A stretch of DNA of 63,548 bases, counting the filler, from Jimgerdemannia flammicorona (Eukaryota), in the NCBI GenBank assembly GCA_003990765.1. It is 3 parts of 3 records of this genome, joined end to end, with 100 filler letters (N's around TTAATTAATTAA, not from the genome) between each part and the next. Parts side by side here need not be neighbours in the genome. Positions count along the whole stretch, not along the records: positions 1 to 21,118 come from RBNJ01001527.1; 2 more parts are not named here. One strand, given 5' to 3'. The position numbers were made by a program, and so were the translations under genes. Each line of letters opens with the position of its first letter. The stretch's first letter is position 1. The notes under the pieces were generated by a model. The model was given only the letters and a program-made list of their open reading frames with translations, made no database searches and was not told the DNA's origin. Shown here in pieces: positions 1-63,548 of this stretch.

Positions 1-707
1 CCCCCAAAAAAAAAAAAAAGCGACCTTGGAGACGCTTCTCGCCTCTCGCCAACTGACCTTGCACAATACCACCCCCGTCTTACGCCGAGATCGGCAATGA
101 TCTGCGCGCCCCCGTCCTGCGTCGACGATGCGTCTTCCGCTACATATACACCATGACCGTCCGCCATTGGTCGCCGTCGCGACATGACTCCCCGACTGGA
201 GACGCACATTGCCCGACAGGGAACGATGGGCCTTGATGATACCTGACCTGGTCATCGCCACTCATCCACCAGAACACGGAGCCCTCCTCGATCCGTTTTG
301 CTTCCGGACAATCGAGCTGCTCACCCGGCGGCCGACAACATGTTCTAATTACCTCCTTGCTGTGTGTCGTCGTCGACTGGGCCTTGGGTCGCTAAGCGCC
401 AATATACGATGGATGATGACACAGGCAATCAACGCGTGTCAAAAGGACCAATCTTATTACGTTACCACCAAGATGGCTGTGACCAAGATGTCGACAGCGG
501 CGGGCGCGACAGTGTTGGAGGCTCCTGCAGTGCAAAATCTAAATATTGTATAATTCACTCCTTCTCATCAAATAATCAATAAATCTCAAAATCTCAACTG
601 GCATCAGTACCTGTGCCATACATTTGAGTACCTCTATCACACATCCAAGTATATGCAAATTATGCCATGTGCGGAATGTAGTTTATAATGAGTGTCTCCC
701 ACAAACC

Positions 708-2057
708 TCAAATCCTCGCCCTCACTTCCTCATCGAACGGATACTCCTCCCTAACCTTCCCCTCCACATACACCCTTATCTGCTCCCCTGTTAGCTTCGG
801 CCTCCACCCGGCGCCGCCCCACCCACTCCTCTGTCTCCTCTCCACCTCCTGGACCAGCCACAACACACCGCGACAGTATGGGACGTCATCCCCCTTCCCT
901 ATTTCATCTGCCAACCTGACAATCTCGCCGTTGAGGTCCCCGATCTCTGTTGGCTTGCCGTTGACGAAATCATCAGCCATGGATGAGCCAGCCCCGGGCT
1001 TGATGCCAATGACGTTGCGGAACAGCAGGACGCACACGAAATCCGGAAGGGAGAGCATGTAGGGCATGAACTCGGTCGGGAAGCCCCAGACCGGAAGGCT
1101 AACGATCCCAGCTGCGAAGTAGACGGATAGGGCTTCGGTGATGCAGCGGGACCAGATATGGCGGTAGGAGCGTTGGGAGAGTTCGGCGAGGAGGCCAATG
1201 CCACTTAGGGCGTTGATGGCCTGAGGGATATTGAATAAGGATGGTGATGTGAGTAGAATGAATCAAATACGAAACCTACCCTCTCAAAACGATAATTAAT
1301 TAAAACGCTTACATTATTCAAATTAGTCGCAATCTTCCCATATAATACCCCGGTAATATTCCCCGATACCTGTATAACAATTCCGGCCTCTCGTAGCGCC
1401 AGTGCCATGGGCTCGGTCTTGGCAGACTGCTCGATGTACAGAGTGCCCCCAGACCCTTGGCAAAAGCGAGACCCGTCCTCGGGTGAGATGGTGACGTTAA
1501 AAGGGACCATGCCGCCGAGGACGAGATTACCCGGAACCAGAGTGCGGATTAAGTCAGGATTGCGGGCGCCGTTTTGAATGCTGATGAACTGGGCCGGCGG
1601 AGGAGAGGAAGGGTAGGGATGAGATTCGGGTATTATCCCATTATGTTACCGTTGAACAAATGCTTACCACTGTCTTTTCATCAAACCGCAAATCGCCTAA
1701 CTCCTTGAATGCTGCTTGGACCTGCGGACCCTTTAACGTGACAAGTACGTAATCCGGGTCAAAGGCGATCAAGTCTTGAAGGTCTGTCACGAACGAGACC
1801 TTATCCGCCGGGATTGAGATGGTTGGACGGTTAACGGGGACGACTGTGAGAGCGCCTGCGTTGCGGATAAGGTTCTGTACACGCTGACGACCGACAAATA
1901 AGACTTCGTGGGCACCCGTGTGGAGGAGCTGGGCCTGCCGAAGGATGGTGGATTGTTAGTGGTGGGACAAGGCGCGCGCGGGGAAATACTGGGAGTACTG
2001 ACAACGTACCCCGAAGAAGCAACCAATGTTACCGGCCCCAAAGACGGCGATTTTCAT
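708..2057 (-). CDS. panE: 2-dehydropantoate 2-reductase (ketopantoate reductase, ApbA/PanE family), 4 exons: 2010-2057, 1668-1934, 1313-1588, 708-1220; 367 aa
   Basis: Manual splicing of three phase-0 GT-AG introns (1935-2009 gtacgt..cag, 1589-1667 gtaagc..cag, 1221-1312 gtaagc..cag) gives an open frame. It contains MKIAVFGAGNIGCFFG (Rossmann), DYVLVTLKG, FISIQNG, GMVPFNV, YGKIATNLNNAINALSG and SSMADDFVNGKPTEIGDLNGEIVRLA. Confidence 0.93.
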
Positions 2058-2567
2058 TGTTTGAGCGGAAAGGAGGGAGAAGGGCGCTTCAGTATCAATT
2101 GTTGACAAATCGGATTTTTATGACCCAATAAGGAGCGGTGTTCAAAAGCCGCAGACATTGGTGAGCTCGTTATCGGAATCGGTCGTAATCGCAAACTGAA
2201 AGGCCACAAGACCTTGAACGTTGAGCCTATTCCAAATACCAACTCCTCGTATCGCGGGTTTGGGCTCGTAATACGATGTGCTATACGGAGAGGCCAAGAT
2301 TCCGTATCCTGTAAGGTTTGGCGTATAACTCACGGGTCTACCAAGCTCCAGCCCTCCGCTTCAAGGCGTTGTTGCCACAAAGTTGCCTCGACGACGATGG
2401 AAGACTGTTGTAATATTTTCGCGGCTCCGACAACGCTGAACTACAGAAACCATTGCCCTGGATTGAAAGGGCTTGAGCTGCGCCGCACATCTCACGTGAC
2501 GATGTATTGTCAAAAGAACTCTTAGTCCCTGCGCACGGCCGCTTTCAACAACGCTTGGCAATTGACA

Positions 2568-3791
2568 ATGACACGTATGTCACGTATGTTGCCAGAGATC
2601 CTTCGCGAGATATTCCGCTACCTCCAGTCATCCGAACTCGACCTCATAGCCGCCTCCCTCGCATGTAAATCCTGGTACTTTGAGGCCCGCCCGCTCGTCA
2701 ACGACGGCGCCCTTCGGTTTCTGAACCTACGCAGTCACAGGGTCGCATGCCGGCACCTTGACGCGGACGTAGAATACCTCCAGCGTCTTTCATCTCTCCT
2801 TACCGAATCCCGACGGCTGCGCCTGGGATACTGCGACCTGGGGTACCGGAGATACTGCGACCTGGTGGAGGAGATTCGGATCTTGCCGTCCATCATGAAC
2901 GAGAAGGTGCAGAGCGGTGCGGATGCTATCCACCGTGTGGTGAAGCTGAGGCCGGCGAACTTGCACCGGATTTGCATCGGTTTCCGGAACCAGGACACGG
3001 CCCCGTACCGCGACTGCGTGATGCGGCTCCTGGACCACATCCGCGCGCTCGGTCAGACTATCACCTCCGTCGCTCTTGGCTCCGTCAGCTTGCCCGTCAA
3101 GTCCGGCCAGCAGACACACGAGATCTGCTTGGGGGTCCTCGACCGCTTCAAGGACGACATACACGAAGTTTCGCTTAATGGTGTCCAGCTCGATTACCCG
3201 ATCCAGCATGCACTGGCGCAGTGCCACAGCGTCGAACGCCTCGCCCTCCGCGATGGCCTCCCGCCCTCCTCCGACCCACCGGCTCCGGCGACGGAAAATC
3301 TTGTGACGCGATTTGCCGACGCATTTCCTCACCTCACACGGCTGATCTTTTATATGCGGGTCGGGCGCGGTGACCGGGTGACGGGAGCGCAGCTGCGGGA
3401 CCTGATGACGCGGTGCCCCAAACTGCGGGAGCTGCGGTTGGAGGTAGACGAGACGGTGGACGACGAGTGCGTGAGATTTTTGGCGCAGACGGCGCGGAAT
3501 CTGGTCGAATTGCACCTTTCCAAGTGTACTGGCGTGCGTGGTGAGGACGAGTGGAGTGAAGGGGATATTAGGTGGAGGGAGCTGAAGAGATTGCATATTG
3601 CGGATGCAACAGGCGTGGCGGTGTCGTTTGTGGAGCAGGTGCTGCGCGTATGTCAGAAGCTAGAGAATGTGCTTCTGTCGAAGTATGATGAGGGACTAGA
3701 AGCGAAGTTTGAGGAGTATGGGTATCAGTATAGCATTGAAGAAATGAGTTGGAAAATTGATAGGTCGATACCTGTCACTGACATTCAGTGA
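2568..3791 (+). CDS. F-box / leucine-rich-repeat (RNI-like) protein
   Basis: N-terminal F-box LPEILREIFRYL..DLIAASLACKSWYFEA and C-terminal LRRs (CPKLRELRL..VDDECV, ARNLVELHLSKCTGV, CQKLENVLL). First ATG is at 2568. CpG-rich open frame. Confidence 0.85.
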   Translation: MTRMSRMLPEILREIFRYLQSSELDLIAASLACKSWYFEARPLVNDGALRFLNLRSHRVACRHLDADVEYLQRLSSLLTESRRLRLGYCDLGYRRYCDLVEEIRILPSIMNEKVQSGADAIHRVVKLRPANLHRICIGFRNQDTAPYRDCVMRLLDHIRALGQTITSVALGSVSLPVKSGQQTHEICLGVLDRFKDDIHEVSLNGVQLDYPIQHALAQCHSVERLALRDGLPPSSDPPAPATENLVTRFADAFPHLTRLIFYMRVGRGDRVTGAQLRDLMTRCPKLRELRLEVDETVDDECVRFLAQTARNLVELHLSKCTGVRGEDEWSEGDIRWRELKRLHIADATGVAVSFVEQVLRVCQKLENVLLSKYDEGLEAKFEEYGYQYSIEEMSWKIDRSIPVTDIQ

Positions 3792-5067
3792 ATATTCGGA
3801 ACTTGGACATACGCCACCCGCTTATTTATTGTTATTATATCTATTGTATTTTTGGTCATTAAACCTTTGTCTAACATTGAAAATATAGCGTCGTCTATTT
3901 GCTAAATCAATTCGCAGAATAAAAAACAGACATTTCTCATGACCTGAACACATATTTCATCCTCTCAGGGTTGCGGATGCCATTAGGCCAACTGCTATCT
4001 TGTTTTTGAGGCACCATAGGCATTATTGTACAGATGACCTCAGATTTGAGTATAATGAGCTTATTTTTCTGAGTGTTTATTCTTGTTTAGAATATGGTCT
4101 ATGTATAGTGAGATTACAATGAGATATTGCCCAAGACAGTGGTGTTGGATATGATGTCAGTGTTGAATGATTCATTCATCAGGTGGGGTTTTATTTATTT
4201 TAATTTAGAGTCTACTAATCAAGTTATAAATTTTGCTTTATCTTAATACTTTCTTACCAGTTATAAGATTTGGTAGACAATCTTCCAAGTCCACTTTTCA
4301 CAATTTATACCCCCTCTATCTCAGGTTGGTTTGCTGTATCTGTTGTAAAGTAGTGAGAGAGAGATAATAATGATAAGTTGCCTCTTTATCAGTATCAGAT
4401 CAGTATCTACTCTACTTTTTTATAATTTCTGGTATCTTCAGCTATATCTGGGATATACTTATTTTAGTATAGCACTTTCTTCTTTTTGTCATCATCAACA
4501 AGATATCATCTGATATGTATATCACAGACTATATATGGAGTTGGCCAACCTTGAGGTTACCTGTAGATCTTCAGTACTTATGGTAAGGCCCTCTGAGCTT
4601 TGGTAAGCTTCCTAGTGAGTGCAGTTCTGGTATAAGTGATTACTTTTTTAGTAGAGTTGAGATAGAAGAGAAGATGCCTGTTACAGATAAGAGAAAAGAC
4701 AATTATAGTAAACCAGTAGAGTATCAGACTGGGAGCAGTTATCAGGACTGGACTGGGTACTGCATCAGTGGGGCCTTCTGATTGGTGTAGAGTAGTTAGT
4801 TGATAGGTGTCACTCTTGACTACTTTTGGCAATTTATGGAGTTGAGCTCCAGTTGTTGGGATAGTTGGAGGGTCCAAGACTACCCAGATCAGGTATCTTG
4901 GCTGCACTCAACTAGAACTAGGAGCTAATATGATAATATAATTGAGATCTGTAGGCTTGAGTAGTAGGATATTGGGGGTCTCCTCTCACCTCATATGTAA
5001 GTTCTTTACTCATCTTATTGGAGAGAACCAAGTCCTATCTACTATTTTATACTTTGAGAAGAGTTTT

Positions 5068-5532
5068 TGTAATGGTTCTAGTTTCTTTAAGAGGAAGCAG
5101 CTAAATCTAGAAGTTCTAGTTAACCTAAAGTAGCTTGAAGAGATACTTAAAGGTTTAAGTATTCTTGAAGAATTTCTGGAAGAAAAATATTCTGAGCTTT
5201 ATTCAGATAGAGAATAAGGATATTTATACATGATCTGAAAGAAAGATCCAGAAGGATCTTGGAAAGAAAGAGAAATGCCAAGAAATAGATTCTTGGCAAA
5301 GCTGACTAATACTATTCTACAATGTTTCAAAAGGTTCTATAACTAGCTAAGATAAGATACTTGGTGCCAAGAAAAGACAAGAATGTTCTAGTAGTATCTG
5401 GGTACCAAAAGAAGGTTTCTAAGTAAGTAGAAGATAGCAGAACATAGTAGAATGTTCAAGAAATGATAAGAAAAGACTAACTAAAAGATACGAAAATATA
5501 CTAAGACTAAATATGACTGTGAAATTGTTACA
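5068..5532 (-). repeat. 3' LTR of element A
   Basis: TG...CA ends, direct repeat of 10696-11156, adjacent polypurine tract. Confidence 0.95.
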
Positions 5533-5869
5533 TCTCTCCCTCCTTAAGAACTAATATCCTCGTTGAGTTCTTAGATAACATAAGATTAGATATACTTAAC
5601 CAAAATTTCTCAAACTTATATTAATACATTGGTAGGGATTGGCTATCTTTATATAGAATAGAGGGTCTATTACTAGACTAACCAACTGAGAGAAGTTCAA
5701 ACCTAGCTAATAGCTTCATTTTGGTAGACTTCTTGTTTATTAAATGTTCTGCTAATTCTGGGGTCCCAAAGTAAACTTCCAATATATAAGGTACTAATCT
5801 TTGCCATAGGTTGTCAATAATCCAAAGAAGTCACTACAGGGATTGGGCAATGTATTTTGCCTCAAAGTC

Positions 5870-8800
5870 TTGAACTAGGTCTTGGGAGTTCTTGAGATTG
5901 ATCAGTGATTCCCAGGTAGTATCATATTCAGAATAACTCATCTACTTGACTAAGTATTCAGGACAGTGGCAGTGGATTCATTTGTCAAGAATTTTCTCAG
6001 CTTTATACTTGATATAGTCTTCAATAATCACAGGGACAGAAGGCTTAAGAATTTGACCAGAGTAGGGTAGTAACTGGTTCCAGGTCTTGAGGTGTGACAC
6101 ATAAAAGACTGGATATACTCTCATGGTTTCAGATAGCTTGAGGTGGTAGGAGGATGCAGAAATCTGTTCAGTGATCTCAAAAGGTCCAATATACTTAGGT
6201 TGGAACTTGTTTGAAGGGCAGTTGACTTGAGATTGTATCTTGAGGTTCTCAGTAGATAGTAGGACTTGATCTCTAATAGTATAAGTAACATCATAGTATT
6301 TCTTGTCATATACTTGACTTGATGCTATTGAGCCTTCTGAAGATTTATGGTAGCAATCTTGAGTAGTTCATCTATTTTGTCTATAAGGTTCTTAGTGGTT
6401 GGGACTTATATTTGACTGGTTTTCTTGAAAGAGAATAGACTTGCAGAGATCTTGAGATCTTGACCATGGAGTAACTGAAAAGGGAAAAAACCAGTAGATG
6501 ATTGGATGACATTGTTGTATACAAACTCTACATAAATTAGATAGTGGTCCCAATTATCTTATTCATAAGAAATATAGTTTCTAAGTATTTGTTCTAGAGT
6601 TCTGTTCATGTGCTCAGTTTGTCCATCAGTTTGTGGGTGAAAGGTAGTAGATATGGCCAATTGGGTTCCCAGAGTCTTGAAGAGAGTTTGCCAGAAATGA
6701 CTGATGAACTTGGGGTCATGATCACTAACAATTACTTATAGTAGGCCATAGTGATAGAAGATAGACTTGAAGAAGATTCTTGCAATCTCAGGTACAGTAG
6801 TATTGATAGTAGTTGGTTCAGTAACCATAGTCTTGGTCAGGTAGTTAATGAATATGACAATAGCATCAGTACCAAATTGAGTTCATAGTAGTTAAGTTAC
6901 AAAGTCCATGGTGACTTATTCAAACTTTTTGGTAGGAATTGGCAGTGATTGTAGTAAACCAGCAGGTGCTTAGTTAGTAGACTTGTTGTACTGACATAGA
7001 TCACAGCTGGCAATATAGTTCTTGATTTCCTTGACTATGTTTGACCAATAGTAGTAGTATTGGATGTTCTTAACAGTCTTCTCAATTTCCAGATGACTGG
7101 CAAGAGGGGAGTTATAGTATTCTTACAAAACCTTATAGCATAGGTTTATGTTTTCAGGTAGGTAGACTTGATCTTGATGGTAGATCAGGTTATTCTCAAC
7201 AATATATATATTCTTGAGCTTGTTTGAGAAAACTCTAGTAGCAACTGTGTCTTCTTTGTAAGCTTGTCTGATTTGGTCTAGAAATTCTGATACCAAGGTG
7301 ACTTGTATGATTGTGGTGAGGTCTGGGTATCTTGATAAGGCATCTGATACTATAAGTGTCTTGTCAAACTTATAGATGATCATCAGATTGAAGGTTTGAA
7401 GCTTGAGGCTCCACTTGGCTTATAGATATAATAGGGTAGATTGGATATTGATATATTTGAGAGATTGATAATCAGTGATAACATCAAACTCAACATCTTC
7501 TAGATAGTATTGCTAGTGGTCTAGTATATATATTATTGCCAGTAGTTTCTTCTCATGAGTGACTAGCTTTTGTTTAGCTGGGGCCAGCTTATGAGACTCA
7601 AAAGCAATAGGGCAATGTTTTTTGCCATCATCTTGTAACAGGACTGCTCCAATGGCAAAATTTGATGCATCAGTAGTGACTATGAATTTTAGGCCTTGAT
7701 CTATATTATATAGGACTGGAGCATAGGTCAGGTAGTTCTTGAGTTCTTGAAAGACTTGTTAACAGAAGAGGTTCCAAGTATAGGGTACATAATGGTCTGA
7801 GTGCAGGGCCTTCCTCATGAGGTTGGTCAGTGGCTCAATAATACTAGAGAAGTTTCTGACAAAGCAGTAGTAATAGCCAGCTAGACTAAGGAAGAATCAG
7901 AGTTCTGTAAGATTCGATGAAATGGGCCATTCTTCAATTGCTTCTATCTTGTATTGATCTACTTGAATTTCTTATACAGAGACAATGTGGCCAAGGAATT
8001 TGACTTGTTCCTTAAAGAATTCACACTTCTTGAGCTTAGTATAAAGCTTGTGTTTTTGTAGGATCTCCAAGACTATTTAAATATATTTGAGGTATTCTTC
8101 TTTAGTTGCACTAAAGATCAGAATATTGTTAAGATATACCAATAGAAAAATAAATAGTTAGTTCTTGAATATCTTATTCATTAGGTCTGGAATGTGGTGG
8201 ATGCATTGGTGAGACTAAATGCTAAGACCAGAAATTCATAGAGTCCAAAGGGGGTCATGAATGCAATCTTGGGAATGTCTTCTGACTTGATTTGAATCTG
8301 GTGATATCCTGACATGAGGTCTAACTTAGTGAAGTACTTGGCATTCTTGAGAGCATCAAAGATTTGATCAATCAAGGATAGTAGATAGTGGTTCTTGACA
8401 GTGAGTTTATTGAGTACACAATAGTCTATATATATTTACAAAGTACCATTCTTCTTCTTGATGAATAAGACTGGTGAGCTATAAGGAGATTTGCTTAGCT
8501 GATTGGCTCTTCATGTAAGTAGTTCTTCTAGTTCCTTCTTGACTGCTTCAATTTTGAGTAGTGATATATAGTACATGTGTTTCTTAGATGGTATAGCTTC
8601 TGGGATCAGTTCAATTTCATGATCAACTTCTTGTGTAGGTGGTAGACCAGATAGCTTGTCTGGAAAGACATCCTTGAATTCTTCTAGTAGTAGCTTAATA
8701 CTTTCATTGACTGATAATCTCTTGTCTTGTTTCTTGGGGCAGATCATTACAATAAAGACATGCATTGTCTTCTTGAGTACTTTTTTATACTATATGGCTG

Positions 8801-10602
8801 ACAGTATTACAATCTGGGTCTTGCTCATAGTATTGTCTGTCTTGATTATAATATTAGCTCTATCTTGAAATAGAGTAACTTCATTCTTACACCAATCAAT
8901 ATCTGGATTGTGTTTCATAAGCCAGGGTTTTCTTAAGATCAGGTCATGATCTCCTAGTAGTGCAACCTCAAAGTCTACTTGTTCCTAATATTTCTGGATC
9001 TTGATGGGTAGTTTGATAGCAATTGACTTAATGGAGTACAGAGTACCATCTGCAGTAACTATACTATTGTTCTTGGGTATAGGCTTGGTAAGGATCTTGA
9101 GGCTTTTGATGAGGTTCTGATTGATGAAGTTTCCTACAGCTCTGCTGTCTATGAGTACTTGAACTTCTTTTCCTTTGATAGGTCTTTGAAAATGAGCATA
9201 GCTTGAGCTCAATTTTTACTAAGACTTGCTGCTTGATCAGTGCTACTAAAACCTTTTTGATCTCATTTGGTTTCAGAGAGTTCTTGGACTTCTATAATCT
9301 TGAGTTGACTGGCTTTTTCTAGGATCATTTGCATGACTTGATCTCCTTTCTTGATTGTGTAGTCTTAATCCTTTTGATTAATAAGTAGAACTTGAACTTG
9401 TCCTCAAAAGTCTGGGTCAATGACATCAGTGCCTATATCTAAATGATGTTTGATACTGAGTCCTGATTGTAGTACAATTCTGGCATAATGTCCTTTAAGA
9501 CATTGAACTGTAATTCCAGTAGGCACCAAAGTTCAGCTCTTGGCTAGAATAGTGACTTGTTTGACTGAGTATAGGTCAAGACCAATGGCTTCTTCTGTTT
9601 GATATTGAGGGGTCTGGGTCTTTAGATAAAGCTTCTTGACCTTGAGCTCAGATTGACTGGTAGTGGGGTTGATAGATATATCCTTGGACAATATGGTAAC
9701 TGGTCTTGAGGATTCACTATTCTTCCTAGGACATTTGGTTGCAATATGTCCTATTTGGTGATAGAAGAAACAGACTCTGAATTTCTTCAGACAGTCCTTT
9801 TCTTCAGGGGTGAGCTTCATGTTCTTTTTGTTCATGGTATCTAGGTCTATTAGTGCTGGACCAACTATCCTTGGTTGGTTCTTGTGGTGGTTCTCAAATT
9901 AGTTCTTCTTGCAGTATTCTGGTTCAAAGTAGTTGTTAAAGGTGATGACATCAAACCTATTGGCAATTTTTGTAGCTTCATCAAGGTTTTTGCTTGTGTG
10001 TTTTCCTTCAGACCTCAGACACAGTGGTCTATCTTTTTATCCTCAGATATCACTGATAGCTTGAGTAGGATTGACAGGAATTGTGTATTATAGCTTTGCA
10101 CAGACTTGAGTTACTTGATGTTCACTAGCTTGTCTCTGGCTAGTTTAGTGGCATTAGCAGGCTTGAACTGCTTGTGAAGGGCTCTCTTGAAGGCTTTCCA
10201 GTCTCTGATTTATATATATGAGTGTACAGAGGTAACTATAATATGATTGTACTACCAGATAGCTACATTTCCTCAGAGAAGTATGGCAGCAAATTGGACT
10301 TGTATATTGTCTTCCATTCTTGTGAGCTTGAAGTATTGGTCCAACTAGAAGATCCATGTATCTGTAGATAGTCCTCCTTGATAGCTGTTGAAGGTATCTG
10401 GCTTGAGTGACTTGAAACTGACTAGTGCTATAGCAGAATATGATGTATCTGCAGTTTGTGTTTTCTGCTATTCTAGTTGTACTTGAAGTTCTTGGATTTG
10501 GTGGGTCATAGCATTGATCATATCCTCTATACTGAGTTGCTGTTCTTCTGCTTCTTCTATAGCAGAGAGGTCTGGCTGATAGACTAACTCTTTATAGCTC
10601 AT
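5870..10602 (-). pseudogene. Element A gag-pol with many stops and frameshifts; dUTPase about 9236-9645; chromodomain about 5870-6020
   Basis: ATG at 10602 (MSYKELV..KPDTFN). dUTPase motifs AIGLDLYS, TLVPTGI, VIDPDF*G and KGFSST. RT, RH and INT fragments appear in the ORF track. Confidence 0.9.
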
Positions 10603-10695
10603 TTTGGATTTGTGTGACTATTTGTAACTAGTTCTGAATTCATGTGAGGTTTCTTAATAAGACAAGGTATAACAACACTACTGCTACCAAGTACA

Positions 10696-11156
10696 TATAA
10701 CAGTTCTAGTTTCTTTAAGAGAAAGTAGCTAAATATGGAAGTTCTAGTTGGTCTAAAGTAGCTCAAAGAGATACTTAAAGGTTTAAGTATTCTTGAAGAA
10801 TTTCTGGGAGAAAAATATTCTAAGCTTTATTCAGGCAGAGAATAAGAATATTTATACATAATCTAAAAGAAAGATCTGGAAGAATCTTAGAAAGAGAAAT
10901 GCCAAGAAATAGGTTCTTGGCAAAGCTGACTAATACTATTCTACAATGTTCCAAAAGGTTCCATGACTAGCTAAGACAAGATACTTAGTGCTAAGAAAAG
11001 ACAAGAATGTTCTAGTAGTGTCTAGGTACTAAGAGAAGGTTTCTAAGCAAGTAGAAGGTAACAGAACATAGTAGAATGTTCAAGAAATAATAAGAAAAGA
11101 CTAACTAAAAGATGTGAAAATGTACTAAGACTAAATATAACTGTAAAATTGTTACA
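10696..11156 (-). repeat. 5' LTR of element A
   Basis: Aligns end to end with 5068-5532. On + the left terminus TGT has decayed to TAT. Confidence 0.95.
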
Positions 11157-11642
11157 GTTTTTCTTTATCTATTACTCTCTTTGTAGTAGCAAGAGCTATA
11201 CAAATCAGCTTAGACATGACCTTATATATATATTGGAGTTTCAGATATATATCTAAAGTATATGTTTATTACTCTTTAGTAGTAGGAAGAGTATAGTATA
11301 CAGAATGAGATATAGGCAACTTTGCTCTATTGTACTTGATATAGTTGAGCTACTGGATAATAGCTAGCCTAGATTTAATAGAGATATAGTACTTGATGGA
11401 TAGTGGGGGAGGGTTTTGGCCTATATAGTATAATGGTGACCCCAGAATGATGACATCAGCACAAGAGACAGCCTTTCCTTGCAAGCTACCAGATCGGAGT
11501 ACAGAAGATCATATAGCATACAAGATGAGCAATAATAACTAACTGTGAGTCATTGTAACCACAGCACAAGCATCTTGAGGAATATAAAAGAAGGATCAAG
11601 GAACCACAGTAGTAGTAACCAACAAGACTCACTAATCCCAAA

Positions 11643-12479
11643 ATAGCTCAAAGACTTACTACAAATGAAATACCTGCTGCCCACCAAACCTCAAGGTCAA
11701 GGAACTACCAAGGCACCTCAGTCAAAGAAAGGATATTTCAAGACATCAGAAGAGCTATGAGGACCTGCTCAAGAAGGACTCCTAGTGTCGACCTGGGTAC
11801 TACAGACCCTTATCACTTTATTCTCTACTGCCGTGAAATGGAAACAAGGATTACCATTACTACTGAATGCCTCCAAATGTAGCAGGAGTACAAAATAAGA
11901 AACCTCCTCTGCTGGGAGTTTCCACAGGCCAGCCCTCAAGAGCTACAAGATGCCACTCCTATGGATATATATGAGGTAAGGACAGCTAAAAAGATCCATC
12001 AGATCTTCAGGCATGTATCATAGTTGATCCCCAACTTGGAGTATGTTAGAGTCTCAGATTTCAGAGACCTATCATCCCACCATATCAATGCACTAGAAGC
12101 CAGAGTGGCTATAGAAGCCCAGTCCACTATCACCCTCAATAGTAATGAAGTAGAAGACTTCTGGCACCCCATCCTCCAAGACAACCCAGACTAATTCCTG
12201 CAAGGATTGATCTCAGTATTCCAAGGTCCAAGCATCTGGGTTAGATCTCTCCAAGACCTCACATTTGTCCTCTATTTTGTGGAAGAGAACCTCATAGACT
12301 GGAGAGCCCCAGACCTCCTTCCCGCTGCTGAATATAATGACATCATCAGCAATGACATCATCCCACATGACATTGAAGTACGTGAAAATGATGAATTCAT
12401 GGATCTCATCTCCTTTGAAGATATCCTGACCTCTGATGACGAGGATGAAGCCCCCATAGTTCTAAGATTTCTGCTCTAA
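11643..12479 (+). pseudogene. LTR-embedded ORF of element B, 278 codons, unknown protein (second copy 18881-19717)
   Basis: Only 3 stops and no frameshift in 278 codons. TATAAAA lies at 11583-11589. The frame is preserved in both LTRs. The start is ATA in both copies, inferred to be a decayed ATG. Confidence 0.7.
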
Positions 12480-12489
12480 GTTCCTTGTT

Positions 12490-12620
12490 ACACTGAATAA
12501 TGCCAGCACCAGTATTTTGATATAACACTGGATAATACCAGCACTGGCATTCTGAGGTGATGCAAAATTATTCCAGCATCAGTATTCTGATGTAATACTG
12601 AATTATACCAGTATTCTGAA
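12490..12620 (+). repeat. About 3.5 degenerate tandem copies of a 35-bp unit in the B LTR (also 19728-19858)
   Basis: acactgaataatgccagcaccagtattttgatata / acactggataataccagcactggcattctgaggtg / atgcaaaattattccagcatcagtattctgatgta / atactgaattataccagt.. Confidence 0.85.
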
Positions 12621-13089
12621 TCTGTATATACAACTATCAGTGCCAACTCTGAAACTTAGTAGTTTTAGTTATTGGAATTTATATTTAGCTTTATATCTTA
12701 GCAACCATTGAATTATATTTTGTATAAATATCCCTCTTATTTTCTCTCAAATAAAGTCAGTTTCTCTCAGTGCAATATACACACTTCCTTGCAAGTAATC
12801 TAAGAGATAACAAGACAGTTTAAAGATAAGAAGTTTGAGGACTATAAGATCTTGGGAAGGCACTCCAATAAGAACTTGCTTATAACAAACTTGAGTTAGT
12901 CTAAGAGATATATCTTAAAGAGAATCTGGCATATTTAAAGGAATCAGTAACTACTATGTGACAACTTGGTGCCCATTGGCTGGTAATTCAAGATGAATCT
13001 CTCACTTTCAAGCTGAAAAATGAACAACTCCCACAACAACTACCCTGACTACAAGAGTCACCCCTGCAAGAATTCAAGACAAGATAAAA

Positions 13090-16000
13090 ATGCATTCCCC
13101 AATATTCTATGGATATACTACTGAAGAGTCAATTCTGACCTTCATTGAAGACTTTGAACAATTCACTGCCATACAAGCCCTTGGTGTAGATGCTCAATTG
13201 GTCCTTCTACTAGTCAGCCTCAGAGGACCTGCCAGAGATAAGTTCAATATAGTCACTATTACTGATGCTGGTGGAGCCAAACTTGCCAATATGAAGGCCT
13301 TCCTCAGAACAATATATTATACCAAAGAGATCAAGCAAGCTCTCAAGGATCAACTCAATACTATCTGCTAGAGACTTAGTGAAGATCCCAACTCATTCTA
13401 TACCTGAATCTGCCACCAGATTGTCTTGGCTGGCTATGATGACCACTTCAAGGAACAAATAGTGGATTCAACTTTTCTCAAAGGAGTTCACCCTGAAATT
13501 GCCCTAGCAATCCAGTCTACTCCAGCTGCACTGACCCTTGATCAGAAAGTGGTCTTTGCATAGAGATATTAGACTGCCAGACACTCTGCTGAACACTCAA
13601 TAGAGAAAATAACTGGCATCAAGATGGAGCCATCAAAGCCAACTAGTATCATACCCACCACAGTTGTAAACAGACAACCAACCCCATCTACCCCCAAGAC
13701 AGCCAAAGCTGACCCAGTGAAAGAACTTGCCAAGCAGTTTGCCAAAATGACTGCACATCTTAGTAATGTTGTTAAAGAAGTCCAAAGTACCAACAGGAGA
13801 CCAGTGCAGAGATTTGCAGCTACTACAGAAGAATGCAATATTACATATTTCAGATATAGAGAAGAAGGCCACTATACAAAAAATTGTATGACCAAAACAA
13901 GACACAAAGCCCAACTAAGTAATGCTAGCAGAACCAGAGAACAAACCAATGTAGTAGTCATCAAGGAGATTGGTGACACTGATGATGAAGAATACTACAA
14001 AGAGCTTGAATTCTACCCTGCTATTGAAGGTACCAGAACCCAGTCCAAGCCCTATGACAAGAAGAGCAACAGCAAGCCAGTTGGAAGATCAAAGAAGACC
14101 CCAGCTGTCACTATTCAAAGCAAGACTCAACCAGAGGAGATTGATCAAGACATGGAGTTAGATGAAGCTGCCCGCCAAATCATTGAAGGCACTACTCCAG
14201 TCTCAGGAGAAAGTGAAAGCAAGAAGGAATAGAAGCTGCACAAGACCAAGATCCACCAGTATGACATCTACAAGGACCTCAAGGAACAGAAGGTCAATGC
14301 CACTTTTGGGCAGCTAGCCAAAGTCCCTACCTTTAGACAGCAGTTGAGAGTAGGACTTGCAACTACTGCCAAGAATCAAGAGTACAAGATTGTAGAAGCT
14401 CACAATGCACAGGAAGAATCCAAGAACTCAGGTAAAGAATCCGAAGCTCAGTACAAGACATCAGCCTATATGTACCTCATGTCAGATTGAAGACTATATC
14501 TTTGATGCCATCATTGATACCAGTGCTGGAGGATGCCTCATGAGCAAGAAGGCAATTGACTACCTAGGTTGGAATGTTGAAGAGTCCACCAAGATGGTCT
14601 ATGTCACAGCAGATGATACACAAGCTACCCCCCTTGGCAAAATCTGAGAAGTCCCCATCAAGATAGGAGGAGCTACTATCCCAGTAGATGTGATTGTCAT
14701 AAGCACTACCAACTATGACATCCTCATTGACAATCAATGGCTTCATAAGACCAAGGCCATCATTGACCTCAATGTCCAGAAGATGCAGATCAATTATAGA
14801 GAGAGAAAGGTATGAGTCTCTATCAATGTCCATAAAGAAGTTCTATCAGACATGGAGGAAGGAGATGAAGAGGACACAGAGGTCTTCATGCACTTGGTGA
14901 ACAAGAACAAGAACAAGACACCCAAGCTCACAGATGAGCAGTGGTACAACAAGATTATCAATGGCTATACTCCTCAAGAAAGATGCCCCCATGATACTAG
15001 GATGTACTGCTCTGAACACCTGAATGACTGCTGGTCCTGTATCAGTGAAGTCAGAAAAATCTGCCAACAGAAATATGAGCAAGAAGCTGCTGAAGCAAAA
15101 AGGAAAGCTAAAGAAGATGACCAGCCCCCAGAGCTTCAGGCTGACAGTGACAATGAGGAGAAATAAGAATCAGACATCACCCTCAAGGTCAAGAAGTTTC
15201 ACCCCAAAGCCAAGATCCCAGAATACAAGACTGAAGGAGCTATAGGAATGGACCTTACCAGCATTCAAGATGCTACCCTCGAACCACAGACCACCACCCT
15301 ACTTGGTACTGGAATTGGAGTCAAGCTGCCAGAGAACTATGCTGGAATTATCAAGACCAGGAGCAGTCTGACCAAAAGCAAAATCTTAGTTAAAGGAGGA
15401 GTAATTGACCCTGATTACACTAGTGAGATCTTCCTTATAGTCAGGAATCACAACCACACCACCCCCTTCAAACTTAAGAAGCATGATAGGATTGGCCAGA
15501 TGCTGATCTATGAAATCAAGAAGCCCAAGATCATAGAGGCCATCGAACTTATTAAGACTAAGAGAGGAGAACAAGGCTTTGAATCTACTGGAAGAGGAGC
15601 CTATGCTGTCACCAAAATTACTGAACTTGAGCACAAGAAAGATAAGGACCAGAACAAGTACACATATATCATTGGAGAAAACTTTCCCCTGGAGGAACAA
15701 CTCCTCAAGATCCTGCACCAGAATGAAGGAGTACTTACTATAGACTTCAGGGATATCCATAATCAAGAACCCAAGTACTACTATAAAGTTGATACTGGTG
15801 ATACCAAGCCCATCTACCAGAAAGCCAGACCTATACCACCTGCCTACAGAGAGTGGCTGTGAGCAGAACTCAAGGAAATGGAAGAAGCTGGGATCATCAA
15901 GCAAGCTATCAGCCCCTGGGCCTCACTCATTGTCTTTGCCCTGAAGAAAGGAAGCAAGCCTGGAGAATTTGCACCAAGACTCTGCATTGACTACAGAAAG

Positions 16001-17113
16001 CTCAATGCCATCATCAAGAAGGATAGGCAGCCCTTACCAAATATTCAAGAGATCCTTACCACTCTTGGAAGTGAAGCCAAATACTACACCACCTTGGATC
16101 TGTTCTCAGGCTTCCATCAGATTGGTCTCACTCAAGATGCCAGTGAGAAATCAGCCTTCATCATACCTGATGCCACCTATATCTACCTGCGAATGCCATT
16201 TGGAATGTACAATGCTCCAGCAAGTTTCCAGTGAATGATGAACAGAGTCTTCAGCAATGAGATTGGAAAATGGCTCTTTGTCTATATTGATAATGTGATC
16301 ATCTTCAGCAACACTGCACAGGAACATATCAATCACATACAGCTAGTCCTCAAGAAGCTCAAGGAGTATGGCCTCTACATTAAGCCCAAGAAATACAAGT
16401 TTGCAGCTCAAGAAATCGCCTACCTAGGACACCTCATCAACCAGACCAGAATCCATACAGACCCCATGAAGATTAAGGCTGTTGTAGCCTACCCAAGACT
16501 CAGAACAACTATAGAAGTCCATGCCTTCCTTGGACTAGCCAGCTACTACAGAAGATTTATCAAAGGATACTCCAACATTGCAGCACCTATCTACAAGCTA
16601 CTAAAGAAGGAGACCAAATTTGAATAGACTCAGGAGTGCCAAGAAACCTTCAATAAACTCAAGACCAGGTTGACCCAAGCACCTATCCTCAGAAGACCAG
16701 ATTGGAACCTAGAATTCATCCTGCAGACAGATGCAAGTACTATAGGACTTGGAGCAGTCCTAGCTCAGAAGAAAGATGGACATGAATATGTCATCTCCTA
16801 TATAAGCCAAGGTACCTATAGAGCAGAACAGAACTATAAGTCATATAAGCTCAAATGCTTAGTAGTAGTTTGGGCAGTAGATAAGTTCCACTACTACCTA
16901 GCTGAGAAATACTTTACTATTCAAACAGACCACTCTGCTCTTGCCTGACTATTCCACACCCTGAACCCCAAAAGAATATATGTCAGATGGATCTACAGGC
17001 TGTAAGAGTATGACTATACTGTCAAGCACCACTCAGGAAAGACCAACACCAATGCCGATATACTCTCAAGGATACCCCAAAACACTCCCATCAAGACTAT
17101 TCAATATGAATAA
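13090..17113 (+). pseudogene. Element B gag-PR-dUTPase-RT-RNase H polyprotein; dUTPase about 15185-15595
   Basis: Gag-like PIFYGYTTEESI, decayed zinc knuckle, protease, dUTPase motifs, RT and RH motifs. Ends KTNTNADILSRIP..QYE* (TAA 17111-17113). Confidence 0.92.
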
Positions 17114-18368
17114 GGAGCTATACTATAGATTAATCAGCTATCTTGGGCAGTAGAAGATGCCCAATCACCTCAAACCCTGGACAATCACTATCATCAACCA
17201 GACTTAGAAATAGTTTGAATTAGATAACACTATACTCAGAAAAGGAGGAAAGCTAGTAATACCCAAATACAAGAAGTATCAAGTAATGAAGGAAGTACAT
17301 GAGCAAGGACACCTAGGAGGAACCAACATATATAACAAAGCAAGAAGAACTATGTAGTGGTCCAAGATAGAAGAAGACCTGTGCCAATTTGTCAAAGAGT
17401 ATGATAAGTGCTAAAAACAGAAATAAGATCAGCAAGACCAGGCACCCAGGTCATCAAGAATTGAGCCTATCCCCTTCCACCACATCATAATAGATATCAT
17501 TAGACCACTACCAGTAACATTATCAGGAAACCACTATATTATAGTTATTATAGACCTCTTCACCAAATGGATAGAGGCAGGAGCATTACAAGAAGCCAAT
17601 GCTCTCTCTATAGCTGACTTTCTGTACTGAGAGATTATCTGCTGCTACAAGACACCGAAGCAAATCACAACAGACTATGGCACAGAATTTGTCAATGGAT
17701 TCCATGAGATAATATATCAGAAATACAAGATCCAGTACATCAAGACCACTGTATACCATCCTCAAGGAAATGGACAGACAGAGAGAACCAACAAGACCCT
17801 CAAGAACATCCTAGCGAAGATCTCAGAGACATATGAGAATTGGGATAATTATCTCCCAACTGTCTTCTCTGTCCTATGAGATATATAGTCACAGAGCACA
17901 CACTTTACCCCAAGAGAGCTGCTCTTTGGAGAAGAAGATTCTGATGGAACCTCAGCCACAAATCTAGACCTAACTTGGAGATGGGTTGATGCAGAAATCC
18001 AGAGACTATACCAAATTAGGAAGAAGGCTGAAGATTATATCACCAAGTCACAAGCACTAATAAGGAAGAATGTGGAAAAGAATCACAAGGCCCTAGAACC
18101 CATCTGAATCAGAGAAAAGGTTCTACTGTATTGAAATATGGTAGAAGCCTCATGGTCATGAAAACTGGAGCCCAAATGGGAAGGACCCTTCTATGTATAA
18201 GATATCAAGGGAACTACCTTCTGGCTTAGAAAAATCTCAGGGACCATACTGCCTACCATGGTACATAGGAACAGACTCAAGAAGTACCACAAACCTATAC
18301 AAGAGAAGCAAAATATGATGACCACTCATGAGGTTCTAGTCTGCAAATCATAACAGCATATCCCATGA
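17106..18368 (+). pseudogene. Element B integrase, apparently a separate ORF
   Basis: ATG at 17106 (MNKELYYRLISYLG), HHCC-like HEQGHLG..YDKC, IDIIRPLP, IDLFTKW, YHPQGNGQTERTN and KLEPKWEGPF. The end is 18353 or 18368. Confidence 0.85.
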
Positions 18369-18666
18369 CCAGCAGGCTATCTGTCTGGACCATTCTCTAA
18401 GAGATATGGCACTGGCAACTACTCATCCATGAGACTTTTAAAGTCAGAGGAGTTTGAACTGTCAACTGATTGGTCAAGATCAGAATCAGGCCCTTGCTCT
18501 ATATGAAGAGAGCAATCCTTCACCATTATGCCAAAATACAAAGAGAAGATGCCAACCCATAAATACCACTTTTCGACCCCTTACCAGAGGTTATAGGATC
18601 AGCAAATTTTTCAGGACTGGACCAATGAATAAGGATGCTCAGGAAGATCCTTATTTAGAAGGAAGA

Positions 18667-20201
18667 TATAATAGTGACCCCAGAATGATGACATCAGCAC
18701 AAGAGACAGCCTTTTCTTGTAAGTCATCAGATTGGAGTACAGAAGATCATATAGTATATAAGATGAGCAATGATGACCAACTGTGAGTCATTGTGACCAC
18801 AGCACAAGCATCTTGAGGAATATAAAAGAAGGATCAAGGAACTGCAGTAGCAGCAACTAACAAGACCCACTAATCCCAAAATAGCTCAAAGACTTACTAT
18901 AAATAAAATGCCTACTGCCTGCCAAACCTCAAGGTCAAGGAACCACTAAGGTATTTCAGTCAAAGAAAGGATGTTCCAAGACATCAGAAGAGCTATGAGG
19001 ACCTGCTCAAGAAGGACTCTTAATATTAACCTGGGTACTGCAGACCCTTATCACTTTATTCTCTACCACCATGAAATGGAAACGAGGATCACTATTACTA
19101 CCAAATGCCTCCAAATGTAGCAGAAGTATGAAATAGAAAACCTCCTCTGCCAGGAGTTCCTACAGGCCAGCCCTCAAGAGCTACAAAATGCCACTTCCAT
19201 AGATATACATGAGACAAGGATAGCTAAAAAGATCCATCAGATCTTTAGGCATGTATCATAGTCAATTCCCAACTTAGAGTATGTTAGAGTCTCAGATTTC
19301 AGAGACCTGTCATCCTGCCATATCAATGCACTAGAAGCCAGGGTGGCTACAGAAGCTCAGTCTACTATCACCCTCAATAGTAATAAAGTAGAAGACTTCT
19401 GGCACCCCATCCTCCAAGACAACCTAGACCAATTCCTGTAAGAATTGATCTCAGTATTTCAAGGCCCAAGCATCTGGGTTAGATCTCCTCAAGACCCCAC
19501 ATTTGTCCCCTATTTTGTGGAAAAGAACCTCATAGACTGGAGAGCCCCAGACCTCCTTCCCACTGCTGAATGTGATGATGTCATTAGTGATGATATCATC
19601 CTGCATAACATCAAAGTATGTGAAAATGACAAATTTGCAGACCTCATCTCTTTCAAAGATATCCTGACCTCTGATGATGAGGATGAAGCCTCCATGGTCC
19701 TGAACTTTCTGCTCTAAGTTCTTTATTATACTGAATAATGCTAGCACCAGTATTTTGATGTAATACTAGATAATGTCAGTACTGGCATTCTGAGATGATG
19801 CGAAATTATTCCAGTACTGGTATTCTGATGTGATACTGAATTATACCAGCATCCTGAACCTGTATATATAACCATCAGTGCCAACTCTGGAACTTAGTAG
19901 TTTTAGTTATTGAAATTTATATTTAGCTTTATATCTTAGCAACTATTGAATTATATTTTGTATAAATACCCCTCTTATTTCCTCTGAAATAAAGTCAGTT
20001 TCTCTCAGTGCAATATACACACTTCTTTGCAAGCAATCTAAGAGATAACAAGACAGTTTAAAGATAAGAAGTTTGAGGACTATAAGACCTTAAGAAGGCA
20101 CTCCAATAAGAACTTGCTTATAACAAACTTGAGTTAGTCTAAGAGATACACCTTGAAGAGAATCTGGCATATTTGAAGGACTCAGTGACCACTACATGAC
20201 A
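18667..20201 (+). repeat. 3' LTR of element B
   Basis: Follows the PPT and matches 11429-12963. Confidence 0.96.
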
Positions 20202-20245
20202 ATAGTCTAGGGTTTCTTCCAATATAATCTGCAGAACTTTGGGTC

Positions 20246-20288
<43 letters not shown>

Positions 20289-21118
20289 GACAATTAGTAT
20301 AAGTTGTTTAAATATATAAGTTGATTATATATACAAAGTCAAACAACAATCTCTTACTATTAGATATAAAGGTTAACAAGTCTCTACTATTATAAATATA
20401 TATCCATCATAAAGAAAATTATAGAGATAAGAGCAATTTGAGAGTCTGAAGTACTATAATATATAATTTATTTTAGCAGTCTCTTTATTAGATAGAAATA
20501 ATCTACTTTATTATAATATATTAGAGATTGTTATTGCCATTCTATACTTAGTTATTATTTGTTATCATTCTGTATTTAGTCAGCTGTCATCTATTGTCCC
20601 TTGGCTGTTATTTGGTATCCATCCTCTAAGTTATTATAAGTAAATTAGCTTTAGCATGTTGCTATTTTATAATAATAAAAGAAAATTAAGATACATCTAT
20701 ATGCAAGCTGAATTTAGAGACACGTGCATCGAAAATATTAGTATCTACATCCCTATGCATCTAGGAACATCTGTATCGGGGCATCGGCCATCTGCATTTA
20801 AGAAATCTGCATCGGGGCCATCGCGCATCCCGACTGACACTCTAGGTGACATCTGGCATCTAGGACATCTACGACATCTGAGATTGCATTGCCATCTGAG
20901 GATGCACCCAGGTGTCCAATTTTTATTTATTTATTTATTTATTTTAATGAGGGTGCAATAGTTTCCAAACTGTGGTATCTCGGCTGTCATGCTTTGTCCG
21001 TCTACACACGCGAAATGTGTCAAAATGGGAGTTTATTGTGTAATTAGGTACATGATTATGAATTATTTGGCACGCTGTAGTTATTATTTATCTGATTAAG
21101 ATAAGAAACCTCAAAAAA

Positions 21119-21218
21119 NNNNNNNNNNNNNNNNNNNNNNNNNNNNNNNNNNNNNNNNNNNNTTAATTAATTAANNNNNNNNNNNNNNNNNNNNNNNNNN
21201 NNNNNNNNNNNNNNNNNN
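21119..21218. other. Assembly gap with artificial linker
   Basis: 44 N + TTAATTAATTAA + 44 N; stop codons in all six frames. Confidence 0.97.
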
Positions 21219-21680
21219 CCAAAACCCTCCCCCACCACCCACCAAGTACTGCCCCCCCATTAACCTAGGCTAGCTATTGTCCAGCAGCTTGACTATGTCA
21301 GGCACAGCAGGGCTGATAGGCCTGCACCTCATTCTGTGCACCATGCTCTCCCTACCACCAGGGGAAACCCAACCATATGCCAATGACCGAAAGTGCATGC
21401 CTGAGAACCCAACGTATGTACAAGGTCATGCCTGAGCCAAATAGAATAGCCCCTGCCACCCCAAAGAGAATGACAGGTAAATAAAAACCCTTATCAAAGC
21501 ACAACATAGTGGGTAGGGCCTAGTTCTCCCAGTTGAGGTGAGTAAAGGACTTATACGTGAGGTGGGAGGAAACCCCCAATACCCCACTACTCAAGCCTGT
21601 GGGCCTCGATCACATTGCCATGTCAGCTTCTGGTTCCAGTTGAGTGCAGCCAAGATGCCTAAAATGGGTAGCCTCGGGCC
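21219..21680 (-). mobile_element. Second, less decayed copy ('Y2') of the poly(A)-element 3' region, fused to LINE copy a
   Basis: Colinear with reconstructed Y1. Similarity to the other LINE copies stops at gtggcttcctcc (about 21682). Confidence 0.7.
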
Positions 21681-22297
21681 TGGAGGAAGCCACCTCTGTA
21701 CCTCTGTACTCCAAGACCAGATACCCGCCCAGTCCCACTCCTCACCAATTCCTACTGCTTGCCAGCCACTCAGCCAAAGATTCTGACCAAGCCCCTGCTG
21801 ATACTCTACTCCCTCCTCAATATCAAACACAGTCAATGGAGTACCCCCCAGGAGTAGTCTATCCCAACACCACATATTAGGCCCCCATACTGCCTCCCCC
21901 TCATTACCATGCCAGTGCAGGCCAATTCAGTGTGCTCCATCAGCCACTCCCCACCAAAAGCCCTTGAACCACAGCCTCCAAATTCCATTCAGCCCCACCA
22001 AAGAGAGCAGATCTCCAGAGGACTCTTGAGGGGACATTTGCATTTCCCATACCTTCTGCAGCAGAGGCACCCAATCTCTGCCCTACAATTCCACAGCTCT
22101 CTTCAACTACCAGGCTCGCAAGCAGTGCAGCCTCTTAGGGAAATCCACCAGGCCAAGACCCCCCCTGACTACTGGTCTCGCAAGAGTATCCCAACTGACC
22201 TGGGACCTCCTCCCCACCCAAATCCAATCTCTAGCCATCTTCACCAGCTTCTTCACCACTCATGCTGGAAAGTCAAGATGATAAGCTATATACCACA

Positions 22298-23778
22298 TGT
22301 AAGCACACAATCTCTAAGCCACCAAAATCGCATAGCATCCTCAGAACTAATTCAGAAACCACATACGAGACTACAAAACAAGAGATCATCTGGTTACACG
22401 AAATATGCCAGCAAGCATGAGAACCCACTGCCAAGATACAAGAATACTAGATGAAGTACTACAACTATAAGACTGACTCTGAACTGCTATAACTAGTTTG
22501 GTATACTGTACTATTACAAAAGGAAACCGAAAGTACCAAACTCAAATTGAGACAAGAAGAACCCTATCTCATCTACCAAAAGGTTCACGAACTACACTTA
22601 TCAACTCAAGACCAGGATACACTACAGCTATACAAGACCTCATTACTTAGCAGAAGTAAAATGCATTTGAACAACTCTGTTTGCTCTATCTGTGTCACCT
22701 CCGTTGGAGAGTGACAGATGTTTCATCTGAACTCAAGAAAGCCAACAATGTCAAAACCAATCTCAAGCCATCCATGTGACAGATATTACTACTAGAAATT
22801 GCCTCAGATTACAGAAAATATCATTTCCAAGAGGTTTGAACCCCCAGCTGCGACATTGGGAGCCCTCACCCTAGATGAGAATGGCCAGTCCTCGCAAATG
22901 TACCAGCAGACTAAAAAAAAAGAAAACCAAGACCTGTTATCCTTGTACAACCACTGCCACCAAGGACAGCCTTAATCTTGCAAGAGATAGAAGTAATGAT
23001 ATCTTGAAACTGATGATATCAGAAGTCAGAAAACTGCTCAGACTTTGCCAGCAATGATGTCATCAATGTGATATCATCAAGAACTAACCAGACAGTGCCT
23101 AAATCTATAAATAGCCTAGCAGTCATAGTATAGTTAGATTAGCCTTGTACGACATAACTGTGAACTAACTCAGCAGTCAGACAATCTCTTGATATGTCAG
23201 ATCACACTTATACTACGTGACTGCATTCCAACTCAGCAAGGCACTTAGTGCTACATCCATATCTAGCATAGTCCCAATAGCCCCTCACTAGTATAAATAC
23301 CCCCTCCCCCAGACCTCAGAATCTCAGACTCGAACACACAAGAACATTCCTGAATACTTCCCCACAATATTCCTTCACACAAATACTCCTAGTATAGCAA
23401 TATCATGAATAGCAAATAAACCTATTCCATAACCCACAAATCACTCTTAAGTAAATCCACTCCCCATTAGGTCCTACTCCTAACCCCCTCACGAAATTTC
23501 CTAATTGGGTATTGTCTGCAGTGATACGCCAATTCAACTAAGCTGGTCTTAGTTTCTTGAACTTCCTGAAATATGGAAAATCCTGAACATCCAGAACTAG
23601 TCCAAAAAAGGACTTTGGTTGAGACATCAACCTGATCTTGAAATCAATAAGCATAGAGGATGTACTCTATACAAAATTGATCTTGACCATAAGAAAACAG
23701 TCTTCCAGAACATCCTGAATATCCAGAAAACCTTTCCAGAACTATGTAACAGTTACCCTAAAAAGTAACCCTCTTACA
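22298..23778 (+). repeat. 5' LTR of element C
   Basis: Direct repeat of 27172-28651; TATAAATA at 23292. Confidence 0.95.
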
Positions 23779-23789
23779 ACTTGGTAGCA

Positions 23790-26700
23790 GTGGTTTACAA
23801 TCCAATTCCACTTCAAGATGCTTCCTCACCCTGCTACAAACCCTTCTGAGAATTCCTACAAGTTAGTATAAAGCCCAACCTCTGAACTGGAATTTATCCT
23901 GAACTATCTGACAATTTGGAGAGAATTGAACCTGACATACAAGGACAATTTGACCTCCACACCTGCAACAAGTGGGACAAACTTCATTCAAAGAAAGAAG
24001 TACTCAGGTTAAACCAGCAAATAGGCAAAACCCTATTCACCGAACTCCTTGCACTACACCCAGCAAGTCAAGATGAAGAAGGTCTTATTGAAGCCTTCTT
24101 TACTCTTCTCAATAAGAGTTTTGTTAGCTCTACAAATCTGAGTGACCTAGGACAACCAGCAGCAGTCTTTCTAGCCTTAGTTCCTCACGAAGCCCAAGCC
24201 TCTGTAGCCAAGTGGCTCAACTCTACCGACTTTCACCACACCAGGACCAAGACTGCCTTATACTACTGATTCCAGAACAGTAAGGCCCACCATATTCTTA
24301 AAGAAGAAGCAAGAGAAACCCTTTATCAACTACCTGACCCCGAATCTGAAGCAGGCCCTGCTATAGCCCTACCTGAATCTGAAACCAATACCAAACCTGA
24401 ACTTAACTTTGAATTAAGTTCATCTGAAATCAGATATACAACTGATTCTGTCTACTTTGACGCCGAGCAAACCCAATTACATAGGGACCAAACCGAAGAA
24501 GAGGAGGAGTATCTCAGTGAATTTGATCCCAGATATACTACTGAAGGAGAAGTACCTCCATCAGGACAGAATACATCTATACAGCAACAAACAGTTATCT
24601 ATCAAGCCCTCACTCCAGACCCACAACTACTACTCTAGCAACTTACACAGACCCAAAGAACACCATCACACTCTGCACCAGTACCTCAAGTAGTACCAGT
24701 ATCACCAGTACCAGCAGTCCAACTGCCTCCAGTAAACAACATGGCAAACCAACAGATTCTAGACCTCACAGCCCAGGTAGCTATAATGGCAGCAACCATT
24801 ACTACCTTAGCCGAACAGACCCGACCTACCAAAAATCTGAGCCTACCTACCTTCAATGGTACTGCACAAGAAGTCCAAAGCTTTATTAGTATAGTTGACA
24901 CCAACTTCGAAGCCAATCAATAGACCAATGAGCGAGTGGCTGACCGCATTCTGACAAACAATTAAGACCACACTCTGGAACAACTCTTTGCTACCACTAC
25001 AGCCTATATCCACTGAGTTGTTACATTCTTCCGAGGACCTGTCAAAGAATAGTGGCAAACCCTTTCTGAAAAACCCCTCACATGGGATATCCGACCTGCA
25101 GTAGTTGCCCAGAATGCAGCAAATAATGTCCCAGGATATGGAGCCCATCTGGCAGCCCCTGGACTCAAACAACTCATGATTGCTCAATACCACAGCGAAA
25201 CCATGATTGCTAAATCTCAAGTAAAACTCCGCAACCTCAAATTTGATGTATATGGCAAAGAAGAATTCGAAACCTTCTATACAAAACTCGAGTCACTCCT
25301 GAATACTGTTGGCCTAGGATATATCGCCAACGACAAAGCATGAAATGGTATAAGAGCAGACCATTTATTTAATGCCCTGCCTGAATGGTTTACTAGAAAA
25401 ATCTGAGAACAAGGCCGCCCAGTTGGTTGTAATCACCAACAATGGTGCCTGGCAAGAATCAAGACTATGGTCAAGCGAATCCTAACAGCTGGACCAATTC
25501 TGCCCTGAAGACAATTTAACAACAAGGAAAGGACTTAGACCAAGAAAGAAGAACCCAAGCATGAAGCATCCCAAGCTCCCTCCACATCCACCTCTTGGAC
25601 ACCCAGAAATCCTGAACCCACCCAGTCCAGTACCTTCAAGAAACTTACTGAAGGTGAAAGGAATGAACTTTGAAGAAGTGGAGCATGCTTCTATTGCCGA
25701 GAGACAGGACACATGACCAGTGCCTGCCCCAACCAAAAACCCCAAACAGCAACATGAGCAACTATTACCACTCTTCACCACCTCAACAACCTGACCACCA
25801 GAACACTAGACTTTGTCAAGTTAAGATAAACTGCTAAGGCCCCAACCAAAAGAAGTCAAAAAGCAGCTGGATATGACCTGTATACAGCTGAAGAAGCTAC
25901 AGTTTCTAACCAAGAAGTCAAACAAGTCTATACAGGAATCAGTATCCAAATCCCTAAAGGACATGTTGGAAGAATATGCTGTTGCAGCAGCCTAGTGCTA
26001 AAAGGACTCTCAGTAGAAGGAGGAGTCATTGATGAAGATTATACAGGCGAAATTATTGTCCTCATTCGAAACTACAGTTGGACACCCTTCAAGATCTCTA
26101 TTGGCTTCTGCATTGCCCAGATCCTATTCGAAATAATTGAGTCAACCCTGGCAGTCAAGGAAGTCCCTGAACTACTACCCACCATCCGAGGATCCAAAGG
26201 ATTTGGCTCATCAAACAAGGCTCCAGCCCAACCTACCATGAGCAAAGAAGAACAATTCTACAAGAAGATCAAAGATGGATATGTACCAAGTGGCTGATGC
26301 CCTCATGGCATTGGAATATACTCTTCCTGAATGATTGATAATTGCTTCTCTTGTGTCAACAAACTGGCTCAAAGAAGAACCAATAGAAGGAAAGCTCCTA
26401 CAACTGAAATCACCACCATTGGATCAGACAAACTGCTTACCCTTAAGGCTTTTGTCAATGGAGCTCCTGTTAAGATTATGATAGACAGTGGCACCTCAGG
26501 CAACTTCATCAATGAAGAGACAGCCAACAGACTCAAGGTCTTCACCTCTCCAGTATAGCAAACTCAAGCAGTTGCTACAGCTGATGAGACCTCACATATT
26601 ATTAGCAAAGAAGTCCGCAACCTATCCTTCTGAATTGGTGACTACTGAGTACATGTTACCCTCCAAATCGTACCACTTCTTGACAATGAAATCATCCTTG

Positions 26701-27170
26701 AGACTCCATGGTTAAAACAAGAGAACCCTATGATTAATTGGGTAAACCATTCTCTGACCATCAAGAAAGGACACCACAACTTCAAACTACAAGGTGAAAA
26801 GGACTCACTCAACTCTAGTGACCCTGGACCAAAGATCACCCACATCAACAAGCTACAACTCAAGAAATTGGCCAAGAAATGCCCTCTCTTCGCCATCTCC
26901 ATCCGACCATCCAAAGGAGAACTCAAGAACTCTGAAGAAGACTTTTCCAAAGTTGACAGCTGTGTCAGACCACTACTCCAGAAGGTCTGAGACATATTTC
27001 CAAACCAAACCACAGAACTACCTGCACCTATCATTATTAATAACTAAAAAGAATACAAGGTTGAACAAATCCTCAACAAATATAGCCACAAGAACCATCC
27101 AAATGGTACAACAACACCAGAACAAATTAGAAGGCTCCAACAAGGACATCAAAAGCTAAGAAGGGGAGAG
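23790..27170 (+). pseudogene. Single-frame polyprotein remnant of element C; dUTPase about 25815-26215
   Basis: All fragments (23916, 24741, 25995, 26331, 26730) are in one frame. Motifs LSLPTFNGT, CFYCRETGHMTSACP, AAGYDLY, GGVIDEDYTGEI, RGSKGFGSS, IMIDSGTSGNFI and EYKVEQIL. Confidence 0.88.
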
Positions 27171-27171
27171 T

Positions 27172-28651
27172 TGTAAGCACACAACCTCCAAGTCACCAAA
27201 ATTGCATAGTATCCTCAGAACTAAATCAGAAACCACATGCGAGACTACAAAACAAGAGATCATCTGGTTACACAAAATATGCCAGCAAGCATGAGAACCT
27301 ACTGCCAAGATACAAGAATACTAGAAGAAGTACTACAACTATAAGACTGACTCTGAACCACTATAACTAGTTTGGTATACTGTACTATTATAAAAGGAAA
27401 CCGAAAGTACCAAACTCAAATTGAGACAAGAAGAACCCTATCTTATCTACCAAAAGGTTCATGAACTGCACTTATCAACTCAAGACCAGGATATACTGCA
27501 GCTATACAAGACCTCATTACTTAGCAGAAGTAAAACACATTTGAACAACTCTGTTTGCTCTATCTGTGTCACCTCTGTTGGAGAGTGACAGACATTTCAT
27601 CTGAACTCAAGAAAGCCGACAATGTCAAAACCAATCTCAAGCCATCCATGTGATAGATATTACTACTAGAAATTGTCTCGAATTACAGAAAATATCATTT
27701 CCAAGAGGTTCGAACCCCCAGTCACGACATTGGGAGCCCTCGCCCTAGACGAGAATGGCCAGTCCTTGCAAATGTGCCAGCAGACCAAAAAAAAAGAGAA
27801 CCAAGACCTGTTATCCTTGTACAACCACTGCCACCAAGGACAGCCTTAATCTTGCATGAGATAGAAGTGACGACACCTTGAAACTGATAATATCAGAAGT
27901 CAGAAAACTGCTCAGACTTTGCCAGCGATGATGTCATCAATGTGATGTCATCAAGGACTAACCAGACAGTACCTAAATCTATAAATAGCCTAGCAGTCAT
28001 AGTATAGTTAGATTAGCCTTGTATGATATGACTGTGAACTGACTCAGCAGTTAGATGATCTCTTGACATATCAGATCACACTTGTACTACGTGACTGCAT
28101 TCTGACTCAGCAAGGCACTTAGTGCTACATCCATATCTAGCATAGTCCAGATAGCCCCTCACTAGTATAAATATCCCCTCCCCCAGACCTCAGAATCTCA
28201 GACTCGAATATATAAGAATATTCCTGAATACTTCCCCACAATATCTCTTTACATAAATACTCCTAGTATAGCAATATCATGAATAGCAAATAAACCTATT
28301 CCATAACCCACAAACCACTCTTAAGTAAATCTGCTCTCCGTTAGGTCCTACTCCTAACCCTCTCATAAAATTTCCTAATTGGGTATTGTCTGCAGCGATA
28401 CACCAATTCAACTAAGCTGGTCTTAGTTTCTTGAACTTCCTGAAATACAGAAAATCCTGAATATCCAGAACTAGTCCAAAAAAGGTCTTTGGTTGAGACA
28501 TTAATCTGATCTTGAAATCAATAAGCGTAGAGGATGTACTCTATATGAAATTGATCTTGACCATAGAAAACAGTCTTCCAGAATATCCCGAATATCCAGA
28601 AAACCTTTCCAGAACTATGTAATGGTTACCCTAAAAAGTAACCCTCTTACA
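27172..28651 (+). repeat. 3' LTR of element C
   Basis: Follows the PPT, ends ctcttaca, and is followed by the TSD. Confidence 0.95.
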
Positions 28652-31600
28652 CCACAGCTTTGGGAACCAATATATATTCAGGATTAATACCTGCCCTACT
28701 AGAGAGATATGGCAGCCTCCCCAACCTCGAAGAGCCTCTTCCCAACTATTCACCCTGCTCTCCCACCACACTCGTGGCAAGACAGAACCATATATAGAGA
28801 GGAAGATGCCTAGATACTGCACCACCTCACCAGTAGGGACAATTGTTCCAATGATGTCCCCACCCACTAGTCCATTCCCTAGCACTATCGTCTTACACTT
28901 ATGCTAGTTGAGTTTTGCCCCCAAGTGAGTCTCATACCATTCCACAGTCTCCTGAAGTGCCTCCACATCTGCCACAGACTCAAGTCCAACCACTATATTA
29001 TCAGCAAAGGCCCCCACCTTCTACACTATACTATATATAGAGAGCCCTACTACCTTCCGGTGAATCCTATCCATCAATGGCTCCAGTGAAAGGGCATAGA
29101 GAATAGGGGACAGAGGGTCCCCCTGAGGAACTTCTCTTCCCAAGAGAAATGCTCTCTCATGGTGACCATTACATGTCAGAGCTGCCCGACTACTTTCCAG
29201 TAGACTCAACATAGATGCCCTAAATCTTGGGGGAACACCAATGTGGTCCAATACCTTGCCCAGCCACACCCACCATACATGGTCATAGGCCTTCTCCTGG
29301 TCCAAAAAGACCAACCTTCCATCCAGTCCACAGGCCCGGGCCCCTTCAATGACACTGTAAACCCATGCAGTCCCATCTCTTATTAGCCTGCCCCCAACAA
29401 AGCCCCATTGCTCCTCCCCCAGCATCTGTTGGGCAACTTTCTGCAGCCTTGCGACAATCACCTTAGTCACCATCTTCCTGTCTATATCCAGAAGTATGAT
29501 CAGCCTCCAGTTCTTCCAGTCTTCTCTCCTTCCCTTGTCTTTGTACAATAAGGCCACCAGCCCCAGATTCTGCTCTCCAACCCACTCACTGCTCTGAAGG
29601 ACATGGTCACAGAGAGCAGCTATCTCACCCAGAACTCTGGGGACATTTACCATCTTTTTCCAGAAGTCCCATAGCAATCCATCCTCCCCGGGTGCCATCC
29701 CAAGTTTAGTTGCTGCCAGGACCCTCTGGATCTCCTCTCTCTGCACTGGTAGGATCAAGTCACCCAGGCCAGCTACCTGTGGTGGCCCCCACTCATCTAG
29801 TGTATTTACAATCTCTGCCTCATCCACACCCCCTTCTCCCTCACTCTACAAGCCCTGCCATCTCTCCTTCAAGACCCCCAAGATTTGTTGCATGTCATAT
29901 ACCATATCCCCATCAGCATCCAGGACCCCATCCCACTGATGATGCACTCTCCTAGCTTTGAGAAGTCTCGATAAGTACCTAGTAGGTCACTCACCCTCCT
30001 CAAGTCCCTGCCACCGTAGCCTAGCAGCCATGCCCCACATATGAGTCTCCTCCTCTTTCCTCAACACCTGTTGTAGTTCCACTATCTCCAATCTCACCCT
30101 TTCTATCTACCAATCTTCCACCCCTACAATAGTGAGCAAATCCACCCAATCTGTTTGTAGTCTCCTCAGCCTGCTGGAAGTACACCTTGTGTGCCTCCTC
30201 CTCTGCCTCCCAGCCTCTCTACTAGCTCCTCCCCAATAAACTCTTGCAGCCTCTTTCAACCTCATCCAGCGGACAGCTACAGGCAACCCCTCATACTTCC
30301 AGATATAAACTTTTGCCTGAATGTCCTCCACCCACAATTCCCACAACCTCTTCTCAGCCAGCAGAGAGGAGTTAAGGCACCAATGTCCAGGTCCATCTCC
30401 ACTCCCCCCAAACTGCCCCTGCTCCAACAGTCTCTAGTGATCAGACCATGGGCACCACTCCACTTCCAATGCTTTCCAAACATCTGAACCCCAGCACTCT
30501 GCCATCAGAATCCAGTCAATCCTTGTGCCTAAGCCATTCACCCAATACATATAGACCCTGGTGTCACCCCACCTTGTTCTGCCCATATCCCCCAAGGAGC
30601 TCAATGTCTCCACCTCCTCCCATGTATCCAGACCTCCACTTCTATCCCCAGTACTCCTCCCTCCATCAGTTCTGTCTAGACACTGATCCCAAACCATATT
30701 AAAGTCCCCCCCAAGAATATTGACCCCTTCCTCCAAGAGAATACCCTCCTCCAGCAGCCCCCTAATCTATGTAGTCCTCTCACCCCTAGCCGCAGGGCAG
30801 TAGCAAGAGCCCACCTTCACTGATTCCCACCCTGGCCGATGCCAATCTCCCCAGACCAAGTGATCACCCTAGCTCCTGATTCCCCCCAAGTCTCCTCTGC
30901 CCTTCCTCACCAGAATCGCTACCTTTCCAAACCAAGCAGCAGCCCCTCCCCATTCCCTAGTTCACTCCACCCAATCATCCTCATCCTCACACTGAATATC
31001 CTATAATAAAAAGAGATCAGCCTCTAATCTCTTGAGCCAAGTAAAAATGTTCCTATGCCGCCCAGAGCCCCTTAGCCCATTCACATTCAAGGAGAAAATG
31101 TTGATTGTACTGTTCATAAAGAATAATGATATATCGGGGTCTCATCCTCTATAAGTCGGCATCCTGCTCCTCCTGCACTAAGTCCAGGTCATGTTCAGCA
31201 GCTAGTTCCCTCTCCCCAGCTTCCCGTGCCTCCAACTTACCCAGAAGTTCTACCATTGCCCCATCTTCATGCTCCTCAAAGTCCTCGCAATACTCCAGAC
31301 AGGCCTCCTGCCAGAGCCGCAGACCATGATGCTCTGCCCAACAGTAGTCCACCCACTCACCAGTGACCACCCCCAGCTCCGCCTTCCTCACCTCATCAAC
31401 CTCATATCCCTCCTCCTCCAGCAAAATTGCCAGAATCTCCACCTTCAGTACCTCCACCATTCCATTACCACACAGAATCCTCACCCAATGCTCCTCAGGC
31501 ATCACCCGCAGATCCACCTCCCCCAAAGCCTCTGCCGCGAGATTATCCATTACCTTGCATATCTACAACAAGTTCCCCACCTCCTTCTCTCCTGGAGTCC

Positions 31601-33262
31601 CCAGTCGCCCTGCATCCAACATCGTGGTGTCAGCTCCTACACTAGCAGCCTCATCCCACTCCTCCTCAGAGACATCCACCAGCTCATCCTCACCAACCGC
31701 CACCACCTGACCCCCTTGTATCACATCAGGGACTCCAAAGCATACCTGCTGGACCCCCTGCATCCGTGTATCCTCCATCATCCCTCTCTTCCCAAGTGGG
31801 CCCCTCCTGATAAGTAGGGGGGGGGGTGGCATCCAATATTGGCTCCCACACTTCGAAGGTACCATCAGTAAACAGGTTCTTGTCCAGCCCCTTCCCAGCC
31901 CCTGCCTCCTCCACCTCCACCTCCTCTCCTCCTTTACCAGCCCAGACACTGGCCTTAATACCTCCAGACTCCTCAGCTTCACCCAACTTCTTCTTCACCC
32001 CACCTGTCATACTTGCCAACAGCTCCCTCTACCTCTTGCATCCCTGGGCCCACTCCCACTGCTTCTTATCCATATGGATATGCTTCCTGCCCACAACCTC
32101 CAGATGTGTCAACTCCTCATACAGTTTCCAAGCCTTTGCCCTCCTCTCCACAGCACCACCCAACTCCTCCAGTGCTTTCAACAAGTCCTCCTCCTCCTCT
32201 TCACTCCCTTTCACCCTCAATACCCTGCAGATGATGGCCCCCCACATCAGCACCGAGGGCCAGTTACTTGTCTTCCCTGTGGCCTCCTTCCCCACCAACT
32301 GAATCCTGATATCGATGTTGCCCATCCTGAAAGTTATCCCCTCCCACAGCTGAAAGCCAATGTCCACCATATCACCATACACTGCCATCACCTCCTCCAC
32401 CCTCCTCCTAGTCTCCTCCTTAGTCACCATGGGCACCCCCCTCACCAAAAGCTACACCACCCTGGGGTCCCACCTTAAGCACCTCACCATGGGGACCACC
32501 ACCTCCCCAACCACCACTCCTGTCTTCATGGCCTCATCCAGTAGGCCTGCCTCCTCAAAGCCCACCTCAACCCCCTCAAGACTCTTTAAGAACTTCACTG
32601 AGGCTGCACCAGCCACCTGCCTCGAAATAAGCCCCAGGACCATCCTCACTATCACCACTAAGCCCCTGAAGCACAAGGTAGCCGCAAACTCCAAGATCGA
32701 CTTCTTGAGCAATAGGGCCACTGCCAATCCCATTACACCATCAGCCAGGTCTCCCTTCCGCATTGGGAACCCCTGCCCCCCCTGGCCATCAGCCATCACA
32801 TCTCTTTTTTTTTCCTGATCCACCATCATACTACCATCAGCAGTCCTGCCACTACCCCCAGCCACTACTCCACTCCCTCTGCCCCCCACCAGCAAAGACC
32901 CAGCTCCCCCAACATCTTCAACCTTCTGCTTCCCCTTTCCTCCTACCTGTCCACTGCAGGCACCCCTCGGCCAACCCCCAGCCTTAAGTGCATCTGCAAA
33001 GCTCCCTCCCTACTGCCCTCCAGCCCCCCCACCAGTGCCACCTCCACCACCCGAGCTGCCCAGTCCACTTGATCCACTGAAAGACCCCATCCTCAGTCCA
33101 TACCCTCTCCTGACATGCTGCCAGTCGAAGGCCCCAGGTCCACCTGACCTAGGACATGCATCGGCTCGCTTGCTGGTTGATATCTCCTTAATATCTTTCT
33201 CTAATAAATGATTGAAAGTATGTTGTAAAGTGTGTGTAATGTGAATTGTAGCAGAGAGAGAT

Positions 33263-36200
33263 AGAGAATCTCATCTCCCACACCTTCTGCATCAGCAGAA
33301 CCCAACCTCCTCCATATAGTTCAACTATTCTTCTCAACTACCAAGTACGTAGACAGTGTAGCCTCCTAGGGAAATCCACCAGACCTAGGCCTCCCCTAAT
33401 CACTGGCTCTACAAGGGTATCCCAACTAATTTGCGACCTTCTCTCTGCCCAAATCCAATCCCAAGCCAGCTTCATCAGCCTCTTCACTACTCAGGCTGGA
33501 AAGTCCAAGTAATATACTATATACTATAGCTTGGAGAACCAGTATATATTCAGGATTGACACCTGCTCTACCAGGGAAATGAGATGACCCCCCCAACCTC
33601 TCAGAGCCTCTCCCCAAATGACTATCTTCCTCTTCCACCACACCTGTGGCAAGACTGACCTATATATAGAAAGGAAGATACCAAGATACTGCACCACCTC
33701 TCCTGTGGGGACAATTGTTCCAATGATGTCCCCTCCCACCAACCCATTCCCCAACACTAATGTCTCACACTTATACTAGTTGAGTTTTGCCCCAGAGTAT
33801 GCCTCATACTATTCTACTGCATCTATAAGTACCTCAACATCCACCACTGATCCAAGACCAACTACCATATCATCTGCAAAGGCCCCCACCTTCTACACCA
33901 CACTATATATAGAGAGCCCAGCCATCTTCCAATGGATCCTATCCATCAAAGGCTCTAGCAAAAGGGCATAAAGAATAGTGGACAGTGGATCTCCTTGAGG
34001 CACTCCTCTCTCCAAGGAGAACACCAAACCCTTGTGATCATTGCACATCAGCACCACTCTACTGCCCTCCAACAAACTCAATATAGAGGCCTGAAACTGT
34101 GGTGAGACACCAATTCTGTCCAGTACCTTACCCAGCCACACCTGCCAAACATGGTCATAGGTCTTCTCCTGGTCTAAAAAGACCAGTCTACCATCCAGCC
34201 CACAGGCCCGAGCCCCTTCAATAATGCCATGCACCCAGGCAGTTCCATCTCTAATAAGCCTACCTCCTACAAAACCCCATTGCTCCTCACTCAGAACCTA
34301 TTGAGCAACCTTCTGCAGTCTTGCAACAATCACTTTTGTCACCAACTTCTGGTCCATATCCAAAAGCATGATTGATCTCCAATTCTTCCAGTCCTCTCAC
34401 CTGCCCTTATCTTTATACAATAAGGCCACCAACTCTAAGTCCTGCTCTCCAACCCACTTGCTATATAGAAGAACATGGTCACAGAGGGCAGCCATCTCTC
34501 CTAGCATTCCAGAGACCTTCACCATCTTCTTCCAGAAGTCCCAAGGTAGTCCATCCTTCCCAGGCACTGTCCCAAGCTTAGTAGCTGCAAGGACCCTCTG
34601 GATCTCCTCCTCTTGGACTGGTAAGATCAAGTCACCCAGGCCCTCTATCTGCAGTGGTTCCCACTCTTCCATCATATCTCCAATCTCCTCTACATTAGCA
34701 CCCCCTTCTTCCTCACTCTACAGACCCCACCATCGCTCCTTCAATATTTCCAAGATCTGTTGTGTGCCATGTACCAAATCCCCCTCAGCATTAAAGACCC
34801 CATCTCACCAATGTCACACCCTCCTAGCTTTGAGGAGCCTAGATAAGTACCTAGTAGGCCTCTCTCCCTCCTCAAGCCCCTGCCACCATAGCCTGGCAGC
34901 CATTCCTCACATATGAGTCTCCTCTTCTCTCAACACTTGCTATAGTTCCACTACCTCTAATCTTGCCTACTCAAACCTCCAATCCTCCACCTTATCAGAG
35001 TCAAGCAAATCAGCTCATTCCATCTGCAATCTCATCAGCCTATTGGAAGCACATCATATGCACTTCCTCCTCTATCTCCTGGCCTCTCTACCAGCTCCTC
35101 CCCAATAAACCTTTGCAGCCTCTTTCAACCTCATCCAATAGGTACCCACAGACAGACCTTCATGTCTCTAAATAGGAACCTTTGCCTGGATATCCTCCAC
35201 CTATGAGTCTCACAACCCCTTCTCAGCCAGCAGGGAGGAGTTAAGGTACTAATGTCTGGGTCTATCTCCACTTCCCCCAAACTGTCCCTGCCCTAACAGT
35301 CCCCAGTAATCAGACCACAGGCACCACACTACCTCCAAAGTCTTCCAGATATCAGCACCCCAACATTCAGCTGTCAAAATCCAGTCAATTCTTGTGCCTA
35401 ACCCATTCATTCAATGGGTGTAGATCCTGGTGTCACCCCACCATGTTTGGCCCATATCCCCTAAGGAGCTAAGATTTTCTATCTCCTCCCATGCATCCAG
35501 ACTGCCACTCCTCCCACCTGCATTCCTCTCTCTATCAGTTCTATGTATCTAGTCGCAGATCTCAAACCATATTAAAATCACCACCAAGAACATCAACTCC
35601 TTCCTCTAAGAGAATACCCTCCTCCAGCAGTTCCTTAATCTATGCAATCCTCTCACCCCTAACTGCTAGGCAGTAGCAAGAGCCCATCCTTACTAATTCC
35701 CACCCTGGCTGATGCCATTCTCCCCAGACCAAGCAATCACTCCAGCTCCTGATTCCCCTTAAATCTCCTCTACCCTTCTTCACCAGAATTGTCATCTTTC
35801 CAAACCAAGCAGTAGCCCCACCCCATTCCTTAGTCTACTCCACCTAATCATCCTCATCCTTACACCATACATCCTGTAGTAAAAAAAGATCAGCCTCCAA
35901 TCTCTTGAGTCAAGTAAAAATGTTCTTATGCCACCCAGATCTCCATAGCCCATTCATATTCAGAGTGAAAATGTTAGTTGTACTATTTATAAGAAATATT
36001 ATTATATATTAAACTCATCCTCTACAAATCCACATTCAAGTCCTCCTGCACCAAGTCCAAGACATGTTCTACAGCTAGTTCCCTCTTCTTAGCTTTCTGT
36101 GCCTCCAACCCTCCCAGAAGTTCAACCATTGCCCCATTCTCTTTCTCCTCAAAGTCCTCACAATACTCCAGACAGACCTCCTGCCAGAGCTGCAAACCAT

Positions 36201-38123
36201 GATGTTCTGCCCAACAGTAGGCAGCCTACTCACCAGCGACAACCACTAGCTCTGCCTTCCTCACCTCATCCACCTCATATCTCTCCTCTTCCAGGAAGAT
36301 CACAAGAATCTCCACCTTCAGTACCTCCACCACCCCATCTCTTTGCAGAATCTGTGCCCAATGCTCCTCAGGCATTATACATAGGTCCACTTCTTCCAGT
36401 GCCTCAGCCACAAGGTTATTTATCACCTTACTCATCTACAGCAAGTTCCCCACCTCCTTCCCTCCAGGAGTTCCAGGCCTCCCTGCATCCAGCATTGTAG
36501 TATCAGCTCCTATACTGGCAGCCTCATCCCACTTCTCCTCTGGGATATCCACTAGCTCATCCTCACCAACTGCCACTACCTGGCCCCCTTTTGCCACATC
36601 TGGGACCCCAAAGTGAACTCACTGGGCTCCTGCATCAGTATATTCTCTGCCGCCCCTCTCTTCCCAACCAGGCCCCTCCTGACAAGTGGGGGGGGGGGTG
36701 CCATCCAAATCCTCCTCCCAAACTTTGAAAGTACTGTTGGTATAGGAATCCTTGCCCAGCACCTTCCCAGCCTCTTCTTTGGTCGCCACCACCTCCTCTC
36801 CTCCTTTGTCAGCCCATATGCTGGCTTTGATGCCTCCAGTCTCCTCAGCCTCATCCACCTTCCTCTTCACCCCTTCTTTTATACTTGCCAACAGCTCTCT
36901 CTGCCTCTTATGCCCCTGGGCCCACTCCCACTACCTCCTGTCAGTATAGATATGTTTTCCATCCACCACTTCCAGATGTGTCAACTCTTCAAACAGCATC
37001 CAGGCTTTTGTCCTCCTCTCTACAGTGCTACTCAGCTCCTTCAGAGCCTCCATCAAGTCCTCCTCCTCCTCTTCACTCCCTTTCACCCTCGATACCTTAC
37101 AGATAAAACCCCCCACATCAGCACTGAGGGCCAGACACTTGTCTTCTCCATGGCCTCCTTCTCTACCAGCCAAATCCTAACATCAACATTGCCTGTCCTG
37201 AACATAGTCCCCTCTCACATCTGGAAGCCAATGTCCACTACATCCCCATACTCTACCATCACCTCCTCCACTCTTCTCCTGGTCTCCTCCTTTGTCACTA
37301 TAGGTACTCCCCTCACCAGAAGCTGTACCACTCTGGGGTCCCACCTCAAGCACTATACCATGGAGACCACCACTTCCCCAACCACTACTCTAATCTTCAG
37401 GGTCTTGTCCAGTGGGCCCACCTTCTCAAAGCCCACCTCAACCCCTTCCAGACCCTTCAGAAACTTCACTGAGGCTGCTCCAGCCACCTGCTTTGAAATA
37501 AGCCCCAGAACCATCCTCACCATCACTGCTAAGCCCCAGAAGCACAAGGTGGCCACAAACTCCAAGATTGATTTCTTGAGTAATGGTGCCCCACTAGTCC
37601 CATCACACTATCAGCCAGGTCCCCCTTCCTTTTCAGGTCCATCTGCCCAGCTCCCACATCAACCATCACATGCCAGATTTCCAGTCATGCTACCATCAGC
37701 AGTCCTGCCACTACCCCCAGCAGCCACTCCACTTCCCCCACCTCCCACTGGCAAAGGCCCAGCACCCCCAGTATTCCCAACCTTCTGCTTCCTCTTCCCT
37801 CCTGCCTGTCTACTGTGAGCTCCCATCAGCCAACCTCCAGTCCTCAGCATATCCACAAAGCTCCTCCCCTACTGCCCTCCAGCCCCTCCACCAGTACTGC
37901 CTCTACTGCCCAAGCTGCCCTACCCACTTGAGCCACCAAAGGACCCCATTCCAAGCTCATATCCTCTTCTGACATATTGCCAGTTGAAGACCTCAGATCT
38001 GCCTGATCTAGTACATGTATTGGTTTGCTTGCTGATTGACATTATCTTAGTACCTTTCTCCAATAAATGACTTGAAATTATATTGTAAAAGTGTATATAA
38101 CATAAATTGTAGTGGAGAAAGAT
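33263..38123 (-). mobile_element. LINE copy b (ORF1 36022-38042), 5' intact, 3' cut by copy a
   Basis: Colinear with copy a across ORF1, APE and RT. Confidence 0.92.
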
Positions 38124-41100
38124 ATATAGCACTCCTTACAATCAAAGTCTTCTCTCTCTATAAGATGATCTGAGCAAAAGTTAAGCATAATATTCCTCCA
38201 TAGTATGCACTATTAAACTACTTAGTACTTAGGTAATAACTATTGTCTTATCATTACACTCTAAGCCCAGATACCATTCTAGTCCCACTCCTCTTCAATT
38301 TCAGCTATCTGTCAACTGCTAGACCATATATCCTGTCCCATTCCCCTCTGTCACTCTACCCTATCACCAATATCAAAGTCTATAAGGAGAGTATTCCCCA
38401 GCAATACTTGATCCCATCTCCACATTGCTGGGCCCCAAGATACTACTCCTTCATCTCTCTACCAGTGAATTCTGATATGGTGAGCCCCATCTACTACTCT
38501 CCACTAGAAGCCCTTATATGTCCAACCAAGGACAATAAATCTCCAGTCACTCCTCTTGGTGAGCACCACATCTCTCAGACCTTCTTCATTAGAGAAACCC
38601 AACTACCCCCCTTCAGTTCTACTGCTCTTTTCAGCCACCATGCTTGCAGACAATATAGTCTCTTCAGGAAGTCAATCAGCCTAAAGCCCCCTCTAGTCAC
38701 TAGTAATGACAAGATCTCCCAGCTAATCTGACTCCTCTGCCTAGCCCAGATCCAATCTTTTGCTAGCTTCAATAGCCTCTTTACTACCTAGGCCAGCAAG
38801 TTCAGATGATATGCCAAATACTATAACTTCAGTAGCCAATAAATATTCAAAATTGCAATACACTCTGTCAAAGATATGTGGTAGCCTCCCCAACCTCTCA
38901 GGACCTCCCTCCAGATGACTACTCATTGTTCTTACCAAGTACATATCAGGACCAACTCATATACAGAGAGATAAATACCCAAGTATCTCACTGCCTCTCC
39001 AGCAGGGACAATTGTTCCAATGACATCTCCTTCTACCAGACCATTACCTAATACTACTATTTTACACTTATACTAGTTAAGTTTAGTCCCAGAGTATGCC
39101 TCATATTACTTTACTATTTTTCAGAGTTTCTTGACATCAGCAATTGACCTCAGACTAATTACCATATTATCTACAAAGGATCCAATCTTCCAAACAATGC
39201 TGAATAAGGAGAGCCTTCCTAACTTTTGCCAAATCCTATCCATCAATAGCTCTAAGAACAGAATATACAAAATTAGAGACAGGGGGTCCCTCTGGGATAT
39301 GCTCCTCTCCAGGGAGAATACTATCTCTTTATGGCTATTGTATATAAGTGCTACTCAACTTCTTTCCAGTAGGCTGATCATTGTCACTTGAAACTGCTGA
39401 GGGATATCAATCTTGTCTAGAATCTTTGTCAGCCAGACTTACTGTATATAATTATAGACTTTTTTCTGATCCAAGAAGACCAGCCTCTCATCCAGCCCAC
39501 AGGCTTGAGTCTCTTCAATAATGCTATATACCCAGGCTGTGCCATCTCTAATGAGCTGGCCCCCACAAACTCTCACTGCTTCTCACCCAAAACTTGCTAG
39601 GCTATCTTCTGTAGCCTTGCCACCACCACCTTAGTGACCAACTTCCTATCTATATTCAGAAGCATGATAGACTGCCAATTCTTTCAGTTCTCTCTTCTAC
39701 CTTTGTCCTTGTAAAGCAGTGTCACCAGCCCTAGATTTTGCTCTCCCACTCACCTCCCTGACTATGTACCAAATTACACATCACCATCATCTCTCTCAGT
39801 ATTCCAGATACTTCCAGCATCCTCTTCCAAAAGTCCCAGGATAGCCCATCCTCACCAGGTACTATGTCTAGCATAGTTATGACAAGAACCTGACAAATCT
39901 TCTTCTTCCAAATCAGTATTACTAAATCATCCAGCTCATCTACTTATGGTGGGTACCAATCTCTCAAAGTATGTATAATAGTAGCAGCTATTACTCCATC
40001 CTCCTCCTTACTCTACAAACCACTCCACCTCTTCTTGAGTAAGCCCAGAATATTCTGTGTACCATGCATCAGTAGTTGATGAGTTCAGAACCCCCTCTCA
40101 TCTCTATCTCACCCAAAAGATATTTAGATGGTCTCTCCTCCTCCTCAAGTCTTTATCAGTATAATTGGATAGCTAAACTCTGCACCTATATCTCCTTCTC
40201 TTCCCTTAACACCTGTTATAGCTCATTGACCTCTATTCTAGCTCAGCTTAACTACCAGTCCTCCACCTCCTCTAGAGTTAAAAGATCAGCCCAATTCTTC
40301 AAAAGTTGAGCCAATCTAGAAGAAGCCCAGTTTACTCTCCTTCTTCTTTATCTGTCTACCACCTCTCCTGTCTCCCTCTAATAAACCCTAGTCACTCTCT
40401 TCAATCTTACTCACTGAATACCAATTGTTACACCCTCTTATATCCAACTCTCTATTCTCTGCTGAATGTTCTCTGCCCACTTGTTTCACAATGTCTTCTC
40501 AGCTAATAAAGAGGAATTTAGGTATCAATGTTCAGGCCCATCCTTACTCTCTCCAAAATGTCCCTGTCCCAATAGCCCCCAATGATCAGACCACAGACAC
40601 CACTCAGCCTCTAGTGACTTCCAAACATCTAGCCCCCAACAATCTACCATCAGTACCTAGTTGATCCTCATTTCCAGATCATTCACCCAGTGTATATATA
40701 CTTATCTATCTCCCCAAAATCCTCTTCCAGTATCTACCAGAGAGGCCAGCCTTTCCACATCCTCCTATACCACCAGGCCCCTACTCCTACCCTCAGCACT
40801 CTTTCCTCCATCAGTCCTATCCATCTATATATCTCTGACCATATTAAAGTCTTTTCTGAGAATGTCCACTCTGGTCTCTGTGAGGACCCCACTTTCCCTA
40901 AGACCCTCCACTCACTCCACCCACTCACTCTATACAGTAGAACAGTAATATGAACCCATGATAACTGGCTCCCAACCAGGTTAACACCACTCTCCCCATA
41001 CCAGCCAGTCCCCCCAGCCCTCTACATCCTGTATCTCCCCCTTGCCTCTCTAAACCAAGATTCCAACCTTGCCCTTCCATACTGCCACACCTTTCCATTT

Positions 41101-42336
41101 CCTCATTCACTCCATTCTATTCAAGTCATCCTCATATCTGATATCCTGCAACAGAAAGAGATCAGCCTTCAATCTTTTAATCTATGAAAAAATATTCTGT
41201 CTTTATACCAATCCTCACAATCCATAGAGAAAATATTTATTGTACTATTTATAAGAAATAATATTAAGTATCATACTCTTCCTCTATAAGTCTACATTCA
41301 TCCTCTCTTGTACTAAGTCCAAGTTATGTTCTATATCCAATCCCTCCTCTTCAGCTGTCTTAGCCTCCAATCCAACCAGAAGTTCAGCCATCTCACCATT
41401 CTCCTTTTTCTTGAAGTCCTCTTGATACTCCAGGCAGGCCTCCTGCCAGAGCTACAATTCATAACACTCTGCCCAACAGAAGGCAGCCCTCTCACCAGTA
41501 ATAACTACCAGCTCAGCCTCTCTCTCCTTATCAACCTCATACCCTTCCTCCTCTAGGTAAATTGCAAGTATCTCTGCCTTCAGTGCCTCCACCACTCTAT
41601 CACTATATAGAACCTATGCCCAATACTCATCACTTATCACTCTCAGATCTACTTCTTCTAACTCTTCAGCTATAAAGTTATTCATCATCTGGCATATTTA
41701 TAGTAGGTTTCCCACTTTCTTCCTCCCTGGGGTCACTGGCCTTCCTGCATCCAGCATTGAGGTATCTGCCCCTATACTCACCATCTCATCCCACCTCTTC
41801 TCTGGGATATCTATCAGTTTATCCTCACCAACTACCACTATCTGTCTCTCTTTTGCTATCTCAGACACTCCAAAGTGCACATGCTAGGCACCATGCATTG
41901 ATATATCCTCCACCACCCAGTCCCTTACAGCTGGACCTCATTTAACCAGAGGGGGAGTATCCTTCCAGACTTTGAATATACCATTAATATATAGATCATT
42001 ACTCAGTATCTTCTCTATCTCATCTAGACCCTTTTCTCTATCTCTTCTATTCTTACTGGCCCAAATACTTGCTTTAGCTCTCCCAGACTTCTCAACTCTA
42101 CCAGCATCCTTCTCCACTCTATTTTCTAGACTCACCAACAACTCTTTCTATCTCTTGTACCCCTGAGACCTCTCCTACAGCCTCTTGTTAACTTGGACCT
42201 GTTTCCTATCTATAATCTCCAAATGTATCAACTCTATATAAGCCTTCCAAGCCTTTGCCCTCTGCTTTACAGCTCCACTCATCTCCTCTAATATCTCCAA
42301 CAAATCCTCTTCCTCCTCCTCATTTCTCTTTTTTTT
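38124..42336 (-). mobile_element. LINE copy c, more decayed; ORF2 plus the 3' half of ORF1; 3' cut by copy b
   Basis: Same RT and APE motifs (GGFRLIDFLKRL, GDPLS). Ends in a T run at the gap. Confidence 0.88.
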
Positions 42337-42436
42337 NNNNNNNNNNNNNNNNNNNNNNNNNNNNNNNNNNNNNNNNNNNNTTAATTAATTAANNNNNNNN
42401 NNNNNNNNNNNNNNNNNNNNNNNNNNNNNNNNNNNN
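42337..42436. other. Assembly gap with artificial linker, flanked by T runs
   Basis: 44 N + TTAATTAATTAA + 44 N. Confidence 0.97.
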
Positions 42437-45400
42437 TTTTTTATAATCACTTGGACTCTACCATTTATTACCCATCTATTAATAATTTTACAGTTTACCC
42501 TCCCACTACCCAATCCCCATAGGGGTGCCACTCTGTCTACCCACATGAACAAAGACCACTTTCTCACCCACAACACCAACCCTCCCCCCACTCTGCCTAT
42601 AGATTTGTTCTACCAAGCAATGCCTTCAACCCCCCTTCAATCCCCAACCAAGCCACCAGCCCATCAAGGTGTCTTCCATAAGACTATGCCACCTCATCAG
42701 CCTGACCTTGGAGCCAAGTTTCCTCTCATCCTCAAAAACAAATGACCAGTGACTAGCCAGCCCCACCCAAATGGCCAAAGCCCAACCTAGCATCAGCCAT
42801 TCCTTCCCCACCCCCCCCTCCAGTCTGCCCCTTAAATCCTCCCATCACCCCTGTACATCAGCTCCCCTACACATAACTCCCAGATGATCCCCAATGTTCT
42901 GCCAAAAGGTACTAAGTACCTCATACTCTCCTAGCTAATGTTTAGGCATCTGTACATATCCCCCTTCCTGCCCTACATTATAACACTCTTCACAGTCAAA
43001 GCAGCCTCCCTCGATAAGGTGACCAGAGTGGAAGTTTAGCATGACATTTCACCTCAGCACACACCACCAGACTACCCAGTACTTCAGTGGCAGCCACCTC
43101 CTCACCTTGGCACTCCAGGCCCAAATGCTATGCCAGTCCCACTCCTTGCCAATTCCTACACTCTGCCAACTGCTGGGCCACAGATCCTGGCCTAGTCCCC
43201 ATTGGTATTTGATTCCATCACCAATGTCAAACTCAATTAAGAGAATGCCACCTAGTAACACTCAGTCCCATCTCCACATCACCAGGTCTCAAGCCTCCTC
43301 CCCTTCATTTCCCTGCTACCTAATTCCAATGCAATGCACCCCCTCTGCCACTCCCCACCAGAAGCCTTTGTATTGCAAATGTCCAGAGTTCTGAAGGCCC
43401 ACAAGTGCTAGGAGATCACCAGTCAAACCCCTCGGAGAGGACCTCATCTCCCAGACTTTCTACAGTAGGGGAACCCAATCACCCCCTCTCAACTCCACTG
43501 CTCTCTTCAGCCACCATGCTCTCAAGCAGTGCAGCCTCTTAGGAAAGTCAACCAGCCCAAGTCCCCCACTTGCCACCAGTAAGGACAAGACCTCCCAGTT
43601 GATCTGACTCTGCCTTCCAGCCCAGATCTACCCCTTGGCCAGCTTCATCAATTGCTTCACTACCCAAGCTGGGAAGTCCAGATGATAAGTCAGATACTAC
43701 AACTTCAGCAGCCAATAGACATTCAGAATCGAAATGCATTCTGCCAGAGACAGTTGGCAGCCCCCCCAACTCTGCAGGGCCTCTCCCCAGATACCAACCC
43801 ACTGCTTCCACCAAAGTCTGGGCAGAACTGACCCATATACTGACAGATAAATATCCAAGTATCATACTGCCTCACCAGCAGGGACAATGGTACCAATAAT
43901 CTCACCTCCCACCAGACCATTATCTAACACCATTGTTTTGCACTTATACTAATTAAGCCTAGCCCTAGAGTTTGCCTCATATCATTCCACTGTTTTCTTG
44001 AGCTTCTCAACATCTGCAACTGATCCCAGACTAACAACTATGTCATCCACAAATGCCCCTACTTTCTACCCAATGCCAAATATAGAGAGCCCCCCTATCT
44101 TCTGCCTGATTTGGTCCATGAAGGGCTCTAGAGACAAAGCATACAAAATGGGGGACAGTGGGTCCCCCTGGGGCACCCCCCTACCCAGGGGAAATGCTAC
44201 TCCTCTATGTCCATTACACATGAGTGCTGCCCTACTTCCTTCCAGTAGACTGACCATAGTGGTCCTGAACTGTTGCAGGGCCCCAATCCTATCCAAAACT
44301 TTCACCAGCCAGACCTATCGCACTCAGTCATAGACCTTCTCCTGGTCCAAAAAGACCAGATGCCCATCCAGTCCACTGGCTCATGCCTCTTCAATAACAC
44401 CATGTACCCATGCCATGCCATCTCTGATGAGCTGGCCTCCAACAAAGTCCCACTGCTCCTCACCCAAGACTTGCTGGGCCACCTTTTGCAACCTTGCGAC
44501 CATCACTTTAGTAACCAACTTTCAGTCCATATCCAGTAGCATAATCAGCCTCCAGTTCTTCCAGTCCTCTTGGCTCCCTTTATTCTTATAAAGCAATGTC
44601 ACCAACCCTAGATCCTGTTCTCCCACCCATCTCCCCATCTGTAGAATCCAATCACACAGTACCATCATCTCTCCCAGTACTCCAGGGACTCCCACCATCT
44701 TTTTCCAGAAGTCCCAGGGCAGACCATCCTCCCCAGGTGCTGTACCCAAGTTGTTGTGGCAAGAACCTGGTAGATCTCCTCCTCTAGCACTAGCAGTACT
44801 AAGTCACCCAACCTATCTGCTTGGGTAGGGTGCCAATCCTCCAATGCTCGATCAATGTCCTCAGCATCTGCCCCACCCTCCTCCTCACTCCACAATCCAC
44901 TCCAATGCTCCTTTAATGATCCAAGAATGTCTTGTACTCTATGCACTAATGAACCATTGGCATTAAGCACCCCTTCCCACCTTTGCTGCACCCTTCTCAC
45001 CTGAAGGGCTCTTGTAAGAAACTTTGAGGGCTGCTCTCCTTCCTCCAGCCCCTGCCAATGAAGCTGTGCCACCAGACCCTGGACCCTTGCCTCTTCCTCA
45101 TTCCACAGCATCTGTTGTAGTTCAGCCACCTCTATTCTTAACCTTATCAATCACCAGTCCTCCTCTCCCTCTAATGTTGCCAATCTTGCCCAGTCCTTTA
45201 AGAGTCTAGATAGTCTACTAGATGCCCACTGCACCCACTACCTCCTCTGTCTCCCAGCCTTCAGACCAGCCTCCCTCCAGAAGGCCCTGGCCATCTCTTT
45301 TATCCTCATCTACCAAATATCAACTGGGACACCTTTCTGCCTCCAGCACTCCACCTGCATTTGAAGAACTTCAGCCCATTTATCCTATTGGACCTTATCA

Positions 45401-48305
45401 TCTAGTAAAGAGGAATTGAGATACCAATGTCTAGGCCCATCCCCACTCTGCCCAAAATGTCCCTGCCCCAGAAGCCCCCAATGATCTGACCATGGACACC
45501 ATTCCACCTCCAGTGACTTCCAAACATCCAAGCCCCAGCAGCTGGCTGTCAGAATCCAATCAATCCTTGTCTCCAGGCCCCCAGCCCAGTGCATGTACAC
45601 CCTCCTATTCCCCCAACATTCCCTACCTGCATCCACCAGAGCACTCAGTCTTTCCACTTCCTCTCATGCTATCAGTCCTCTACTCTGACCCACAGCTCCT
45701 TATCCTCCATCAGTTCTATCCCTCAATATGTCTCGGACCATATTGAAGTCCCCACTGAGCACATCTACCCCAACCCACACAAGAATTCCACTCTCCTGTA
45801 GGCCTGTCACCCAATTCACCCACTTGTCTTGTACTGCAGAGTAGTAATAGGAGCCCACCATAACTGGCCCCCAACCTGTGTATATCCATTCTCCCCAGAC
45901 CAATCTATCCCCCCAGCTCTGCACATCCTGTATCTTTCCTCTGCCCTTCTATACTAGAATTCCAACCTTGCCCTTCCAAACTGTCTCACCTCTCCACTTC
46001 TTTGTCCATTCCAGTCTATCCAAGTCATCCTCACACTGGACATCCTGCAAGAGGAAAAGATCAGCCTCCAAATTCTTCAGCCAAGTAAAAATGTTCTTAC
46101 ATTGATAAGCACCCTGTAACCCATTCACATTCAAAGAAAAAATATTGATTGTACTATTCATAAGGGGAATTATATAGTTTCAGATATGTCCTCTACTGCT
46201 CCATGTCCACCTCCTCCTGTGCCCTATCTAGGTTGCACTCCACAATAGCTTCTGCTTCCTTGGTCCTCTTAGCCTTCAATTCCACCAGGATTTCAGCCAT
46301 CTCTCCATCTTCCTTTTCCTCAAACTCCTCTTGGTACTCCAAACAAGTCTCCTGCCAGAGCTGTAGTCCATGCTGCTTAGTCCAACAGTGGGCAGCCTGC
46401 TCACCTGCCACAACTGCCAGAGCAGCTTCCCTCTCCTTATCTACCTCATACCCCTCCTCCTCCAAGTATACCACCAGAATTTCTGCCTTTAATGCTGCCA
46501 CCACTCCATTGCCCTGCAGGATCCTTACCCAATGCTCATCACTCATCACTCAAAGGTCAACTTCCCCCAGCTCTTCCACAGCCAAGTTGTTCATCATCTG
46601 GTATACCCAGAGTAAGTTTCCTACCTCCTTTCCTCCTGGGGTCGCTGGCCTCCCTCCATCCAACATTATAGTATCAGCCCCTACACTCGCCAACTCATTC
46701 CATCTCTTCTCTGGGACATCCACCAATTCCTCTTCTCCAGTCACCTCTACCAATCCCCCCTTCTCCACATTTGGGACTCCAAAGCACACCTGCTGAGCAC
46801 TGTACATCAGTACATTCTCCACCACCCTGCCTCTTGCTGCTGGACCCCTTCTGATAAGAGGAGAGGGTGAAGGTGAATTCTCCCAGGTTTCCTCCCAAAC
46901 CTCCAGTGTGTCATCTTCATATGGATTCTTGCTCAGCACCTTTATGGCCTCCACCCGCCCCCTCTCCTCATTCTCTCCACCACTAGCAGCCCAGACACTC
47001 ACCTCAGTACCTCCAGTGATTGTACTATCACTTGCCTTCCTCGTTACCTCCACCCCCATTTTCACCAACAATTCTCTCTGCCTTCTGCGCCCTTGGGACC
47101 TCTCCCACACCTCCTTGTTAATGCGGACTCACTTCTCTCCAACCACCTCAAGATGTGTCGCCTCCTCAAATGCCTTCCATGCTTTTGCCCTCCTCTCTAC
47201 CACTCCACTCAACTCCTCCAGTGCTTTCAGCAAATCCTCCTCCTCCTTCTCACTCCCCTTTACTCTCATTACCTTGCACAAGATAGCCCCCCACACCATC
47301 ACTGAGGGCCAGTCCCGAGCCTTCCCAGTAGCCTACCACCCCGCCAACCGAATCCTGATGTCAACATCTCCTATCTGGAGAGAGGTTCCTTCCCATACTC
47401 TGAACCCAATATCAACTACCTCCCCATACTCTGCCATGATCTCTGTGACTCTCTTCCTCATCTCTACAGCAGTAACAGTGGGGACTCCTTTCACCAGAAG
47501 CTGCACTACTCTCAGGTCCCACTGCAGACATCTCACCATCAGTACACACACCTTGCCCACTTTCATCCCAGCCTTCAAAGCCTCCTCCAGTGGCCCAGCC
47601 TCCTCAAATCCCACCTCCACCCCTTCTAGGCCCTTCAGGAACTTAACAGATACTGCACCACTCATCTGCTTCATGATCAGCCCCAGAACGATTTTTGCCA
47701 TCACTGCCAAGCCCCGGAAACACATTGTGACTGCAAATTCTGAGATTGACTTCTTGAGTAACAGAGCTACTGTCAGTCCCATTATACCATCCACCAGGTC
47801 CCCAGGCCTCATACCCTTCCCACTGCTTGGCTCACCATCAGTAGTCCCATCTAGATTTTTTTCCAGATCACCTGTCACACCCCCATCAGCAGTCCCCACC
47901 TCAGTCACTACTCCCCTAGCTCCACCCCTATGGCCCTCTAGAGAGGTCCCCATGAGGTTGCTGCCTTGTAGCCCTCACTGGCACCTTCCCCCCCCTCAGC
48001 CAGCTCTCCAGTCCAGCTCCCTGCTGACCCCCCTTCACCTTCTCCACAAAGCTCGCTCTGCCAGACACTTGACCTCCAGCTCCACCCCCTCCTCCACCAT
48101 GTCCTCCCACCAGTAGGCCCCTTATACTGCCCCCCAAGCCAGGGCCTCTCCCCACTTGCTGCCATTCGAATGCTCCAGGGCCACCCTGCCCAGTATGCAC
48201 CTCAGGATGCTCATTGGTTGCCATGATACTAATAGCTTGTCTCCAGAAACTGTGTCGAAAGTGTTGCCAAAAGATTGTGTAACCTGAATATTACCAGAGA
48301 AAGAT
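42437..48305 (-). mobile_element. LINE copy d, apparently full length (ORF1 46193-48224; ORF2 from 46161), divergent subfamily
   Basis: MNSTINIFSLNVNGL and GVPQGDPLSPILYAL. The T run at 42437 is the likely poly(A). The 5' end interrupts the RNase H of element D. Confidence 0.92.
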
Positions 48306-51300
48306 GCAATGATATACTCTTTTTTGTCTTCCTTTTGAGCTAGAACCACTCCTAGTTCTTATACACTTGTATCTATCTGAAGGATAAACTTTTGGGTCCA
48401 ATTGGGTCATCTGAGGATGGGTGCCTGGGTCAGTCTGACCTTGAGTTCATCAAATGCTTTTTGTTGTCTGCCAGTTTAGTTGAATTTAGTGTCCTTCTTA
48501 TTGAGTTCATAGATTGGATCTGCAATATTAGAGAATTCTCTGATAAATCTACAATAGTAGAAGGCAAGTCCCATGAAGGCTTGGGCTTCTGTAACAGTGG
48601 TGGGCCTTGGGTATACTACTACTGCTTGTATCTTGAGGGGGTCTGTGTGTATTCTGTCTCGATTGATAACATGGCCAAGGCAGGAGATCTCAATTTCTGC
48701 AAATTTGCATTTCTTGGGCTTGATATACAGGCCATGCTTTCTCAGTCTTTCCATTATCTGCCATATGTACTGCAGGTATTCCTCAGGTGTCTTGCTGTAG
48801 ATAATTATGTCATCAACATAGACTATCATCCATCTTCTCATATTATAGTGGAAGATTTTGTTCATCATTTACTGAAAGCTTGCTGGTGCATTGCACATCC
48901 CAAACAGTATTCATAGGTAGATGTAGGTTCTGTCTGGGGTGATGAAGGCTGACTTTTCACTTGCCAACTCTGTGAGTCTGATTTGGTGGAATCCTGAGTA
49001 TAAGTCCAAGGTGCTATAGTACTGTGCTTCATCTCCCAGTGTTATAAGGATGTCACTGATGAGGGGCAGTGGTTGGCGATCCTTCTTAGTAACTGTATTG
49101 AGCTTTCTGTAGTCAACACAGAGTCTTGGAGTGAATTCTCCAGGTTTGCTTCCTTTTTTTGAGACTAGTACAACTGGTGAAGACCAGGGGCTGCTGGCTT
49201 CTTTGATAATACCAGCTTCTTCCATCTGCTTGATTTCTTCTCTGAGCCATTCTTGGTAGACTGGTGGGACAGGTCTTGCCTTCTAGTAAATTGGTTCAGT
49301 GTCTCTGGTATCTATCTCACAATAGTAGTGTGGGGTCTTTCCCTTGATATCCTTGAAATTCGTGGTGAGGACATCCTTGAATTTGTGGGGTATTTCTTGA
49401 GTTCCTCCTTGAGTGGGAATTTATTTCCAATAGTATAACTGTGCTTGTTTGTGATTTCCTCCTTCTTATGCTCCAGTTCAGTGATCTTGGTACTAGCAAA
49501 TACTCCTCTTCCTGTGGATCTGAATCCTTTCTTTTCTCTTTTTGTTTCCTCCAAATTCTTGACTTCTATGATCCTTGGTTGTAGGATTAGAAAGATCAAC
49601 ATCTGTACCAATCAGTCCTTCTTCTTGACTGGGAATGGAATTATAGGATTATGATTCCTAGCAATGAGCAGGATTTCTCTAGTATAGTTGGAATCAATGA
49701 CTCCTCCTTCAATCATAATTTCGCTTCTGACCAGACTGCTTCTTGTCTTGAGGATCCTGATATGATCCTTTGGGATAGTCATCTCCAGTCTAGTTGCGAG
49801 TAGAGTGGTTGTTTGGGGTTCTCATACAGCTTCTTCTACTGTGGCAATGTCCATTCCAGCTGCATTTTCTGACTTGTATTCTGGCAAGACTGCATCAGGG
49901 TGGGTCCTTCAGATCTTGACCTTAATTTCTTCTTCATCATCACTATCCTCCAGGAGGGCTGGTGGTTCATCATCTTTCTCCTCCTTCTCTTCTCTGACCT
50001 GTTTTTCGAGAGCTTTCTGTCTTCTTTTCTGGTGGATTTTCTTGATTCTGATGGTGCACTGGTAGCAATTATTAATATGCTCCATACAGTACATCTTTAT
50101 TCCATAAGAACAGACTCCTTGTGGTATATAGCCTTCCACAATCTTCTTACACCATTCTTCTTTACTCATCTGTCCAACTTTCTTCTTCAGAGTAGTTACC
50201 ATATAAGCTTCCTCTTGCTTGCTCTCTTCTTCCTCCATATCAGGCAAGACTCCTTTGTTGACATTGATGGGAATTCGTATCTTCTGTCCCTGGTAGGTGA
50301 TTTGCATCTTCTGGACATTGAGATCGATTACTGCCCTGGCTTTGTGAAGCTATTGATTGCCGATGAGAATGTCATAGTTGGTGGTATTGGTTATGATTAC
50401 ATCTACTGGAATAGTTGCTCCTCCAATCTTGATGGAGACTTCTCAGATCTTTCCCAGAGGGGTGGCTCTTGTGCTATCTGCTGTGACAAAAACCAACTTG
50501 GTTGCTTCTTCAACTTCCCAGCCTAGGCAGTCTGCTGCTTTCTTGCTGAGGAGACATCCTCTTGCTCCAGTATTGATGATGGTTTCAAAGACTCTATCTT
50601 TGATTTGGCATGTTGCATAGGCAGAGGTTTTGTGATTGTCTTCACTTTCTTCTCCTGAGTCCTCTTGAACATTATTGGCCTTGGTTATCTTCTATTCTTG
50701 CTCCTTGGTTGTTTCGGTAAGTCCAAATCTCATTTGTTATCTAAATATTGGGATTTCTGTGAGATGACCAAAGGTTGTATTGACCTTTTGTTGGCTAAGG
50801 TCCTTGAAGATATTATACTTGAAAGTCTTGATCTTGCGAAGTTTCTTTTCTTTTTCTCCTTTGCTGGCTGGGGTAGTTCCTCAGATAATATCTTAAACTG
50901 CTTGCTCCAGCTCCATATCTTGGTCCATCTCTTCAGCTTGGATTTCAGTGGCCATTTCCATCTACTTTTCTACTGGGTTCTTCTTGAGTCTTCCTGGTGG
51001 TCTCTTGTAGAGTTCCTTGCAAACATCCTTCTTAGTAGTCTGAGCAGAATAGGCCTCCTATTCTTCTTTATCAGAATCTCCAATTTTCTTGAAGGTAATT
51101 GTATTGGTCTGCTCTCTGTTTTGTGTAGCATTGCTTGGTTGAGCCTTGCACTTAGTTTTGCTCATGTATTCATAGAAGTAGTGGCCTTCTTCTCTGCAGG
51201 TATAGCAGGTGCCTTTCTTCTTATCTGAGGTGGCAACAAACTTCTGAACTGGGCCACGGTTTCTTCTTTGGATTTCTTTTACCATATCTCCCAGGTGGGC

Positions 51301-52558
51301 AGTCATTTCAGTGAATCTCTTGGCAAGTTCCTCCATAGGGTCACTGTTCATTTGCTGCTCTGTAGTTTTTGGCTGAGGTGTGTTTTGAATGATCATTGTA
51401 GTAGGAATCACACTGGTTGCCTTAAGTGTTTCGATTCTAACTCCTGTGACTCTTTTCATTGTATGGTCTTGTGGATATCTGGCTGTCCAATATTGCTGAG
51501 TATAGGTGACCTTCTGTGGCAGATCCAAGACTACTGGTGATGAATGGATGGCCATAGCTATCTTTGGGTGAACTCCTTTCATGAAGGTTGCTTCGGCTAC
51601 TTGATCTCGAATAGTAGTAGTATAATCTGTGAGAATTATTTGATATCGAATTCTGGTATAGAATGTGTTTGAATCCTCACTCATTCCTTGGCATGTTGTG
51701 TTGAGCTGATCCTTCAGAGCTTGCTTGATCTTATCTATATAATATGTATTTTGGAGCCAGGTCTTCTGTGCTGTCAGTATAGCATCAGCACCATTTCCTG
51801 CATGGGTTGCTGCTGTGAATGCTGCTCTGGCAGGACCTCATCGGCTGAAGGGCATGAGGGCTACTTGCTGTGCTGCTTTCAGGGTCCTTACAGCAGCATA
51901 CTGCTCAAAATCATCAATAAAGGTAATGATTGATTCATCTGAGGTATACTCATGGAATACTAGTGGTCTTATATCTATTTTTTCTGAATATTGTGACTCA
52001 GTTTGTATAGTTGCTCAGATAGTAGCAGTTGTTTGTTGTTCAGCTTGAAAGTGAGGGATTCATCTTGAATCATCAGCCAATAGGCACCAAGTTATAACAT
52101 AGTGGATACTTACTCTTGAAAGTACATCAGATTTCTGTATCTTAAATACTTGATCTTCTCTGACTCCTTAGAGTTCTTGGAATATAGGAGTGGATGAGTT
52201 CGAAGTGTATCTGCCTGTGGGCTTACTAGTTCCTTTGCTATCTCTTTGCTTTTGAACTATTTCGATCTGAGGTTTATTCATTCTAAGATACTGGGTTATT
52301 TATACAAGTTTTGCTAACTATAAGGTAGCTAAGTAATGTCTCATTTCACAAGTACTGAATTTTTTAACATCTGCTAAGATTTCACTAATTGCAAAGATTC
52401 TAACATCTTCTAAATCTTTGCAAACATTAAAGTTTCTGCACTTTGCAGAATATGGCTGCTATTTATGAGGCTAAGCTATATTGGGAATCAGATTCAGATA
52501 CTATGATCAAATGTCTAATTTCCCTGTTTCATGTTACTAATTTGGATCAGCCATCACA
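48306..52558 (-). mobile_element. Ty3/gypsy element D (B-related): 5' LTR, gag-PR-Cys module-dUTPase-RT and start of RH; remainder missing
   Basis: RT closely resembles B (KKGSKPGEF.PRLC.DYRKLN, VYVDDIII). Same PBS context (act tggtgcc.attggctg..ttcaagatg). Confidence 0.93.
52093..52558 (-). repeat. 5' LTR of element D (about 466 bp)
   Basis: Starts TGTGATGG on minus and ends just before the PBS. A related copy lies at 57550-57815. Confidence 0.8.
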
Positions 52559-53560
52559 CTATTTTAAGTATAAATATTTTGAGTTTGAGTTAATAAATAT
52601 CACTTATTATAAAAAATAAAAAATCTACAATCAGATAGTTAAGAACTGAGATCAGTATTCAGAAACTATATAAAGCTAATATAATATCTAAACTGAATAA
52701 TTAATGATATATTGAACAACTAATTATATAATCTACCAAATAAATGGTATTGAGATAAACTCTATCAGAAAAACTACTTTTAGATAAGAAGGAGTAAAGA
52801 TTTCTGTAAGTAATATGTACTAAAAGTAACTGAGATACTATAATATATATTATAATAAATAAATAAATATCTATATAACAACTTATAAAGTTTGATATTT
52901 AATAATTCTATAAACTTTTATAGTATATACTTATTAATGATTTATAGATATATCTTAATTTTCTAATTTTAATTATAATATATTTATATCAATATATACC
53001 TTTTTTTATTTATTTGATTGTTTAAATTTAGATTGTTTGACTAAATTAATAGCTTTCATATTCTTATTTTGAATTATTGAAGAAAAAAAGTTTATAATAT
53101 TAAATACTAACTTATATATGTATATTGTAATGCAACTCCGCCTCAGAAGCGCTTACAAGAAATTGGTTTAACGGCGGTGGGGTATCAGATATATTGGAAC
53201 GTGTGCGGTCGGTTTACTAGAAGCGGAGTAGGCACTGGAAATACGTGTACTCGGGTGAGGTACGCGGAATACGGTTGTACTTGGACTTGGGTGAACGGCT
53301 GAATACTGTGGTCTTGGAGCACACGGAATTCGGAATTCGGATAAAGGACACTCGGTTGAGCTAAATTCAGGCGATAGGCGGAAACCTCATAATAATATAG
53401 AGATTCATGGCATAATACTTTAACAACTCTACTCAATCTATTGCATAGGAAAAAACAGACGAGTTATTAGCATAAGATCGTAATAAGCATAGTGCATATT
53501 GTTTATAATGCTGTTTGCACTTTTAAATAAATAATGGTACATGTGTTCCACACAAAATGT

Positions 53561-54094
53561 CTATTCAAAGTCGTGGAATCGGAACTGAAAGCGAATCAAA
53601 CGCATATCGGGATCCTTCGAAGACCAGTACACCGAGGGGTTCGCCTTTGTAATGATGTGGTCCACACTGAGCTGACCCCTATTCACCATTGTCACGAGAT
53701 CCTGCTTAAATCTTTCGAACTCCGCTTCTGACTCGTCAAAGCGCTCATCAACGAAATCCCAGAAAGTTCCCCAGTTCAGCCTCTCGCAATCTCTGCGTTC
53801 TACGGATTTGAGTTTCTTCAACATCTCTTTTCGATTCTTACTGTCCGCGGGGCCTTTTGCCGTGGCCGCCACCAGCCTCTCCGGCTCTGAGTTTGAGAAC
53901 CGCAAATCAAGCACCACGAAGCTGCCCCAACGTCTTCGGTTCTTCACTAGGACTTTGTCGTGGATCATCTGGATGAAGCGCACAATGAACACACCGTACA
54001 CGTGTATCATGGGGTGAAGGCGGGATACTTCATCTTCAGGAGGTTCGCGAGATCGCCGTTTTGAGGCACGACGGTGAGAGAATGTGTTGCCCAT
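53561..54094 (-). CDS. Hypothetical protein, 177 aa, possible N-myristoylation (MGNTFS)
   Basis: ATG-started open frame in a CpG-rich island with protein-like composition. No family recognised. Confidence 0.6.
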   Translation of the reverse strand: MGNTFSHRRASKRRSREPPEDEVSRLHPMIHVYGVFIVRFIQMIHDKVLVKNRRRWGSFVVLDLRFSNSEPERLVAATAKGPADSKNRKEMLKKLKSVERRDCERLNWGTFWDFVDERFDESEAEFERFKQDLVTMVNRGQLSVDHIITKANPSVYWSSKDPDMRLIRFQFRFHDFE

Positions 54095-54209
54095 GCGCTG
54101 GGTGAAATTTTCGCGACTTTATTTATGTCAAAATTTGATTCCAAACTGTTTTGACCATGGCCCACCTTCCTGGTTCTATTTTTCCCTCTATTAATCTTCT
54201 GACCCGATT

Positions 54210-54271
54210 TTTTAAAGGGTTGCATAGCGATTAAAAGCCCTTATCTTTTAAAGAGTTGTATAGCGATTAAA
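54210..54271. repeat. Two 26-bp direct repeats (period 36) upstream of the orphan ORF
   Basis: ttttaaagggttgcatagcgattaaa / ttttaaagagttgtatagcgattaaa. Confidence 0.8.
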
Positions 54272-54829
54272 GGAGGAGACCGGATTTTAGAACGGCATGC
54301 ACGAACTCACAATTTTTGAAGTTGACCACTACTCTTCAGGAATGAAGTAACACCCACTGTGCCATTTGCATCAAGTCAATTGATTTCACTGTCCGCTCAC
54401 ATAACTCGTCATTGTTTTGGTCATTTTGCAGTCCGTCGTCATCATTTTGCAGTCCGTCACGAATGTTTTACAATCTCATTTTGTAAATTTGCCAACCGAC
54501 ATCATCCTTTCATCGGTTATGATTGTTCTGCGATCTATTGTTGCCGTTAGGCAGTTCTTCACCATTTTGCACTCCATCACCATTTTTCCGTTTTGCATTG
54601 TTTTTCTGTCCTCGGCAGTCTGTCGTCGTTGATTTGCCTTGTTTTTCAGTCCATCGGCGTTCATCGGCGTTGTTTTGCAGTCCGTCGTCATTATTTTTAC
54701 CAGAGTATGGCGTCACATTCGGGGTCCATGTTTCCACCACTCCGAAATTCACCATTCCCCCTCCGCAGTCCACCGCAGCCCACAACCGCAGTCCACCATT
54801 CCGAAATTCACCATTCTCACTGCAGTCCA

Positions 54830-54919
54830 CCACTCCGAAATTCACCACTCCGAAATTCACCACTCCGAAATTCACCACTCCGAAATTCACCACTCCGAAA
54901 TTCACCACTCCGAAATTCA
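54830..54919 (+). repeat. Six perfect tandem copies of the 15-mer CCACTCCGAAATTCA, plus two dispersed copies at 54737 and 54796
   Basis: Read directly from the sequence. Confidence 0.97.
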
Positions 54920-57549
54920 CCATTCCCACGGCAGTCCACCATCCAGTCCACGTTCGCTCGTCCAGGCCACGTCCACCCATATAGTCCGCGTTCACTCGTC
55001 CAGTATCCACTTTCGCCCATCCAATCCACGTTCGCTCGTCCAGTCCACCATTATCCCATTGACCTCCGGTGCCGCCCAGTTCACGTGGAATCCATTCTCA
55101 ATTATTGCTCAAATATATTATCTATTCCCTCAAATTACAGTGCATTGAATGTGCTTTATTTAAAAAGTATGTTAATGTAAATATATCAATGTAAATCAAG
55201 CAATATTCTTTTCAATATAATGAAATACCCTTAACCATGGAAGAAAAACATGTTGAAATTAAATTAAAATAAAATAAATATCTATATATTGTGATATAAA
55301 TATGTAAAGCTACTCAACTTAGAAGGAATGATATTATATTCTGTGATAACTACTTTCATATATCATTATTGATAAATTAATATGATAGCTAAATAGTATC
55401 ATCTGATGACTTGGTCTGATTCATTCCCCAACTCTTATAATGTGGATATGTGATCAATAATAGAAGTATAACAAATTGTTACATATCTATAAGCCACTGA
55501 AAATTTCAACAGAAATTCCTATGAAAATTCTTTATAGAAATTCCAACTAGTAGTCATAGTTATCTAAAATAGTATAAATGTATATGAATATATTCAGTGT
55601 ACTATATTTAATCATAGCCTTAAATATGTATAAATACTCTCTATACTGAGTATATTGTAACCTTAGAGAACTTTCAGATCTGACTTATTAATAATTCTGA
55701 GTCTAATTAACTTAAGATATAAGTATAGTAATTCTATCAGTATAAGAACCCAAAAGCAATATCTGGACTCTACTATAATAGATAATTAGAACTCAGTACT
55801 TTCTTGAGAACTTAGAACTTAGAGCCAATAGTTATCATTAACTATTTATAATATATTAATTCTATCAGTATATAGTTTTATTATATAGAAAAAGAAACTA
55901 AAAAAATTTATATAATTCTATTTTAAGCCATTGGTTACATTATTTAAACATTAAAAATTCTCAAGTAGTAGCCTTATAATACTCTTTAAAATAAGTTCTA
56001 TTTATTATACAAACTACTACTCTACTTCTCCAAAGGTTTATATCTTTATAGCTATTAAGAAAACTTACTTCTACTCAGATATCTCTAAGCATCTAAACTT
56101 CTATATTGAGGATCTGGAACATTTATCAACTACTGTCAAATTATTATATAATAACTAAAAAAACTTTTAACTAATTAGTTTTTTAATATAAATATAAAAT
56201 TAATTAAAGACTTTAATATGAAACAAAGAGCAAGACTTTTAAAACCTTATTTAAAAAGAACTTCTAACTATTAGACAAATTAAGAAGACTCTTTAGATCT
56301 ACCAAATCTTATTATATATATTTTCCAAGCTATTGCATATTTTTAAGATATTATTCTTCAAGATATTATATATCTTTTAAAAGAAGATTCAATTAGATAA
56401 CGCAGAAATATATATATTCAACTTTATTAAATATAATTATATTTGAGTTATATAAAATAGAAGATTCTAAATTTACTCTATCAGAATTTTTCACTTCTCT
56501 TCTATAAGATAACTAAAAAGATTATCTTATAAACTTTATAATAATTTTTAAAAGATTATTTATTATTATTGAAATATCAGAAGGAATAACTAAAACTACT
56601 CACTATTTAGTTAGTTACTTATTATACTATATTATATAAAAATTACTTTAAAAGATTTTAGATATTACTTAAAAGAAAAGAGAACTTATTCTAAATATAA
56701 TTCTTCAGAATTATCAATTGAAAAAGAAGAGACTATAAAATTTATTAGTTTTCTATTATTTCTTAATTATTTAAAAATGACAAAAATAATTAATCTAACT
56801 TTTATTTTATTAATACTTAGTCTACTCTTCTATAATTTAAGAAATAAATAGTTAAATTATAGATCTTACTAATTGAAGATTATACCATTTTATTAATACT
56901 GATAAATATTTTTAATCTATATTTAGTTAGTTAATAACTTTATTATTATCAACTACTATTTATAATAAATCTTACTTAATATAATCTAGCTTCTAATAGT
57001 ATTATTTATCAATATTATAACTTATAAATATTTTGTTTAGTTTAATTTTATAAATATTCTAATCTTATTTTTATTGATATTAACTTTACTATTATCAACT
57101 TATTACTATTAGTTATTATTATTAATAACTTTATTATTATTTTTATTAAATAGTCTTACTTAGTAAGAATTATTATACTACAGTTTAGCCTAATTTATAT
57201 AAATAATTCCATAGACTAGAGTTAATAAATCTTAGTTTAATTTACTATAATAAAGTATAAAAAACTTTATAAAATTAAAATGAAGTTTTAGAGAATAAGA
57301 TAACTATATTGAATAATAGATACTTAAAGTTTAATTTAATAAACTTTCTTATTATTATGATGTATAAATAATAGAGTGTAATCAGATAATATAAATATTA
57401 TAGTTATTAGTTTATATTGTGAAATACTTAAGAAGAAAGAAGAGGCAGTATTGTTTATTACTAGTTTATATACTTTTATATATATTGATAATATCTTACA
57501 AAATGATATAGTCAGGCTGCATCACTATATATCAAGTTACTATAACTAA

Positions 57550-57815
57550 TATGATAGTTGATCCAAATTAGGAACAAGAATCAGGAGAATTAGACATTTG
57601 ATTGTAGTACTTAAACTCAATTTCTAAAATAGTATAGTCTCATAAATAGCAGTCATTTCACAAATATGAAGTTTTCACAAATGTTAACTTTTCACAAATG
57701 TCCAGAATTCATACTTGTGAAAAGTGACTCATAATATAGTTATAACTTAGCCATCTTATAGCTAGCAAACTTATATAAATAACTCAGTATCTTAGAGTAA
57801 ATAAACCTCAGATCA
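57550..57815 (+). repeat. Partial LTR related to the element D LTR, cut by LINE copy e
   Basis: Shares gatccaaattag, attagacatttgat, cataaatagcag and aataaacctcagatc with the reverse complement of 52264-52558. Confidence 0.82.
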
Positions 57816-60800
57816 ATACCATTCACATTACACATACTCTTACAACATACTTTCAAGCTATTTATTGAAGAAAGGTACTAAGATCATAGCAACTGATGAG
57901 TAAGCTAACATGCATACTAGGTCAGATGGATCTGGGGGCCTTCAACTGGCAATATGTTGAATGAGGGTATGGATTAGGGATTGGCTCTTTTGGTGGTCCA
58001 AGTGGGTAGGATAGCTTGGGCAGTAGAAGTGACACTAGTGGAGGGACAGGAGGGCAGAGGGGAAGAAGCTTCGCTGAAATGCTAAAGAGTGGAGAATGGT
58101 CTGTTGGATCTCAGAGAGGTCAGGCAGGAGAGAAGGGAAAGCAGAGAGAAGAGAAAGCAGGGAGTTCAGCCTCTAGGCTGGGAGGTGGAAGGGCTGGTAT
58201 TGCAGCAGCTGGGAGACTGCTAATGGTGGTGTGACTGGGAATCTGGAAAAAAATCCAGATATAACTGCTGATGGAAGAGCTGGGCTGATGAGACCAAAGA
58301 GGAAGGGGGACCTGGCTAATGGTGTGATGGGGCTGGCAGTGGCACTATTACTAAAGAAGTTAATCTTGGAGTTTGTGGCAACCTTGTACTTCTGGGGCTT
58401 AGCAGTGGCTACAAGAATAGTCCTGGAGATTATCTCAAAGTAAGTGGTAGGAGCTGCCTCAGTAAAGTTCCTGAAGGGACTAGAGAGAGTTAAAGTGGGT
58501 TTTGAGGAGACAGGCCCACTGGAAGAAGCATTGAAGAATGGCATAGCTGTAGGTGAGGTAGTGGTCCCCATGGTGTACTATCTGAGGTGAGACCCCAGAG
58601 TAGTTCAGTTGCTGGTGAAGGAGGTATCTATGGTGATGACAGTTGAGACAAGGAGGAGGGTTGAGGAGGTAATTTTGGAATATAGTGAGGTGGTAGATAT
58701 TGGATTCCAGATGTGGGAGAGGACCACTTTCAGAACTAGAGATATGGATGTTAGGGTTTGGCTGGCTGAGAGAGAGGCCATAGGAAAAGGCAAGTGATTG
58801 GCCTTCAGTAATATTGTTGGGGGTCTTCATTTGTAAGGTATCAAGAGTAAAAGGGAGTGAGGAGGAGGAGGAGAATCTGTTGGAGATACTGGAGGAGATA
58901 AGTGAAGTAGTGGAGCAGAGGACAAAGGCATAGAAGATATATATAGAGTCAACACATTTGGATATTGTGGATGGGAAACATATTTGCACTGATAAGAGAT
59001 AGTGGGAGAGGGCTCAAGGGCACAAGAGGCAGAGGGAGTTATTGACAAGCATGGCTAGAGGGGCAAAGAAGAATGCTGGTGGTACTAAGGAGTCTGGGGG
59101 AGCCAAAGCAAGTGTCTGAGCTAGTAAGGGAGGAGGGGAGGTGGAGGAGAGCCTAAATGGGGCTGGAAAGATGCTGTACAATGACCCTTATGTAGATGGT
59201 ATGTTTGAGGTCTGGGAACAAGTCTTGGAGGACACTCTCCCCCTTATCAGGAGGGGTCCAGCAGTGAAGAGTAGGGTGGCAGAGGATATGCTAATGTGCA
59301 GTACCCAGAGAGTACACTTTGGAGTTTCTGATATGGTAAAAAGGGGACACATGGTGGCAGTTGGTGAAGATGAGCTGGTGGATATTCCAGAGGAGGAGTG
59401 GGATGAGACTGTGAGTGTAGGAGCAGATACCACAATGCTGGATGCTGAAAGGCCAGCAATACCAGGAGGGAAGGAGGTAGAGAACCTACTGTGGATGTGC
59501 AGGATGATGAACAACTTTGTAGCTAAGGAGTTGGGAGAAGTGGACCTGAGAGTGATGAGCAAGGAGCATTGGGCACAGATCTTGCATAGTGATAGAGTAG
59601 TGGTAGCATTGAAGGTAGAGATGCTTGCAATTCTTCTGGAGGAGGAGGGGTATGAGATTGATAAGGAAAGGGAAGCTGAGCTGACAGTTGTTGCTGGTAA
59701 GCAGGATACCTTCTGTTAGGCAGAGTGTTATGGTCTGAAACTCTGACAAGAGGCCTGTCTGGAGTATTGTGAGAATTTTGAGGAGAAGAAGAATAGAGAG
59801 ATGGCTGAACTTCTGGTGGATGTGGAGGCAAAGAAGACTGAAGAGGAGAAATTGGCTGCTGAATATAACTTGGACTTGGTACAGGAGAAGAGGAATGTAG
59901 ATTTGTAGAGGATGAACAGGATTATATTTCTAAATATTATTCTCAATGAACAGTATAACTAACATTTTTTCTCTGAATGTGAATGGGTTACAGAAATCTG
60001 GGCAGTATAAGAACATTTTCACTTGGCTTTAGGGATTGGAGGCTGATCTCTTTCTGCTGCAGGATATATGTTGTGAGAATGAGGAGGATTAAGTGGAGTG
60101 GACTAGGGAATGGAGAGGAGCTACAGCTTGGATTGGCAAAGTGGCAATTATGGTGCAGAGTGGTAGAGGGGATTTAGATGGAATCAGGAGCTGGGGAGAC
60201 TGTTTGGTGTAGAGAGAATGGCATCGACCTAGGTGAGAGCTAGTGAGAGTTAGCTTCTGCTACTGCTCAGCAGCTAGGAGTGAGCAGATTGTATAGATTA
60301 AGGGTCTGTTAGAAGAGGGTGTTCTTTTGGAGAAGAGAGTAGATATTCTGGAAGGGGACTTTAATATGGTGCAGAATCTTCAGTTAGATAAAACTGATAG
60401 AGAGAGAAGTACTGGTAGAAAGAGTGGTGGCCTGAATGCATGGGAGGAGATAGAGACTCTTAGCTCCTTAGAGAATATAGACAGAATACAGTAGGGAGAA
60501 AAAAGGATCTACACATACTGGATGAATGGACTAGGTATAAGGATTGACTGGATCCTGATAGCTGAATACTGGGACATTGATATTTGGAAGACTCTGGAGG
60601 TAGAGTAGTACTCATGGTCAGATCACTGAGGTCTATTAAGGCAGGGGCAGTTTGGGGGGAGTGGAGATAGACCTGGTCATTGGTGCCTTAACTCCTCTCT
60701 GCTGGCTGAGAAGGTATTGTGGGACCCATGGACAGAGGACATCCAAGCAAAGATTGTTAGCTGGATATATGAGGGTTCACCAGTGGGTATCTATTGGATA

Positions 60801-63548
60801 AAGTTGAAAGAGACTGGCAAGGTTTACTGGAGAGGGGCTGGTAGGAATGCTGGGAGGTAGAGAAGAAAAAAGATGAGGTGTGCTTCAAATAGGTTGGCTA
60901 GGTTGCAGATAGAATGGGCAGATTTGATAAATTCTAGAGAGATGGATGATTGAAGGTTAATGCAAGCAAAGTTGGAGGTGGTGGAGCTGCAACAGATACT
61001 AAGAGAGAAGGAGGAGATATGTATGAAAGAAATAGTGACTAGGCTGAGATAGCAGGGACTTGAGAAGGGGGAGAGGCCTACTAGGTACTTGTCAAGGCTC
61101 CTCTAGGCTAGAAGGGTGCAATATTGATGGGATGGAGTCCTTGATGCCAAGGGGAAAATGGTACATAGCACATAACAGATTTTGGGATTACTGAAGGAAC
61201 AGTGGAGAGGTCTGTAGAGTGAGGAGGAAGGGGGTACTGATGCAGAGGAAATCAGAGACATGCTGGAGGATTGGAAACCACTACAAGTAGAGAGCCTTGG
61301 AGACTTGATCCTACCAGTCTAAGAGAAGGAGATCCAGAGAATCCTTGTAGCAACTAAGCTTGAGACAGCACCAGGAGAGGATGGGCTCTCTTGGGACTTT
61401 TAAAAGAAGATGGAAAAGGTCCCTGGGGTATTAGGGGAGATGACAGCCCTCTGTGACCTTGTTCTTCTAAATGGTGAGTGGGTTGAAGAGCAGAACTTAG
61501 GACTGGTGGCCTTGTTGTATAAGGACAGGGAAAGGAGGGAGGACTGGAAGAACTGGAGACCAATCATGCTTCTAGATATGGACAGGAAGATGGTGACTAA
61601 GGTGATTATCATGAGGTTATAGAAGGTTGCCCAACAGGTGCTGGGTGAGGAGCAGCAGGGCTTTGTTGGAGGCAGACTTATCAGAGATGGGACAGCCTGG
61701 GTTTATGGCATCATTGAAGGGGTATGGGCTAGTGGGTTGGATGGGAGACTGGTCTTTTTGGACCAGGAGAAGGCCCATGACCATATTTGGCAGGTGTGGC
61801 TGGGCAAGGTGCTAGATAGAATTAGTGTTCCCCTATAATTTTGAGCTTCTATATTAAATCTGTTAGAGAGCAGTAGGGTGGCACTGATGTGTAATGATCA
61901 CTAGGGTCTGGCATTTCCCTTGAGGAGAGGGGTTCCTCAGGGAGATCCACTGTCTTCTATTCTTTATGCCCTTTCATTAGAACCTTTGATAGATAGAATT
62001 CAATAGAGAGTAGCAGGACTCTCTATCTATAGTATAGTGTAGAAGGTGGGGGCCTTTGTGGATGACATGGTGGTTGGACTTGGTTCAGTGGCAGATGTTG
62101 AGGCACTTAAGAAGACAGTGGAATGGTATGAGATATACTCTAGAGCTGGCATAAGTATGAGATGATGGTGCTGGGAAATGGGCTAGTAGGAGGAGATATC
62201 ATTGGAACAATTGTCCCAATAGGAGAGGTAGTGTGGTATTTGGGCATCTTCTTTTCAGTATATGGATCTGTCTTGCCATAAGTATGATGGGAGAGGAGAG
62301 TGGCCATCTAGGGGGAGGCTCTTAGAGGTTGGGGAGGTCACTATATCTCCCTGATGGGCTGGGTTTCAATTCTAAATGTCTACTGGTTTCCCAAGCTTTG
62401 GTATATTGCTTATTACCTAGATTTTCCAGCTTAGGTGGTGAAGAGACTGATGAAACTGACTAGAGATTGGATTTTGGCAGAGAGGCAGTCCCAGATCAGT
62501 TGGGATACTCTTACAATGCTAGTGGTTTGTGGGGGGCTAGGACTGGTGGATTTTCCTAAGAGGCTGCACTGTCTGAGAGCTTGGTGGTTGAAACAGGCTA
62601 TTGAACTGTGAGGAGAGGGATGGGTGCTACTGATGCAGAAGGTTTAGGAGATGAGATTCTCTCCATGAGGATCCTTGGGAGAATTGCTATCTCTGGTGGA
62701 TCTGGGTGAAAGCTGATGACTATGGTATAAAGACTTCTGGTGGGGGTGGTGGAAGGTGTACACTGTATTGGTCTGTATTGGCTTAGCAATGAGGAAGAGA
62801 TGCTGTGGAGACCAGCTATGTGGAGATGAGACAGACTGCTTTTGGGGGGTACTCTACTTGCTGAGTTTGATATTAGTGATAGAGTGGAGTGTCAGTGAGG
62901 ACTTGGTCAGGATCTTTGGCCAAGCAGTTGGCAGGTAGTGAGAATTGGACTAGGCAGAAGTCTGGTCATAGAGTGCTGAGGTGGCTTCCTCCCAAGTTCT
63001 GAGTAGTATGATGGCAGATGCTTCAGAGGAATGTCATGTTGAATTTCTATGCTGGACATCTAGTTGATGGTAGACAATTAGAGTGTGAGGAGTGTTATAA
63101 TATAGGATAAGTTGGGAGATTTGTGCAGATGCCAGAGCATTGGCTGGGAGAGTATGAGGTTCTGGGGGACTTTTGAATAGCAGTAGGAGATCAGCTAGAT
63201 GTAGAGAGGAGGCCAGATAGGGTGAGAGATCACTGGAAGGATTTGAAATCTATATTGGTAGATGGTGTGGGCAATAAATGACTCACTATAGAGTGGGTTA
63301 TAGCTGTATTGGTAGGGCTGGCTAGATATTGACTTTTTGTTTTAAAGGAGGGGTAATAGCTAGGACTGCAGAAGAGATTGTTAAGATAGGAGGGATTGAT
63401 GGGAGATTTGCTGACAGAGTGGTGGATTTGTTGGGGTCTCCAGGTTGGGTGCTGTCACTGTCTGGTGGAAGGGATCTGTGAATAGAGTAGTGGGTGAGTG
63501 GTGATGGTTAATGACCTAGTGGTCTTTAATAGAGAGGGTGTGGGGGGG
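57816..63548 (+). mobile_element. LINE copy e (ORF1 about 57886-59908; ORF2 from 59946), runs off the window end
   Basis: Same ORF1, APE and RT motifs (WRPIMLLDMDRK, FLDQEKAHD, AFVDDM). Confidence 0.93.

Follow-up and report, generated by a model that had tools for sequence, protein, structure and literature searches.

Can a protein-coding gene reside wholly within the long terminal repeat (LTR) of a retrotransposon? The question is raised by element B, found in a 63,548-nt stretch of Jimgerdemannia flammicorona DNA (hereafter the window, along the whole of which parts of the element are numbered), in the 5' LTR of which a first-pass annotation had placed a gene equipped with its own TATA box.

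Element B and its terminal repeats

Element B proves to be a genuine insertion of an LTR retrotransposon of the Ty3/gypsy type (Metaviridae), now decayed. Its parts are:

11425..11429, no strand: target-site duplication ATAGT, left copy (identical 5 nt at 20202-20206)
11430..12963, + strand: 5' LTR, 1534 nt (BLAST HSP between the LTRs)
12967..12979, + strand: PBS-like sequence, starting with TGG 3 nt past the LTR end, a putative primer site
12980..18656, + strand: decayed internal region, with gag-like frames, aspartic protease, dUTPase, RT, RNase H and integrase core
18488..18535, + strand: motif at the 3' end of pol, common to elements A, B and C and to locus L001 (BLASTN, alignment)
18657..18666, + strand: polypurine tract (purine run), directly before the 3' LTR
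18668..20201, + strand: 3' LTR (BLAST HSP between the LTRs)
20202..20206, no strand: target-site duplication ATAGT, right copy, matching the left one

The two LTRs are 89.5% identical over 1536 nt, with no gaps (BLAST HSP 11429-12964 vs 18667-20202), 158 of the 161 differences being transitions; no further copies of the LTR were found within the window. Both copies start with ATAATG and end with CA, TG...CA being expected; the first bases may have decayed, or the LTR boundary may be off by 1-2 nt. The empty site is represented by loose contig ends in metagenome runs X2 and X5, which pass from 11429 to sequence like that from 20207 onward, and the junction between internal region and 3' LTR is bridged in other copies (X4 record 24, 18499-18701; X5 record 32, 18462-18802). 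Joints leading from one LTR to the other, such as 11499 to 18741, may stem from solo LTRs or merely from the equivalence of the two LTRs, and were left out of account.

The internal region is interrupted by many stops. The order of domains given by Pfam is PR-dUTPase-RT-RNaseH-INT, with matches to dUTPase (4.5e-27), RVT_1 (6.5e-14 and 3e-12) and RT_RNaseH_2 (1.7e-32), those to the protease (4e-4) and rve_3 (3e-3) being both weaker than the curated cut-offs. The motif at the 3' end of pol was recognized by BLASTN in elements A and C, where 22862-22908 and 5673-5627 match positions 3-57 of L001; in element B it is seen in the alignment with L001. Nested insertions are frequent in the window, and element B lies inside other repeats.

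The reading frame and its relatives

The frame at issue is present in both LTRs:

11670..12479, + strand: LTR-borne ORF, 5' copy, 269 codons plus stop (tblastn, family HMM)
18908..19717, + strand: LTR-borne ORF, 3' copy, 269 codons plus stop (tblastn, family HMM)
12336..12373, + strand: 15-nt tandem repeat, 2.5 copies, within the acidic tail of the ORF (Tandem Repeats Finder)

According to the first-pass annotation, frame 11643-12479 of the 5' LTR has no frameshift and only three internal stops. The stops are exactly those described (TAG 11880, TAG 12021, TAA 12192), and the lack of frameshifts is borne out by the 3' copy, the LTRs aligning without gaps. The start was corrected from 11643 to 11670, where the 5' copy features ATA, the 3' copy having kept ATG at 18908; relatives begin with ATG or M where window codon 1 aligns (P0009, P0004, P0005, P0011, P0015 and P0018, the ORF of L001). 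Stops in the 3' copy are found at 18947 (TAA), 19118 (TAG), 19259 (TAG) and 19439 (TAA). As had been noticed, the third stop of the 5' copy is CAA in the 3' copy, the two private stops of the latter (TAA 18947, TAA 19439) are CAA in the 5' copy, and the two TAGs are common to both. The close relatives covering the shared TAG sites all have W there, seven out of seven at the first site and five out of five at the second, and the private TAA of the 5' copy aligns with Q. Because intact relatives read W at the TAGs and Q at the TAA, the window holds, as judged from sequence comparison, an orphan gene that is real and conserved, in two copies which have both become pseudogenes; the window stops and the lost start are, by the same comparison, transition mutations of sense codons.

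The stop count had been claimed to be lower than expected by chance. In 11619-12479 there are four stops per 287 codons, terminal one included, as against 11-31 in the other five frames, and when the mononucleotides of the LTR were shuffled 300 times, just two shuffles gave a 287-codon stretch with no more than four stops. The matter is settled by homology with P0009, an intact metagenome protein of 271 aa, residues 1-271 of which match 11670-12476 (tblastn, 71% identity, E 4e-124) and, in the 3' copy, 18908-19714 (69% identity, E 6e-119). The family HMM recognizes the 5' and 3' copies with i-E-values of 4e-110 and 1.1e-111, respectively.

Homologous ORFs in related elements were found. Five matches were obtained by phmmer among 1.84e9 representative proteins (E 2.5e-115, 1.1e-37, 1.6e-33, 5.1e-29 and 3.3e-4), 12 and 11 by profile searches among 5.8e9 proteins, 16 distinct related proteins, one of them weak, resulting from all searches combined. 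Intact relatives drawn from the 1.84 billion proteins show 31-82% identity. All are unnamed metagenome proteins lacking a Pfam family, soil metagenomes being named as the source. Intact relatives vary in length from 247 to 342 aa and fall into at least three diverged subgroups, and three subgroups, 27-50% identical, retain open frames and conserved blocks. Since all 16 proteins were called by gene finders, on contigs none of which exceeds 4.8 kb, their frames are open partly by selection. L001 was the sole locus returned when metagenome loci were scanned with the family; scans of genome contigs and viral contigs found no relative, the phage DNA collection had no match to the LTR, and the family HMM gave nothing significant against the LTR-like repeats of elements A and C. 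No host-like, named or longer relatives were found in the protein searches, nor fused forms among proteins of 600-2000 aa, which the search itself rates as weak evidence.

The helical core and acidic tail ascribed to the protein fit two low-confidence AlphaFold2 models and the residue composition. The models (mean pLDDT 52 and 51) match in order, helices being followed by two short strands and a low-confidence tail; residues 211-270 of P0009 include 18 D+E vs 4 K+R. The N-terminus is basic in the close subgroup, the basic cluster not being conserved in distant ones. The protein may be pictured, from low-confidence models, as a helical core (about residues 45-215) to which a short beta segment and a disordered, acidic tail are added. 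No Pfam family matched the window ORF at E up to 10, and the only hits among 15 family members were sub-threshold ones to ATG5_HBR (3/15, E at least 0.028) and NpmA (1/15). A profile search of PDB gave 0 matches at E up to 10. Fold searches with the low-confidence models detected no relative at Z 5 or above among 48,161 chains (VIA-align, best Z 4.4), the best Foldseek E-values being 1.0 in PDB and 0.28 in BFVD; as both models are of low confidence, this absence says little. In the ESM Atlas the best feature scores were 0.90 (a 94-aa open piece) and 0.83 (P0009), both with unnamed clusters, and structure TM did not exceed 0.33.

Comparison with metagenome contigs is informative on the origin of the stops. 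Position 12192 is C in place of T in every covering contig of four metagenome runs (17, 13, 6 and 4 contigs). Over the whole element, A>G (160-180) and T>C (205-224) make up most of the changes from window to contig, the opposite ones, G>A (34-68) and C>T (43-79), being fewer; from this excess it follows that the window copy is the mutated one. The earlier reading of the stops as decay was right in its TGG>TAG and CAA>TAA calls, while the RIP process implicit in it finds no support in the indices. RIP is marked by a high TpA/ApT, a low (CpA+TpG)/(ApC+GpT) and a preference for CpA, according to the usual thresholds. The indices of element B are 0.83 and 1.51, and the per-site transition rates 0.42-0.44 at CpG, 0.14-0.15 at CpA, 0.09-0.11 at CpC and 0.02-0.03 at CpT. 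Classic RIP was rejected on indices and context rates alike, the decay consisting of CpG-biased transitions. Both TAGs being shared, and independent twin mutations in the two copies being unlikely, the insertion was probably made from a template in which the ORF was already defective; it would follow that transposition does not require the ORF in cis.

The two frames probably represent a genuine accessory protein gene, conserved in its family but dead in both copies here, which lies wholly inside the LTR of a dUTPase-bearing Ty3/gypsy lineage. They could instead derive from a passenger, namely a complete or partial host gene that the LTR acquired by transduction and that serves no purpose for the element. 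Gene transduction by LTR retrotransposons is described in the available part of PMC7264820, and the ORF was apparently broken before this insertion took place, given the shared TAGs. Yet the open frames and conserved blocks of three subgroups as diverged as those above, the place after the 3' end of pol kept in L001, and the failure to find any host-like, named or longer relative make a passenger improbable; transduced aORFs, moreover, occur in one or few copies according to the same source. Still less probable is an origin from another mobile element, which would have inserted into the LTR ahead of the expansion of the family and of which a remnant would persist. The nested insertions of the window, and the location of element B itself, would suit such an origin, but the ORF includes no transposase, RT or other Pfam domain, no second terminal repeats or target duplication were seen inside the LTR, and the layout is conserved in L001. 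As to a chance open frame with no gene behind it, the two shuffles equally low in stops speak for it, and it is refuted by homologs with E down to 2.5e-115 and intact proteins at 35-40% identity, so that its probability is negligible.

Putative promoter motifs and proposed transcript layout

Motifs of interest for transcription flank the ORF in each LTR:

11583..11590, + strand: upstream TATA box TATAAAAG, 87 nt before the ORF start, twin at 18821, a putative promoter
12496..12624, + strand: imperfect 35-nt tandem repeats, lying between ORF stop and second TATA (repeat search)
12723..12728, + strand: second TATAAA, twin at 19961, by position the presumed promoter of the genomic RNA
12750..12755, + strand: AATAAA, the sole one in the 5' LTR, twin at 19988, a putative poly(A) signal

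The TATA box assigned to the frame by the first-pass annotation is present at 11583; its distance from the frame, given as about 55 nt, is 87 nt to the start codon, because the ORF starts at 11670 and not at 11643. The claim that the box is separate from the main TATA of the element holds, TATAAA motifs occurring in the 5' LTR at both 11583 and 12723. A third TATAAA, at 18898, is found in the 3' copy only. AT-rich DNA often contains TATA-like motifs. The second TATAAA is taken as the putative promoter of the genomic RNA because it is placed ahead of AATAAA and U5. The 35-nt repeats, enhancer-like by position, are made up of three overlapping 59-nt copies spaced 35 nt, have equal spacing in the 3' LTR, and are marked also by an off-diagonal BLAST HSP between the LTRs. 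The ORF (11670-12479) comes after the LTR start (11430) and before the second TATA and AATAAA (12723 and 12750), a position past the polypurine tract which would be U3 by the usual LTR layout, given a presumed U3/R boundary.

The layout recurs in L001, a metagenome contig carrying an intact ORF of 291 codons (P0018), the product of which is 37-40% identical to that of the window ORF. As in element B, the 3' end of pol is followed by a purine run, TATAAAAG, a conserved leader and the ATG, the distance from TATAAAAG to the ATG being 80 nt in L001 and 87 nt in element B. By BLASTN at E < 0.05 the two loci match in the ORF interior and in the leader/start region only, the leader aligning just before the ATG; the remainder of the LTR gives no alignment. 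L001 may differ in one respect, its ORF possibly preceding the LTR, downstream of pol, instead of being within it.

In intact elements the upstream TATA would drive a short mRNA of about 1.1 kb, confined to one LTR and ending at the AATAAA of that LTR (12750), and the genomic RNA would be driven by the second TATA (12723), behind the 35-nt repeats; a solo LTR, like any other LTR, would thus be a self-contained gene. The protein is tentatively predicted to be a trans-acting factor, aiding expression of the element or its escape from silencing, a role which is a guess more apt to fail than to hold. Such a factor might be an LTR activator, or an antagonist of host silencing linked to methylation or SUMO, and would work via the acidic tail, with its repeated hydrophobic-acidic motifs. 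Solo LTRs would keep the gene and provide a standing pool of helper genes serving defective copies in trans, which would explain the insertion of element B with a defective ORF. That every LTR makes up a full Pol II gene (TATA, leader, ORF of 270-340 aa, poly(A) signal) for a new trans-acting factor is, taken as a whole, doubtful.

Alternatively, the upstream TATA (11583) may be the main or only promoter of the element, R extending from about 11615 to a poly(A) site near 12775; the genomic RNA would then have the ORF as its first cistron and carry it again at the 3' end, and the ORF would be no separately transcribed U3 gene. The upstream TATA and the leader are precisely what is conserved between element B and L001, no second TATA/AATAAA pair was seen in the 285 nt after the L001 ORF, and the gap between TATAAA at 12723 and AATAAA at 12750 is only 27 nt. 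However, R would then be about 1.1 kb long, an exceptional length, L001 may just stop short of its second promoter, and the 35-nt repeats, TATAAA and AATAAA found about 210 nt before the LTR end have a canonical U3/R/U5 look. This arrangement is accordingly rated unlikely.

Known systems and significance

Accessory genes separate complex retroviruses from plain retrotransposons. MMTV sag, lentiviral nef and spumavirus tas and bet are accessory genes encoded in U3 or overlapping it, those of spumaviruses being driven by a second promoter. The window ORF is, like these, a sense accessory ORF downstream of pol, in or overlapping U3 and hence present in both LTRs. No sequence relation to the retroviral genes is indicated, Pfam giving no match for the window ORF and no relevant one for 15 family members, and unlike retroviruses element B is an env-less Ty3/gypsy element, the LTR of which harbors the whole ORF and its own TATA box. 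The LTRs of plant Cassandra TRIM elements carry a 5S RNA gene. An independently transcribed gene in every LTR would be common to both systems, transcription being conjectural here; the Cassandra gene is a Pol III RNA gene, in contrast with a protein-coding ORF with a Pol II TATA box. Among filamentous fungi, brtn of the Boty-like retrotransposons of Botrytis cinerea was reportedly described by Zhao et al. in 2011, and Tmt1 of Tuber by Riccioni et al. in 2008.

Accessory ORFs of LTR retroelements are already known, the extra ORFs known from LTR retrotransposons being internal; the window ORF is a variant of them, placed wholly inside the LTR. In the available part of PMC7264820, aORFs are placed in the internal region, mostly between pol and the 3' LTR but also upstream of gag, either sense (env-like) or antisense, and at least one of them, maize Grande gene23, has a promoter of its own from which it is transcribed. 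The window ORF resembles aORFs so described in being an extra ORF conserved among related elements and devoid of database similarity, and differs because located past the polypurine tract and duplicated in both LTRs, not internal. The gene brtn, antisense and between pol and the 3' LTR in the portions at hand of PMC8365987, PMC4227169 and PMC7264820, is likewise an extra gene of a gypsy retrotransposon from a filamentous fungus; the window ORF, in contrast, is sense and inside the LTR. A dUTPase between PR and RT is shared by element B with PosPlaTy3-5, Phanerochaete elements and Tuber Tmt1, the dUTPase-bearing fungal Ty3/gypsy elements treated in PMC2864245, as far as its accessible text goes. 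A figure legend there reports an 'additional ORF with unknown function' in some fungal elements, and an LTR-borne gene is not mentioned in the accessible text on dUTPase-bearing fungal elements. Among the papers listed for ORFs within LTRs, none dealt, to judge from the listing, with a gene in a retrotransposon LTR.

A gene internal to the LTR is duplicated at every insertion and survives on solo LTRs after deletion of the element; it can be transcribed without genomic RNA, and other copies are open to its action in trans. If its function were regulatory or anti-silencing, it would be the retrotransposon counterpart of retroviral regulators, and a source of orphan genes concealed from annotation by TE masking. 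The family is amenable to testing: it offers several intact sequences and defined promoter motifs, and its transcript is predicted to be about 1.1 kb long.

A distant member of the family may have left a trace elsewhere in the window:

56009..56600, + strand: possible third remnant, heavily decayed (tblastn, HMM; weak)

Residues 10-50 of P0015 match this region by tblastn (54% identity, E 9e-8, 6.5-kb subject), and colinear matches to the family HMM were found at 56024-56323 (i-E 0.009) and 56481-56600 (i-E 0.059). The block at 56-58 kb looks RIP-like, its indices being 1.18 and 0.79.

Element B and the frame in its LTRs

Element B, the decayed gypsy element, is a true LTR retrotransposon insertion. 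A single HSP (11429-12964 vs. 18667-20202, 1536 nt) joins its LTRs at 89.5% identity, with 158 of the 161 differences being transitions. When the LTRs are set at 11430-12963 and 18668-20201 (1534 nt), the pentamer ATAGT is found at both ends of the element. Contigs of two metagenome runs pass from the left flank, ending at 11429, directly to the sequence found after 20206; this joint is the unoccupied site. A PBS-like sequence beginning with TGG lies 3 nt past the 5' LTR, and a purine run ends directly before the 3' LTR. The internal region carries many stops throughout, and features, in this Pfam order, aspartic protease, dUTPase (4.5e-27), RT (6.5e-14 and 3e-12), RNase H (1.7e-32) and integrase core, the protease and integrase matches being below cut-off. 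Fungal gypsy elements with a dUTPase placed between PR and RT are on record (PMC2864245), as are such elements of bdelloid rotifers (PMC5408684). The flanking genes, residing in 53% GC sequence, encode an F-box-like protein and a ketopantoate reductase-like product. Together with the AT-rich, RIP-like block at 56-58 kb, these genes point to a probably fungal host.

Another LTR element, element A (458-nt LTRs at 5075-5532 and 10703-11156, 90.6% identity), probably lies on the minus strand. The sequences bordering it (4871-5068 and 11157-11419) are similar to 21219-21680 in inverted orientation, so that an older repeat encloses both elements A and B. Within that repeat, 44 nt past the target duplication on the right of element B, there are 37 consecutive A (20250-20286), which could have been the tail of a non-LTR or retroposed sequence.

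The first-pass annotation described in the 5' LTR a 278-codon frame free of frameshifts and interrupted by three stops only. The 11643-12476 stretch does translate so (TAG 11880, TAG 12021, TAA 12192), and no gap separates the two LTRs over 1536 nt. As also claimed, the 3' copy has CAA in place of the third stop, the 5' copy has CAA in place of the two stops private to the 3' copy (TAA 18947 and TAA 19439), and the two TAGs alone are common to both. Between 11619 and 12479 the frame contains 4 stops in 287 codons, the terminal one included, vs. 11-31 in the other five frames, and a stretch that open emerged in only 2 of 300 LTR shuffles, which agrees with the alleged scarcity of stops. The low stop count alone is suggestive of a real gene; the case is made decisive by the homologs, beyond the shuffle result. 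Residues 1-271 of P0009, a metagenome protein of 271 aa, align with 11670-12476 (71%, E 4e-124) and 18908-19714 (69%). Since the alignment begins at residue 1, the true start is at 11670/18908. The first codon reads ATG in the 3' LTR (18908), ATA in the 5' LTR (11670), and the MP start is common to P0004, P0005, P0009, P0011, P0015 and the ORF of L001, a metagenome locus.

The protein family

The stop-masked translation was searched by phmmer against 1.84 billion representative proteins, and five proteins were returned.

Relatives of the LTR-borne ORF returned by phmmer
P0002: 247 aa, 82% identity, E 2.5e-115
P0003: E 1.1e-37
P0004: 40% identity, E 1.6e-33
P0005: 342 aa, 35% identity, E 5.1e-29
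P0006: 31% identity, E 3.3e-4

After profile searches of 5.8 billion proteins the family totals 16 distinct proteins, 1 of them weak, all of metagenome origin and encoded on contigs of 567-4848 nt. No member has a name beyond 'hypothetical protein', or a precomputed Pfam domain. By identity to P0009 three subgroups are distinguished, made up by relatives of the window copies (63-79%; P0013 47%), by P0004/P0005/P0008 (41-48%), and by P0006/P0011/P0015 (27-29%).

The first shared TAG is W in every relative covering the site. The second is W in close relatives and in P0006/P0011/P0015, Y in P0004 and P0008, E in P0005; the private TAA is Q in nearly all relatives. The proposed origin of the stops from TGG and CAA codons is right, close relatives featuring W and Q at those sites. 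Position 12192 is C in all covering contigs of four metagenome runs (17, 13, 6 and 4 contigs). Over the whole element, the window has A for G at 160-180 places and T for C at 205-224 relative to the contigs, reverse changes being fewer (34-68 and 43-79, respectively); the window copy is therefore the mutated one. Intact relatives (31-82% identity in phmmer) provide the homologous ORF expected in related elements; the stops are not kept, a start codon is present, and indels ignoring the frame are absent. These comparisons establish the frame as that of a genuine gene which has decayed in the window.

A short, heavily AT-mutated remnant at 56009-56600 (+), located in a 15-23% GC block with RIP-like indices, weakly matches the N-terminal part of the most distant subgroup (P0011/P0015), and a second lineage with the LTR-ORF gene may thus once have resided in the same genome.

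Searches for a Pfam family, a PDB sequence relative or a longer fused form of the ORF protein found none. Two AlphaFold2 models, headed by P0009 and P0005 and derived from the same 15 sequences (mean pLDDT 52 and 51), feature the same helix succession to about residue 185-190, two short strands and an unstructured tail. Fold searches with these low-confidence models, in which absence means little, gave nothing above background (best scores: VIA-align Z 4.4; Foldseek PDB E 1.0; Foldseek BFVD E 0.28). The helical core and acidic tail claimed earlier are consistent with both low-confidence models and with residue composition: P0009 has 13 K+R vs. 5 D+E at residues 1-60, and 18 D+E vs. 4 K+R at residues 211-270. 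The basic N-terminal cluster is not kept in distant subgroups. The acidic tail hosts a 15-nt tandem repeat (2.5 copies, 12336-12373) encoding a repeated acidic-hydrophobic pentapeptide, and ends in a conserved hydrophobic motif; its length varies greatly between relatives. Many transcriptional regulators and accessory proteins of viruses pair a basic or helical body with an acidic, motif-rich tail, a general resemblance. The best guess for the ORF protein is a trans-acting factor aiding expression or countering silencing, a role which is still rather doubtful.

Decay of the copies

At CpG, the per-site frequency of LTR-LTR transitions is threefold that at CpA (per-site rates: CpG 0.42-0.44, CpA 0.14-0.15, CpC 0.09-0.11, CpT 0.02-0.03). 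Indices of element B are 0.83 (TpA/ApT) and 1.51 ((CpA+TpG)/(ApC+GpT)). Classic RIP is ruled out as decay process in element B by these negative indices and by the CpG-first context rates, and deamination of methylated cytosines would fit better. The 56-58 kb block is, in contrast to element B, AT-rich and RIP-like, and a single window seems to bear the marks of two distinct decay regimes.

The two ORF copies differ at 33, 23 and 42 sites at codon positions 1, 2 and 3, respectively, with 53 nonsynonymous vs. 30 synonymous codon changes, and their divergence per site (0.121) is not below that of the remaining LTR (0.087). These differences look neutral, as expected for dead copies. The two TAGs were probably already present in the RNA that made the insertion, because at the observed rates the two LTRs are unlikely to have lost both TGG codons independently of each other. 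If so, the ORF is not required in cis.

LTR layout and comparison with known systems

Parts of the 5' LTR of element B
about 150 nt: upstream sequence
11583: TATAAAAG
11670-12479: ORF
12496-12624: imperfect 35-nt tandem repeats
12723: second TATAAA
12750: AATAAA, the sole one in the 5' LTR
about 210 nt: stretch to the LTR end

L001 (1535 nt), the sole locus returned by the metagenome scan, carries an intact 291-codon ORF, whose product is 37-40% identical to the window copies. Its first 57 nt (3-57) match a motif of about 48 nt, probably encoding the C-terminal end of pol, that three gypsy elements of the window carry at the 3' end of their internal region.

Pol-end motif in the window
18488-18535: element B
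5627-5673, minus strand: element A, about 95-140 nt before its 3' LTR
22862-22908: a further gypsy unit

Past the motif, L001 has a short purine run, then TATAAAAG at 296-303 and ATG at 376. A TATA box had been placed about 55 nt upstream of the gene; it is present at 11583, but the octamer is 87 nt from the true start, as compared to 80 nt in L001. About 25 nt preceding the ATG align between L001 and element B. BLASTN matches (E below 0.05) are confined to the ORF and the leader/start; elsewhere the LTR does not align. The ORF and its immediate upstream signals are hence the conserved part, which is what purifying selection on the gene predicts. ORF presence in both LTRs is seen directly only in element B, L001 being too short, at 1535 nt, for its LTR ends to be defined.

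The repeats, the second TATAAA and the AATAAA have the look of a canonical U3 enhancer/promoter and a short R; this would place the ORF in U3. Starting at the upstream TATA of either LTR, a transcript would then traverse the ORF and rely on the poly(A) signal of that same LTR, yielding an mRNA of about 1.1 kb contained within a single LTR. The upstream TATA could alternatively be the main promoter of the element, with a very long R and the ORF as first cistron of the genomic RNA; this is favoured a little by the lack of an obvious second promoter in the 285 nt past the L001 ORF, and is quite unlikely given the canonical look of the second unit. A separate promoter for the LTR-borne ORF is the reading we prefer.

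Extra ORFs of LTR retrotransposons are described in the internal region, mostly between pol and the 3' LTR, either sense (env-like) or antisense (PMC7264820), the fungal example being the antisense brtn of Boty (PMC7264820, PMC8365987, PMC4227169). The LTR-borne ORF differs from such aORFs, as it lies outside the internal region. Among the papers listed for ORFs within LTRs, none deals, judged by its entry, with a gene of an LTR retrotransposon. Retroviral genes that lie in or overlap U3 include MMTV sag, nef and the accessory genes of spumaviruses. The LTR-borne ORF would work alike, as a retroviral-U3-gene-like arrangement, without belonging to these genes by sequence; it is built on a new orphan protein family. 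Both the gene and its place inside the LTR, as first proposed, are supported; such an arrangement is uncommon in a retrotransposon and has good support here, though both window copies are dead.

A tandem array spans 22000-48000, with a period of about 4.87-5.3 kb, at least 5 units, and a strand skew strongly favouring C over G (GC skew down to -0.5). Gag-like frames occur in its first units, and there a second dUTPase-like frame was spotted by eye at 25830-26297. The two best-kept units have 1481 nt in common at 93.6% identity (22298-23778 vs. 27172-28651).
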